A stretch of DNA of 64,000 bases, from the NCBI GenBank assembly GCA_964270895.1, contig OZ185439.1; one strand, 5' to 3'. A model generated the notes under the pieces. That model saw only the letters and a program-made list of their open reading frames with translations, had not been told where the DNA came from and did not search any database. The position numbers and the translations under genes were made by a program. The DNA is from Podarcis filfolensis (lineage: Eukaryota). Below, piece after piece: positions 1 through 64,000 of the stretch; position 1 is the stretch's first letter, and every line of letters starts with the position of its first letter.

Positions 1-216
1 CCCCTCACTCTTTCCCCTCTGAATAGGGAGAAATAACTCCAGGCACCCCCTGCTCCCTATGCCACCTGATCAGCAGGGAAAATATCAGCTCTAAATCTTG
101 ATGCAGTTGGGAACATCTGGATTGGAACAACTAGTTTTATCTTATCATATGTTGATATAAGATTACTGATTCATGTTCTTGCATTTCTTTTTCAGGTTAA
201 AACTTTTTTTAAAAAA

Positions 217-257
217 ATGGCAGCAGAAACCCAGACGCTTAACTTTGGGCCTGAGTG
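217..257 (+). CDS. GIGYF2: GIGYF2 coding exon 1 (acceptor before 196, ATG at 217)
   Basis: ttcag|gttaaa...ATG GCA GCA GAA ACC CAG ACG CTT AAC TTT GGG CCT GAG TG|gtgagt = [13 protein letters not shown](W). Confidence 0.96.
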
Positions 258-3200
258 GTGAGTTACCTATAATACTTGTGTCTTGTGAACTTTTCACTAA
301 TGAGTTTGACAAAAGTTGGCTTGTAGATGCATTGCTTCAAATGGTGAATGAGAAAGCATATTTGAGTTGTTGAACTAGCTTTTTTTAATTACAGCTGGTT
401 AATTATATCCCTGGTTTGAATTAAGAAGCGGGAGCCTGTTGTCACAATGTTGAAGAAATCCCCTTTTGTGAGGACATTTCAGTTAGAATAAATCAGAATG
501 ATACTAAGGGAGAGAAATATTTAAGAGGAGCACTGAGGGCTATAGATGTTAGTTACTTCCTTTCCCACCAGGAGATAGCACGGACAGATAATACTTTTGC
601 TGCTTATTGTCACTCTTCCTTGCAACCATATACAGTTTCGGGGTCATAGTGATATGCAGGGTGTATGTGTTATTGGAGTGAGCTTCCCACTGTGTTGTAC
701 ATTCCATGTTGAAAGTGTGCCTAAACATGTCCTTACTCAAGTAAGACATTGTTACAAAGAAATTGCCCATGGCTTTGACTTCACAGTGGTTACTCAGCAT
801 CTTCAGACTTGAGAACATCCAGTATGGATGTTCAGGAAAGAATGGATAAGGATCACCTTTGCGTATTCAAGTAAAGTTTGCCATTCCTTACAGTAAAAAT
901 ACTGTTGGTATTAAAATTACCTGTTGATAAAATACCTTCATGCAGGAAAAGTGTACATAGTTCATATACTATATTTTTTATGAAATGGCATTTTTTTGTG
1001 CAAACGTGCATACTTAACAGTACATTATTCAAAAGATTAATACTTCACAGCTCAACAGGATATTTTCATTCATTCTCATCCTTCTGTTACTAATAAGCAT
1101 ATTAGCCTGGTGCAGACATAATGCCTGCTTCTTGAAAACCATGATTTGAAAAGCAGGAAGTAATCTTGGGAATGCACGTTCCTTGCTCCCTCCTCTGAAA
1201 CAATTTCCAACCTCCTTTCCTAGTCTTAAATGTTTCTCAATGAAAATCAGATGAGGGCAGCATAGGGGGCTGCAGAGGGAAGCAGCTATTGGCAGAAATC
1301 ACCCGTTTCCCCTCCCACCAGTGGGAGAGTCTGCTGAGCAGAAGTTTTTGTCAGAGAGAAGGTACAAAGCAAAAACTGCTGCTGTAAATTCACCATTATA
1401 ACACTATTCTTGCTTTTACTTGGAATTAAGAAAGTCACCAAGTGCTTGGAGGCCTCTATGCATTTTATGCCTCTCTATTAGAACAGCTGAGAAGGTAGCA
1501 ATGTGAAATGGAAGACTAATGAGGGGGTTTCTTAACCACTTTGCTTTGTTTCATTTTCCACTTTGGAAAAAAAAAACTTTAAAAGTAATCTAAGGAACAA
1601 TTCTTGGTGGGAAAATGGAACAAGTAGAAAGAGTTAAAAGTCTCTTGTTCCATCTCCCCTCTGCTTCAGACTGCAGCCTCAGTTGGTTTTATTTTATAAG
1701 CAACAGGCCCTAGAAGAACTACGTGTAATGTGTAGTTTCAGCATTAGATTCCCATAAATGCATTCCAGTTATGAAGCAAATCAATATAAGACAATATATA
1801 AGCTTTTAATGGGCATATATCAAATGCACGGCATTGTTCAATAAATTATATTATGAAAATCCTCTTCTTTTTTCCTATCTGTCTAATAGATAATTTTTAA
1901 TGTGTGTTTTTGTTTTTAACCGTTCATTAAAAACCATTCGGTAGCAAAATGGAGAATAGCAGTTAGTTTAATTAAAAATCTTTAGTAACTTTTTGGCACA
2001 TTAATTTTGAGCAGGATTGGGGTCTACTTGAGGGCCACATTACTTCGTGGGCAGCTTTCAGCTAGAAACTATAGAAATGAGTCTGGCCTTTGTCCGGTAG
2101 GCTACATTCCAGCCACACAAAAACCAGAGGTTCCCACATGCACATCTCCCCATCCTCCATTTAGGTAAGCAAGCAAGAGGAGTCATCACAGTTTAAGGCA
2201 ATTGAGAGTGTGGAGCAGGACAAGTAAAGGGTGAAGGCATGTGTATCCTGGGAAGACCTGGAGACCTGGAGGGCTATAGCTGGCTCCTGGACCTGAGGTT
2301 CCTTACCTCTGCTTTAGAGTTTCAGAAAGTATTGTTTTGATACCTTTCATATCCATTATATAGTACTTATTTTTTCAGATTCTTGGTTCATATAAAAGTG
2401 GAAGGTTATTCACAAGTGATGTTTATTTAAATGTCATGAAAAGTGCTACCACATGGTGGCAGCAAACCAATGAGAGTTAATCCCAAATTGCTAGTTGGAG
2501 TGCCTTGAATCCTCCTAAATTATAAATAGCAGCAGTGATCTGAAAAGTTGCATGCATTATATAGTTTTTGTGATATTTCAGAGTAACTTTTTGATTGCTG
2601 GCTCTCCACTAGTTAACAGTAGCTTTTATTGAATACTTGTAAAGAGATTCAGATCTGTGCAGATGCTGGACTTCAGTTTAGCTGCCTTTTAATTCAACAG
2701 TATTATTTTAGATAGGTTTACATTTACCTACAATTTACACTTTATACAATATACACAGAAACAAATCACAATCCTTAGTCACTGGTTACTGTTACAGACA
2801 GCAGCTATGATGCCATTGGTCTGAAAACCTCTGTCCTTGGAGATCTCTGACACATAATTACGGAATTGTCAAAATATAAAGCACACAATATAAAGCACAC
2901 AATGTAAATAAAGCTGCATTTATGTTTGCTTCCATTTTTTTGCATAAAAATGGCTCATTTGTCATCTTGTCTGATGAAACTACAATTGTCTTAACAGTTT
3001 GCTTAAAATAGATCAACGTCCAACCATTGGTTATGAATCCAGCTTGTTTAAATAAGCCATAGTTAATATTAGTCACAGTTTAGGATTCAAAATGCAAAGC
3101 TATTTGGCTTCAAAACTAAACTCTTCCTCCTGCCAAAGGCCACTTCACATCACACCAAAATGTGGCCGTTGAGATGCAAATACTTATTGTGTTGTGTGCT

Positions 3201-6200
3201 GATAATAGTTGCCCAATTGAGACATTATGGGAAACTGGTTAGAGCAGCTGTAAAATGCTGGTGGGAATCCATTCACGAGGAGGGAGTGTAAAAACCTGTG
3301 ACCCATTCCTAGTTCTCCAAACACTTGTTTTTTGGGGGGGGTTGTTGTCTGAATAAGGTATTAGCTTTATTTGTGTTTGATTAAACTGTGGTAACTAAAA
3401 TAAAATTCAGACCTTAGAAAATGCATGTTGTGACTCAGAATCAAACTGAACCTGAAGTGAAAACCACACTGAAACTTAAAAAAAAGAAAAAAGATGGAAC
3501 TGTTATTTGAAAGCCTGCTGTGGATCCAGAACAGATCACTTTCCTGCATCCCCAATAATTCTGGTTTCCAATTCAGAATAAGTGTGGTGGCACATGTGCA
3601 GAATCAGAATAAGGGATACATAATACATGGGATGATTTTTATACACGTTGGGTTTGTTCAGGCTTCTATACCCTGCCTTCTTCAAGAGCTAAGAAGCAGC
3701 AGGCAGGATGGAGGCCTGCTGCTTTAATGCTGCAATCCACTGTAGAGCAGGCTGTGAGGGTAAACAGCCTGGTAAAGGAAGGGAAGAGGATAGCATTTCT
3801 ATGCACTGTGGAATGCTTCCTGCATGGTCAGCTAGTATCTGTAACTTTTACAAGATGTTGTTGAAAGCTTTTCACACTAACCTTTCACCCTAAGGGTCGG
3901 TATACATAGTTCTTTATTAAACAGTTCTCTGACAGGCTCATATGTGGTAGATAGGCCTTCAGGGTCCCATCTAGTTCAGAGTACAGTAGCCTCCCTGTGT
4001 ATAGAGCAGGTCTCTGAAGTAAGTAGAGAAGATGAAAATAGAAAGAATGGGGGGGGGAATTAAATCTTCAAATTTGTCATCATAGTACATCCTTCAGTAC
4101 TTAGTAGCATACTGCTTTCTGTGACTAGGCCCTGGAAAAAAAGCTAATTAGACATGGGCAAGGAGTTTTTGCCAGCCAAGTTGAACTTTCTCCTTTGAGC
4201 AGCTGACATTCTCATGCTGTATCACAAAGCTTTTTTAAACGTCCATTTACTTCCAGAAGCTATTTGCCACGCAGCATGGCTGTAGGAATGCTGTTAGTGG
4301 GAAAGCAAGTATAAAACCCTTCTGGGCAGATAGAGTTCTTTAATCTGGGCCCATTGTATATCTTATACTTATGTTGCAACAACTTCTTCAAACTGTAGGC
4401 TTTTCTTTTCAGTATATTTAGTCATAGACTATCAACAGAATATGCATTACAGTGCCAAGGCCAGGTTTGTTCCTGGGAATCAAGGACCAAGACTGACCAT
4501 GGGACCAAGAATAGTGGCAGTTCATCTGGCTCTGAGAGATGGAGTGGTGAGGACCAGTGGCAATGCCACTAGCAGAGACCTGTGGTGAGATGGCGGCAGT
4601 GCCTTTTAGCACTGCCCATCTCAGGAGGAATACTGTGATTAGAACCACTGCCATCTTACTTTGTCCAGAATTCCTTTGAGTCCTCATGAAGCATTGCAGA
4701 GTGATGATTGAGGGGAAGGACCCAGATGCGTTCAGGGTAGCTGGTAGCACCTTTAGTCATTCAGTTTGGTGCTCCTTTGTGCCAGGCGTTAGAAAAAATG
4801 AAAAATAAAGCAGGTCCATGTGGGTCACATGGGATTCAGCACTTGTCTGACAGTGCTGAATGGTGGTATCAGGTCTTCAATGTCAGTATGTTGATAACCA
4901 CCTTTGCACATGTGTCACCTGTAATTGTAATGTGAATGACATAGTGACCTATTTAGATGTATTGGCCTAAGCAACAGCCAATTCAGAACATCAGTTATAA
5001 TGGAACAAAAACAAAAAAAAATCCCAACTGTTGGCTCCATATGAACTTCACATTAAAACTATGTGAAGTGCATCTAAGAGTCTTTTGTGAATCATTTTCA
5101 ACTAAAGCTATATAAAAATAGCTTTCTTTAGCTACTTCTGCAGGATAGAAAGGGATTTCTGTTTGACATCACTGTAGTCTGAAGGTTTGTTGTCCTGACA
5201 GCAGAGTACATAACTGGTTGTCTTAATTTCCTCTTCCCTATTTGTTCCCCTATAGGCTGCGAGCTCTGTCTAGTGGTGGGAGTGTGACATCTCCTCCCCT
5301 TTCTCCAGCTTTGCCAAAGTATAAATTAGCAGATTATCGTTATGGGAGAGAAGAAATGTTAGCACTTTTCCTGAAAGATAGTAAGGTAAGTTAGGAGAAG
5401 AATGTTCCTGTCTGATTGCTTGCAAATCCATTCACAGTTTTAAGTGTATGCTAATGAAACCAAGGGGAAAATGCTAAACTCATAAAACTCTAAACTTCTT
5501 TGAAAGGTCATTAGTTGCTTAGGGTTCTGAAGGCGTTTTTAGTAGTCGCTAGAATTATGCCCATAATTCATTTTATTAGTATACATTTTTGGTTTCCAGA
5601 TATGTCTGAATAGATATTGAGACCTGGAAAAAGAAATAGAAAAAAAATTATTTGCTTTGTACTTTCTTTTGGCTGTTGGTATTGTCCATGGCATTTATGT
5701 TTTGAGGGTCAATGTATTTTGCTACATTCTCTCTTCCCTTGCAGATACCGTCAGACCTTCTTGATAAGGAGTTTCTGCCTATTCTACAGGAGGAGCCCTT
5801 ACCACCCCTGGCACTAGTACCTTTTACAGAAGAAGAACAGGTTGGTTTCTGAATAAACAGAAAATTGGAATTTCTATACAGTGGTATCTTGATTCTCAAA
5901 CTTAATCCGTTCCAGAAGTCCATTCCAAAACCAAAGTGTTCCAAAACCAAGGCACACTTTCCCATAGAAAGTAATGCAAAATGGATTAATCCATTCCAGA
6001 CTTTTAAAAACAGCAATTTTTTATGAATTTTACTATCTAATGAGAGCATTCATGCATGAAATGCAGGCAATAATCAGTATACTTCACTATAAAATAAATA
6101 AGACAGTATTGTAGATGATAAAAATTAAAATTATTATTATTTTGTTACCTGCACTGATGGTCATTTTTGAATGGGGGGCTTTTATCCCTTACCACAGTCA

Positions 6201-9200
6201 CACAATCAATCAATCAATCAATCAATCAGTAGCTGAACTGGGTTCCACACAGTCACAAAAACAAATTAACCAAGAAAGCCTCAAAAACGCAAAATAAATA
6301 GCAAAAACAAAAGCGCCAAACGTAATCTGTTCCGGGAGTCTGTTTGACTTCTGAAATGTTCAAAAACCAAGGTGCAGCTTCTGATTAGTGCAGGTGCCCC
6401 AGAAACAATAGTTGACAGCTGCTTTGAACATTCGGCCTCCGAAAAATGTTTGAAAACACTTCCGGATTTTCGGCGTTTGAGAACCAAGTTACTACTGTAA
6501 GCCTTATACTTCATTAATGTAGGAAAAGTGGAATATTCCACTATTGTATCTCATTGATCCTTCAGGTTTAGAGAGATGCACTCAAAATACAAAGCAGTTG
6601 CCCTGGGGTGATACTCAACTGGAATTGATATTGGTATGCTTCATTCTAAATACAGTGGTACCTCGGGTTTCATACACTTCAGGTTACATATGCTTCAGGT
6701 TACAGACTCCGCTAACCAAGAAATAGTACCATGGGTTAAGAACTTTGCTTCAGGATGATAACAGAAATCATGTTCCGGCGGCACGGCGGCAGCGGGAGGC
6801 CCCATTAGCTATAGTGGTGCTTTAGGTTAAGAACAGTTTCAGGTTAAGAACAGACCTCCGGAACGAATAAAGTTCTTAACCTGAGGTACCACTGTATGTC
6901 TGCTATGGCTTGGGAAATCTTAGGCTGAGAGAATTTTACAGGGTATTCAAAGTATGCAAGTTAAACCAGGGAGTTTTTAACACATATTTGAAACATGCAA
7001 AAAAGTATTGTTCCCCATTGTTTAAGCTGTGAAATTACTAGTTAATTATTATCAGAAACTTTAGAAATGGAATTTTGAAAATCTGTTTATAGGCTAAGTG
7101 GTTGCCTTCTACCCCCCACAAATACAGTAAGCTTCAGCAGAATACACTGCAGGAGGACATAATGTTTTATACTTGAATTCTGTATTGCTGTTTTCTTTCT
7201 CCTTTATTTGATATATTTATTTCCTGCCGATCCAAATCATTGCTCAAGGTGACTCACAATTAAAAATACAAAATCCAAAGCCGTTAGAAAATTATAATTT
7301 AAACGATAAATATTAAAATCCACAGTAAGTCCTTCTGAACACAATGGGATTTTCAAGTAATAATTTTTAGGTGTCCTCTTATGTTGCTACATTTGTACCC
7401 ATGCAACCCCTTCATGAATAGCATATACAACAGGTAATAAGGGACTGTGTTACACACAGATCAGTTAAGAGAGTTCCTAGTTCAACATACAGTGGTACCT
7501 CGGGTTACATATGCTTCAGGTTACATACACTTCAGGTTGCAGACTCCGCTAACCCAGAAATATTACCTCGGGTTAAGAACTTTGCTTCAGGATGAGAACA
7601 GAAATTGTGCAGCGGCGGCACAGCGGCAGCAGGAGGCCCCATTAGCTAAAGTGGCCCCATTAGCTAAAGGTTAAGAACAGTTTCAGGTTAAGAACAGAGC
7701 TCCGGAACAAATTAAGTACTTAACCCAAGGTACCACTGTACTAGCAAACTATAGATAGTTTAAACCAGAATCCAATCTTCTCATTTTATGCATATTGGAG
7801 CAGGGCTGGAGAGAAGGGAGGAGCACTTTAATCCAAGGCTTGAACCTAATACAAATATTGTATCTGAATATGCATATAATCAAGTGCTTTGCTGTGTTGT
7901 GTAATTCTTATAACTTGAAATATAAGCCACTTTCTTTAATCTGAAAAAGAAAAATCATTCCTTGGTGTCTTAAGGGACATCCACTATACACAAATGCAAA
8001 GTAACTGCATAATTAATATTCTAAACATGATGAACATGTGAAGCCATCTTGTAGTGTGTCGGACTGTTGGTCCATCTGACCCAGTACTTGCTGTTCTTAC
8101 TGGCAACAACTTTTCAAGTTCTTGGCAGAATTATTTCTTAGCCCTGCTGTATATCTGAGATCCTTTTAAACAAGATTGAACATGGGCTCTTTCCTTTCCC
8201 ATATATTCTACTAGTGAGTCAAACACTGTTCAAACATTCTAGAGCATTCATATGCAAAACGCTCATTTTGATATTTGAAAATTGAAGGAAATTGTGATCT
8301 CAGAAGTTCACCAGCAATACTTACATAGCGTTATCTATTTTGACTTGAAAATTGCTGAATAATACATTAGAATTTTGCGGGGGGGGGGGGAGAGATAGGT
8401 CTGATTTTATGATAGTATTGTTACAAAATATTTTTCTCACCGTGTTTCTTCTTTTCGGCAGAGAAATTTCTCTATGTCTGTAAATAGTGCTGCTGTCCTA
8501 CGATTGATGGGACGAGGCGGAGGAACGGTGGTAGGGGCTCCTCGAGGTCGAAGTTCCTCTAGAGGCCGAGGTGAGAGGCTTTGTGAACGTAAAATAGTGT
8601 CATTGTTACATTTTAGAATTAAACTGCTTAACCCCATTTGAAGATGTTGGGGGTTTATAATCTGCCGCGGCTTTTCTTTCTTTGGAAGGAAAGATGGGAT
8701 AGATGTTACAAAAAACAAATGTAAGCCAGTAAGAGAGAGAACCTATCCAAAAACACATAGGATAGAATTGGGCCTAGCATGAGAGAAGGTAAGGGCTGCA
8801 GTGCTGCAAAGTAATTAAGGAAGTTTCAATATATGTACAAATCCTGTGTTTTGTTTGACCAATATTCCTGGATTTAGTGAAGGAAAACAATATTTAGTGG
8901 ATTTTAAGGTAGGAGCTGAGATAACAACTCTTACTATAAAATATTTGAGTTCACTGGATAAATAAGTAGAATATATCAAGCCATCTGCATATTACAAAAA
9001 CGGGAAAATGACAACAATTTCTGCCCTTAATGGCCCACATAGTCATCTTAGACCTCCTCTGCAGTGTGAGGTAGTAGAATGAACAGATGTAAAAGAGTTA
9101 CAACAACCTGCAAGAAATGTAGACATAATAGTTGAATTCATTTAACAGACTGCATGGAGCTGGTCATAGATATATTTGTAGTATAGAAGTATAGAACAAA

Positions 9201-12200
9201 AACTACTTAAGGCAATAATTTAAAAGAATGTAAAGAGCTTCAAAGCATTCGTGATCATTTTTTGTTATTGTAGAAATGAACACATTTTGGATGTAGTGGG
9301 GCGGGCTATAAACTTAGCATCACAGAATCACAGCAGGGAACCTGTTGGAGTAGTCAGTATTTTTTTTTAATGTAATAATAATAATAAAACGTTGATATTT
9401 GGAAGGCCCAGAAAACCTTTTGGTATCACAGTGGGATATCTATGGGAGCAGTCTGTAAAAAAAGGTTATTAAGTTAATTTTGTTTGGGTTTTTTAAAAAG
9501 TTAAAATTAGGAATTTCTTTTTAAATAAAAATTTAGAGTGCCTTGGGGCCACAAAAAGCTTTTTGCCATATGGCATTACAGTGAGGGATTCATAGGAGCA
9601 ATCAGGTTTTTAAAATAACATTTTGGTGGGTCTTGTTGGAAGGCCATTTTACTAGTTATGTATCTCTCTTCTAGGCTGTATGTCACCCATAAGTTAACCA
9701 TCCCTGCTTTAAATAATATTGTTTTTATTTCTTTATTTATAAAAAAAAATTATAATCCGCTATATCATAAAAAACAGTATCTGTACACAATAGTAACCAT
9801 GTAAGCATTTAAATAATAGACCATCAACTAGCTGTTGCAGAAATATGTTTTCTTAATTGTCTACATAAACTGGGTAGCATAAAAAAAAATTCAATGGGCA
9901 TTTATTTAAAGGATGATGGCAAATGACAGTTTTGTAGGCTTTCTATAGAATCATGCTTGTGCTGTTCTTTACTTATTTTTACTGTGACCTTCTTGCAGGA
10001 GATCTTTAGATATGAAAAAGAAATGATCTAGCAGTGATTATGCTTAACTTTTCAATCTTGCAAGCATACTTTGATGATGTTCCCCAGGGCATATTTGGTT
10101 TTGTAGTATTTTCTGCTAATGTTCCTAAAGTAGAGTGTCCTAACTGTGTGCTTGGGAAAAGTGTATTTTGTATTAAATTGCTCCTCACTTAAAACCTTGT
10201 ACTGTAGCAACAGTATTTGGCAGTCTAGTACTACTAGTGTTGTCATTGGGCTATACGCCTTTGCTAGTAATTCCAGTGCTGTTTCTGCCACTACTTTTAA
10301 GAGAAGTGACAACTGCATAACTTTCCAGCAGGGTTCATGCTGGTGGGGGAGCAGAAAATGGGAGTAACTCAGAAATTTGAAGGAATGTTCTTGTGGTTGC
10401 CTAGCAATGCACACATGATTATTCGTTTCCTTTTTTTAATTTAAATTCTTACTGAGCTCACAAGTATGACTGGAAAGTTGCAGTCCTTCAGCTAAAGTGG
10501 AGTGATAATAAATGGTATACAAGTAAGATGTAAAAGAGGTAGTTTCAGTGTTTTGTTTAAGTGTTTGCTCACTTTATTAGTTTTGTTTTCTTAATATTTA
10601 CTGGTGACTGAGGAAGAGGAAACATCATTTATTGATTCTGTTTTATAGAATTGCCAGTCATAATAGGACAAGTGCCAGGAGCACTCAACACTTTCTCTGG
10701 ACCAACTGATGGTTCTCTGTGGTTCGGATTCCACCCATGGCCCAGTAGTTACCTGTCATATAAGACAGCACCTGCTTTGCTATAAACCTATGATTTATGA
10801 AAAACCAACCAATGTGCATTTTCTAATTGGTCTCCCTAAGAGCTCGCTTTGAAGGAAGATTGGCACTTTGCCAAAGTGCAAGAATCAGCTTTGGTCTTGT
10901 TGGTTCCAAAGGAAAATGGTAAAATTTATAAGATCTCAACCATATTTTGTATTTCAGGCAGAGGTAGAGGAGAAAGTGGTTTCTACCAAAGAAGTTTTGA
11001 TGATGTAGAAGGTGGATTTGGACGAGGAGGGGGCAGAGAAATGCACAGATCCCAGAGCTGGGAGGAAAGGTAATTCAGTAAACATATACATTGGCATGGA
11101 CTGCATCTGTTGTGAAGCTGAGATAACTTGTTATGTTGCTAGAATCCTGGCTGCTCTAAAGTTTGTCCTTCTAGGTGTCTTGTCACAGATGTAGCCACCA
11201 TGTTTGTGAGCATAGATTTCATAGAACCGTAGAGTTCGAAGGGATCCTGAGGATCATCAAGTCCAACCCCTGGCAATGCAGGAATGCTGCCTACAGTTGT
11301 CCCTGGGTAGGCTCAAACCACCAACCTTCTGGTTAACAACCAAATGCACTGACCTATTTTGCCATGAGCATGAGTATACTACACTTGCCGGGGAGCCAGG
11401 GTTGGCAGCAACTCCCCTTTGTTTAATAGCAAACTAGTTTTGCCTTGCTTAATGTATGGAACGGCTACAGAGGTCCAGCTATTTCGATAAATTTTGAAGT
11501 TATAAGATCTAAAATGAGTGACAGAGCCTTCTATAAGAACAGCTGGATAAAAATGCTTAAACAAGCTAACTGAACCAGGGCACTATTGGATGATATTGAT
11601 GATTCAGGAAATCAAGTTACAAAACATAATTATCCCTTGTAGAATTTAAGAAAGATGTGAAATTGGTAGCCTTCATGACATCATAGCTTAGTACTTATCT
11701 GGAATTACTAAGAGAACAAGGAAGAATTGAACCTGCTTAGGAGAGAAGAGATTATGGTCAGTATCCAAAGAACTAAGGAATTAGATCTGTAATCAGAAGA
11801 GGACTTTAGACTTATTTCTCTCAACAGCAAATGCCTCTGCTTCAAGGCAATGCTTTTGAAACCAGGGAGAATTTCAAAAGCAGTTTGTGTTAATGGCATT
11901 TGATTTAAGTGTTCAAAGAGCAAGGGCAAGTCAAATTGTATTGGGCTAGCACAAACCATTTGAATGATCTTAAGCAGCACAGTGGATTCTAACCTAAAAC
12001 AACTAAACTATATTCTAATGGGTTGAAATAAATTGATCCACATAAGGAAAAACACAAATTGTGACTCAAAAAGGTCAAATTAATTCTTCCTGATGTCTTC
12101 TTGAAATGCTGAGAGAGAAAACATCAGCTATATTTTTCCAACAAGCAAATATTAGTTAACCAGTGGGGATTTCCCTTCATATGTGTTATATTTTTATAAA

Positions 12201-15200
12201 CTTACCCTAGTTTATGAGAAGACAGATCAAGATCAGATTTTTTAAAATGAGACAAGTAAATTAGTGTCATCAAGCTAATGTAGATTGATATTCGTGGAAC
12301 ATTAGTATGCACTAAAATAGGAAGCATGCATTGACAATAACAAATATTATTAAGAACTTCAATAATATAACAAAACATTGATCGTTAGGGCAAATGGATA
12401 GTAGAAATATACCAGTAACACACGTTTTTACAGGTTTGTCTTCAGAATGACTTTTGTTACCTGTTCTGATGCCTATATCTGTATATATATTCTGTCCAGA
12501 GTATGCTATTAATAAACATTATTTCAACTTGTTATTCGTACATCACAGAAATAATTGTGATCCATACCCTGTCTTAAGTGTTTCCAAATGCTTTGGTAAT
12601 TTGCTATTTTGCCTTTTTAGGGGGGACAGGCGGTTTGAAAAACCAGGCCGAAAAGAACCAGGTATGTGGGTTGTTTTTTAAATGGTATGGATATCTATAT
12701 TTTGTTTTATTAGTAAGAAATTGAGATTCAGTGTCTAAATCTGAAATTATCAAAATCATATGCAAACATAGGCCAGCATCTTTAGGAAATGGGATTAGAT
12801 ATGTGCTTTTACAAAATAGGCCAACATTTTTAGGAATTGGATTAGAGCCTGGCCTGTATGAATTGGAGAGAGTGAGTTTTTTTTGGGGGGGGGGAGTTAT
12901 AAATTGTGTACTACTTCATTTAGAGTTACATTATAATTATTTTAAAGCACAATACTGAACTTTTCTTACTTTTTAGTGACCAAAAAACTTTGGTGTTTTT
13001 TTCATTTTTTTTTTCATAATACACATCTTGTTGAAAGCAGCAGGCTATTTTAAGGGTCATTTCACATGACCTCAAGTTGGCTGGGGTACATAGTGAATCA
13101 TATGCCCATTAGAGCTGGTCATGCTACAAGATTGCTCTGCCACACAGCCAATTTTTGGGCTGTAATGAGGTCAATGGGATTAAAAATTACTTGCTAAATT
13201 GTGTGCTGAAATTTGCTCTGGCAAGCCATTGGATGCATTCAGTGGTGATAAGACCAAAGTAAAGTTTTGGATCATGCCATGTTATGTCTCAAGTAGTTTG
13301 CTTTCTGAGCATTTTTGCAGTGTAATGCAAGATAACATTTTAAAAAACAATTCTCTAATACCCCTTCCTAGTTAGTCCATAATAACCCTAACCCAATTGC
13401 ATAAAAGTTACAACTCATTGGCTTGGATCAGGTAGTCCAAAAAATGATGCTGTCTATAGGAGTTGGTTTATTATATACAGGCAACCTACGGTGCAGATAG
13501 CCTGTGCTTCCTGCCTCTCCCCCTGTTTCCTAGTTCTCTGAAAAAAAGAGAAAGGAATTGAGAAGAGAAACTTGCACCTCACCCTACACAGTGCTATGAG
13601 AGTGAGCCTCAGGCTTTTACTTTTGTTTTAAACTAATTATAGCTTATGGTGACATTCAAACCTGAACAAACTACAAGTTAGTGTTAACTATGCAAGACAA
13701 CTTCAAACCATGAGCTATGAAACTAGCTTACTTTCATTAATCATAGATTACTCATACCATTTATTTGTGGCCATGCTTGGGAAGATAAAAATGTGCAAGC
13801 CCAAGACTTACTGCAGCTCATCCTCATCATGCTAAACTGTGGTTTATCATTATGTGTGAACTAGGTCATTTGTATTGTGAAATAGGGGCCTGTTGTTTTC
13901 CTAATGTTTTTGGTGAACTGGTTTCTCAAGTTGAAGAAAAGAACTTGGCTTTTCTGAGGAATTTTAAAGGTGCTAATAGCCACCAAGCACTCTTTCTGAA
14001 AGTCAATAGGATTTGAGTGCTTAACTGCAGCTTGCTGTTCTTTGTTAGGAGATTCTTTTAATATATATACTCTGAATTTTGTAACAGTGCCAGATTTCTA
14101 TGGTGATCAAAACTTGAAAATTGTATGAATCGCCATCTGTTTTAATGCCCTTTGAATCCCCTTTAAAGCATCTAAGTTATGTTGTTGTGCTGTTCTATTT
14201 TAGTTCTTACGACGTTGGTAACACAGAATTAGAAGGCATATTTCCAATTCCTCTGGCTTTCAATCATACATAGATTTAAATCATTTTGTTTCTTGGACAC
14301 TGTCTGAACTTAGTAACATTTTTCTCTCTATAGCTATGAGTTAATATTTAGGCTCCTAAAAGTAACTTATATCGTTTTTATAAGGCATTTCAGGGCAAAA
14401 GATGATTTACAATTCCTTTTCTAATTTTTCTTCCACATTTCTATAAGATAGGTTAATCTTCAAAATTATGATACCCAAAGTCCATCCCACTGAAGCCGTA
14501 GGACTTTGTGGGGTTTTGTATAGGCATCTAACTTGTCAAGAGATGGCTTGTAAAGCTAACCTTGGTTTAGTGGTATGAGTTCAAGTCATGGCAAGCCTAG
14601 GGCTTGTGTTTTCTCCTCTTCCATGACCATTAGGAGGAAGCTTCCATATATGTTTTTATTAACCACAGTTTAGCATTTTATCTGAACCACAAACTGTGAT
14701 CAGTCTTAATTGAAGCTAGTGACAACAATCCAACTTCATAACTCATGGTTTGAAGTTGGCTTGTTTCCACTAACCATGGCTAAGACTAACCACAGTTTGT
14801 CCAGGTTTGGACCACAACAAGCTGAAGTCTAAATGTGAAATGAAAGTTTCTGAACCCTTCCTCATGGCTGCACCTGAGGATGAGAGGTGAGTCTGAAGCT
14901 TGCTGTAGTTTGTAATGCTAAACCATGGTTTAGCCATGGTTGAGTGATACATGTGAACATTGCCAATCTATGCTCATGTTTTTTCAGTAAGTTGTGGGTA
15001 AGATACCTGTTGCAATTTGCAGTGTCCCAACAGAGAGTGCAGTGGAGGTAGGATGCAGATGGTTGTTGGAAGTTAAAATGCTTGCTTTTAATATGGATGG
15101 TTAGCTGTAGGTTCTGTCTATTGGCAGCTTATTTCTAGCATGGTACTCAGTGCTGAAGTGGTCTAACTGAACTGCATACCTTGTGCTGTATATTGTACTT

Positions 15201-18200
15201 AAATATATGCAACTTGTCTTTCCTGAATTTTTGAAGCAGTAGTATAATATTAGTCCTACAGTACCTTACAGACAAAGCTATTGGCTTACAAGGATAATTT
15301 GCCCCTCTAAATTGATATATAAGTCAGAAATTGGACTAACGTGGCAGGAAAAAACCATAATGGCACTGCACATACCCTTTTTTATGTAGAAAAGTTTGCA
15401 AATACATTACATCCTGACTGGACTGTTCAGTTTTTGAGTGAAGTTTTGCATTAGTTTTATTGTGCACATGGAATACGTTAAGCTGTAGGACCTCCCACAA
15501 AAATTTAAATATTAGAGAATGGGGGGGGGAGACTAAGCTTCACTATGTGAGGTTAATAATGCTGTAAAAGGGAGATAATTTTTTTAAGTGACTATGCTGG
15601 ACAAAGAATAAAGTGAGTACAAGTACAATTTAATGTATATTAATCCAAGGTAGTGATTGCTGTTACTATCCGGTCTCTGCATTGGGCTAATCCATTATTA
15701 CAGTACACTGTGAATGAAAAGATTAAAGCCTCGGCACAGACAAGGGAAGAAATACTTCAACAACCCTGTGTGTCTTACAGTGTAAGAGATCACAAGGGTC
15801 TAGTGCTATGATGTGATTATGTTCCAAAAACGAACTATTTCTAACACAGAGATTGCATGACCCCCTGCTTTCTTACATTCAGTTACAAAAATACACTTAT
15901 TCCCATCTGCGTATATGCTGACTACTCTAGCATTGCTTACATAGAACATCAACATTAGTAATGTTAGTAAAATGCTGGTTCTTTGAGTTGCCTTTTAGCA
16001 GCTGTGAATTGGCAGCTAGCACCATTGGGACCAGCTGATTGTTCCATAGCCCCACCATGTCTCAGTTGACCACAACATCCAAATCTTTATAATCAGGCAC
16101 AAAACCATTTTTTAGATTTGGGAGAAATAAGAGAGAGTTTCTTAGAAAATACTCTATGATTTGGTAACAAATCTTAACATCCACACTAGTATATGCATAT
16201 AAATATGTTTATCCACGTTCAAGAGCTAAAAAACGCCAGGCTCTTCATAACCACAAGTCAGTATTAAAGTAAAGTATTGATACCTATGCAATGTTTTCTG
16301 AGAAGAGCCTTTTAATTATCCTTGAACATACAAGTATTTAGTGATTTTGATGATGCTCTTCCTTGGTTTTGAGTGCAGAGTAGTTAGTGCCCTTAGCTAA
16401 ACAAATGTGAAGAAGCCATAAACGTGGTCCTCTGGACCATTTAAAAACTTGGTTCATTTTAATTTTTTTAAAAAAAACAACAACCATTAGTTCTTGTAAT
16501 TGGTTCTGGTAATAATCATGATTCAACTTGGCATAGAGCCTTATGTTCAATGTCTCATAATTATATTCATGTTTGTACAATTATTTTACACAGTCATGCA
16601 TTTTATCTCTGTTTTTATTAACTGAATGGTTATTTTGGAAAGAAACTGCAATAAATGTGGGAAGCAGTGGATCTTTCTGATGACAGGAGTAATTAGATTT
16701 TGACTTGCAACAAGGCAGAGATATGAGGTGTTGATTATCCTTGAGAGGAGAATTGCAAATAGAGATCGATGAATTCCTGTTGTCTGCTAAATTTATTGCA
16801 TGTTTCTCCGTATGAAAATAGTTCCAATATAGAATATTTAAGTCTAATACATGTAAAAATTCTTGCCATTCACTTTCATCACGAAAGTGCCTACGGGTGT
16901 TGAACTTGTTCTTAGCTGCTGGAACAAAGCTTCAGCAAATGCTTGTGATTTTCCTTAATAAACAAGCACAGCAGGATTGCAACTTCATTGCCACAGAAAA
17001 TACTAGCAACATTCTTCATAGCATGTTTAGACATCAGCATATTCTGTTGTAACTGTATAGCACGAGAGGACTGATTCAACAAATCTGAAGGATCTTGGCC
17101 TTTTCAGGTGAATTTTTTCTTAGTTCTACTACAATGCCACAGTGTTTACCTTAATGTCATTTAATTAGAATTTTGACAAGCTGTCTGAGTCTGGAAGTCT
17201 CTTGTTTCAGGGTCAGTGCAGTTTTAATCATAGTCTAGTGAATTCAGCAGGTAGCAGTTCTGTTTTCCCATAATTTGTGCAGTGTTTCTTGTCCCTGACT
17301 CTGTTTTTGTGCAGTTACTCCAGTGGCTCATCCAGTTACATGGATGCTATGCTCTTTATTCTGTGAACTGTTCTGAAGTCAAAGATATTGAGAGAACAAA
17401 AAGAGCACAATAAAATAGAGAGGAAAGTGAAAACATTGGTGTGGTAGTCTAATCCAATTGTTGAAAACGAAAACAAGCTGGCATCACATTCAAAGTCTAT
17501 TCAGTCAGATGAGTCTCACAGATCTGGAAGCTGTCAATGTGCTGCCCATTGATGCGGATCTCCATGTCAGTCCTCTTTGAACTTTTAGAGTCTGCAGCTG
17601 GAAGTTCTGGGATTGTCTTGTCAAAATTCTCCATCTTGATCTGATATTCCCCTTTAGCACCTCGAACCAACATGGAGGCAAAATGGTGGTGTAATATGAT
17701 CTCTGATGGAAGATAGGATGTCCTCCTCTGGCATGTTTCTCCAGTGCCCTCTTGTGTGGCAGAAAGGAAGACTACTAGCTCAAAATGTTGATGAGCCTCC
17801 CTTTGCAGGAGAATGGCTAGAGGGCTAGATGGAGTTATGGGATGATAATAGGTTAAAGGAAAGATAAAGAAAGGGCACTCTTCTGAAGTGATGCTGTCTA
17901 GATGGAAATCCACACTGGTTTGATGCAACTGACCATTTTCTTGTTCTTCATAAAGAACTGCAGAAATCCGAACACTGGTGAGTGGGCTTGGGCGAGTATT
18001 GGCCACTTGGAACATTAGATATGGCTTTCCTTCTTTGTGTGTCACTACAGCAGAATAGGTGAACCGGATGGAGAGAGCTCGATTCTTTGGACGGGCAATT
18101 TTTGCTACAAATGCACCTAAATAAAAAGAGAATTTACATATAGATTGTGCGTGTAATTATAGTTTCCTAATTCCCTTTATAGTATATTGAAAGGAAACAC

Positions 18201-21200
18201 AATTAAAGCAAGTTGCACTGTATTAGGTTCACAATATTTATTATTAGCATAAGTATTTCACATTTTTAATGATGTTCCCACATTCTTCAGGTCCATCACA
18301 TTAATTTCCTAAACCACAAAAATACTTTTTATAGTAAATATTTTTTAAATCAGGTGTTCATTAAAATATTTTCCACCATCTTTGTGAACTTGAATAATGA
18401 CATATGCTTTTGACAAAATAAGACCCACAGTCTCTGCTTTCTGATTTAGCATTTCAGGCTAATTGTCTGCTAAGTAATCTCTTAGTAGGTTTATTTTGTT
18501 ATAAGCTTCATTTATTATATAGCAAATTTTATTTCAGTAACATAGAACAGTTTTATTTATTAACTCATTTAAAATTATTTTCAATAAAACATAGCAGGGT
18601 TTGAAAATTCTCTGATAGTCATTGATAACTTGTCAGTAAAAAGTCTTTGCTGCAGTCCTAAGCATACTTATGGAAATACTGCATTGAACTATGTAAATGT
18701 TCATTTCTTGGTTAAGCTGCTAAGGATTCATCTGTTAGCTTTAAACTATGCAAATGTGTATGGGCAGTTAATTCTACTAACTAATCACACTTTTTAAAAT
18801 AATGTAAAAAAAGGTTTCTGAACTAAAGCATGCATTTGGGAAGAACTGAACCACCTATTTAGATGTTTAGTACAAGTTGCTGTTTAATAATTCTTTTCAT
18901 ACTGTAAAATGGAAATACATCCTCATCAAAGAACAGTATTTCTCAGAATGCTGAGTGACATAGCCCTATCCTTGCTTTCTTGCTGTAGCTTTATGACAAA
19001 GCTCTTATTTAAACTATAACATAAAAGCACTAGGTTATGAAATTGTATGTAATTACCTGTGATGAAGGCCTCCAGCATCAGACCCAGTACCATTTGTATA
19101 GCAAGTAGGGCAATTGCACTTGGACAGTCTCCACTTGGGAACATTGTGCCGTAACCAATAGTGAGCTGTGTCTCCAGTGAGAAAGAAAAAGCAGCTGTAA
19201 AGCTTGTGATATACTTTACACAAATAGTGTGGTTTTCAGGTGGAGAATCATGATCGATCTCCAGATCCCCATTCATTTCTGCTAGTAGGTACCAGAGAAC
19301 TGCAAAGACAAGCCAGTGGAGGACAAAAGAAGCAGAAAATACCAGCATCATCCATCTCCAGCGCATATCCATAAGGATTCCCCAAGCATCTTTTAGGTAT
19401 GCCAGGCCTTTCCCGTGGGCACCATCCATTTGTAGTGTGCTGTGTCCATCTTTTGTGACCATTCTTGGGTATCGTTGGGCCAGGAGAGGAGCACTAGGTT
19501 TGGTGTTGTTGCCTTCTATCACTTCTGTCCTCATCTTCTGAAAATGAAAAGAAACAAAACTGTTGGATGCTTGTTTATCTGTAGTTCAGATGATGTTCAG
19601 AGATTCTGACACATTGGCAGTGGACCAGACGCTACCTGCAGCTAGCCAAGGGGGTCTTTAAACATGCAGTTCTGAGAAAAGTAACTTTGGAGAGCCAGGT
19701 TTGCCACTGCTTCCATTGTACGATAATGATTACCTACAAAAATTAATGTTGGATCCTTCTTTGATGATAATTTAGAAACGTAAGCCAAACTTTTTGACTT
19801 CTCAGGTTTATTTGTGGGTCTAGTGGTTAGTTTGATAGTGAAGGAGTACTGCAAGTCTTACTTTTCTGAAATTCAGAGGTGTGTTCTGTAACTTTAGCAA
19901 ATATGTGTTTAATATTTAAGCAAAGCACACTATCAAAGCTATTATTAATATTATAAATGTTCTATATATTCCTTTGGTGGCCATCTGAAGGCTGTCATAT
20001 CAAATATAATAAATTAAAATTTCCTCATTATAAGCTCTTGTGGGATTTTCTACCTAAATATGTTTACTGCTACGAACCATGATATTTTTATTGTCTAGAA
20101 TTGTGGTACCTGGGATATAGCCTCTTCTGCTGAACATACTCAGGCCAGTGCTGTTGTAAAGCTGTATTAAAAAGGGGATAGAGAATAATACGGAAAATAT
20201 TATGCAATTATATAAGCCGAGAGAAGTCCTGAGGAAAAAAAAATCATCTCTAAACCCAATTTGCCAAAGGGGAAACTGGAGTGAGGCTTTTGTTATGTGT
20301 CCTTAATCATGTTTCTAATACTGTAGTGTGGCAGCTTGGGTTCCTGTGGAGTTACAAATATTGAGTATCTCGGAAAATAAAAGATCAATCCCTGTGCTTT
20401 TTATGAGCTTTTCTCTTATAGCAGAAAAAGCTCACAGCTTTAAAATTAACAAACATAAAAGAAAGCAAAATATTCAATCATGGTGTCTCCCTATTTGATA
20501 GAGACTGGTTGAAATGAAAAATGTGAGAGAAAGGATGCTGGCATATTTGAAAAGAGAGATTAAACTGGGGTAACTGCTGAATGACATAGTCACAGAGCAG
20601 CAGATCTGATCTAATATTGATGGTAAAATGAAACATATTTGGTCCATCTTGTTGCACAATCATTGTGTGTTGTTTGTTTCTCTCTGAATGGGATCCAGAT
20701 ATCTTATTTCAAAATAACAACTTCTGGTGGGGGGCTATCACATTTTCCAAATACTTAGACATTAGTATTCCCCTTCAGGAAAAATGCGAAAATGATTGCA
20801 TTGTAATTTGATACATGCTTACTACAGGCATAGTTATGATAATAAATTTGATTGAAATATATTCTTTACAAATGTGTAGGGTGGCTTCCTTGGGGTGGGG
20901 TGTATTAAACTGCTTTGAGATTAATTATAATCAAGCTATATAAAAAATGTGTTAAATAAAAAACACACAAATTAGTCATGGGCCAGTCATCAAAAGTAGT
21001 TGCACTGTTTTATAGTACTACAGCACCTAAGATATTTACAATCAGTCAGTTTTGACAAAATGTGGAGTAGAGTTCACTGATTGTGCAGAGCTAATCAGAT
21101 GCTTATCTCCTGCATATGTTGTACTTGGCAACTCTGTTTTTGCTGTTTTGCTAAGCTTGCACATGAGTCATTATAATGGTTTTTATTGTTATGTTCCATG

Positions 21201-24200
21201 CTTATGTCTCAGGTTGATTAGAGACTTTATGTAGCAAGTGACTAACAAGTAAAATTATTATTATTGATGATGATGATAAATGAAAAAATAATGCAATATA
21301 CAGTGTAGAACTGCTATTCTCTCAACAGAAACATTTTAAGCTTAAACTTACAGCAAAAGTAAGTTGAAGTCTCATGGATTGAGCAAGATGTGTCTATAAT
21401 TGGGATTTGGGAGCACTGGTGAACAAGGCCATGACTGATTGATAAAGCTGATGGGGCAATGAAAAATGCTAGTAATAATACTTAGCCTGTATGTATTTAG
21501 ACTTTTCAAAAGTCTTCCACATACATTATTGTAATTGTCTTTGTAGGCTGTAAAATAGGTCAGTATTTCTATTCCAATTCTGCTTGTAGGGACCTGAAGC
21601 TTTGTTCACCGGAGAGGCAACTTTTGATCTGTGGGTTCCATGATCCACAGCTCTGTCTCTTCACCCTCATGCTGTACTAGCAAAACATATTGACAGTAAG
21701 TATTCAGGTAAATTTTATTCAGAGTAGACCTATTGAAATCAATGGCTCTAAGTCATGTTCATAATTTTGATGGGTCTGCTCTGATTAAAACAAAGTTGAA
21801 TACCAGTGCCTCAGTTTCATTCCAGCATAAAATGAGCTCTCTTATTAAAAAGAGATTTTTCCCTTCAATTTGGGAAAAATTCCACACCGTCATTTCATTC
21901 TGTTAAGTCATATGAGCACTTCAAGTAAAATGGCTGTTCTGATAATGTATCGGAAAATTGTATTAGTGAAGTCATCATATTTTATTTCTGCCAATGAAAT
22001 ATAAATATAAGCACAATGTTTCTATAGCCCATTAAAACACGGTAACTGAGGCTTGTAGTTTGCAAGTGGCTAGAGTTCAACAAAGTATTCATTTTGAACT
22101 GTTCCCTGGTAGAAAATAATTATAAAATTTGCATTTGAAATTTTAAAAGAGACTCTTTGAACATGACTTTTGACTGTCAGAAGCAGAACTTTTCTTGACT
22201 TGAGAAAATGATGAGAAAAATACCATTTTGAAATGAAAGCAAACAATCCTAATGTCATGCTAAACATGCAAGTTTATGTTATGGGTTCAAGCCAGTCCAC
22301 TGCATGTGTGGTGCCCAGAGCGATCACCAGAGGAATAACGTGAACTCCAAGATTGCATCCTTTGATCTAGTGGAAGGCTTGAGTGTGACTGTGATGTGGC
22401 AGGTGTGCACATGCCTTGTATTACATGTAATAGCCTGCTGAGCTGCCTGCATATGTCCCTACCTCATTAGAGGAGGTAGGGTCTGCGTCAAAAATAACAA
22501 TTTTTTGAAATACAGACCTATGAATTGATTCTTTATCCTACTGTGATAGTAATGCTGACAGTTTCAACTTTTTAAACAAAGATGCTACTTTATACATGGT
22601 TTGTTGGAAGGTGATGCTTGGTATTTGAAATAAGTATTAAACCTACCATAGGCACTAAATTGCCTTTTGTGAGAATTTATTTTTTAAGATTTTGTAGTTA
22701 TATATTTATATTTTGCATATTTAAGCGTTTCTGTTTTTATAACTAGCAATATGGTAAATAAAACACAGTTTTAAAAAATTAAAGGAAGGAACAGCATAAT
22801 TGGGCCCTGTGTAAGAATTCTGGACTTTAAAATTTTGTTAATAGTAATCTCTGTTAACGGCTGAATGAAAGCAACCTTAACTTGGCATCCAACATCTTCA
22901 TTATATAGGTTTCATTATACATTGAAAGCATACCTCTTTACCTTGGCCTTTGACAACTGAGGTGTTTTTAGGACCCACCCTGTTCTTTTGATTGTAATTT
23001 TTTAAAACTGATTATAATACTGTATTTTTACATTGCTGTAACCCACCTTGGGACTTTATAGTGAATAATGTTTAAGAAATCTAAATAATAACAACGCATA
23101 ATAATTATTACTGAAATAGTGATATTCTGCCTGACCCATGTTCATTAATGTTCATTTTGTATGCGGAATGCACTTTTGAGCTAAGAGTTCCACTACGTAC
23201 CTGATCAACTACAATTGAAGCACACAAAAATTGCTATTTGCCTTGCTGGGCTTGGATTCCAGTGCACTAGGTAAAGACAGGGACAAGGAACTTCTAGTGT
23301 TCAAAGGATTATCTTACTGGGAAAGTTGGAAAAAGGATTATATCTACCGCTAATTCACCTCCTCAGACAAGAAAAACAGTTGACTTGTTACTCTTCAAAC
23401 ATTCCTTTTTATTTATTGTTTCCAGGAGGTAGTCATATGCAAAAGTTGCAAGAGCTGTCTGTTTTGGAACATTGTTTTATATAAACTTAACACACCTTCA
23501 TTACATCCTGTATAGTTTACTGTAACATGCTCTATGTGGGGCTGCCTTTCGAAAAGTGCTCAGAAACCAACTGGCCTAAATAGCTGCACGCCAGGGAGCA
23601 TGAACCTTACTTGTTACAATAGCTCCACTGGCTACACCAGTCTTTTTCCAGGCACAATTCAAAGTCCTATTTATGACCTATAAAGCCCTTATGCAGCTTA
23701 GCTCAGGCTATCTGAAGGACTATATGGGAGAGGGCCTTCTTGGTAGCTGCTCCGAAACTTTGGAACTCCTTTCCTAGAGAAAGGAGTTGCTTCAAAGCCA
23801 GCAGGCAAATACTGTTTTATTCCAACAGGCTTTGGGGAACTGGTTGTTTTTAAAGGAAATGGCTTTGAATAGCCCTGTCCTTTTTTTACTATCTCAAAAT
23901 TCTTTAACTTGTCTTTACAGGAAAAGTGCTTCAGTTATGTATTATTTTGTTGCCCAATTCTGCATATTTTCTAGTTCTAGTACCCTTTTTTAGATGGGGT
24001 AACCAAAACTGTAGAGTTCTTCAAATGTGTCTGCAGTGTAGATTTATAAAGGACCATTCTGACCATTTTATATGCAATATCTTTCCTAACAATCTCTAGC
24101 ATGGAATTTTCCATTTTTGTCTCTGCCACTTACTTCATAGATATATCAATGAAATAATCAACTATGACTTCAGTATACTGGAGTATTTCAACCAGTTCGG

Positions 24201-27200
24201 ATACTTGTAGTTCTGAAACATGTGGAGTTCTGTCTTCCCAAGAATGCAACCATGTTGTGCTCAGAAATTTATAGGCATAATCAACTACTTAAAGGCAATA
24301 GTTGTATAAATGCTACAAAGAGGACTTAGAATAAAGTATGCCTGGATTTCCCCTTTTTCTTAACATTATTGTTCAGTGGGTTTGCTCTGCCCCATACTCT
24401 GCTTTAGACATTTAAGAGAATTTCTAATATTAATTTTGAATTGATATGTGTTTATGTGCAAATTGATAGACCTGCAAGTTGATGGTGTTTTTTTAAAAAA
24501 ATTGAAAATTCTACAGGCTGTACGTGTGCAGTGGTTTGAACAAAGTTCAGAAATCAACAAATGAAGAATAGTGGATTACTAATTCATTGCTTTCTCTCTG
24601 TAACCTTGTTTAAATATTTAGAATCAATGAATCTGGGGAGAAATTATAGTGGCGAGAATTATATAAGTATTTCTAACTTTAATAAATTGGATATACCTGG
24701 AGTTATGACTTCTCAAGTGTGCAGCTGTAGAGCTGTGATGCTATCTCCAGCAAATGTATCCAGAACTCAGTGAGTTAAAAATAAAACTTTTTTCACAAAA
24801 ACTTCTGCACTATACTTTCAGCTTAGCAAACCATTATACTTCCATATGTGCCTATTAAAGGATACTGTACCACTTATTTGCTAACTCTAAAAATAAGACA
24901 CACACACCCCGTCAAGTTCTATACATAGTTCATAGGCTTCTGCATTAGGTGAAAATTTTTGAGAATCTTAACTTCTAATTAACAATTAGAAAATAACTCC
25001 TCTTGTCCAGTGGTAACCAATGTAATGCCCTCCAGATGCTGTTGGTCTACAGCTCCTATTTCCCCTATGCTATGTTGGCTGGGCTTCATTAAAGCGGTAG
25101 TCAAACAACTTCTAGTGGTCAGGCACCCAGTTGGCTACCCTTGCTTTAGTCCTTGAGTTCATGAAGATGGGTTTGAAAACAGATTGATAGTATCTATACA
25201 AGACATCAGATATTTATGGACATAGAGCTTCTGTGTTCCACTTGACTGCATTCACCAACTTCATGGCTTCTGGTCACTTTTCTTTGACCTATACACTCTG
25301 TCGCCTACCGTTTACTACTCCCCCCTCCCCTTACTGCAAACCATTTCTAGAAAATGAATGTTTTCCAAGCATTTGGATTTGGAGTTTAAATGTGTAAATT
25401 GAAAATATTTATTCATTTGTATAACTGAGCAAAAATGTATTTCAGTGTTGCAGATTTTTTTGTCCCTTTGGCTTTCTCTGCTTTGTTACAAGAGCAGTTA
25501 AGACATAGATGTATGTAAAGATTCAAGGACTCTCCTATTCAATTAAATTTTTCACATGACTCTTAATGCCAACAAAACATTGCTTAAAAGTGATATTTGG
25601 CAATTGTTATTACATTTGTGTTTTACTACTGTAACCCACCCTGGGACCTAAGGGTGAAGGGTGGGTACTATATAAACCAGCAATAATCAAATGTATTTAA
25701 ATTTTCCACACTACATTTTTGCAAAGTAGATACACTTTCTTTAGCATTTAAGTATGTATCTTAAATTATATATTTGTTATATAAGTTTAACATCCCATGA
25801 TAGATAGGTAGATATTTTCCTAATTGATAGTCATTGTAATAATGGCACCTTCAATTTAAGTCAGATTGCTTATAAAATCTGTAGTAGTTTTGACATCCAG
25901 CTCACTTCAGAAAATTTACTTTGGTACCTGTTTGTAACAGTGAATAGTGCATTAATTCCTCTAGAAAATATTGCCATTTGATGTGAATAAGGTATTCTAT
26001 ACTGCTGAATATCATAGTCATTCTCTCCATAGATGTTCTAACAGAGTATTAATATAAAGGCTTTGAAATTGAATTCACTTGCAAAAGTTTAAAGCCATAG
26101 ATTATATCACTTATAATTTGTAAAAGATAACATGCTGCACTAGTCTGAAGAAACAGTGTTAGGTGCTGCTCATTGCAGCTGTGCAGTTTGCCATTTGCTT
26201 GGAGCGGACTTCCCCAATGTTGTGCCCTCCAGATGCTCTGGACCACCCCTCACATCAGCCATAGCAGTGCCAGCTAGGGCTGACAGATGTAGGAGTCCAA
26301 AACATCTGGAGAGCACCAGGTTGGGGAAGGCTGCTCTAGAGCAAGTAACAGTTGTTTCAAGGAAGCAACCAAAGGGGTACTGCCCACTGCCACCCCCCCA
26401 TCATTTCTGATGTCAAGCAGTTTTGCCATGGTGCTCCCCAAGAACAGGTTCCTGTTCAAACTCTTCTTAAAGCTTGCAGGAAGTGTTGAGTGTGTGTACT
26501 CGTGCCAATATAGCAGGTCTGTCGTTAGGCAGGCGGCAAATGTTGAAAGCATGGTGTGTGCCTTGCGACCTCTAAGCTACGCTGCTGCTCTCAGGTAATG
26601 CCCTCCCCCATTGCAGGTATCCAACAGCAGTCTTGTTGACTTATATACATGGAATGTGCGGGAGTGTGCGTGTGTGTGATCTTGTAATTTGTCTCACGCC
26701 TCAAAATGAGTATTGGCAAAAATAGTTAAGGGTTAAGTGTAACCTAGCTACAAAGTGAAGAAATAAGTGAAGGTATGTTAAACCTGAATAGGTTGATACA
26801 TGTGCCTTTGGATTTAAAACACAAATGTGATACATTTGAATAGTATCAATGAAATAAAAATGGTATCCTTTTCACATTTTATTATGTACTGATTTTTTTT
26901 TCATTGAATAGACTATTTATAATTTTCTCTAGAAGTTTAAAACTATTCCCCAGATAACATTACCATGCATGAAATATCCTAATTCTTCACAACAATCATT
27001 TGTCCCCTTAAATAGGATCTTCCATGTGTAGGAGATAAAATAGCTTTGGGCAAACGAGTAATCTTAACATCGGTAGCAATCAGGTGTTTCTTAAACACTG
27101 ACATTGTGTAAGACAAATGAAGAAACATGTTCGAAAAGTTTGTTTATATGGTTAGAAACCAATAAAATTTAAATTTGCTTTGTGACATAACATTTAATTT

Positions 27201-30200
27201 CTATTCAAATGGATATTCTGTGGTGAGCAACCAGAAAACCTCTGTGTCTAATCAAAAGAATCACTCAAATGATTTTTTAAATAATTGAATTTAAGTGGAA
27301 GTTTCTTTACACTGCTACACAAATTGCTAGCAAATTACTTACCATCTATCAGTCATGCTTTATATAAGTTAAAGCAATAACATATTTTTTCAAAACTTTT
27401 AAATAGAAAGATGAGATATTGCTGGAACCTGGAATTGAATTTAAAACTCTGGTCATCTACATTACTATTAAAAACAACAACTACATCTCCAGGAATAAGT
27501 ACACAGTCTTCAATATCTGACTGGTCACAGGATGGTTACCTTTTTAAAGAAATACTCTTTTAGAATTGCACAGCTAAGATGTGCTTCATGCCTTTTATTA
27601 AAAGCTAAAGAGCCATGCAAGATGCTGAAGTTACTTCCAGGGATCTTCTATACAGAACTGTTCCTTTTGGAAATTGGTTCTGGACGTTGTCACTGGGCAA
27701 TATTCGTTTGGAAAACAATCTCCTTTGAGAAAGTCTTGCAATATTTGAAGTTGGTGTTTCAATTGATATTTTTCAAAACAGGTCTGTCTAAATCCTCCAA
27801 AACTCCATTTTTGTTTTTGAAAGTCTAAAACCACAAAGCAGGAAATATTAATGTAAAAAAGTGATGCTATGTTAGCATCATGTACTTACCAGTGTATTTG
27901 TAGTTTTTATCTACCTGGCAGGGAAAGGGAGGAAGGCGGATGTCCTGGATATTGGAAACGAACCAAACTATCTTGTATCTGTATATAGTGATCCCAAGGA
28001 AGAAAAAAATCTTTTGACAACTAGTTTGGAAGGATGTTTGTTCAAAATGGGCTTACGGGTCTCATTCCACAGTTTATAATGTGGGGGGTTGGCTTTCATA
28101 TGAAGCTGATGTGATTGGTCATTCAGTCTGCAGGGGGGCCAATTAGCTGTGGTCATGTGGAAAAGAATGCTGATTTGTTCGAGCTTTCTTTCCCCAACAC
28201 ATACCCTAGCAGCTGTGGAGAAATCCACACGAACTTACTTGGAGAAAGGGGTGCATTTTTTATCTTAATCAGGATGGAGTTTTTAGGTTTGCATAATCTT
28301 ACTTAAAGGTTTTACTTGGAGGTTCAAAGGAATGAAATTCTTCAGGACTGTTTTCCATTCAAGTTTTCTTGTGGTAGCTATTTAGAGTTCACAATTTCTT
28401 TGATATTTTATTTTAACCAAAACCAGGCAGTTTGAGGTGAAGGTGTGCTTTCTGTTTCACTTTTCTCTTTTTAGGTTTTTTGTACCATGTGGTGCACAGG
28501 ATATGGGTATCCTAGAGATCAAGGTTGCTAATTAGTTTTACATAGTTTACATAGTTGCAACCTAATTTTAGATGCAAGACCTGTAACTTTACTGCGTCTC
28601 TTATTTTGCCTCTACTGTTAAGTCAGCATTGCTCATAGGATTGTATCTAAATTACATCAAATAATATGTAGGATATTGCTGCATGTAACATGGTTATGAC
28701 CAAAAGGAGATGTTTACATTATGCTGTGTCAAATTAGATTTAAATGTAACAGCTGACTAATAAAAACGAGCCGAAAAGAGGCCCATAATGTCTACCTTTC
28801 AGAATCACTTGCATGATCTGTGAGGGTAGCTTTGTAGTGCAGTTCAGCATTTCACATTTTTCCTTAGCTGCTGATGTGAGGACTTTGATCGAACGTCAGA
28901 CCTAAGAGGATCTGAGAAACAAAGGCTGTGATTGTTTGCAGTAAAAGTACTGAAGACCTGCTGTGAAAATTATTAATGTAGACCAATATAATGCTACTTA
29001 GAAACTAAAATCTCCCTCATGTTTTTTCTTTTAAAAAACTCTCCACAAAATACAAAACATTAATTCTTCATTTCATTAGCAGAGAACCTTGTAATACATG
29101 TTGAGGCACAGCACCTTAAAATTGAAACATGCATTTGTGACCTTCATGGGTATGGAGACAAGGGGATACTTTTCACTCAGTATAGCATGGTGCCTTTTCT
29201 TTTTACTATAAGAAACATTAACAGATCATGATATACAAATACTTTTATACTTTTAATGTATTTTTAATACTTGTTGGAAGCCGCCCAGAGTAGCTTGGGA
29301 AACCCAGCCAGATGGGCGGGGTACAAATAATAAATTACTATTACTATACTAACATCTTAAAATAAAAACTGGATTCACCATATATTAGAAGTATGTGTGT
29401 TCTGCCTCAGAAATGCAATTTTCAGTGAAGATTGGAGTGGCGAGTAGTAATATTACAATGCAGGTAAGAAGCTGTTCTGCCATATCTGTAAAGGTTAGTG
29501 GCATATGCAGAACTATAGAGCAAACTTAAACGCATGTGAGACATACTGTCCATGAAATGTTGGATAGTTGGCATGACTATTGAAGTGCAATATTTTGGTA
29601 GGAAGACTGATGTGTATGGATACAATTGTGCAAATTCAGCTTTCAGTAAGGAAAACAGCATAATTCTTGGAGGAAAAAGCACTTGTGCATGGGAAAATTC
29701 TGGTAAGTTGTTTAGATGGTCAAAACTAAAATGAAATATGATTACATTTTAGTCTGCCTGTACCCTAAAAATGATGACCAGTGATTTCTTAAGTCACTTT
29801 GTGTGTGGTCATGATTCAAGGTTGTGCAGTGATTTTCTTTCTCTCTTTCACAGTATTGTAAGCTGTCTTGTACTCGAGGAACTTTGGTTTAGAAACTATG
29901 TAGCCAACAATTAAAAGTTATTTGAAGGATCCTGAAAACGGACACTAAATTAAACTTATTTTTATAATAGAAATGTGTGAGTGAGTGAGTGTGCCTTAGT
30001 GTCTTATAGAAAGATTGTTGACACTGTTTTTTGCTATTCTAGTAAAAAATTTCTCAATAAACAAGTTCTCAGAAGATTGTATTCCAGAACACCACTTTAG
30101 TACTTTGAAGTCAGTCCCTTTTAAAACTTCAAATTACATAGCTGTAGACTCTGTTGGCTGGATGTCTTTGTTGTATCTGAACTTTTCCATAAACACCATT

Positions 30201-33200
30201 GCTGGCTTGGGGTCAGACATGGAATGCAGGTGCCCTTTCACTGCTCCTTCTCCTCAGGAAGTCCAGTCAATTAGTTTGAGGCAAAGCCACAGATCTTTTT
30301 CTTTTTCCTTTTCATCCTGGGAAATCATGGCCAAACACCGACCTCCACACCAAGTAACTTAAACCAAGTGAAATGAACATGCTAGGGTTATAAGCTACGT
30401 TCCTCGTTAGAATACTTTAGACTTTGACGTATGTGTGTACTAATGTTGACTGAGCGGCTATTTACTTCTTCATTTTTAATAACTTCAGAACGTAATATAC
30501 CTGGGTCTGTTCTTAGTTGGATTTGAAACATAATTTCATCCAGTTCTGTGTTTTCTCTTTTCAGTACCCTTAAGCTTTGAAATATGTTGTTACCTGTTGA
30601 CAAACACACCCGTGTTGTTTCACAGTTAATAGCCTTAGATTCAGAAGTAAATTCAGTGTGGCTTTCTCTCTAGTGAGCATGCTAGAACTGTAACCCTAAT
30701 TATGGATATTCTGTCCCCTCCCTTCTTCTATGATTTCCTCCTGGCATTGTGGAGTCATTGGGCTGGGCTTAGGCTCCTCCACTGATAATGAAAACAGGAG
30801 GGAAAAAACTCTTTGGGACAGTCACTTTCACTAGTGCCCCCATTTTCTCTACTTCTACCAGGCTGTTATTTTTCTTATTTTACCTTTTGTCACCATTTTC
30901 TTAATCGGCTGCCTCACACCCTTTCCTACCCTCCTTTTTGTGGCTTTCTGTACCTTTTCAGAAATACAAAAACCTGAGAAATTTATCTCCACTTTACTAT
31001 CATCCGTCCTTCTGACTGCTCTTTCTCAGGCAGGGACGTTAATAAAGCCATTGAGCACCTGATTACTTTTCAACTTCACGCCACCTGATATTCATGGGCC
31101 ATGGCATTCCAGCCCAAAGTTGCTGACTGGGCCAATTTTATGCTTGAGGATGCCCTCAAGAATATCCTGATCAAACTAAAGATAAGCGGAAGGTACTGGT
31201 GACCCAAAGATACTGGTTACAACCAATCTTCCAACCAGTCCTTTCAGAACTACCTTTCCCCGGGGCAAGGAAGAAACTACAGACAGAAGTCCTCCTGGAA
31301 CAGCAGTGATACCCACCCAGGCAGCAGAACAACAAGATATCTCCCTCCAACACCTACAGAAATAACCACCAGCAGAACCAATGATGCTACTCTGCCCCAA
31401 GTCAGGGATCATCTACAAGCCTTCTTCAACTCTTGGTGTCAGATTACTACAGACCACTGGATTCTCAATACTATATCACATGGATACATGATAGAACGTC
31501 TGGCACCCCTAAACCAGTTCCTCCCATCCCTGATCCTCCAACAGTCCATTCAAGTAACAGGTGATATGTAATTGTGTACAGCATTGTCTCAACATGTCAG
31601 CTATCGAACCAGTCCCCCTGAGAGGAATTATTCTATGACATATACTTAATATTATCTGTAGTGCCATGACCAGATTACTTCCTGATGCAACTGGACTTCT
31701 CTGTGACCCTTCCCCTCTGCAGGGATGTAGGACCAATTTGAATGATTTGCCGCCACCACTTAATGGATCCAAATAGCTTCCAGAGAGTGGTAGAGACATC
31801 TTATCCCATGTTGATGGCTTCTCCACTGGAATGCAGAGTTAAGCAGGGCTATCGACCGTCTGGCTCCAAAGCACCCTCTCTAATTGCATGCAAGAATTCT
31901 GCAGTGGTTTCTTGTACTCCACCAGTGGGCCATCACACACATTCCACATCACCACATCAAAATGCCACCAAAAGTGTGGGTAGTGATGAAGTGGGCATCT
32001 AGCAGAAACTTGCAGAAGGGCACATCTTTTCATGACCCTTACCTCATAGTGGTCACCACAGATGACAGCCTCTACATTTGGGGTCTCGCTGTGAGGGACA
32101 GATAATCCATGCCCAAAAGTCTCCAGAGGAAGCTGAACACTCGGCTGGAGCAGCCCACCTGGCTGTGATGCACTTTTCTCCACACCTACACATCAAACGT
32201 GCTCCTACGCATGGGCAACTCTAACTTGAAATCCTACCTCAACAAGCAGGGGATCACCAAATCCTGGGATCTCCAAGTTGAAATGTTCCACCTCATGCAG
32301 TGACCGAAACACCACCTCCTCAGCCTCACATTGGAACACATATCCGGATAGTCTGGAATCTCTGGTTTTCCAGCACAGTATTTTCCACCATCTTACGTTC
32401 TCGCTTATCTATCCACTCTAAGAATATACAAAGTCACATGGAAGATCTTCCTGAAGCAATGCAAAGCAACGGTACTGGATCTTCTTGCATTCCTCCAAAA
32501 TGGCCTCAGCAAAAGTCTAAAACGCAACACTCTGATGAAACATCAGGCGGCGGCTGTTTCTTCCTCAAACACACCACCTCTTCCAGCTCTCACCCCCTAA
32601 TGAAATGCTTCCCACAAGGAACAATCCTACAGTGTTCCCCAGATGCCCACCACTTCCCTTCTTGGTACCTTCACAAAGTGCTGTCCACCCTTCAGAAACT
32701 TCCATTTGAGCCCCCGAAGGAAGTACTTCTCAACATTGAAAGGTCTTACAGTGGAACCTCAGGCTACAGACGCTTCAGGTTACAGACTCCGTTAACCCAG
32801 AAATAGTACCTTGGGTTAAGAACTTTACTTCAGGATGAGAACAGAAATTGCGCGGCAGCGGCGTGGTGGCAGCGGGAGGCCCCATTAGCTAAAGTGGTAC
32901 CTCAGGTTAAGAACGGTTTCAGGTTAAGAAGGGACCTCCGGAACTAATTAAGTTCTTAACCTGAGGTAACACTGTATTTCTAATAGCAATAACTTTGGCT
33001 TGATGGGTCTCTGAATTGGTCACCCTGTCTATAGCTAGACATCTCTGTATCTTCCACAAGCGCAAAGTGGTTCTTAGAAAGAACCCCTCCTTTCTCCCCA
33101 AGGTAATTTCCAGCTTCCATATTCAGCAGGAACTTGATCCTTTCCACCTTCTGCCCCAACCCCTCTCACCTATTAGAGAAGACATGGCACTCATTTTATG

Positions 33201-36200
33201 TCCAATGAGCTCTTAAAGTGTATATTACCAGGACTGAAGAGATCAGACAATCAGAAACCTTGTTCATTTCCTTCCACCCTAACTCACTGGGCAAAAAGGT
33301 TAACCCTTCCACCTTATCTAGGTAGAAACTCTATAGCCTACAACTTGGTGAATTGTATCTCACCCTACAAATTTGACTGCCCACTCTACCAGGGTTGATT
33401 GCCCCTAGTGAACATTTGTAAGACAGCCACATGGGTATCTCCCAGTGCATTCATGATGCATTACAAGATGGGAATTTGTGTCTCCATTGAAGCTGCCTTT
33501 GGCCGCAGCACCCTACAACAGGCTTTCCATATTATGGGACGCAATATCTTCTACCTGACGGCATTTTAGCCACCTTGTTTACTTTGGGAACATGGGCACC
33601 TTTGTGTTGCTTTCCTTACAAGACTCTGATGATTGTTCAAGCTTGGTGAGTTCACAAACTGATTGGGAGCCATCCACGCCCCAAAGGATTTTTCCTCCTT
33701 CCTTTGTCATCAGGAGAGGGGCCAAAGCCCAACCCTATGATCCCCATGCTGCCAGTCAAAATCTACCCTTTGGGTGAATATTGGTTGTACTTTTTAGGAA
33801 GGAAGTGATTGAATAGAATGTAAAATTATCCTAGTTTGCTCACAAATGACAATCATTTCTTTAAGCATCATTATGACAATTGTTTTTTTGGATGAAGCAG
33901 TTATTTTAATTCTCTGTTATTTGAAATTAATGACAATGAAGGTTTTAGTGCTAGTCATCTGGCACTGGTCATTATTATTTTATTGCTGTTGACCCAAATG
34001 TAAATTTTAGAGATTCTGCTTGTAGGTTTTAACTATTCTAGGGTAAATAGAAGACCATGTTGAATTACATTTTAAAGATGATAAATAGAACATTTTTACT
34101 GAGTTGGATTATGCAGTGCTTAAGAACACCTCCCATACAAACAACAACAGAATGCTTGTGCCATTGTAAACTTTGATGTGACCAGGAATAGTGCCTTGAT
34201 ACCTCTGAACTATGGTAAAGCAATCTCTCATTGAACATCAGGTGGCATCTAACTGTTTATGCAAACTTTGCAGATGCTCTTCCATCGCTTGTTGCAAATT
34301 GAACTTTTGACTTTCTTAAATGGTTACAGCTGTTTTGTAAATCTCCTTTTTGAAGTCTGAAATCCTTCATTTGTTTTTTAGCCCACAAAAACTGTAAGAA
34401 GAGCTTAAAGAAAAGCATTTATCACTATAAGAAAAGTAAAGCAATATATATTTGTTCTTGTTTTCTTTCACCTGAGTATCTTATGACTTAAATTGCATAA
34501 GGTCTGAATTCTATTCCAGGTGCCCTTCACAATGACTGTTACATACTTGCATATTTATTTGCTTGCAGTGAGACCAAACTTTGAGGATGCTGGAACCGTA
34601 GCAGCAGGAAGGAAGCATGAATTTATACGCTCTGAGAGCGAGAACTGGCGCATCTTCAGGGAAGAGCAAAATGGTGAAGATGATGATGGAGGTTGGCGGC
34701 TGGCTGGTTCGCGAAGGGATGGTGAGAGATGGCGCCCTCATAGTCCAGGTGAGAGGAAATATGGAAAAGTGCAGCACAGTCTGGTCAGAGGCAGCAAGCC
34801 AGCAATGTCTGGAAGGAAAACTTCCTAAAACAATATTTGAAAGGCTTGTTCTATGATGGCAAAATCGTTTTTAGTTTTTTAAATGGGTTGTTTTGTTTAA
34901 CCCACTTTTTCCAGAACGTCTAGAAAAAAAGCAGCTCTTCTTACCTGTTCTGATTTCTTTTCCACCAAACGTAGCTTCCTTTAGTGATCACTCTGAATCA
35001 TGAGGCTGAGGTTCTGTCATATGCTTCCAGCTACTTGTATATAAGTGGAAAAACTGTTTGTCATGGAGAATACAGCATTGTGTGTCTTCCTGACGTCAGA
35101 CATAACTGATAAATGCACAATAAAGCAGCAGTGTGTCTAACTTTGACAGTATTGAAACAGCTGAACCAGCACCACATGATCAGATGTGAAGATTTTACTT
35201 AGGGACAAGTACTTGCAGTTCATTTAGTATTTTCTTGTTTAGCATATGAAGAACAACAAGCTAATAAAATTTTTGTTCTCAATAAGTCCATCTGTCTTTT
35301 GACAGAAGTCCCGAGGCTGAAATATCATTGGGTAATTTTTGCTACTTTAAAGGAAGTGTAGAGAAACGCCGCATTGTGTAGAATACTGAGGGTTTTTCTG
35401 TAGTTGCTCTTTAATTTAGATATAGCTGTTTTAGGATAACACTTACTCATTGTCATTTGTGTAATGGAATGTTCTCGATCAAAGAGGTGGGCATTGCAGT
35501 AGTCTCAGGTGGAATCCATTATTGCATGAACAGACTTCCACATACAACAGGACTTTATATTTCTCCCCCCCCCCCAAAAAAAAAATCTGCTTGAGAGGCC
35601 TCCCTATCTCAAGAGACTTCCCAAACTCCTGATTTTGGAGAGCATATGGAAGACTTTTGGGGTAAGTGAGGAGAGGAAAGTGAAGTCACACAAAACAGTA
35701 TTGGGCTACAACCCTCAGTTCCTTACTGGTTGGTCAAAGTATTGTTCTTTCTCTGTGTGTACAGAGAGAGGGAGGCTTTAATTAATTAATTAAACAGCTT
35801 TTAATCTGCTGTGCAACCCAAGACTCCCAGAGAGGCTTACAAAGTAAGTAAAACAGTCCCTGCCCTCAGATTTGCCATCTGAAAGGCATGACACACAAGG
35901 AAAAAGGAAAAGAGAGAGGAAGAGAAGAAAGCAATCTCAGGCACCAGTTCTTAAAGGTTACGGTTCTTTTAATTATTGTTGGGATGGAAACAGTACAGTT
36001 AGCCTGATAGAATGGCTGCTGTTAGGTGACAGCGGAGGGAGAGTCAAAGGCAGCAGGCCTCTCAGCAGAGGTAATAGAGCAACCCTACTTCTCTCCTCTC
36101 CTTTTGCTCTGCAGGCTTGATGCCCTATCAGCTACATCCAAGACTTCTGATTCCAATGGCAATTTCTATCAGGATGACAAATAGTATCCTGTATCTAGTA

Positions 36201-39200
36201 TAACCAAGTTAGCCAAAATAAGTGGCTTATGCCAAGCCACATTTGAAGATCACCACGTTTCAAGCCCCAGTATCGCTCACACCAACTTGCTTAGAAATGC
36301 TTCACCTCTCCCAGGTTGTAGAAAGGTGCATCAACACCTGCTGGTGCCTGCCTGCCTCATTCTCATGCAGGCTTGGGCACAGTTGCACAGCCCTTAGAAA
36401 CAAGCTTGTTGGCTACAAATCCTTTCCCAGAATTATAGTGCTAGCAGGCCACTTCACCATAGTGACATACAAAACAAGGGCAGATTAAATAAATAGAATT
36501 AATTACCACAGATTACAAACTACACTCCAAACTCCAGAAAGGAGGATTGTCAGCTAGCAGACAGAGGGTGAAGGCAAGCAGTTTTGAAGATGTTTTAGGA
36601 CTGATGGAGTTAGTAGAATAGATGCTGCCTGTGATCTCAAAGAGAAGCATAAAAATATGGTAATCCCCATAAAGTGGTACTTGTCTGGATTCATAGAACC
36701 GCATAGAATGGTCTTACTAGCAAAGGCTGCCCCCCTGTGGCTGAACAGATTGTGAGGCTGCTATTCAGAAAGATTGTGAGGCTGCCCTGAGATTAACTCA
36801 TAGTTAAATTGTTTTTGTTCTTTTAAGCCCACTTGCATGGAGTTGGGTTGTACAGTCCTTTACATTAATTATATAGCTCAAAGAGCCTGTGGTTTAAAGG
36901 GGAAATAGTGATGATATATTTATAAAATGCGTGTTTCAAGGTGGACCATAAGCTGTAGTGGCGTTCTGAAGTGCTGTCACTTTGTCCTCTCTTTTCCCTA
37001 TCCTCTTTTCCTCTATCCCTTTCTCCTTCCAAACAAGTTCTTGCCCTATGGGACTCTTTTGTAAAGTTACTTTCCCGCCCCCTTAGACGGCCCTCGTTCT
37101 GCAGGCTGGAGAGAACAGATGGAGCGACGGCGAAGGTTTGAATTTGACTTCCGAGACCGGGATGATGAGCGGGGTTATCGAAGAGTGCGATGTGGCAGTG
37201 GAAGTATGGATGATGATAGGGATAGCCTTCCTGAATGGTGCTTAGAAGATGCAGAAGAAGAAATGGGGACTTTTGACTCATCTGGGGCATTCCTCTCCTT
37301 AAAAGTGAGAAACTTTCTGTGAACTTGTCATAATATTAACGGTATTATTTATAACCAGTAGTATAAAGTTTGTTGTTTGCATGTGTGTTTTCCTTAGAAG
37401 GTTCAAAAGGAACCAATTCCTGAGGAACAGGAAATGGATTTCCGTCCTGTAGAGGAAGGGGAAGACAGGTCTGATTCAGAAGGAAGTCACAATGAAGAAG
37501 CCAAAGAAGTAGATAAGACACATGGAAGGGAAAGTGTTAAGACGGAGCATACAGCAGCAGCAGGTAAGGAGGATTTCTCAAGTCTATCCTTTTAAGTTTT
37601 GCTTCCACCTTCCAGCTCAGTTAAATAAAGTTATCAATCATTTCAGAAGTAACAGAAGAAACAGTCAAAGAATCTTCACCATCCACCAGGTCAGGTACTC
37701 CACCAAAATCCCAGTCACAGGAGCCATTACCTACAAGCCTGCTTGAAAGAAGGGAAGACTGTGTTCCAGAAGTAATAGAAAAAAGAGAAGATAAAGAAAA
37801 CCAAATGGAGGATATTCCATCAGCCAAAGTGCCCAACAGAGAAGGTAATCATATTTCAGGTTTGGCATAATGTATATGCAAAGTATGCAAAAATAATAAA
37901 ATAAAATAAAAGACTGTAGTGACAAAGCAAGGTGGAAAGGATGAACTGGTCATTCATACATTGTTTAAGCATTGTTGAAAGCATGCCATCTTGCTTATTG
38001 TCTGATTATACATTTTATCACATAATAACAGTTCTGGTAGAAAGAAGGGCCTTTAAAGAAATTTAATGTCCATTCTTCCCCATCCCCAGATCCAATTTCT
38101 GCTGTCCAGCCTTTACCACAGATTTCTCCAGATGCAGCTTCCCTTGTTCATCTTCCTCCTCCAGAGTCAAATCCAATTCCTGCCTTAAGGCCTGTTCAGA
38201 CATCAGTCACAGCTGCTCCAGGGATGGGTAATATTCCTGCTGACCCTGATGACGAAGAGGGCCTCAAACATTTAGAACAGGTAGAGCATCTTCGTGAATT
38301 CTGGTTTGTTTGTTTTTTGTTGTTGTGCTTCAAAGGCTGAAGGAAAACATTCTTTTGTATACTTATCTTGTAACTGCAGCTACCTGATCCAGGTGATTGT
38401 GGGCAAAAGCTTTGGGATTGAGACCGGTTGCTGAGAATATCATAGCAATAGCCTTTACAAGTCAGCAGTGCTTATGCACCCAAGGTGGAGACAGGAGTTC
38501 AAGATGCAACCTAGAGCTAATGTACCTAGTCAACTATAGACTAGCACACCCCTCACATAGACCAACAGTTGGCAACTGCAGAGGAAAACTAGTTTTGGGC
38601 AGGACTGGCAACTAATTGCTTTTACAATGTTTTCCTGCAACTGATCATGAAAATGGGCAAAACTATATTGATGTATTAATGGGCAAAAATGAAACATATT
38701 TTGCAGTTTGACAATACTTCAGATAATCAACTTAATTTTCATTAAAACAGTTTCAACCTGTATGTTCCTGCCATCTCCTCCTCAAACAAAAATGGAAAAT
38801 TAATATTTTTGTTAATTAAAGAAGGGGAATTCCTGTTTTCTAAAATAAAGTTTAATCTATCTTGTATATTTGTCTGGTATGCAACTCCAGTAGGTTAACT
38901 TTGTGAGTACTAAGTGAATCAAGTTGAAAAATGGACACACACCCCGACATTAATATAAATAGATAATCACCTGACTTCATTCATGAGCATTGTGACAGAA
39001 TGCGTGTACGCAGTAGAGAATATGAGAGTCACCTCATGCTGCTGATACTCAAGTATAAAATATACACACACTATATTCCCCCCTTCAAAATACAAATGAA
39101 CAGAGGGCCAATCCTTTTCCATGTCAGTCACATATGTTTTAAGGGTAAAGCATTGATATGTAGACATGATCATCTTCAGAGCCCTTCCCTGTCTGCTGAT

Positions 39201-42200
39201 TTTATATAGGAGCCCCTCAGTGTAAAAATGGCAAATGAAAAATGAGTGAAAATGCAGACTGAAAAAGACTCTGAACATAGATTCTGAAAATGACTCCAGA
39301 AACAATTCTTCGTTTTCCAGTAGTTTGAATGTTGCTTAAACATGTTGCAAGAAACTTGAATTTCCAAAGACCAATAATTTCTTGTAAAATTCCAACCACG
39401 ATGTATACAGACATCATTACAATTATTACAATTAATCTATTAACCACCATCTCAAGGTGATTTACACGTAAAATAATGAAAAGCAGTTAAACACAAAAGC
39501 AACAGAGACATTTCAAACAAGACTAAAACCCCAACAAGCAGACACTTTTGATAAAGATTCATTTATCAATCTGGGAAAGCCTGTTGGAATGAAAATGTCC
39601 TCAGCTGTTTACAGAAGCTGACCATCCTTGCTGCTTACCAGATAATAAGACTTGCTTCCCGGCAAGCAGTTCTGCCAAGCTTTATTATCTTTTTGCATAA
39701 TTATTTAAACTTACCTTTTCATTCCTTTGTCTGAGTCCACCAACCATGATGGTATTATTCATAAGGCTTTCTGCTGAATTTCACCTTATTCCACTGACGG
39801 TGTGTAACCTGGCAGTAGTAACCTCAGTCGTTCTTAATGTCCCCCCCCTCCTCTTGCTGCAGCAAGCAGAAAAAATGGTGGCGTATTTGCAGGACAGTGC
39901 CCTGGATGATGAAAGGCTAGCAGCCAAACTTCAGGAGCAGAGAGTAAAGGGTACTTCAGTACCATTACTCCATGAGGCCATGCAAAAGTGGTTCTACAAA
40001 GATCCACAGGGAGAAATTCAGGGTAAGCTTTCATCCTTACCGCTTTTTATTTTTATTTCACTGGAATGTTGTTTTTTAGTTATATGTGCACTAAAAAAGG
40101 GTGAGACATAAATAAAAGAAAAAGAAACACCACCCATGTAGAAGGCAAAGTAAAGGGGGGGAGGGAGGGAAATCCATGTATACTGTATACTTTACAAAGT
40201 TGTTATTGCACTCCATCAGATATTAACCTATTACAGTATTTGTAAGAATGGATTCCAAATATCATTGAATCTGTCCATGGCAAGTCTGCGTTTGTATGCA
40301 AGTTGTTCATATGTTGCGAGTTTGTATAAGTCTTCCATCCAATCGTAGAAGGGAGCCGCATTTTTATTTTTCTAATTCATCAGTCTTAGTCTTTTTGCTG
40401 TGGTAAGGGCACGGAGAATCCACTCATATTGTCCCTTTGTAAGGTTCTATGTGCTGGGTATATAATTCAAAGGGATATTTTGCTCTGTAAATGTAAGGTT
40501 GTTCCATATAGTTCTGTTGATAGTTTCAGTTACCGTATTTTTCGCCCTATAGGACGCACTTTTCCCCCTCCAAAAATGAAGGGGAAATGTGTGTGCGTCC
40601 TATGGGGCGAATGCAGGCTTTCGCTGAAGCCTGGAGAGCGAGAGGGGTTGGTGCGCACCGACCCCTCTCGCTCTCCAGGCTTCAGGAAGCTCTGCGCAAC
40701 CCTCGGGAGACCGGCTCCGATGGCCGCGCAGAGCTGCCTGCAGTCCCGGGCTCAGCACAGCTATGCGCGGCCATCGCCAGCCCCACAAGCTCGGGGGACA
40801 GCAGGGAGGCGGAGTGCGCCTTCCCGCTGTTCCCCGACCTGGTTCTTCCAGCCCCGCACCTGGGGGGGAAATAATTTTTTCCCCTTTATTTCCCTCCCCC
40901 CCCCAAAAAAAAATCTAGGTGCGTCCTATGGGGCGCAAAATACGGTACCTTCTGTCAAAAATCTTTCAGTATAGGACAATGAAAAAACATGTTTTAGAGA
41001 AGCATTATCCCTGTTGCATCTCCAACAGTTAGCTACCTTAGATAGCCCTTTTTTAAACAAGCGTAATGGGGTCCAGTATATTCTAAATATTATTTTTTGT
41101 TTTTTGAGCCTCAGTTTAAGGTCCAGAGACACCCTTGTTATAGCACTTAACACAGATTCCCACTGTGGGGTCGAAGTTGAGATCTCTAATTCTTTTTTCC
41201 ATTTCTCCCTCAGTACCTGTATATCAAATTGGTTTGCTAGTGACATATATTTATATATGTTGATGGCCGGGTTTTTTTGTTGTGTAAGAATTAATCACTT
41301 GCTTCAATATCTCTGGGGTCTCTCTGGCTGTAAAAGCTGCTGGTCCGTAGATGGTGGTTAGCAAGTTTTTTTCTGCAGATATTGCCATTGAGCATTTGTA
41401 GGTAATCTGTATTTGTCTCTTAAGACAGAATATGTGTAAAATTCATCCTCTTTGTTTATCAGCTGTTCGAACATTAATATACCCAAATTCATCCACCTCT
41501 TCCATACAACTATTTCTTTCCCAATTTTTAAAGACAGGTTTCCCCACAAAGTCATTTGTTGTGGAAGAAAAGGTCAAATTTATATTTTCTGGACATGTGG
41601 TGCCATATCATTCGAACTAATCTTATTGTTTCAATAGCATCTTGAGTATTAATGTATTTAGACCCAAGTGCTACCCATCTTTCTAAAGGTGCTACATAGG
41701 AATATTCCAAAGAAGCCCAATTTGGACAGTTGTTTTTAGTTATGGGTCTCCAGAATTGTCTACCTGACAGTGAATATGCTTGGTGATACAATTCTAAGTC
41801 AGGGATCCCAAATCCTCCTCCTTTTATTGGTATTTGCATTTTTTGCATAGATATTCTTGTAACTGAAGAGCCCCAAAGGCATTTTCTAAACAAAGATTTA
41901 ATTTTATGAAAGTATTTGCTTGGTATGTAAATTGGAATTCCTCTTAAGGTATAAACTAGTCTGGTATTATGTTCATTTTATTTCACTGAAATATTAAGGG
42001 AAATTACAATACACTGCCTATGTACTTAGGGTGGCATCAGAAAATGTCTAGCTCTATAAGTAAGATCAAGACACATACGGCACATACTTAGAGCAGTCCC
42101 CCAGATACCAGGCTCTATATGGGCTGTGACTGTTGGGTGCAACACTCAGTAGAGGTTTCACTCTTGTCTTCATGGATTTCATCCCTTGATGATTTTGCAG

Positions 42201-45200
42201 GTCCATTCAGTAACCAAGAGATGACAGAGTGGTTCCAGGCTGGGTATTTCACAATGTCACTGTTGGTGAAAAGAGCATGTGATGAGAGCTTCCAGCCGCT
42301 TGGAGACATCATGAAAATGTGGGGCAGGGTTCCTTTCACTCCCGGTCCAGCACCACCTCTGCATTTGGTAAATATGACAATGTGTAAAAAAGTTAACCTT
42401 AAATTAGAAAGTTAAGAGATGCCAGTTTTAGGGTTTTGTGTGCTTTTGTGCTACCAGGCACAGAGCAGCAAAGACCTTTAGAGAGACTGCCTGTATGTTG
42501 AACATATACTCTGAGCCGCAATAGAACGGGCTTTCCATACAGGAAGGGAAAAGTGCTTACTTTAGCTAGAAGTGAAATAGCAAAAGCCCTCATTGCTACT
42601 AATTCACTTACCTAAAAGCCTTCGAATGCTGCTTCAGTTGGATCTGGCTGAACTGCTTTCTATGCACAGCAAATTGCAGAAGGAAATTAAGCCACAATCA
42701 GTAAAAGGTAGCTCCTACTGAGGCCCCTGACCCTTACTCCTTTTTTCAAGCATGTTACTAGTTGTGGTCCTCCTGACTCCAGCCTTGTTGGTGTAGTCCA
42801 AAGACGATCTTTGAATCAGATTTGTCCTTGAACCAATTCTGCTTAGCAGCGAGAATTCTCCCCAGCAACAGGTGTCTTTATCTAGGCATGTCTGGGGGAA
42901 GAGAGATTCAGTGTCTGCCTTTGTCTATAAGAGTCTCTGAACCTGTCTCTCTAGCTGGATTGCTGCAGGGAGCAGAGAGAATTGAAATCTCTGTATATTG
43001 TTCTGTTTTATTTATGTAGACCAGTAGTGATATAAAGTTATGCAACTTGTAATATAAATAAATACTTTGAAGAAGAACTGAATGGGTGAGGTGTTTATTC
43101 CTTCACGGGCATGCACCGATAGAGAGCTGGACTGCTGCTGCTGTGAAGACACAGGAAGACTTTCTGGGTAACTCTGCTGTGAGACAGTAAAAAGAACCCC
43201 AAAGGATTGGAGCACACACACTAACAAGCCTGCCTTGCTTCTGCCGCTGTGGCTTGATTTAGCATGTGGCACACAGCTTCTCCCTCTTTCTTCATATCTG
43301 GGAGAGGTGAAGTAGGAAAGCATAGGGCCTTCCTCGAGGTAGAGGAGCATGTATCTTATGCACTGGGGATATTTGCTCCAGTTTCCTTTGCCAAGGAATG
43401 GTCCCTAGACACAGTTTAACTATATACACCCCTTTATTTTCCACTTCACACAATCCTTTATACTTTTTTACTAAACACAGTAAGCTGTAAAAAATGTTGT
43501 TCCATTTAATAACTTTTAATATAAAAATATAGAGCCAGTGTGGTGTAGTGGTTAAGAGCGGTAGTCTCGTAATCTGGGGAACCGGGTTCGCTTCCCCGCT
43601 CCTCCACATGCAGCTGCTGGGTGACCTTGGGCTAGTCACACTTCTTTGAAGTCTCTCAGCCCCACTCATCTCACAGAGTGTTTGTTGTGGGGGAGGAAGG
43701 GGAAGGAGAATGTTAGCCGCTTTGAGACTCCTTAAAGGGAGTGAAAGGTGGGATATCAAATCCAAGGTATTTCATAATCATAATGTTGTAGGTCACTGTA
43801 ATCAGAGTTGTGCGTATGCTCATGAATCCTAACATTTGATGTAAGTTCAGCTATCGATTTGTTTACAACCACAGGGAGAGTTGGACCAGGAACGACTGAC
43901 TAGACAACAGGAATTCACAGCCATGTACCAAATGCAGCACCTCCAGTACCAGCAATTTTTGTTACAGTAAGTTTATATCAGGGGTGGCTAACCATTGGCC
44001 CTCCAGATGTTGGACTATAATTCCTTTCATCCCTGATCATTGCACATGCCAACTGGGGTTAATGGGAGTTGGAACAGCATCTGGAGCACCACAGGTTAGC
44101 ATCCCCTGGTCTATAGAAATATTTGTCAATGGCCATTTTGCTTTGTTTAAATGATCTAGAGCAGGGTAGTCCAATTTTTCTGTTAACAGCCTATTTGGTT
44201 TCTATTCTGGGCACAGAGAAGGGATGGAGCACTTTATTCCTCTTCCTCCAGCCTGCCTGCAACTCCTGGTTGCTTAAGGCTGCCAGCCTAGTTCTTAAAT
44301 AAAAGGCTTGGAACCTGAGTTCTCTTCTGCTGGCAGGAGTTTTCATGAGCAGACTTGCTCATGGGATGCTCCTGCCAGTGGAAGGAAGAAAGTGACGTTC
44401 ACTTATTTCCCCTTCCCCCTCCATTCCCATGTGTCCCCTGGAGGGCTTGTGGGGTAGAGAGAGTTGGCTCCAGTAAACTCCTTTTCCACCATCGTGATCC
44501 TCCATTCAGTGAAAACTTTCCATGGAAAGGTGGAATCCTATACGACAAAGGGATAGTTAGAATCCAATCTATAATTTAGGTAAATGTTGTGTGTCGCTGT
44601 TTTGAATAGCCACTTCAAATGACAGTTTTAAAATTTCTTATTTTTGGTGGGTGGGTGCTGGTTTGCACTGATGTGTATGAATGTCAGTTGTGATATGAAC
44701 TAGCAGCTCTTTCCTCTTCTGGGTTTTTATAGTCATTCTGTAACTAAGTAGAGTGAACTTTCCCCCATTCTCTTTTCCAGACAACAGTATGCCCAGGTAA
44801 TGGCACAGCAGCAAAAAGCAGCTCTCTCATCACAGCAGCAGCAGCAGCTGGCTCTCCTTTTGCAACAGTTCCAGGCACTTAAAATGAGGTAAGAATGCAA
44901 GTTTCAGGGCCATTTTCACACATTATGCAGTAGTAAATCCAGTACTTTGAAAGTAAACTTCAGGCCAGCATGAATGGTTTCCTGAGAACATGTCTTTGGA
45001 AATGTTGGCATGCACATAACTGTCATGTTCATACTTCACGTTATCAAAAGGGCATGTAATATAACACTGAATATAATGTATAAAGTGGCCTTATAGAGTC
45101 TACTTATGATAGTGGTTGTTGAGTATATAGCACTCTGTTTATGCCTGTTTAAAATTGCCTCAAGTCACTGTCACTAAGACTGTGAAATAGATCTGTTGTC

Positions 45201-48200
45201 ACTTTGTCCATTTATGTTGGTTGTATTTGTCATCATCTCATATTTGTTTTCAATGAAGCCTGTTAATTGACCAGAGCAAAAATTTTCATTCAAATTCTGG
45301 TCAGTATTAAAGAACAGTTTTGTGCATCTCAAGAGTTCTGGATTTTGCTCAGCAATGTTGGAATTGTCAGGAAGTTATGCCCTAATATCACTTTAATACT
45401 GGTTCTGAAGAAGGAGAAAAAAGAGATGCATTGTATTTTAAAATAAAAAGAAAACACCCCTGTGACCTCTAAGTAGAACTAGCTTTTTGATGTAGCATGT
45501 TGAATCTTCCTCTTTATATTCCAGGAAAGCTGAGCAGAACATGGTGACTCCTGTAACAAGGTCTGTGTCAGTGCCAGACACTGGCTCAATTTGGGAGCTT
45601 CAGTCAGCAGCCCCACAAGCTACAGGTACGAAACAGTGTTTTGATATTGACTGCATTCAGACACAAAACAAACTGCCCTGAAATGACATCCAAATGAATG
45701 TCGCTTACAAACCATGGTTTGTGAATAATTGCCAAACCAGGATCTGAAACTACATCTTGAGAAAACTATGGTCGGCTCCTGGATCAAAGCCCACTAACCA
45801 TGATTTGGGATGCTGCTGTTTTGAGAGGTACAGATACAAGTATAAAGCAGATAAAACACAAAAGCTGTACCTTAGAGGTCCTCAGTGGTGATCTCTTCAT
45901 TCTCATTCTTTCTGTCAGCAGCCTCATTTCTACCTCCTTAATTTATGCCTAGCTACACATCCTTAGAAGGCTTCCTCCCCCTCTACTTCCTAAAAAAGGA
46001 AAAACCAAAGGTACACAAAAGAGGTCATTTAACAGTCTTAATGATCAAAACATATAGTGCATGTGATGGTGTTTCCTGCTTGGCAGGGGGTTGGACTCGA
46101 TGGCCCTTGTGGTCTCTTCCAACTCTATGATTCTATGATGTGATATTTTTTAATTACCAGTGAATTTGCTTGGGTGCACAGAATTGCTAGCTTCTTGGCT
46201 CTGTGGTCTCCTAATTTAAATATTAATGAATAGCCTACATTTCCACCCTTTTTGCAGTCTGGGAAGGAAGCAGTGTCTGGGATCTCCCAATTGACACTAC
46301 AGCTCAGGGACCAGCTCTAGAACAGTTGCAGCAGCTTGAAAAAGCCAAAACTGCTAAGGTAAGAAACAGTAGAAACCATTCCAGTTGCCGCTTTTCATTT
46401 CATTTCATTTGTTTTCTGAGTAACTGTGACATGCCTTATACTGATTTAGTGTAATTGCCTAATACTGTACTGATTTAGTGTAACTGGGACACAACTTACT
46501 AATTCTTAATTGGGCTTTTTTAAAAAACACCAAGGACACACTTTAGGGAAGACCAATCAAACTGGTAGTTGTAGAAGAGGATGCTGAGGAGAGTGAATGG
46601 AACTAGTGGGAATAATGTGCTAGTTGAAGAGGTCTTTACTTCTAATGTTACTTCTTTAATTCAGCTAGAGCAGGAGAGGAGAGAGGCAGAACTGAGGGCC
46701 AAAAGAGAAGAAGAAGAGCGGAAAAGACAGGAGGAGCTACGGAGGCAACAGGAAGAGCTGATCAGGAGACAAGAAGAAGAAAGAAAAAGAAGAGAAGAGG
46801 AGGAGCTGGCACGCAGAAAGCAGGTGACATCTCAAATACATAAATTACTATTTCAGTATCTTTAAGAGAACACATTTTCTCAGGTCCTGTGAAGGAAGCT
46901 GGATAAGTTTTTTACCTGTTCCTTCCACCTTTTAAGTCCAAAATGTATTCAGTTTTTCAGCTCAATCATACATGTTTATTTTTTGGAAGCCACCCTGGGG
47001 ATTTATTTGAAGGATGTGCAGAAATTGCTCATAATAAAGAAAATACATAAATAAATAAGAATTTTATTTAGGACAGGTGGGGGAAGTATGGTCTATGTTA
47101 TGTTCCAGGAGCTGTTCCTCATAGAAGCGTAGAGTTGGAAGGGACCCAAGGGTCATCTAGTCTAACCCCTGCAATGCAGGACATGACCCCCCCCAAGCCT
47201 TACACTCCAGGAAGAGAGCCATTAAAGGGGCCTCTTGCCATTGCAACAACTCCATGGTTCTGCATTCTTCAGCATCATCCCCTGGCTACTGCCAAGGGCA
47301 AGGCTTATCAAAAGCCTGTTTTTCCCTTGAAGGGACCCTATTACTTCTAAGTTGCCTACATCAACAGGAGGCAGATTGTATTTTTGTATTAGAACACTTT
47401 TGTGACTCGGGGGAGACACCTGGAAAAAAACAGTTTAAGGACTCTGTCTGTTTATCTTTGGCAACCAAGCATGTGTCTGCTCTAGGCTTATGGCCTGATG
47501 AACAGCCTCCAGAGCAAGCACACACATCACCAGCAGCCTCAGTATTGCCTTCCAGGAGGGCAGAAGTATTCTTGGGGTGGGATGTTAATTTGGGGGAGGA
47601 CTAAATTGAATTTGGAGCACCTGGGTGATAATTTCAGAAAAAGGAAAATTTGATTTTGGGTAATCTCTGGGTAGGGTATTAATTTGGAGGGCAGAAAGAA
47701 AGAGTGAGAAAAGAGGATGGCCCTGCCCACTGCTGACTTCCACCCCCAAAGTGAAGTCAGCCCCTGTCCCTACGCATTCCAGACTGCTGTCATGTCATTT
47801 AAAAGACCTCTGGCTTCAGGTCAGAATCAGAGCAGCCAGGTCAGGGGACCCTTACTATTCTGCATACCATAAATAGGAATTTCAATGCAGATCCACACTT
47901 TTAGCTAATTTCTTTCTTTTTATTTCTGTGTTCAGGAAGAAGCCCTAAGGCGGCAGAGGGAACAAGAAATTGCACTAAGACGGCAGCGGGAAGAGGAAGA
48001 ACGGCAACAACAAGAGGAAGCACTTAGAAGACTGGAAGAGAGGAGAAGAGAAGAGGAAGAAAGACTACAGCGAGAAGAGTTGCTTCGTAAACAGGTGAAA
48101 AGAGGGGAAATCTTTTGCAGTTAAGACCTGCAAGAATCAGAGGGTGGTTCGCACATGTATGCTCACTTGTTGACTACATCAAGTGATAATGCATAAGTGA

Positions 48201-51200
48201 ATGAGCCATTATTAGCTCAAACAGCTTTCATGGCTGCTCTGGGGCATTTTCTAAAGCTATATTTTATCAAATTGTTGTGTTCTAGCACAGGTTGCATTCT
48301 TAGAAGCAAAGGATTCTTTGCAATCCTATGTATCTTGAAACAAACAAAAAGGAAGCATTTTAATCTAGGTTAGTCCACTTTAGAGACTCTTCATATTTTT
48401 TCTGTTCTGGGAAGGAAGAGGAGGCTGCCAAATGGGCACGTGAAGAAGCAGAGGCAAAGCGTCAGCTAGAAGAAAACCGGCTGCGCATGGAAGAAGAAGC
48501 AGCCCGACAGAGGCATGAAGAGGAAGAACGAAAACGTAAAGAGCTGGAACTCCAACGCCAGAAAGAAATTATGAGGCAGAGGCAGCAGCAGCAGGAGGCT
48601 TTGCGCCGATTGCAGCAGCAGCAACAGCAGCAGCAACTTGCACAGATGAAGGTACTGATTCTTCGTAATGTTACTCTTTTTCTCATTGCCACAAACCCAC
48701 TCTCACAAGTTATGCTCACAGCCCAAGCCAGCAGAGAAGCTCTCTGTTAGCTGTGCTGAAATTTACATGACCATTGCCAGAACCTGCCTTTTAACGCTCT
48801 TGGAATTGAGCACCAGAAGCAGGAGATGGGCAGCTCTAACTTCAATCAGTGGCATCCCAGTTTGTCCAGGTTATCTCTTTACTGCTCAGTGTACCTCATT
48901 GTACACTGCTTAGATATTTCAGTGCTAAGTGATATTTAAGTTGTTGAAATCAATAATAAATAACTAAAACATGAAAGTAGCATAGATATGCAAATCTCTC
49001 TAATTTACAGAAAAATTAAGATTTCCTTGACACATATCATAATTCCTGCCCCCCCCGCCCTGCTCAGGGTGTGCATTTCTGTCCATACCTATAGATCTGA
49101 GAAAGTACAATGAGGAGCAACTTGCCACCCTACCAAAAATGTATATAGGTGCACATATCCTGAGTAATGCCTCATTTTTAAGCTAAACCCTTCCAGAGTG
49201 CTACCTGGAACTATCCTTCACCAAGGATTGCCTGACTACTGTAGTCCATGTTGCATTCTTGAGGCTGGATTACAGTTGTACCTCGGGTTAAGTACTGAAT
49301 TCGTTCCGGAGGTCCATTCTTAACCTGAAACTGTTCTTAACCTGAAGCACCACTTAACTAATGGAGCCTCCTGCTGCTGCTGCTGCGCCGCCGGAGCACG
49401 ATTTCTGTTCTCATCCTGAAGCAAAGTTCTTAACCTATTCCTGGGTTAACGGGGTCTGTAACCTGAAGCGTATGTAACCCAAGGTACCACTGTACAGCAA
49501 TGCTCTCTATGTGGGACTGCCCTTGGTTGTGCTCCAGAAGCTTCAGCTGGTATAGAATGCAGTGGCCAGACTGTTGGTGGGGGCAAATAGCCCACAACAT
49601 GTGACACCATTGTTAAAACATCTGCATTAGCTGCCCATCTACTACTGAGCCAGGTTTAAGGTCCTTTTGTTAATTTACAAGCCCCAAACAACTTAGGTCT
49701 GGGGTACCTTAGCAACTGCCTGAACTTTTATATCTCAGCTCATTCACTGAGACCATTAGCAGGAGTGTTGCTGGTTGTCCACTGAACTGAAGACAACTCA
49801 GCTATCAGTGACTTGACATCATAATGGCACCGGATGATTTAAAGCTGGGTGCCCCTTGTCCCGCTGCCAGAGTTGACCAGCAGGGGTGGGGAAAATAATG
49901 TTCTGGTTCATTGGGTAAAAAGGTTCTCCGCTCCTGATTTAGAGCATAAAACTGGGAGTAGAGAAACCTGGATTCAAGTCATTACACTGTCATGAAACTC
50001 ACTGGATAAACTTGGGCCAGTCTAATCTGTTTCACCAGGTAGGTGTGAAGCTAAAATGAAGTCAGTACCATGTACACAAGTCCTGGGAGGATGAGCCGTG
50101 TAAAAATAGAGGCTGAAGCTGTTGGTTTTGAATGGCATGGGTCTCTGCATCAGACTTTTAAAAATGCATTTTTCATTGTTTCTCCATGCTACTACTGCCT
50201 TCTTCCCTCAGCTGTTTTCTTTGCTTCATTTCCTTTCCTTTGAATAATTCCCATTTCATTCACAGCACAGTCAGGTGCTTGAATCTTACTATTATATTGC
50301 TATAGAAATTATGACTATTGTTGGTACTATAAAGATTAATTGGAGGTTGGGTACACACCTGGCAGGAAAAGGTTGCAGTTCTACAGTACAAGGAGACAAA
50401 ATAAAGATTGTGGCATATTAGCAGCTTTTGTGGCAGACAATAACAACTGTTTGCATGTTTTTGAGTGGCTGATTCAGCATATATCCTGATGTATTCACTC
50501 TTTCCATTAAGAAAATTTAAGTGCTGTTTCTTGTATGTCTTTCTTCCCAGCTCCCTTCTTCTTCAACATGGGGTCAGCAATCAAATTCTAGGGCATGTCA
50601 GTCCCAAACAACGTTATCATTAGCAGAAATCCAGAAGCTTGAAGAAGAGAGAGAGCGGCAGCTTCGAGAAGAGGTAAAATTCATAGTTTGGAAAAGAGGC
50701 TTTAGGTTGCTGCTGAAATAGAATAGTCAAATTTCCTTGCCATTACACCTTTATGAAAGACATATTCTTTCACCTATTGTGAAAGATATATTCATCTGGT
50801 GAACTCCCACTACGTTCTGCCTTTAGACAGCCCATGGCTTGCTCATTTGTGTGCAGTTGTGGCTTGTCACTGCTAGGAGTCACTGTGACAATTTCTAAAC
50901 ACTTAATAAGCTTAACCCAAGATACCTAGGAGGCTTTACACAGCTCATTCTCACCTCCCTTCATGGAACACAGCAGTTAAACCTTGAAGTTGCCAATTAA
51001 GCATAGTTTCCTGTATCATCTGAGCTGCGAAACTAGTTACCAGTTTTAGAACAAAGCAGGCTCTGAAGCCAACTTCAAAGCATTGTTAAAATCCTAGTTG
51101 GTTTTGAACCTGGTAACTGTGGGAATTCCGGGTTAGCGCCATCGGCGAATGGCGGAGTTCCTCCGATCGGGGGAGCGGGCTCTGTGGAAATTGGGTCTGC

Positions 51201-54200
51201 CCACCGCGGCGAAGGTGGGGACCCGCTAGAAATCCCAGGCGGAGGGAGCCTGGGAATGTGGGGTTCGGCAGAGCACCAGGAGCGCCTCCCCTACTCGCGG
51301 GGAACCACAACTTGGGGCTCCGGAGCGAAGTGGGGTGAGCAGCGCGGTGCTGCGAACTGATTGCTATTTTCACGGAGGGAAGCCGCACAGCCATCGCCGG
51401 AGAGCGCTGACTTTTTCCTGTTGACAATTGGACTCTAAACAAGTACCCGTGAGTAAAAACGGAAAATTGGATCAAGAAATACTTGAATTAGGCTCCGAAG
51501 CGGGAAGGTTCAAAACAGGAAGTCTGCCTCCCGCTTTTTGTAAATAGACTGAAGCAAAAACCTTACAATCTAATAGCCTGGAAAGTTGTTTTAAAGGTTG
51601 GAATTTCCTGCATTTACAACTAACAAAACCCCCTTGGAAGCAGGTGAAAAGGGGGGGTGGAATCTGACTGTTTAAGCCTGCAGGAAGGGAGTAAAGGAAA
51701 ATAAGTTTCCATCGTCTCAAACCTGGGAACGGGGTGTCAGGACAGAAATTGCCGGAGACGTCCATTGATTGTACGTGGAACATTTTGACAGATAGTTAAA
51801 AAAGAGAACCAAACTGACTTCAATGCTGCCTTCTGCATTTTAAAGAAACAAAGTATTTGAAAATTGAAAATTGAAAGTAACTTTATTTTGTTGGACATGT
51901 TTTAAAAAGATGGATACAAATAGAAATTGTGTCCCCTAGAGGGAGCTTGTCAATTTGTTGCTGCAGTTTACTTGGAGACCTCACAGCTGCGAGATTGGGA
52001 TCGTGGGACCAGCTGTTTGACCTTGAATAGAAATGTGTGGGGAGGAAGTTTTGGTGTCTGCTTTTTGCAAGACAAATGCTTTGCTGGAGCAGTTGCATGA
52101 GAAGACGGGTTTGATGAAGGAGAAGTTGGACTTGATGACTGCTGTAGCCAGTGAATATGGATTAACAGGAAACATAGAAATTATGCAGCGACCAACTCAG
52201 GAAATTGGTTCGACCGGGCAAGTGCAAGGGCAGATGAAGATGGAGGAGGCTGCGATCGCACCCCAAGCAACACAAATGGAGAGATCCGAAGCCCTGCAGG
52301 AGCACAAGCCGCTGTTTTGGAAGATTGAATTTGGAGTGGGCCTGGGAGAGCCTGGAGTTAAGGAGGCTCTTAACTTTGGGGGGACTTGGAAATATGCTGA
52401 CAACTATTTTTTGGATAGTTACTTTTTGGATTACAATGATGATGGCGGGGAGTGGGACTGTGGGGAATGGGCTAGTCTGATGAAGAAAGATGGATATAAC
52501 TATCGGTTGGAATCCCCCAGAGACCTACTCCTCAAGGAGAAAGGGAAGAAATTAAGAAAGAAACCAACGAAAGATAAGGAAAAGTGTAAGCATAAACAAG
52601 AAGAAGAAAATCTGCAGAAGAGGCATAGAAGAGACTTAAGGGCCTCGGACATAAGATCACCAGGTTGATGGACTGGATGGAATGGACAGTAAGGACTGAC
52701 ATAACCCGAGACCAGGAAGAAGGGACGTTGGATAAAATTTTTTTAAAAAAGCCTATAAAAGGAAAATTTTCTTTTTATTTTTGGAATTAGTGTAAAACTA
52801 ATGAAATATTAGGGAAAATGTTGGAATGGAATTATCTGGCTTTAGTAGAAAGGATATAAGGAGTTATGTATAAATATGTTTTAAATTTTGAACATTAAGG
52901 TTTTCTTTTTATGGTAAGACAAGGTTAAATCAAGGTAAATTGAATAACAGAATATGTCAAAAGATGGAAAGGACTTGTTGAGTTAACTAATAGGTTAGAC
53001 TATCTAAATAAGAATTGAGAAAGACGGAAAGAATTTGCTGAAACAACGAATTAAATTAGAACACAAAAAGGGAGGTGTGAGGAGGTCAAAGAATTAAGCA
53101 GATGAAAAGATGTAATATGGGATTTGTCTTTTTTTCTTTTTTTCTTTTTGTTTGTTTGTTTGTTGTGATGTATTTGTTCCTTTTTTTTCTTATTTTTTGT
53201 CCTTTTTTGTACTTTTGAAACTCTGAATAAATATCATTTTAAAAAAATATGAACCTGGTAACTGTGATTTCCCAGTGATGAAGTAGAAATTGTGCTTAAT
53301 TGAATATTTTCTGAGTATAACTGCTGTGCGCTACAAAGGGAGAAGAAGGGAGAGCACAAGCAGGCAAAAAGCTTCCACATGTCTCATTTTAATAAACCCA
53401 AGTTATAATTGCCCAAATATTATCATAGTCTTAGATTATCAAGACTGAAAGTGCAGAGATTTTCATAAGCTAGCCTCTTTCTTTTTTTGCAGATTTGCCT
53501 GGTTTAATGATACAATGTTAAAGACATAGAATTGTGGTTAATATAAATGCTAATTCTACTGATTCTCTTTAAATGTAAAGCCTAAAATTAGATTCATTGC
53601 CCATCTAGTTTTAGTTAGGAATTTAAAAATGAGGGGGTGGGTAGAAAAGTAATTTGTTCTATGAGTAATGTTTGCTTGATTGGAAAACAAAGCAGAATAT
53701 GAAAGCATTTGTGTCCAGGTGCACTTTCCAAGACCAGAGGCTTTGATCAGTGTGTCTGAGGCAAATTTCAGTACCCCCAGTGAAACACATACCTATTCAG
53801 ATTTATCGAGCTTTGAGGAAAATGTGTGGGAAACAGTAGAAGATAATCAAGTATGCGTATGCGTTTAAGAACTGGAATGTCCTGCATTGACTGTTTTCCA
53901 GCAAAGGCGTCAGCAGCGTGAACTAATGAAAGCCCTCCAGCAGCAACAGCAACAGCAGCAACAGCAACAAAAACTGGCTGGCTGGGGAAATGTTGCCAAA
54001 CCTGCCGGTACTACAAAATCCCTCTTGGAGATACAGCAGGAGGAGGCAAGGCAGATGCAGAAGCAGCAACAGCAGCAACACCAGCAACAGCAAAGCAGGT
54101 CCCGCAGCAGCACTACAGTGAGTACAGATAATAATAATAATAATAATAATACTCTTGTTGAAGTCAAAACTTTATTTGTATTGCTTTTCCTCTATTGGTG

Positions 54201-57200
54201 ATAATAAACAGTATCTCCATTACTGTTGTTCCAGCAACATTCTAATCTGCACACCAGCATTGGCAATTCAGTATGGGGCTCTCTAAACACGAATCCTAGC
54301 AGCCAGTGGGCATCAGACCTTGTCAGCAGCATTTGGAGCAATGCTGATACAAAAAACTCAAACATGGGATTCTGGGACGATGCAGTCAAAGAAGTTGGAC
54401 CTCGTAACTCAACCAATAAAAACAAGAGCAATGCTAGCATCAGGTAGGAACTGGGATGCAGTGAGCTTCCCTTCAATTCATTGTAGAGGCTCAGGCCTGT
54501 TGCAGGCCCTCTAAATCATTCTGCTGTAGCCTTTGCCAACCTTGTGCCCTCCAGATGTCTTGGCTACACCATCCCTGACCATTGGCCTTGCTGACTGGGA
54601 CAGATGGGAATTGTCACCCAAAACATCTGGAGTCTTGTGGATGGAACCTTTCCACCAAACCCTGCAGTGTGCTGTATCAGTGCAGCCAGGATCTCTTATG
54701 GTTCCATTCCCTCTGTTTGCTTTTAGCTCCCATCTCAGTATACTTTCATATTTGTGATTCTGACAGAAGGCAGAAATGTTTGTGAAGCTGCTTGAATTTT
54801 CTAGTCTTGTATACTTTGCATGTTTTTTCCTGGTAACCCGTGTCTCTTCCTCACACACTGCCTTTTTGCCTGTCTTAGTAAATCTATAGGTGTTACAAGC
54901 AGGCAGAATAAGAAGGTGGAAGAAGAAGAAAAGTTGTTAAAGCTGTTCCAGGGGGTTAATAAAGCCCAGGATGGATTCACCCAATGGTGTGAACAAATGC
55001 TTCATGCACTCAACACAGCCAACAACTTGGATGGTAAGCAGTGAAAAAGGAGTGTGAAAGTTTCAGGCTAACACATTGAGAAACTGCATTATAGCTGCAC
55101 ATTATCATGTGATGCATTACTGCACATTGTCCAAAATTGTATTTAGAAGTATTAAGGAAGATGGGGAAATTGCAAAAGGTTTGGTATCCCCAGTATTCTT
55201 GGGAAATATTTAAAATTCCTGATTTTACACAGATCAGGGCTGATGCTACAGTTAATATTTTCTTTCCTGTTAAGTTGTACCATAAGGCATACACCATTGC
55301 TATAAAGTTAGATTAACTAGGAAGTGATCATTAGGAATCCAGCAGAGACTGTTGTCTTAGTGAGGAAATTAATTCATCCCATATCTCAGTGAATAAGGAG
55401 AAAGGGCTCTCTGTTTTCTTGCAGGTAAAGATAATACCGTATTACATAAAGTTTGTAAGGAAATGTATGATATTGAAAAGCTCTGGATTTTTTTTTATTT
55501 TTTATTTTTTGCTTATGCACCTATAGGCTTTGTAAGTATCTCGTGATTTGTCTTCCTTTCCGGCTGCAGTTCCCACATTTGTGTCCTTCTTGAAGGAAGT
55601 AGAATCTCCATACGAGGTCCATGATTACATCAGAGCCTACCTTGGAGATACCCCTGAAGCCAAGGAATTTGCCAAGCAGTTTCTTGAGCGCCGTGCCAAA
55701 CAAAAAGCCAACCAACAGCGGCAGCAACAGGTTCGTGCTTCTGTCTTTGGAGAATATTTGCAAGTGAATTTCTGTGATTACTGGAGAAAACAGATCTGTC
55801 TCTCTGGTTGATGTAGAGTTTAGCAATCTGTTTTGAAACAAGGACAAGCTTGACTATGGAATGGCTTACAGCTGGGTCAGGGAACTCCTGGCTCATAGAC
55901 TGGATGCATCCTAAAATACAAAATGCCCTTCCATGAAATGCTCTGGGCACTCCTGTTGAGAGATTGCCATGTGTACTATCACTGTGACTGTTGTCTCTTT
56001 CTCACGTGCTCCCTTCTCTCTCACTGCAACTTGACTGAATAGATTTCTTCTTCCAGTCCCTCCCATGTTCTGACCTGAATTTTAGAATCCCAGGAATTCT
56101 GATGAAGGGAGCTATTCTGAGTACCTGGCTGGAAGCATGATTCAAAGCAAGGGATGTGGGAGAGAGAGATCACTGAGTTGGGGGAAACTCCAGAAATGGC
56201 AGGATTTTCCCTGGGCAAAAATTTGCGGGGGAGGGTATATGTTGTTTGACTGAGGTAAGCTGCCCTCAAGTGTGCCTGAGAAAAACGAGTGGCACTGGCT
56301 GAATGACAAAACAGGCTGCTAATAAGCTATTGGCTCTTCTTTTTGGATCCCTCCAGTGAAACCTAAATTCAATCTGTCAGGGCAGACTGATGCTCCAGAT
56401 GGCCACTTCAAAATGTTAGGCAACCACCTCAGAAACAACAACTATCTAAGCATCAGGACAAAAACTCTCTCCCTATGACAGTGCACTCCTAGACAAGCTT
56501 ACTTGCCTAGGATTGTGGCCTTAATGTTTATATACAATGCAGTCCTAAGCATATTTATTTGAAAGCAAGTCCCCTTATGGTCAATTAAACTTACTGCATA
56601 GTAAACGAGTGTAGCATAGGGCAGGGAGGGCAGTACAGGGAATGTGGGATGGGATGGAGTGAGGGGTGAGGTGGCATGGCAGAGAGAGAGAAATGCAATG
56701 CTGAAACTCCACTCGGTTGTTGGAATTAAAGGCTTTATTCCAAACTTCAATACAGTGCCCAAACATAAGTTCCAAAGACAGGAAGCACAGCAGAGTTCTA
56801 GACACATGGTTAGACTTAAACTAAGACGTTGGCCCAACAACTGAGATGCCCCTGAACTCTCCTTCTGAAGAGCGGGACAGGCACCTTCATTTGTGTGATT
56901 GATGTACCAAGGCTGGGAATGGGCATGCAAGCAAGCAATCCTCCAAGTGGGCTGAACGTGTGAAGTCTGTGCCAGCACAGTTGTCTCCATGTTCTTGGTT
57001 TATGGAAACAGAGATGATTGAGCCAATTCACCATCAGATGTGTTGCTCTGCACTGCCCCTGAAAGGGATGACTCTTCAGTGGTGCCAGAGCCCTCATTAA
57101 CCAGCCAAGACTCTACACTTGGGGTGTCCAGTGGCACTGAAGTGGGGCGTTCTCCTGCCAACCCACTTGGATCTCCTGGGTCCTCATCACCATCTCTCAA

Positions 57201-58382
57201 TCCATTGGGTCCGCCCCCAGGGTCAGACTGCACCAAATTCCCAATCTCTTTCCATTCCCCATCAGACCACTCCCTCTAAGACATCTCCAAGGGGCTTGTG
57301 ACAAGGCCCTTCATAGAGAGAAGATTTCTCACCCCTTGCTTATTAGACAGCTATTGTGTTGTATGTGCAGCTGACCTTAAAATCTTCTGTAAATAACGTA
57401 GAATAGGGGTATGAGAGTGAGGGTGTCTTCAGGTAATTAACAGAGATATCAGCGAGTGTGCTAAACAGAAATGTTACTGGTCTACTGCCTATGATTGGGA
57501 CAGTGGATCATTGTTATTTTTCTACTCTTACTGAGTGCACAAGGCATGATTCCAGCTTGTAATACGTTATTTATTTGTGTTCCAGGATTCTGTGTGGGGG
57601 ATGAACCACAGTTCACTGCATTCGGTCTTTCAGACTAATCAGAGCAACAACCAGCAATCCAACTTTGAGGCAGTGCAGAGTGGTAAAAAGAAGAAGAAAC
57701 AAAAAATGGTTCGAGCAGATCCCAGCTTGTTAGGCAAGTTTTGTGGTACATTAAATAAATGGGGCAAGAGTCAGAAGGGGAAAATAAAAGCTAAGATTCC
57801 AGAATCAGGGATGGCTGATGGGTGCTTTCTTCCCCTCTTGGAGCTGTAGCCAGATTTAGGTGTTGCCTGGACATCACCACTCCAGCTCTTACCTCTGCTT
57901 GCCCCATCATTAGTTAGTTCCATTCACACTCAGATATGTGGGGGAAGACAGGCTAATAAGCGTTGAAGGTTTTGTGCGTGCCTGTCAGTCTATTTTAGTC
58001 TTGATTACTAGCCCTCCCCTTTGCTCGTTTCTCTCTTGTTTCTCAAATTGCTAGGAAATGGTTAGCAGATTTATAAAAGATGAACATTTCTTCAATATTT
58101 GTGTATAACTTGGGGGTTTATTGGGTAGATTACTCACTCATGCTTTTATTGTGTAAATATCCTTAAAGCAGGAGCTGAAAGCACTAGAAAAAATAGCTGG
58201 ATTGATGGCAGGTGCTGCCTTCAATATTGTCTTTAATGTATATGGATTACTTTATGAAGACATGTAAGATCTGGGAATAAGCTGTGTACTAAAAAAATCT
58301 GTCTTGTTTTGTAGGTTTCTCTGTCAATGCCTCTTCAGAGCGGCTCAACATGGGAGAAATAGAGACTTTGGATGACTACTGA
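217..58382 (+). CDS. GIGYF2: GIGYF2 (GRB10-interacting GYF protein 2), full spliced CDS: 27 coding exons, 3846 nt, 1281 aa
   Basis: Spliced translation starts [52 protein letters not shown] and ends [22 protein letters not shown]. It contains the 4EHP-binding YxYxxxxL motif, the LPEW/FDSSG region, the GYF domain ([14 protein letters not shown]...EWFQAGYF) and E/R/Q-rich coiled coils. Exon lengths sum to a multiple of 3 with matching phases. All introns are GT-AG except the last, which is GC-AG. Confidence 0.98.
5256..5385 (+). CDS. GIGYF2: GIGYF2 coding exon 2 (4EHP-binding motif)
   Basis: tatag|G CTG CGA GCT...GAT AGT AAG|gtaagt; [43 protein letters not shown]. Confidence 0.96.
5745..5840 (+). 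CDS. GIGYF2: GIGYF2 coding exon 3
   Basis: gcag|[32 protein letters not shown]|gttggt. Confidence 0.95.
5879..6497. mobile_element. Tc1/mariner (Tigger/pogo-like) non-autonomous DNA transposon, ~620 bp
   Basis: TA|CAGTGGTATCTTGATTCTCAAAC ... GTTTGAGAACCAAGTTACTACTG|TA: imperfect TIRs with TA flanks; internal (CAAT)6 at 6203-6228. Confidence 0.8.
6653..6894 (+). mobile_element. Tc1/mariner-type MITE family A, copy 1
   Basis: TA|CAGTGGTACCTCGGG ... GAGGTACCACTG|TA; near-identical to copies at 7490, 32749 and 49273. Confidence 0.9.
7490..7738 (+). mobile_element. MITE family A, copy 2
   Basis: TA|CAGTGGTACCTCGGG ... AAGGTACCACTG|TA; has an internal duplication of ccccattagctaaag. Confidence 0.9.
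8462..8570 (+). CDS. GIGYF2: GIGYF2 coding exon 4
   Basis: ggcag|[37 protein letters not shown]|gtgaga. Confidence 0.95.
10958..11069 (+). CDS. GIGYF2: GIGYF2 coding exon 5
   Basis: tttcag|(G)[36 protein letters not shown](R)|gtaatt. Confidence 0.95.
11220..11280 (-). mobile_element. CR1 LINE 3' end (reverse)
   Basis: catagaaccgtagagttcgaagggatcc...gtccaacccc is similar to the reverse complement of 46071-46139. Confidence 0.65.
12621..12661 (+). CDS. GIGYF2: GIGYF2 coding exon 6 (41 nt)
   Basis: ttttag|G GGG GAC AGG CGG TTT GAA AAA CCA GGC CGA AAA GAA CCA G|gtatgt = [13 protein letters not shown]. Confidence 0.94.
14520..14960. repeat. Old palindrome-rich interspersed repeat (probable MITE)
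   Basis: Recurrent aaccatggtt / aaccacagtt / aactgtg motifs; related pieces at ~13500-13870 and ~3360-3480. Confidence 0.45.
17497..18116 (-). CDS. KCNJ13: KCNJ13 last coding exon
   Basis: Minus strand: ttttatttag|GT GCA TTT GTA GCA AAA ATT GCC CGT CCA AAG...CTG ACT GAA TAG; encodes the cytoplasmic domain. Confidence 0.95.
17497..19534 (-). CDS. KCNJ13: KCNJ13, inward-rectifier K+ channel Kir7.1: two coding exons (19534-19057 and 18116-17497), 1098 nt, 365 aa
   Basis: [33 protein letters not shown]...[17 protein letters not shown]...[18 protein letters not shown]. The GYG pore is followed by the Kir7.1-specific Met. The joined sequence reads ...EAFITG|[18 protein letters not shown]...CQRRTSYLP...[10 protein letters not shown]. 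Confidence 0.97.
19057..19534 (-). CDS. KCNJ13: KCNJ13 first coding exon (acceptor AG at 19539-19538, 3 nt of UTR, ATG at 19534)
   Basis: Minus strand: ttttcag|AAG ATG AGG ACA...TTC ATC ACA G|gtaatt; encodes M1, the pore loop and most of M2. Confidence 0.95.
23520..23790 (+). mobile_element. Decayed L2-like LINE fragment
   Basis: ctctatgtggggctgcctttc...agggccttcttggtagctgctccgaaactttggaactcc; same region as 49493 onward. Confidence 0.55.
26195..26342. mobile_element. hAT-type MITE copy
   Basis: gtgccctccagatgctctggac...ccaaaacatctggagagcaccaggttggggaagg; palindromic core shared with 43979-44108. Confidence 0.7.
27890..27990 (-). promoter_or_regulatory. KCNJ13: Candidate non-coding first exon and core promoter of KCNJ13
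   Basis: Consensus minus-strand donor CTG|GTAAGT at 27890/27889, a non-repetitive pyrimidine-rich leader, and TATATA at 27982-27987. The KCNJ13 ATG exon starts with an acceptor, so an upstream exon must exist. Confidence 0.4.
29265..29350 (+). mobile_element. LINE/SINE 3' terminus with A-rich tail
   Basis: ggaagccgcccagag...gatgggcggggtacaaataataaattactattact; similar tails at ~25625-25690 and ~46980-47060. Confidence 0.55.
30732..33763 (+). mobile_element. Decayed DIRS1-type tyrosine-recombinase retrotransposon
   Basis: Inverted terminal repeats at ~30732-30817 and ~33680-33763. RT N-terminal motif [32 protein letters not shown] (31401-31496). RNase [13 protein letters not shown] (32049-32084) and YLNKQG (32235-32252). 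YR-domain motifs [17 protein letters not shown] (32663-32713), KVLFLIAIT and [18 protein letters not shown]. Many stops and frameshifts. Confidence 0.85.
32749..32974 (+). mobile_element. MITE family A, copy 3, inserted in the DIRS tyrosine-recombinase ORF
   Basis: TA|CAGTGGAACCTCAGG ... GAGGTAACACTG|TA. Confidence 0.9.
34569..34748 (+). CDS. GIGYF2: GIGYF2 coding exon 7
   Basis: ttgcag|(V)[59 protein letters not shown]|gtgaga. Confidence 0.95.
37087..37304 (+). CDS. GIGYF2: GIGYF2 coding exon 8
   Basis: ccttag|(D)[72 protein letters not shown]|gtgaga. Confidence 0.94.
37398..37563 (+). CDS. GIGYF2: GIGYF2 coding exon 9
   Basis: ccttag|[55 protein letters not shown]|gtaagg; preceded by a 93-nt intron. 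Confidence 0.93.
37647..37844 (+). CDS. GIGYF2: GIGYF2 coding exon 10 (diverged linker)
   Basis: tttcag|(E)[26 protein letters not shown]...[13 protein letters not shown]|gtaatc; 198 nt, phase 1-1, after an 83-nt intron. Confidence 0.88.
38090..38280 (+). CDS. GIGYF2: GIGYF2 coding exon 11
   Basis: ccccag|(D)[24 protein letters not shown]...[21 protein letters not shown]|gtagag. Confidence 0.9.
39863..40022 (+). CDS. GIGYF2: GIGYF2 coding exon 12 (start of GYF domain)
   Basis: ctgcag|[53 protein letters not shown]|gtaagc. Confidence 0.96.
40071..41975 (-). mobile_element. 5'-truncated L1-clade LINE (ORF2 C-terminal part and 3' UTR)
   Basis: Minus-strand translation gives [18 protein letters not shown]...FRKCLWG...[15 protein letters not shown], the Cys-domain [19 protein letters not shown]...CWRC, and ALTTAKRL...[19 protein letters not shown]...W. 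A 20-bp TSD with 2 mismatches lies at 40051-40070 and 41976-41995. Confidence 0.9.
40533..40945. mobile_element. Tc1/mariner (Tc2/pogo-like) MITE nested in the L1
   Basis: TA|CCGTATTTTTCGCCCTATAGGACGCAC ... GTGCGTCCTATGGGGCGCAAAATACGG|TA; GC-rich core; interrupts L1 ORF2. Confidence 0.88.
42201..42367 (+). CDS. GIGYF2: GIGYF2 coding exon 13 (GYF domain)
   Basis: ttgcag|(G)[55 protein letters not shown]|gtaaat. Confidence 0.96.
43531..43763 (+). mobile_element. tRNA-derived squamate SINE (Squam3-like)
   Basis: A box TGGTGTAGTGG (43541-43551), B box GGTTCGCTTCC (43585-43595), CORE-like gggtgaccttgggctagtcac and a LINE-like 3' end. Confidence 0.8.
43875..43966 (+). CDS. GIGYF2: GIGYF2 coding exon 14
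   Basis: ccacag|[30 protein letters not shown](Q)|gtaagt. Confidence 0.95.
43979..44108. mobile_element. hAT-type MITE (related copies at ~25007-25143, ~26195-26342, ~54520-54665)
   Basis: TIRs CAGGGGTGGCTAACC / GGTTAGCATCCCCTG; 8-bp flanks gtttatat / gtctatag (6 of 8 match); shared core gccctccagatg...catctggag. Confidence 0.75.
44781..44888 (+). CDS. GIGYF2: GIGYF2 coding exon 15
   Basis: ttccag|[35 protein letters not shown](R)|gtaaga. Confidence 0.95.
45525..45625 (+). CDS. GIGYF2: GIGYF2 coding exon 16
   Basis: ttccag|[33 protein letters not shown]|gtacga. Confidence 0.93.
46071..46139 (+). mobile_element. CR1 LINE 3' end
   Basis: ggttggactcgatggcccttgtggtctcttccaactctatgattctatgat; ends in the CR1 ATTCTATG-type octamer tail. 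Confidence 0.75.
46258..46358 (+). CDS. GIGYF2: GIGYF2 coding exon 17
   Basis: ttgcag|(V)[33 protein letters not shown]|gtaaga. Confidence 0.95.
46665..46823 (+). CDS. GIGYF2: GIGYF2 coding exon 18
   Basis: attcag|[53 protein letters not shown]|gtgaca. Confidence 0.95.
47120..47181 (-). mobile_element. CR1 LINE 3' end (reverse)
   Basis: catagaagcgtagagttggaagggacccaagggtcatctagtctaacccc. Confidence 0.65.
47936..48094 (+). CDS. GIGYF2: GIGYF2 coding exon 19
   Basis: gttcag|[53 protein letters not shown]|gtgaaa. Confidence 0.95.
48415..48651 (+). CDS. GIGYF2: GIGYF2 coding exon 20
   Basis: ctgggaag|[79 protein letters not shown]|gtactg. Confidence 0.94.
49195..49830 (+). mobile_element. L2-like LINE fragment (post-RT region), split by MITE copy 4
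   Basis: Removing the MITE and one TA gives agg ctg gat tac agc aat gct ctc tat gtg gga ctg ccc ttg = [14 protein letters not shown], followed by KLQLV*NAVARLL. Confidence 0.7.
49273..49492 (-). mobile_element. MITE family A, copy 4 (reverse orientation), inserted in an L2-like fragment
   Basis: TA|CAGTTGTACCTCGGG ... AAGGTACCACTG|TA; the body is the reverse complement of copies 1-3. Confidence 0.88.
50551..50673 (+). CDS. GIGYF2: GIGYF2 coding exon 21
   Basis: tcccag|[41 protein letters not shown]|gtaaaa. Confidence 0.95.
51122..53249 (+). mobile_element. Non-autonomous L1-like retroelement, ~2.1 kb, apparently full length
   Basis: Perfect 17-bp TSD tgaacctggtaactgtg (51105-51121 and 53250-53266), CpG-rich 5' end, open 211-aa ORF (52033-52668), T-rich 3' UTR, AATAAA at 53226-53231 and a short A tail. 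No RT or endonuclease domain seen. Confidence 0.85.
53902..54117 (+). CDS. GIGYF2: GIGYF2 coding exon 22 (polyQ tracts)
   Basis: ttccag|[13 protein letters not shown]11[49 protein letters not shown]|gtgagt. Confidence 0.94.
54128..54149. repeat. (AAT)n microsatellite just after the exon 22 donor
   Basis: gata ata ata ata ata ata ata ata c. Confidence 0.85.
54235..54443 (+). CDS. GIGYF2: GIGYF2 coding exon 23
   Basis: ttccag|[69 protein letters not shown](S)|gtagga. Confidence 0.94.
54520..54665. mobile_element. hAT-type MITE copy
   Basis: ccaaccttgtgccctccagatg...caaaacatctggag, same family. Confidence 0.65.
54879..55033 (+). CDS. GIGYF2: GIGYF2 coding exon 24
   Basis: tcttag|[51 protein letters not shown]|gtaagc. 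Confidence 0.95.
55570..55730 (+). CDS. GIGYF2: GIGYF2 coding exon 25
   Basis: ctgcag|(V)[53 protein letters not shown]|gttcgt. Confidence 0.94.
56670..57283 (-). mobile_element. Possible solo LTR remnant
   Basis: Minus strand begins TGTCTTAG (57283), is GC-rich relative to flanks, and has AATAAAGCCTTTAATTCCAAC near its 3' end. No convincing TSD and the left boundary is uncertain. Confidence 0.35.
57586..57733 (+). CDS. GIGYF2: GIGYF2 coding exon 26 (GC donor)
   Basis: ttccag|[50 protein letters not shown]|gcaagt. Confidence 0.93.
58315..58382 (+). CDS. GIGYF2: GIGYF2 coding exon 27 (stop TGA 58380-58382)
   Basis: ttgtag|(G)[21 protein letters not shown]. Confidence 0.96.
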
Positions 58383-59973
58383 GTATATGCAACTCGCCTG
58401 GCTTTTCCTGTGTCCTGTTAACCATGCATTCTCCACTGCTGGACAGAGACTTTTCTATCTGCTGCAGCAGTCATCTTTGCCTTGCAAATGGATCACAGAA
58501 TCAAATCATCTCAGGCTGCTATTTCTAGCCTCAACCAAGCCCTTTTCTGCCCAGGATTGCACAACCACCTTCATTTTTATCAGCCTCTGGTTCTCTCTTC
58601 TGGATAGGTGGGAAAGAAGATTTATATATGAGGCCGAGTGCAAATCACGGTGCTGTGATTTCTTCTCCCAAGCTATTTGTAAAGCCATTTGGAGGTCTAC
58701 ATATGGTAGCTTCCTTTCCTTCTCTTGTCATTCTCGTCACATTTAACTGGTGCAATCATAGTGGAGAGCTCATGGTTAACAGATGTAATTCAGAACCAAA
58801 ATGCCACGCAGATACTGACTTCCATGCTCCATCAGGGCAAAAGATGCCTTCCGAACCAGGAAGTGCATTCATAACTGTAGAACTGGCAACAGCAGGGAAT
58901 GGTGGTGGTGGGCAGCATTCAGCTTGGATTGGTTTGGCAATGCACATCCCTGCCAGGCCTTCTTCAGCACATTGAATTTGGAGGAGTTCAAGTCTGTCTT
59001 CATTGGGTAGTGATGTCAAAGATGCTGGAGTTCATGCTTCAGCACACTCCAGCCTTCCTGAACAATTGGGGACTCAAATTGTGGGAGGAGGCACACATCT
59101 TTTCCTTCAGGCTGATTTTCTCCTTTAATTATACTTCCTCCAAAGTGATTGGGCCAGTTATTTTGGACCCTTCTGCTGTGAATTTGTCTCGTTTCAGAGA
59201 CGCATAGGATCTTTACCATATGTATCTTCACCAGTTGGTTTTTTTGTGGGAGTTGACACTACCTTTGGAACCTGAAACCGAGCCAGATTTCATCTGGTCA
59301 CACGTGATGGTGGTTCAGAGTTTTGTAAGTTCTGCAGCAGCATTAACGCCAAGGAACAGGGAGCTGTCGTCTTGAAAGTGAAATAAATGAGGCAAGGAAT
59401 CTGAGCATTGGCAGAGTCTCTTTATAAAAATCACATGGAGGGGGATAAAGCGAGGTGTGCTGGTTTTTACTATATAGTACACTCTCCCATTACTTCCAAT
59501 CCATTGTGCTTATATATTTATGTAATCCACCTTCTCCATTCCTTACCCCAGAATGTTAAAAAGTCTGAAGTGGCCATTGCACTTAGTTCTAAACCCCCAC
59601 CTTCCACGCTCCCACTTGCACAGGGCTGCAATGTGCCCACGGAAGCTGCGCTGCTGTATGAAGACCTTGGTCTGCCATCATCGCCTGAAGAAGACAACTG
59701 AAGTTGCTCCAGAGCAGATTAATTTAGATTTTATTTCTTTTGATTTTCTTCTCTCTTACCCCTTTCCCCCACCCCCAACGTGTACAGTAACTCTTACAGA
59801 GACAGCTGCAGATTTGTATATAGTTTTTGGATCTGGTAGCTCAGTGAGGCTAGGTGCTGTCACAGATCTGGTCTCCTGATCTCCTTTGCTTTGTAAACTT
59901 ACAAAGGGGGGAAGGGGGTAGTTAATGTTTACAGAACTTTAAATTCCCTCGGAACTCTTGCTAGTATGGGGGT

Positions 59974-60002
59974 AATAAAAAAGAAGAGAGAACTTAAATA
60001 AA
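59974..60002 (+). terminator. Candidate GIGYF2 polyadenylation signals (AATAAA at 59974-59979 and 59997-60002; another at 60219-60224)
   Basis: First AATAAA hexamers about 1.6 kb after the stop codon, followed by GT/T-rich sequence; actual usage unknown. Confidence 0.45.
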
Positions 60003-63000
60003 ACCTGGTTGTATTAATACCTGAGCACACATTGTTTGCTTTTGTCAAAGCCAGCTTTGGCAATCCTTTCCGGTGCTAAACTTGACCTGGAACTCTACCA
60101 GTGCCTGTTCCATCAAGTAACAATCAAGTACACAGGACATGGAGGGACAGCAGCTGCTTTATTTCATACCCCTGGAGGAATGTTGGTGGTTTTGCTACTT
60201 GATAATTTTAGAGGTGAAAATAAACATCAGTTAAGTTGAGATTGGAAATGTTCGACAAATCTTCACTCTTCCCTTCTTTCATCTGCAGACACATACCCAT
60301 TCATGTTCTTGTGTTGTTTATGCAAGAGGACTAAGCCTGGCTAGTTCTTTTTTAAGCTGTAAACATGTTAAAAAAAAACACATTAATAAGCCCACTGTGA
60401 ACAAAACAGCAAGTGCTATACCAACCCCAACATTTTTTATTTTTTTGCAAACCAAAGCAATGGTTCTGTAACCCAAGCCCAGAATACACTGGCCTTTAGG
60501 GACAGAGGGGATTTTATGTGGCTCTTAAATATAGACATAGGCAGCTTGTTTCACATTTTTTCCAAGAATAGTTTTCATTGCTTCTTTTGTGTTTTCAAAA
60601 TAATTACACTGAAATATGACGATGGGGTGAAGGAAATGATCAGTGACCCAAACCAAATGAAATTGATCAACCCCTAAGTGTCAGGCTTCCTATAAAACAT
60701 TTTAGATTTCTCACCTGTATATTTTTCTTTTCTTCCCCTCCAGTATTTATAAGTTTATAACTGAACATCTGTCTTGGTCATCTATTTCTTAGAAAACCAT
60801 TGAAGTGTAGCTTATTTTTTACCATCCCTAAGAACAAGGCCCTGTTCTAGTAGCCACATTTTGTTTACTTGGATAGGAATAATTTTGGGCTGTAGAAGAA
60901 TTTAAAATTCATGCTAAATCAAATTTATTCTAGTAAAACTTTGCAGCAGGGTGGGAGATTGACGGTAAGAACACAAATGTGCCTTATTTCAAGACCTTTT
61001 TTCGTACATAAAGCATCCTGTAATGTAAATGCATGGACATGTAGTAAGTTGTGTGGGCAGCTTCTCACGGGATTTGAGCAGATTTTAAACACCCAGAGCA
61101 ACCCTTCCTTTCAGGGTATCTACAGTGACATGGTTAAAACCAACCAAATATGGTCAGCTGCTTATGCAGGTGCCTTAACATGCTGAGCTGAGCTTTACAC
61201 ATAGTTGTATTACAGGCGATTCCCTCCTAGGTCTCCAACACTGAGGAATTGAACTCAACAATTTTGTAGGATTGCTATTGCTCACACACATGCACAGCCT
61301 CTGACATGATGGAATGGTATCACAATATATGAATAGCTTTTTCAGGAGTATCACTTTGCTGTAAAAAGAAGAAAAGAATGGTCTGTGTCACATTTGTTGA
61401 CATTTTAGAAAGGATGGGTATGTGGTGATTTTGTTTGCTGATGGTGTATGTTGGTCTGGAGTCAATCAGTGGTAATTTACCACAATGGGAATAAAATCAC
61501 TTGGGAGGCAAGGTATCATGGTTTCAGATTACCATTTGCCTTTCAATAATTTAAGCATAACAAGGCTTTTTTAAGTGCATTGTTTTGTCCCTTAACATTT
61601 TCTCAAGCAAAACTTGTAAGCTGCTTTGAGTACACGTTAATGTAGAAAATTGGGGTGTAGATTATATAAAACCCCAGTGTACATGTAGCCACTTGGAACA
61701 CTTTGTATTGTCTTGTCCAATGATGGTGTTGGTTGGAATTGTACTGTATTTCTGCCCCTGAAATCCGTGGAAATGGGAATGACAAGTATCTCCTTACCAT
61801 TGGAGAGGACAGTGCAGCTTACTGTTGGTCATATGCACAATCTAGGCAAATGGTTGTCTGTGCACGCCCATCTATAGTGTACTGCCTGTGTTAAAGATTT
61901 GCTTAATGGTAACTTAATGCAATGGTGTTGTGCATGGGAACAGCTTCATAAATCAAGGCATTCTTACTGTGCTGCCAAGTGGTAGGGAAAATCTTACCAC
62001 TCCCCTGCTGCCTTGAATTTCAGATTAGGTTCAGAAATGCAAGATTATCATCACTACTTTGCAGGGCCTTGTTGGCTGGCTTACCACATGGTTTTGTCCA
62101 AAGGGTAAGATAAAAAAATCACTTCATATTGTTTGTTTAAAATAACATGGTATGTGCAGATGTGACCATTTGACAAGGCAATACAGACTACCAAATACAA
62201 CACGGGCTTCCCAAAGTGGCTCCATACACAAAATGGAAAGTTATAATTTGGCGAATGACCATCTGTGTTTACATTAATAGCTCTGTTTGTTCCCAATGTG
62301 CTTTCAAACTGTTGTGTGCATTGGAAAGGTATAATGGTATTCCTGTGAAATACATAAGAGTAAAATGAGGTGCACTAGATACTATTTACCGGTAATCTCA
62401 GGATTTAAGAAAACCTTATTCCTGTTAATTTGGCTTGCAAATTTAAAGGAAGACATTTTCACAGTCTCTGCAAAATTCCATTTTGTAGCATAGCTCAGAA
62501 AAGCCATCCCAAAAGTTCATATGTGACACAGTGCAAAGTATTCTGATTGACAGGCTCAGTGCACATAATTATCCTGTCAGAAAATAAGTTTTGATTGATG
62601 GAAAGAACCGTAGTCATCTGTCACCTTCCAAAAATTCTCCCAGTCACACTACTTCTTCATTGTACTGCAATGTGCAACTTTTATTACAATCCAATACTTG
62701 ATTATGAAACAAACTGCACAATTTGGGTTTAATATAATAGTACTGTTGCTTCAGAAGGGGCTGGCAGCCTCTTAAAGAACAAGCTGGAACTCTATATATC
62801 ATCAATGAGTTTGTAGTAAATATAAATAATGAAGTAAATACTGACTTTTCTAGATGTGGTTTCCCATCTACAAAGATACCTCTAAACAACAGTTTAGAAC
62901 CAATTGTTTTCACAACTATAGCAGGTAAAGTTATAATGTGGTTGCAGATTGGTTCTTGATTTCTCTCTCTTTCCCCATCCCCTTTTTTCAAAAATGAAGA

Positions 63001-64000
63001 GGGACTACAGTTGCCCCGGGAAAGAAAACCATTTGAATCGTTGGCTTGTTTTTCCAGTAAAATGCTCTGAGCAAAGATGTTTATGTTGCAGTTTGAATGT
63101 AAACTTTAGGACAAACTTGTTCGTTGCTGCTAAGGATTTCAAAGTGCCCAACTACTATTGGATGCTTTGAGATCACATGTAAACTGGGCACTGTAGCTAT
63201 TCAAACCTGAAGTGGTTTGCCTCTGGAAATGTCCCCCCGCCCCCCGGTCTCTATATTTTAAGTGTTCATTGAATAAGAAATACTTAATCAGTGGTGCTTC
63301 ACTTCAAAGTGAATGTGTGCGATCATTAGCCTATCAGTATCTCAAAGCAACAGTGAGTGATCTCTGAAATGTTCAAGTCTTTGTTCAAATCTTTCCATGT
63401 CTCTGGCTGAAGAAACTGTTCAGTTGTTTGAACGAAGAAGAAACCTTTACGGAACCCTGGATCAGAGGAGAGTTAAATCAATTGGGATTTCATAAAATGC
63501 AGCAAATATCAGTAGTTTTCACCTCAGTTTGCCTTGAGTGTGTGTTAGTGTTCAGCTGAACACTTCCGATAACCCAAAAGGTTTTGTGGTCATCATTATT
63601 CCCCAGTTAAATGTTGGGCTGAATACTTGCAGGATGTACGCTGCAGCTTATCCAAATATGTGTCTACTTCGGGTTTAGAATTTTTAATGAATGCTGTTAT
63701 TCACCACTGTCCTTAACATATGGTGATGTTAGATGTGTACGCCAGTTGTTAGAAACCCGGTGCAGTCCTTGGCGCCTTTTGGGTTTTGCAGCTAACTGCC
63801 AGAGGGTGTGGGCTTTGCTCTGGTGGGGAGGGTTGGTTTCCAAGGACCAACGGTAGAATTTGGGGTGGGGTGGGGGTGGAAGACAACATGGGTGGAGCTG
63901 CCTTCTGGCATGAAGAGGTAGGTCTGTCTGAATCTGTGTGTGTGAATGAGCTGAGCCTCTGCAGAGTATTTGCAATTCTCTCTCTGTCATATACACATGT

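What the first reader, a model, noticed from the sequence alone, without database searches (positions are those of the whole stretch)
51105..53266. Apparently complete 2.1-kb non-autonomous L1-like retroelement with an open, unrecognised 211-aa ORF
Seen: a perfect 17-bp TSD (51105-51121 = 53250-53266), a CpG-rich 5' end (~51122-51420), a stop-free ORF at 52033-52668, a T-rich 3' UTR, AATAAA and an A tail. The ORF has an amphipathic N-terminal segment ([20 protein letters not shown]), an aromatic/acidic middle and a K/E-rich basic C-terminus. No RT or endonuclease is visible. A short stretch after the ORF ([13 protein letters not shown]) loosely resembles an L1 ORF2 C-terminus. Known: HAL1-type elements keep only a non-catalytic ORF and are mobilised in trans by L1. 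Inference: this is a young copy (retained CpGs, unmutated TSD) of a parasitic L1-derived family whose protein may be a diverged ORF1 or something new. This is the best candidate here for an undescribed system.
Basis: partly seen in the sequence, partly recalled or inferred. Interest (0 to 1): 0.7.

Follow-up and report, generated by a model that had tools for sequence, protein, structure and literature searches.

The report
Lizard half-L1 with stripped-down ORF1
This is a recent copy of a widespread lizard jumping gene cut down from LINE-1, which has lost its copying enzyme and most of the RNA-binding part of its one remaining protein yet keeps that protein's two ends under selection, likely as a hook for riding on the machinery of intact LINE-1s.

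Summary
The element is a HAL1-type (half-L1) deletion derivative of an L1 family in the same genome. It shares that L1's 5' UTR, ORF2 tail and 3' UTR. Its 211-aa ORF is L1 ORF1p (HHalign 98.8%) without the N-terminal region, about 74 residues of the RRM, and the tail. It belongs to a radiation of at least hundreds of 1.9-2.2 kb copies in two clades with TSDs, A tails and 5' inversions. This copy is absent, with a precise empty site, in 5 of 8 runs laid. The ORF is under relaxed selection (omega about 0.6, L1 ORF1 0.22-0.26). Constraint sits on the first five coiled-coil heptads and the C-terminal part; the middle is neutral. Likely mechanism: ORF2p borrowed in trans, with the mini-ORF1p hooking its own RNA onto L1 particles (untested). 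HAL1 is known from mammals, and this scan noted HAL1-like elements in other genomes. My searches found no lizard or RRM-less HAL1; Repbase and Dfam could not be checked.

The parts
51105..51121 (+). 5' target-site duplication (17 bp)
   Evidence: single copy at the empty site in 5 of 8 runs
51122..52032 (+). L1-derived 5' UTR with CpG-rich start (51122-51420); likely internal Pol II promoter (inferred)
   Evidence: 74% over 628 nt to full-length L1 L073; 70% over element positions 5-907 to L129; CpG o/e 0.89
52033..52668 (+). 211-aa mini-ORF1: starts at the parent's second Met (residue 48), two large in-frame gaps in the RRM, ends early at the deletion junction
   Evidence: HHalign probability 98.8, E 1.2e-16, residues 1-213 vs 48-336; start-region deletion
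52033..52173 (+). first five coiled-coil heptads (residues 1-47), the most constrained part
   Evidence: helix 3-47 is the only part reaching pLDDT 70-82; omega 0.34 vs 37 control windows, minimum 0.43; a/d positions 88% hydrophobic
52330..52395 (+). short remnant of the RRM between 34- and 40-residue gaps (approximate limits)
   Evidence: parent RRM at 175-263 in model
52462..52665 (+). CTD remnant and basic tail (19 K+R in the last 51 residues)
   Evidence: 62% nt to L1 ORF1 3' part; omega 0.42-0.54; composition
52660..52675 (+). ORF1-to-ORF2 deletion junction with short imperfect homology; the ORF's stop codon comes from ORF2 sequence read in another frame
   Evidence: same position in both clades
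52664..52820 (+). non-coding remnant of the L1 ORF2 C-terminus (right limit approximate)
   Evidence: 77% over 69 nt, then 66% over 259 nt running into the 3' UTR
52821..53249 (+). L1-derived 3' UTR, T-rich tract, AATAAA (53226-53231) and short A tail
   Evidence: 73% over 208 nt to L073
53250..53266 (+). 3' target-site duplication (17 bp)

Best explanation
This is a recently inserted, full-length copy of a half-L1 (HAL1-type) retrotransposon, derived by deletion from an L1 family of the same lizard genome, that likely borrows L1's ORF2 enzyme in trans and likely uses its cut-down ORF1 protein to attach its own RNA to L1 particles. Shown: L1 origin of every segment; loss of ORF2; ORF = ORF1p without the N-terminal region, most of the RRM and the tail; multi-copy spread with L1 hallmarks; recent insertion; an open frame with purifying selection on residues 1-40 and the C-terminal part and none on the middle. 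Inferred: transcription from the inherited CpG-rich promoter; translation; ORF2p supplied by co-expressed L1s; and the protein's job, namely that the N-terminal heptads would join L1 ORF1p assemblies while the basic tail would hold the element's RNA. The family's edge over its parent is likely its shortness, which lets complete, promoter-bearing copies form.
For: Parent: L073 is a 6268-bp TSD-flanked L1 sharing 5' UTR, ORF1 3' part, ORF2 tail and 3' UTR with the element; 20 further L1 loci were compared. The parent ORF1 model has a coiled coil-RRM-CTD layout and matches human L1 ORF1p (Foldseek E 3e-8). Family vs parent ORF1: HHalign 98.8%. L1 hallmarks: 71 copies with TSDs of 12-21 bp (30 of 71 are 17-18 bp), T before and A-rich bases after the cut, two 5' inversions. 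Empty site in 5 of 8 runs. Frame kept: 4 of 4 shared ORF indels in frame vs 19 of 99 in the UTRs; 1 shared stop among 289 shared ORF alleles vs 56 of 1832 in 5' UTR pseudo-frames, and that one is a CpG change in three copies on separate branches. Omega 0.61 (18 clade I representatives) and 0.59 (16 clade II), omega = 1 rejected (2dlnL 28 and 42), L1 0.22. Residues 1-40: 0.34 and 0.43, below all 37 and all 30 control windows. Human ORF1p N-terminal heptads are proposed to link trimers into a meshwork (PMC5940361 section 19). [quoted passage not shown]
Against: No evidence of transcription, translation or binding was obtained. The simple shared-vs-private allele test was not significant (p 0.083), and 2 of 17 control frames reached p < 0.05. 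One of three 3' UTR pseudo-frames gave omega 0.61, below the ORF's 0.65. Most copies were picked by similarity to the ORF, which favours low omega and open frames. In human L1 the N-terminal heptads alone are unstructured and need the C-terminal heptads to trimerise (PMC5940361 section 11), and that part is neutral here (omega 0.9-1.06). The human coiled coil without its N-terminus did not form heterodimers with ORF1p (PMC5605252 section 18), and this ORF lacks that N-terminus. In one subfamily 9 of 24 copies are frameshifted at a G run, and a small frameshifted sub-lineage (L188, L189, L193; support 0.82) is not excluded. No exact helper L1 was identified: shared segments are only 62-79% identical.
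Confidence: 0.6

Rival explanations
1. Same HAL1 element, but what is selected is mainly being translated: an open frame loads ribosomes, avoids decay and brings the poly(A) RNA near nascent ORF2p, and the protein is constrained only to be harmless.
For: Frame conservation is the strongest signal. Residues 41-120 are neutral. The RRM and N-terminal region are lost, and clade II has also lost 17 CTD residues. The two clades share only 21-27% identity yet keep 200-224 codons and the same stop. The model is mostly low-confidence (mean pLDDT 44).
Against: Both clades separately keep a 4-3 hydrophobic heptad (88% and 87% at a/d vs 22-23% elsewhere) and low omega on residues 1-40, which mere openness does not predict.
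Confidence: 0.27
2. The ORF is a neutral leftover; the family moves as an RNA parasite through its promoter and A tail, and the frame looks open because copies are young or were picked for it.
For: Omega 0.6 is far above L1's 0.22-0.26. The allele test was not significant. Intact ORFs in only 14 of 23 motif-picked and 12 of 25 DNA-picked copies.
Against: Subfamilies down to 71% nucleotide identity keep the frame and stop. Shared indels are in frame. Constraint is regional against matched controls. The one ORF-less chimera examined is single-copy (1 of 40 listed hits spans its junction).
Confidence: 0.07
3. The element is a spliced L1 transcript retro-inserted once or repeatedly (SpIRE-like), not a self-propagating family.
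For: An AG precedes the ORF2-side breakpoint. Spliced L1 retrocopies exist in humans (PMC5860796, search listing only).
Against: No GT donor at the ORF1-side breakpoint in the L1 copies shown, an extra base at the junction, and short homology instead. Copies form their own deep tree of subfamilies, 62-74% identical to L1, so they descend from each other.
Confidence: 0.03
4. The mini-ORF1p is a dominant-negative that dampens L1 and is kept for the host's or the element's benefit.
For: Truncated human ORF1p with N-terminus and coiled coil suppresses L1 in trans (PMC5605252 abstract and section 18).
Against: That effect needed the N-terminus, which both clades lack. Selection is seen along the mobile lineage, not at a fixed host locus; this copy is absent from relatives.
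Confidence: 0.03

Closest known systems
HAL1 (half-L1) of mammals (Smit 1999; Bao and Jurka 2010, not held; seen through passages of PMC5753468, PMC3627910, PMC2241872, PMC5786205)
   Same: Non-autonomous L1 derivative that encodes only ORF1p, formed by loss of ORF2, keeps the promoter, reaches high copy number and maintains ORF1 coding capacity over time.
   Different: Host is a lacertid lizard (inferred from Podarcis lilfordi relatives at 66% and 59%). The ORF1p lacks the N-terminal region, about 74 RRM residues and the tail, so the published explanation (ORF1p binds its own mRNA strongly; PMC2241872 passage) fits poorly. Two clades with different further deletions, only 21-27% identical in protein. 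I could not read whether any described HAL1 lacks the RRM.
Co-resident autonomous L1 family (L073, L111-L130; ORF1 371-399 aa in unbroken copies)
   Same: 5' start motif, 5' UTR (74%), ORF1 coiled coil and CTD, ORF2 C-terminus, 3' UTR and polyadenylation end.
   Different: About 6.1-6.5 kb, carries endonuclease and RT, ORF1 omega 0.22-0.26 with intact RRM.
HeT-A and Ag-Sponge (ORF1-present bipartite non-autonomous LINEs; PMC5786205 passage)
   Same: ORF1-only elements whose protein is proposed to multimerise with the autonomous partner's.
   Different: Jockey- and CR1-clade origin; nothing here shows target specificity or a host function.

Membership tests
HAL1 (half-L1) | derived from L1 (5' UTR, ORF1, 3' end homologous to an L1) | tested here: met
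HAL1 (half-L1) | encodes ORF1p only; ORF2 deleted | tested here: met
   one ATG-started ORF over 200 aa; only the ORF2 C-terminal remnant remains
HAL1 (half-L1) | multi-copy family that propagates as a unit | tested here: met
   578 exact 5'-motif matches; 27 of 30 best DNA hits reach the 5' end; own subfamily tree
HAL1 (half-L1) | L1-type insertion marks (TSD, A tail, A-rich target, 5' inversions) | tested here: met
   empty site
HAL1 (half-L1) | ORF1 coding capacity maintained, evolving faster than in L1 | tested here: met
   omega 0.59-0.63 vs 0.22-0.26; in-frame shared indels. 'Faster than L1' as a HAL1 trait is recalled from Bao and Jurka 2010, not read here
HAL1 (half-L1) | mobilised in trans by L1 ORF2p, with cis need for its own ORF1p | not testable with these tools
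   needs a retrotransposition assay; insertion marks are indirect support
canonical L1 ORF1p | coiled coil domain | tested here: met
   helix 3-47 and conserved heptads; only the first five heptads are constrained
canonical L1 ORF1p | intact non-canonical RRM | tested here: not met
   34- and 40-residue gaps within the parent's RRM 175-263
canonical L1 ORF1p | folded CTD | tested here: inconclusive
   aligns without gaps at 29-34% identity but pLDDT is below 50; clade II lost 17 residues of it
canonical L1 ORF1p | basic N-terminal region before the coiled coil | tested here: not met
   about 145 nt around the parent's first ATG deleted in clade I; clade II also starts at the coiled coil
autonomous L1 | endonuclease and reverse transcriptase | tested here: not met
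   no Pfam family for the three ORFs scanned; no ORF2 body in the alignment to L073
spliced L1 retrocopy (SpIRE) | GT-AG boundaries at the deletion | tested here: not met
   junction contexts
catalogued Repbase/Dfam family | match to an existing entry | not testable with these tools
   no such library on hand

The most novel reading that the evidence does not exclude
A vertebrate parasite-of-a-parasite radiation in which ORF1p has given up its RNA-recognition domain and become a minimal adaptor: five heptads that dock into the L1 ORF1p meshwork plus a basic tail that carries the parasite's RNA to borrowed ORF2p. Two lineages reached about 210 residues by different deletions, and among copies with the sampled 5' motif they far outnumber the parent L1. 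This would be a natural deletion map of what ORF1p must do in cis.
Probability: 0.35. Interest if true: 0.72.

Novelty: new variant of a known kind. Interest (0 to 1): 0.5.

Why it matters
Why half-L1 elements keep ORF1 at all is explained in print by ORF1p binding its own RNA or multimerising with the partner's protein (passages of PMC2241872, PMC3627910, PMC5786205). This family has lost most of the RRM and the N-terminal region, yet keeps the frame and the first heptads under selection in two clades. That separates the possible jobs (RNA recognition, oligomerisation, being translated) and makes them directly testable with a 2.1-kb construct. Practically, it is an abundant, recently active source of lineage-specific insertions in lacertid genomes, and its ORF is being annotated as a hypothetical host protein.

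Tried and rejected
Pfam: 0 families for the ORF at E up to 10. The parent ORF1 reaches Transposase_22 only at E 0.32, and a genome search with PF02994 found nothing, with no control ringing, so Pfam silence is uninformative. PDB sequence search with the family profile: no hit below E 0.34; with the parent ORF1 profile, only generic trimeric coiled coils. ESM Atlas with homologue P0001: retrotransposon-gag clusters at 0.86, under the 0.9 bar; rejected once L1 ORF1 homology was shown. The AlphaFold model of the ORF (mean pLDDT 44) was too poor for a fold search. Protein database: 2 and 3 hits only. Sequencing runs: no RNA holder listed, which says nothing on expression. Shared-vs-private allele test: not significant and not specific. 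Branch-specific omega was not obtained. The primary HAL1 paper is not held. Searches HAL1+Anolis+retrotranspos (2 papers), half-L1/ORF1/lizard (153 with two of three terms, 20 listed), Podarcis+LINE-1+non-autonomous (4), lacertid+LINE-1+ORF1 (0) and HAL1+squamate+transposable element (1) showed no lizard HAL1 in the listings or passages seen. No supplements were read; repeat libraries in lacertid genome papers' supplements may list this family. A search of earlier findings by sequence and by genome gave nothing.
Full report
OBSERVATION. The element lies at 51122-53249 between exact 17-bp repeats. It has a CpG-rich start (o/e 0.89 vs 0.22 for the window), one 211-aa ORF at 52033-52668, a T-rich 3' part, AATAAA and a short A tail. 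Of 8 public DNA runs laid on the locus, 5 (coded organisms A twice, C, D, F) hold a contig that skips exactly 2145 bases and keeps one repeat copy. Two (organism B, different samples and studies; one may be the source of the assembly) run from the flank into the element, and one had no flank cover. The insertion is therefore real and recent.

FAMILY. The own genome (1.5 Gb) gave 1486 DNA candidates (40 scored, 86-100% identity), 4658 protein candidates (150 scored, 70-100%) and 578 exact matches to a 19-nt 5' motif with 0 in the reversed control. Candidates are not copy numbers. Of the 30 best DNA hits, 27 reach the 5' end and 22 have an intact ORF; copies cut short of the ORF cannot appear in such a search. 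From 109 loci (70, 39; four dropped as duplicates or mis-called), 71 had a TSD of at least 12 bp around a 1.9-2.3 kb element. TSDs run 12-21 bp, 30 of 71 are 17-18 bp, with T before the cut in 35 and A at the next four places in 33, 52, 41 and 47 (the boundary with the A tail is ambiguous). Two copies carry 5' inversions of 635 and 757 nt, a mark of L1-type priming (established knowledge, recalled). The nearest database proteins are two 'hypothetical' Podarcis lilfordi proteins (66%, 59%), so the host is likely a lacertid.

PARENT. Among the first 40 motif matches on contig C1, 30 carry this ORF, 4 a sister ORF, 4 no ORF match (three 5' fragments, one chimera) and 2 are L1s (L110 was fetched in the wrong direction and identified through). 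The motif came from this family, so the ratio is biased. L073 is a 6268-bp L1 with a 17-bp TSD. It matches the element at the 5' UTR (74% over 628 nt), the ORF1 3' part (62% over 217), the ORF2 C-terminus (77% over 69) and the 3' UTR (73% over 208). The parent ORF1 model shows coiled coil 50-172, RRM 175-263 and CTD 267-327 (domain names assigned by me from the secondary structure) and matches human L1 ORF1p structures (E 3e-8). Profile comparison aligns the whole family ORF to parent residues 48-336 (98.8%, E 1.2e-16), with 34- and 40-residue gaps in the RRM. About 145 nt around the parent's first ATG are deleted, so the ORF starts at the second Met. The ORF ends where ORF1 is joined to the end of ORF2 through a short imperfect homology, not GT-AG.

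SECOND CLADE. Searches with two sister ORFs gave 4266 and 2587 candidates. The 50 loci fetched are mostly 1.93-2.13 kb TSD-flanked elements with 209-224 aa ORFs ending at the same motif and junction position. They align to the parent ORF1 (96.8%) and to clade I (98.0%). They share the second RRM gap, keep a degenerate first half of the RRM, and lack 17 CTD residues. Clades I and II group together in the coiled-coil tree (support 0.97) and the 5' UTR tree (0.85, with L1 L130 nested inside). The tail tree, unrooted, does not place them together against L1. One founding deletion followed by radiation is likely but not proven.

SELECTION. Codon models gave omega 0.63 for 57 intact copies and 0.24 for 17 parent ORF1s; omega = 1 was rejected (2dlnL 35.8). 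With one copy or two per subfamily: clade I 0.61, clade II 0.59, L1 0.22. Controls on 75 copies: ORF frame 0.65, its five other frames 0.79-1.54, six 5' UTR frames 0.84-1.12, three 3' UTR frames 0.61-0.83, one of them below the ORF. A shared-vs-private allele test was not significant (p 0.083), and 2 of 17 control frames were. The signal is regional. Clade I 40-codon windows read 0.34, 1.06, 0.89, 0.54 and 0.42, against 37 control windows with median 0.98 and minimum 0.43. Clade II reads 0.43 for codons 1-40 and 0.27 for 181-205, against 30 controls with minimum 0.53. Heptad a/d positions are 88% and 87% hydrophobic vs 22-23% elsewhere. Shared ORF indels are in frame in 4 of 4 cases vs 19 of 99 in the UTRs; private ORF indels in 9 of 15 (minority insertions were not counted). 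Shared stops: 1 of 289 vs 56 of 1832 in 5' UTR pseudo-frames; that one is a CpG change in three copies on separate branches. In one subfamily a G run is a slippage hotspot: 9 of 24 parsed copies are frameshifted there, with several run lengths and mostly next to intact copies on the tree, but a three-copy group of frameshifted copies is not excluded. Most copies were chosen by likeness to the ORF, which biases towards open frames; in the motif-picked set 14 of 23 are intact.

MECHANISM. Shown: L1 ancestry, loss of ORF2, L1-type insertion, spread as a unit, open frame and regional constraint. Inferred: the CpG-rich 5' UTR drives transcription and ORF2p comes from intact L1s. One intact L1 (ORF1 344 aa, ORF2 1246 aa with endonuclease and RT) has inserted inside a family copy. 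Shortness likely helps: 11 of 11 copies of a very young L1 family were 5'-truncated (picked by their 3' end). For the protein I favour a hook role. In human ORF1p the N-terminal heptads can open and are proposed to link trimers into a meshwork (PMC5940361 sections 11 and 19); these are the part kept here, with a basic tail (19 K+R in 51 residues). Against it, those heptads alone are unstructured in human ORF1p, and the human coiled coil without its N-terminus did not heterodimerise with ORF1p (PMC5605252 section 18). Binding is untested. The main rival is selection for translation itself.

KNOWN AND NEW. HAL1 is defined as an ORF1-only L1 derivative that arose several times in mammals (PMC5753468 passages), with long-kept coding capacity in guinea pig (PMC3627910 passage) and about 7500 copies in rat (PMC2241872 passage). 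The element meets every HAL1 feature testable here, so it is filed there. Its protein fails the test for a canonical ORF1p (no intact RRM, no N-terminal region). PMC5381506 passages state that RRM and CTD are very conserved in vertebrate L1s, and that paper does not mention HAL1. The searches named under Tried and rejected showed no lizard HAL1; the primary HAL1 paper, Repbase and Dfam were not available. This scan has noted HAL1-like elements in rays, camelids, octopus and fungi (unchecked notes), none by this sequence or genome. Verdict: new variant of a known kind; HAL1 identity about 0.97, hook mechanism about 0.6 among the readings, interest 0.5.

Noticed in passing
window 17497-19585 (-), 39701-40111 (+), exon near 50600-50672: ORF translations look like KCNJ13 nested in GIGYF2 (names recalled, not from a call); the element lies in sense orientation about 430 nt after a GIGYF2-like exon, with its own polyadenylation signal.
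   Followed up: no
window 41552-41977 (-): Old fragment of an L1-type ORF2, with 150 scored relatives in the genome.
   Followed up: partly
L087:2134-8001 and L206: An L1 with intact ORF1 (344 aa) and ORF2 (1246 aa) and its own TSD inserted into a family copy; a candidate helper for assays.
   Followed up: partly
L088:1257-6325: A copia-type element with a 1342-aa ORF (gag, integrase, RVT_2) inserted into a family copy.
   Followed up: partly
L130:350-830: An L1 whose 5' UTR nests inside clade I of the half-L1s, hinting at promoter exchange between parasite and parent.
   Followed up: partly
L078:201-693: A 493-bp TSD-flanked chimera of a 5' end and the 3' end of a very young L1 family; single-copy among 40 listed hits.
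   Followed up: yes
L207-L217: A very young L1 family (98-99% identical 3' ends); 11 of 11 fetched copies are 5'-truncated.
   Followed up: partly
L181-L205, ORF codon about 100: A G run with at least five lengths among 24 copies, a slippage hotspot.
   Followed up: yes
L095:201-1041: An 841-bp copy with TSD and A tail that ends inside the 5' UTR, likely from premature polyadenylation.
   Followed up: no
G000:C19: Many near-identical L1 ORF1 and clade II hits cluster on contig C19, possibly a repeat-rich or duplicated chromosome.
   Followed up: no
window 52330-52512: Both clades carry tryptophans and acidic residues in the decayed RRM/CTD region that the parent lacks; function unexplained.
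   Followed up: no
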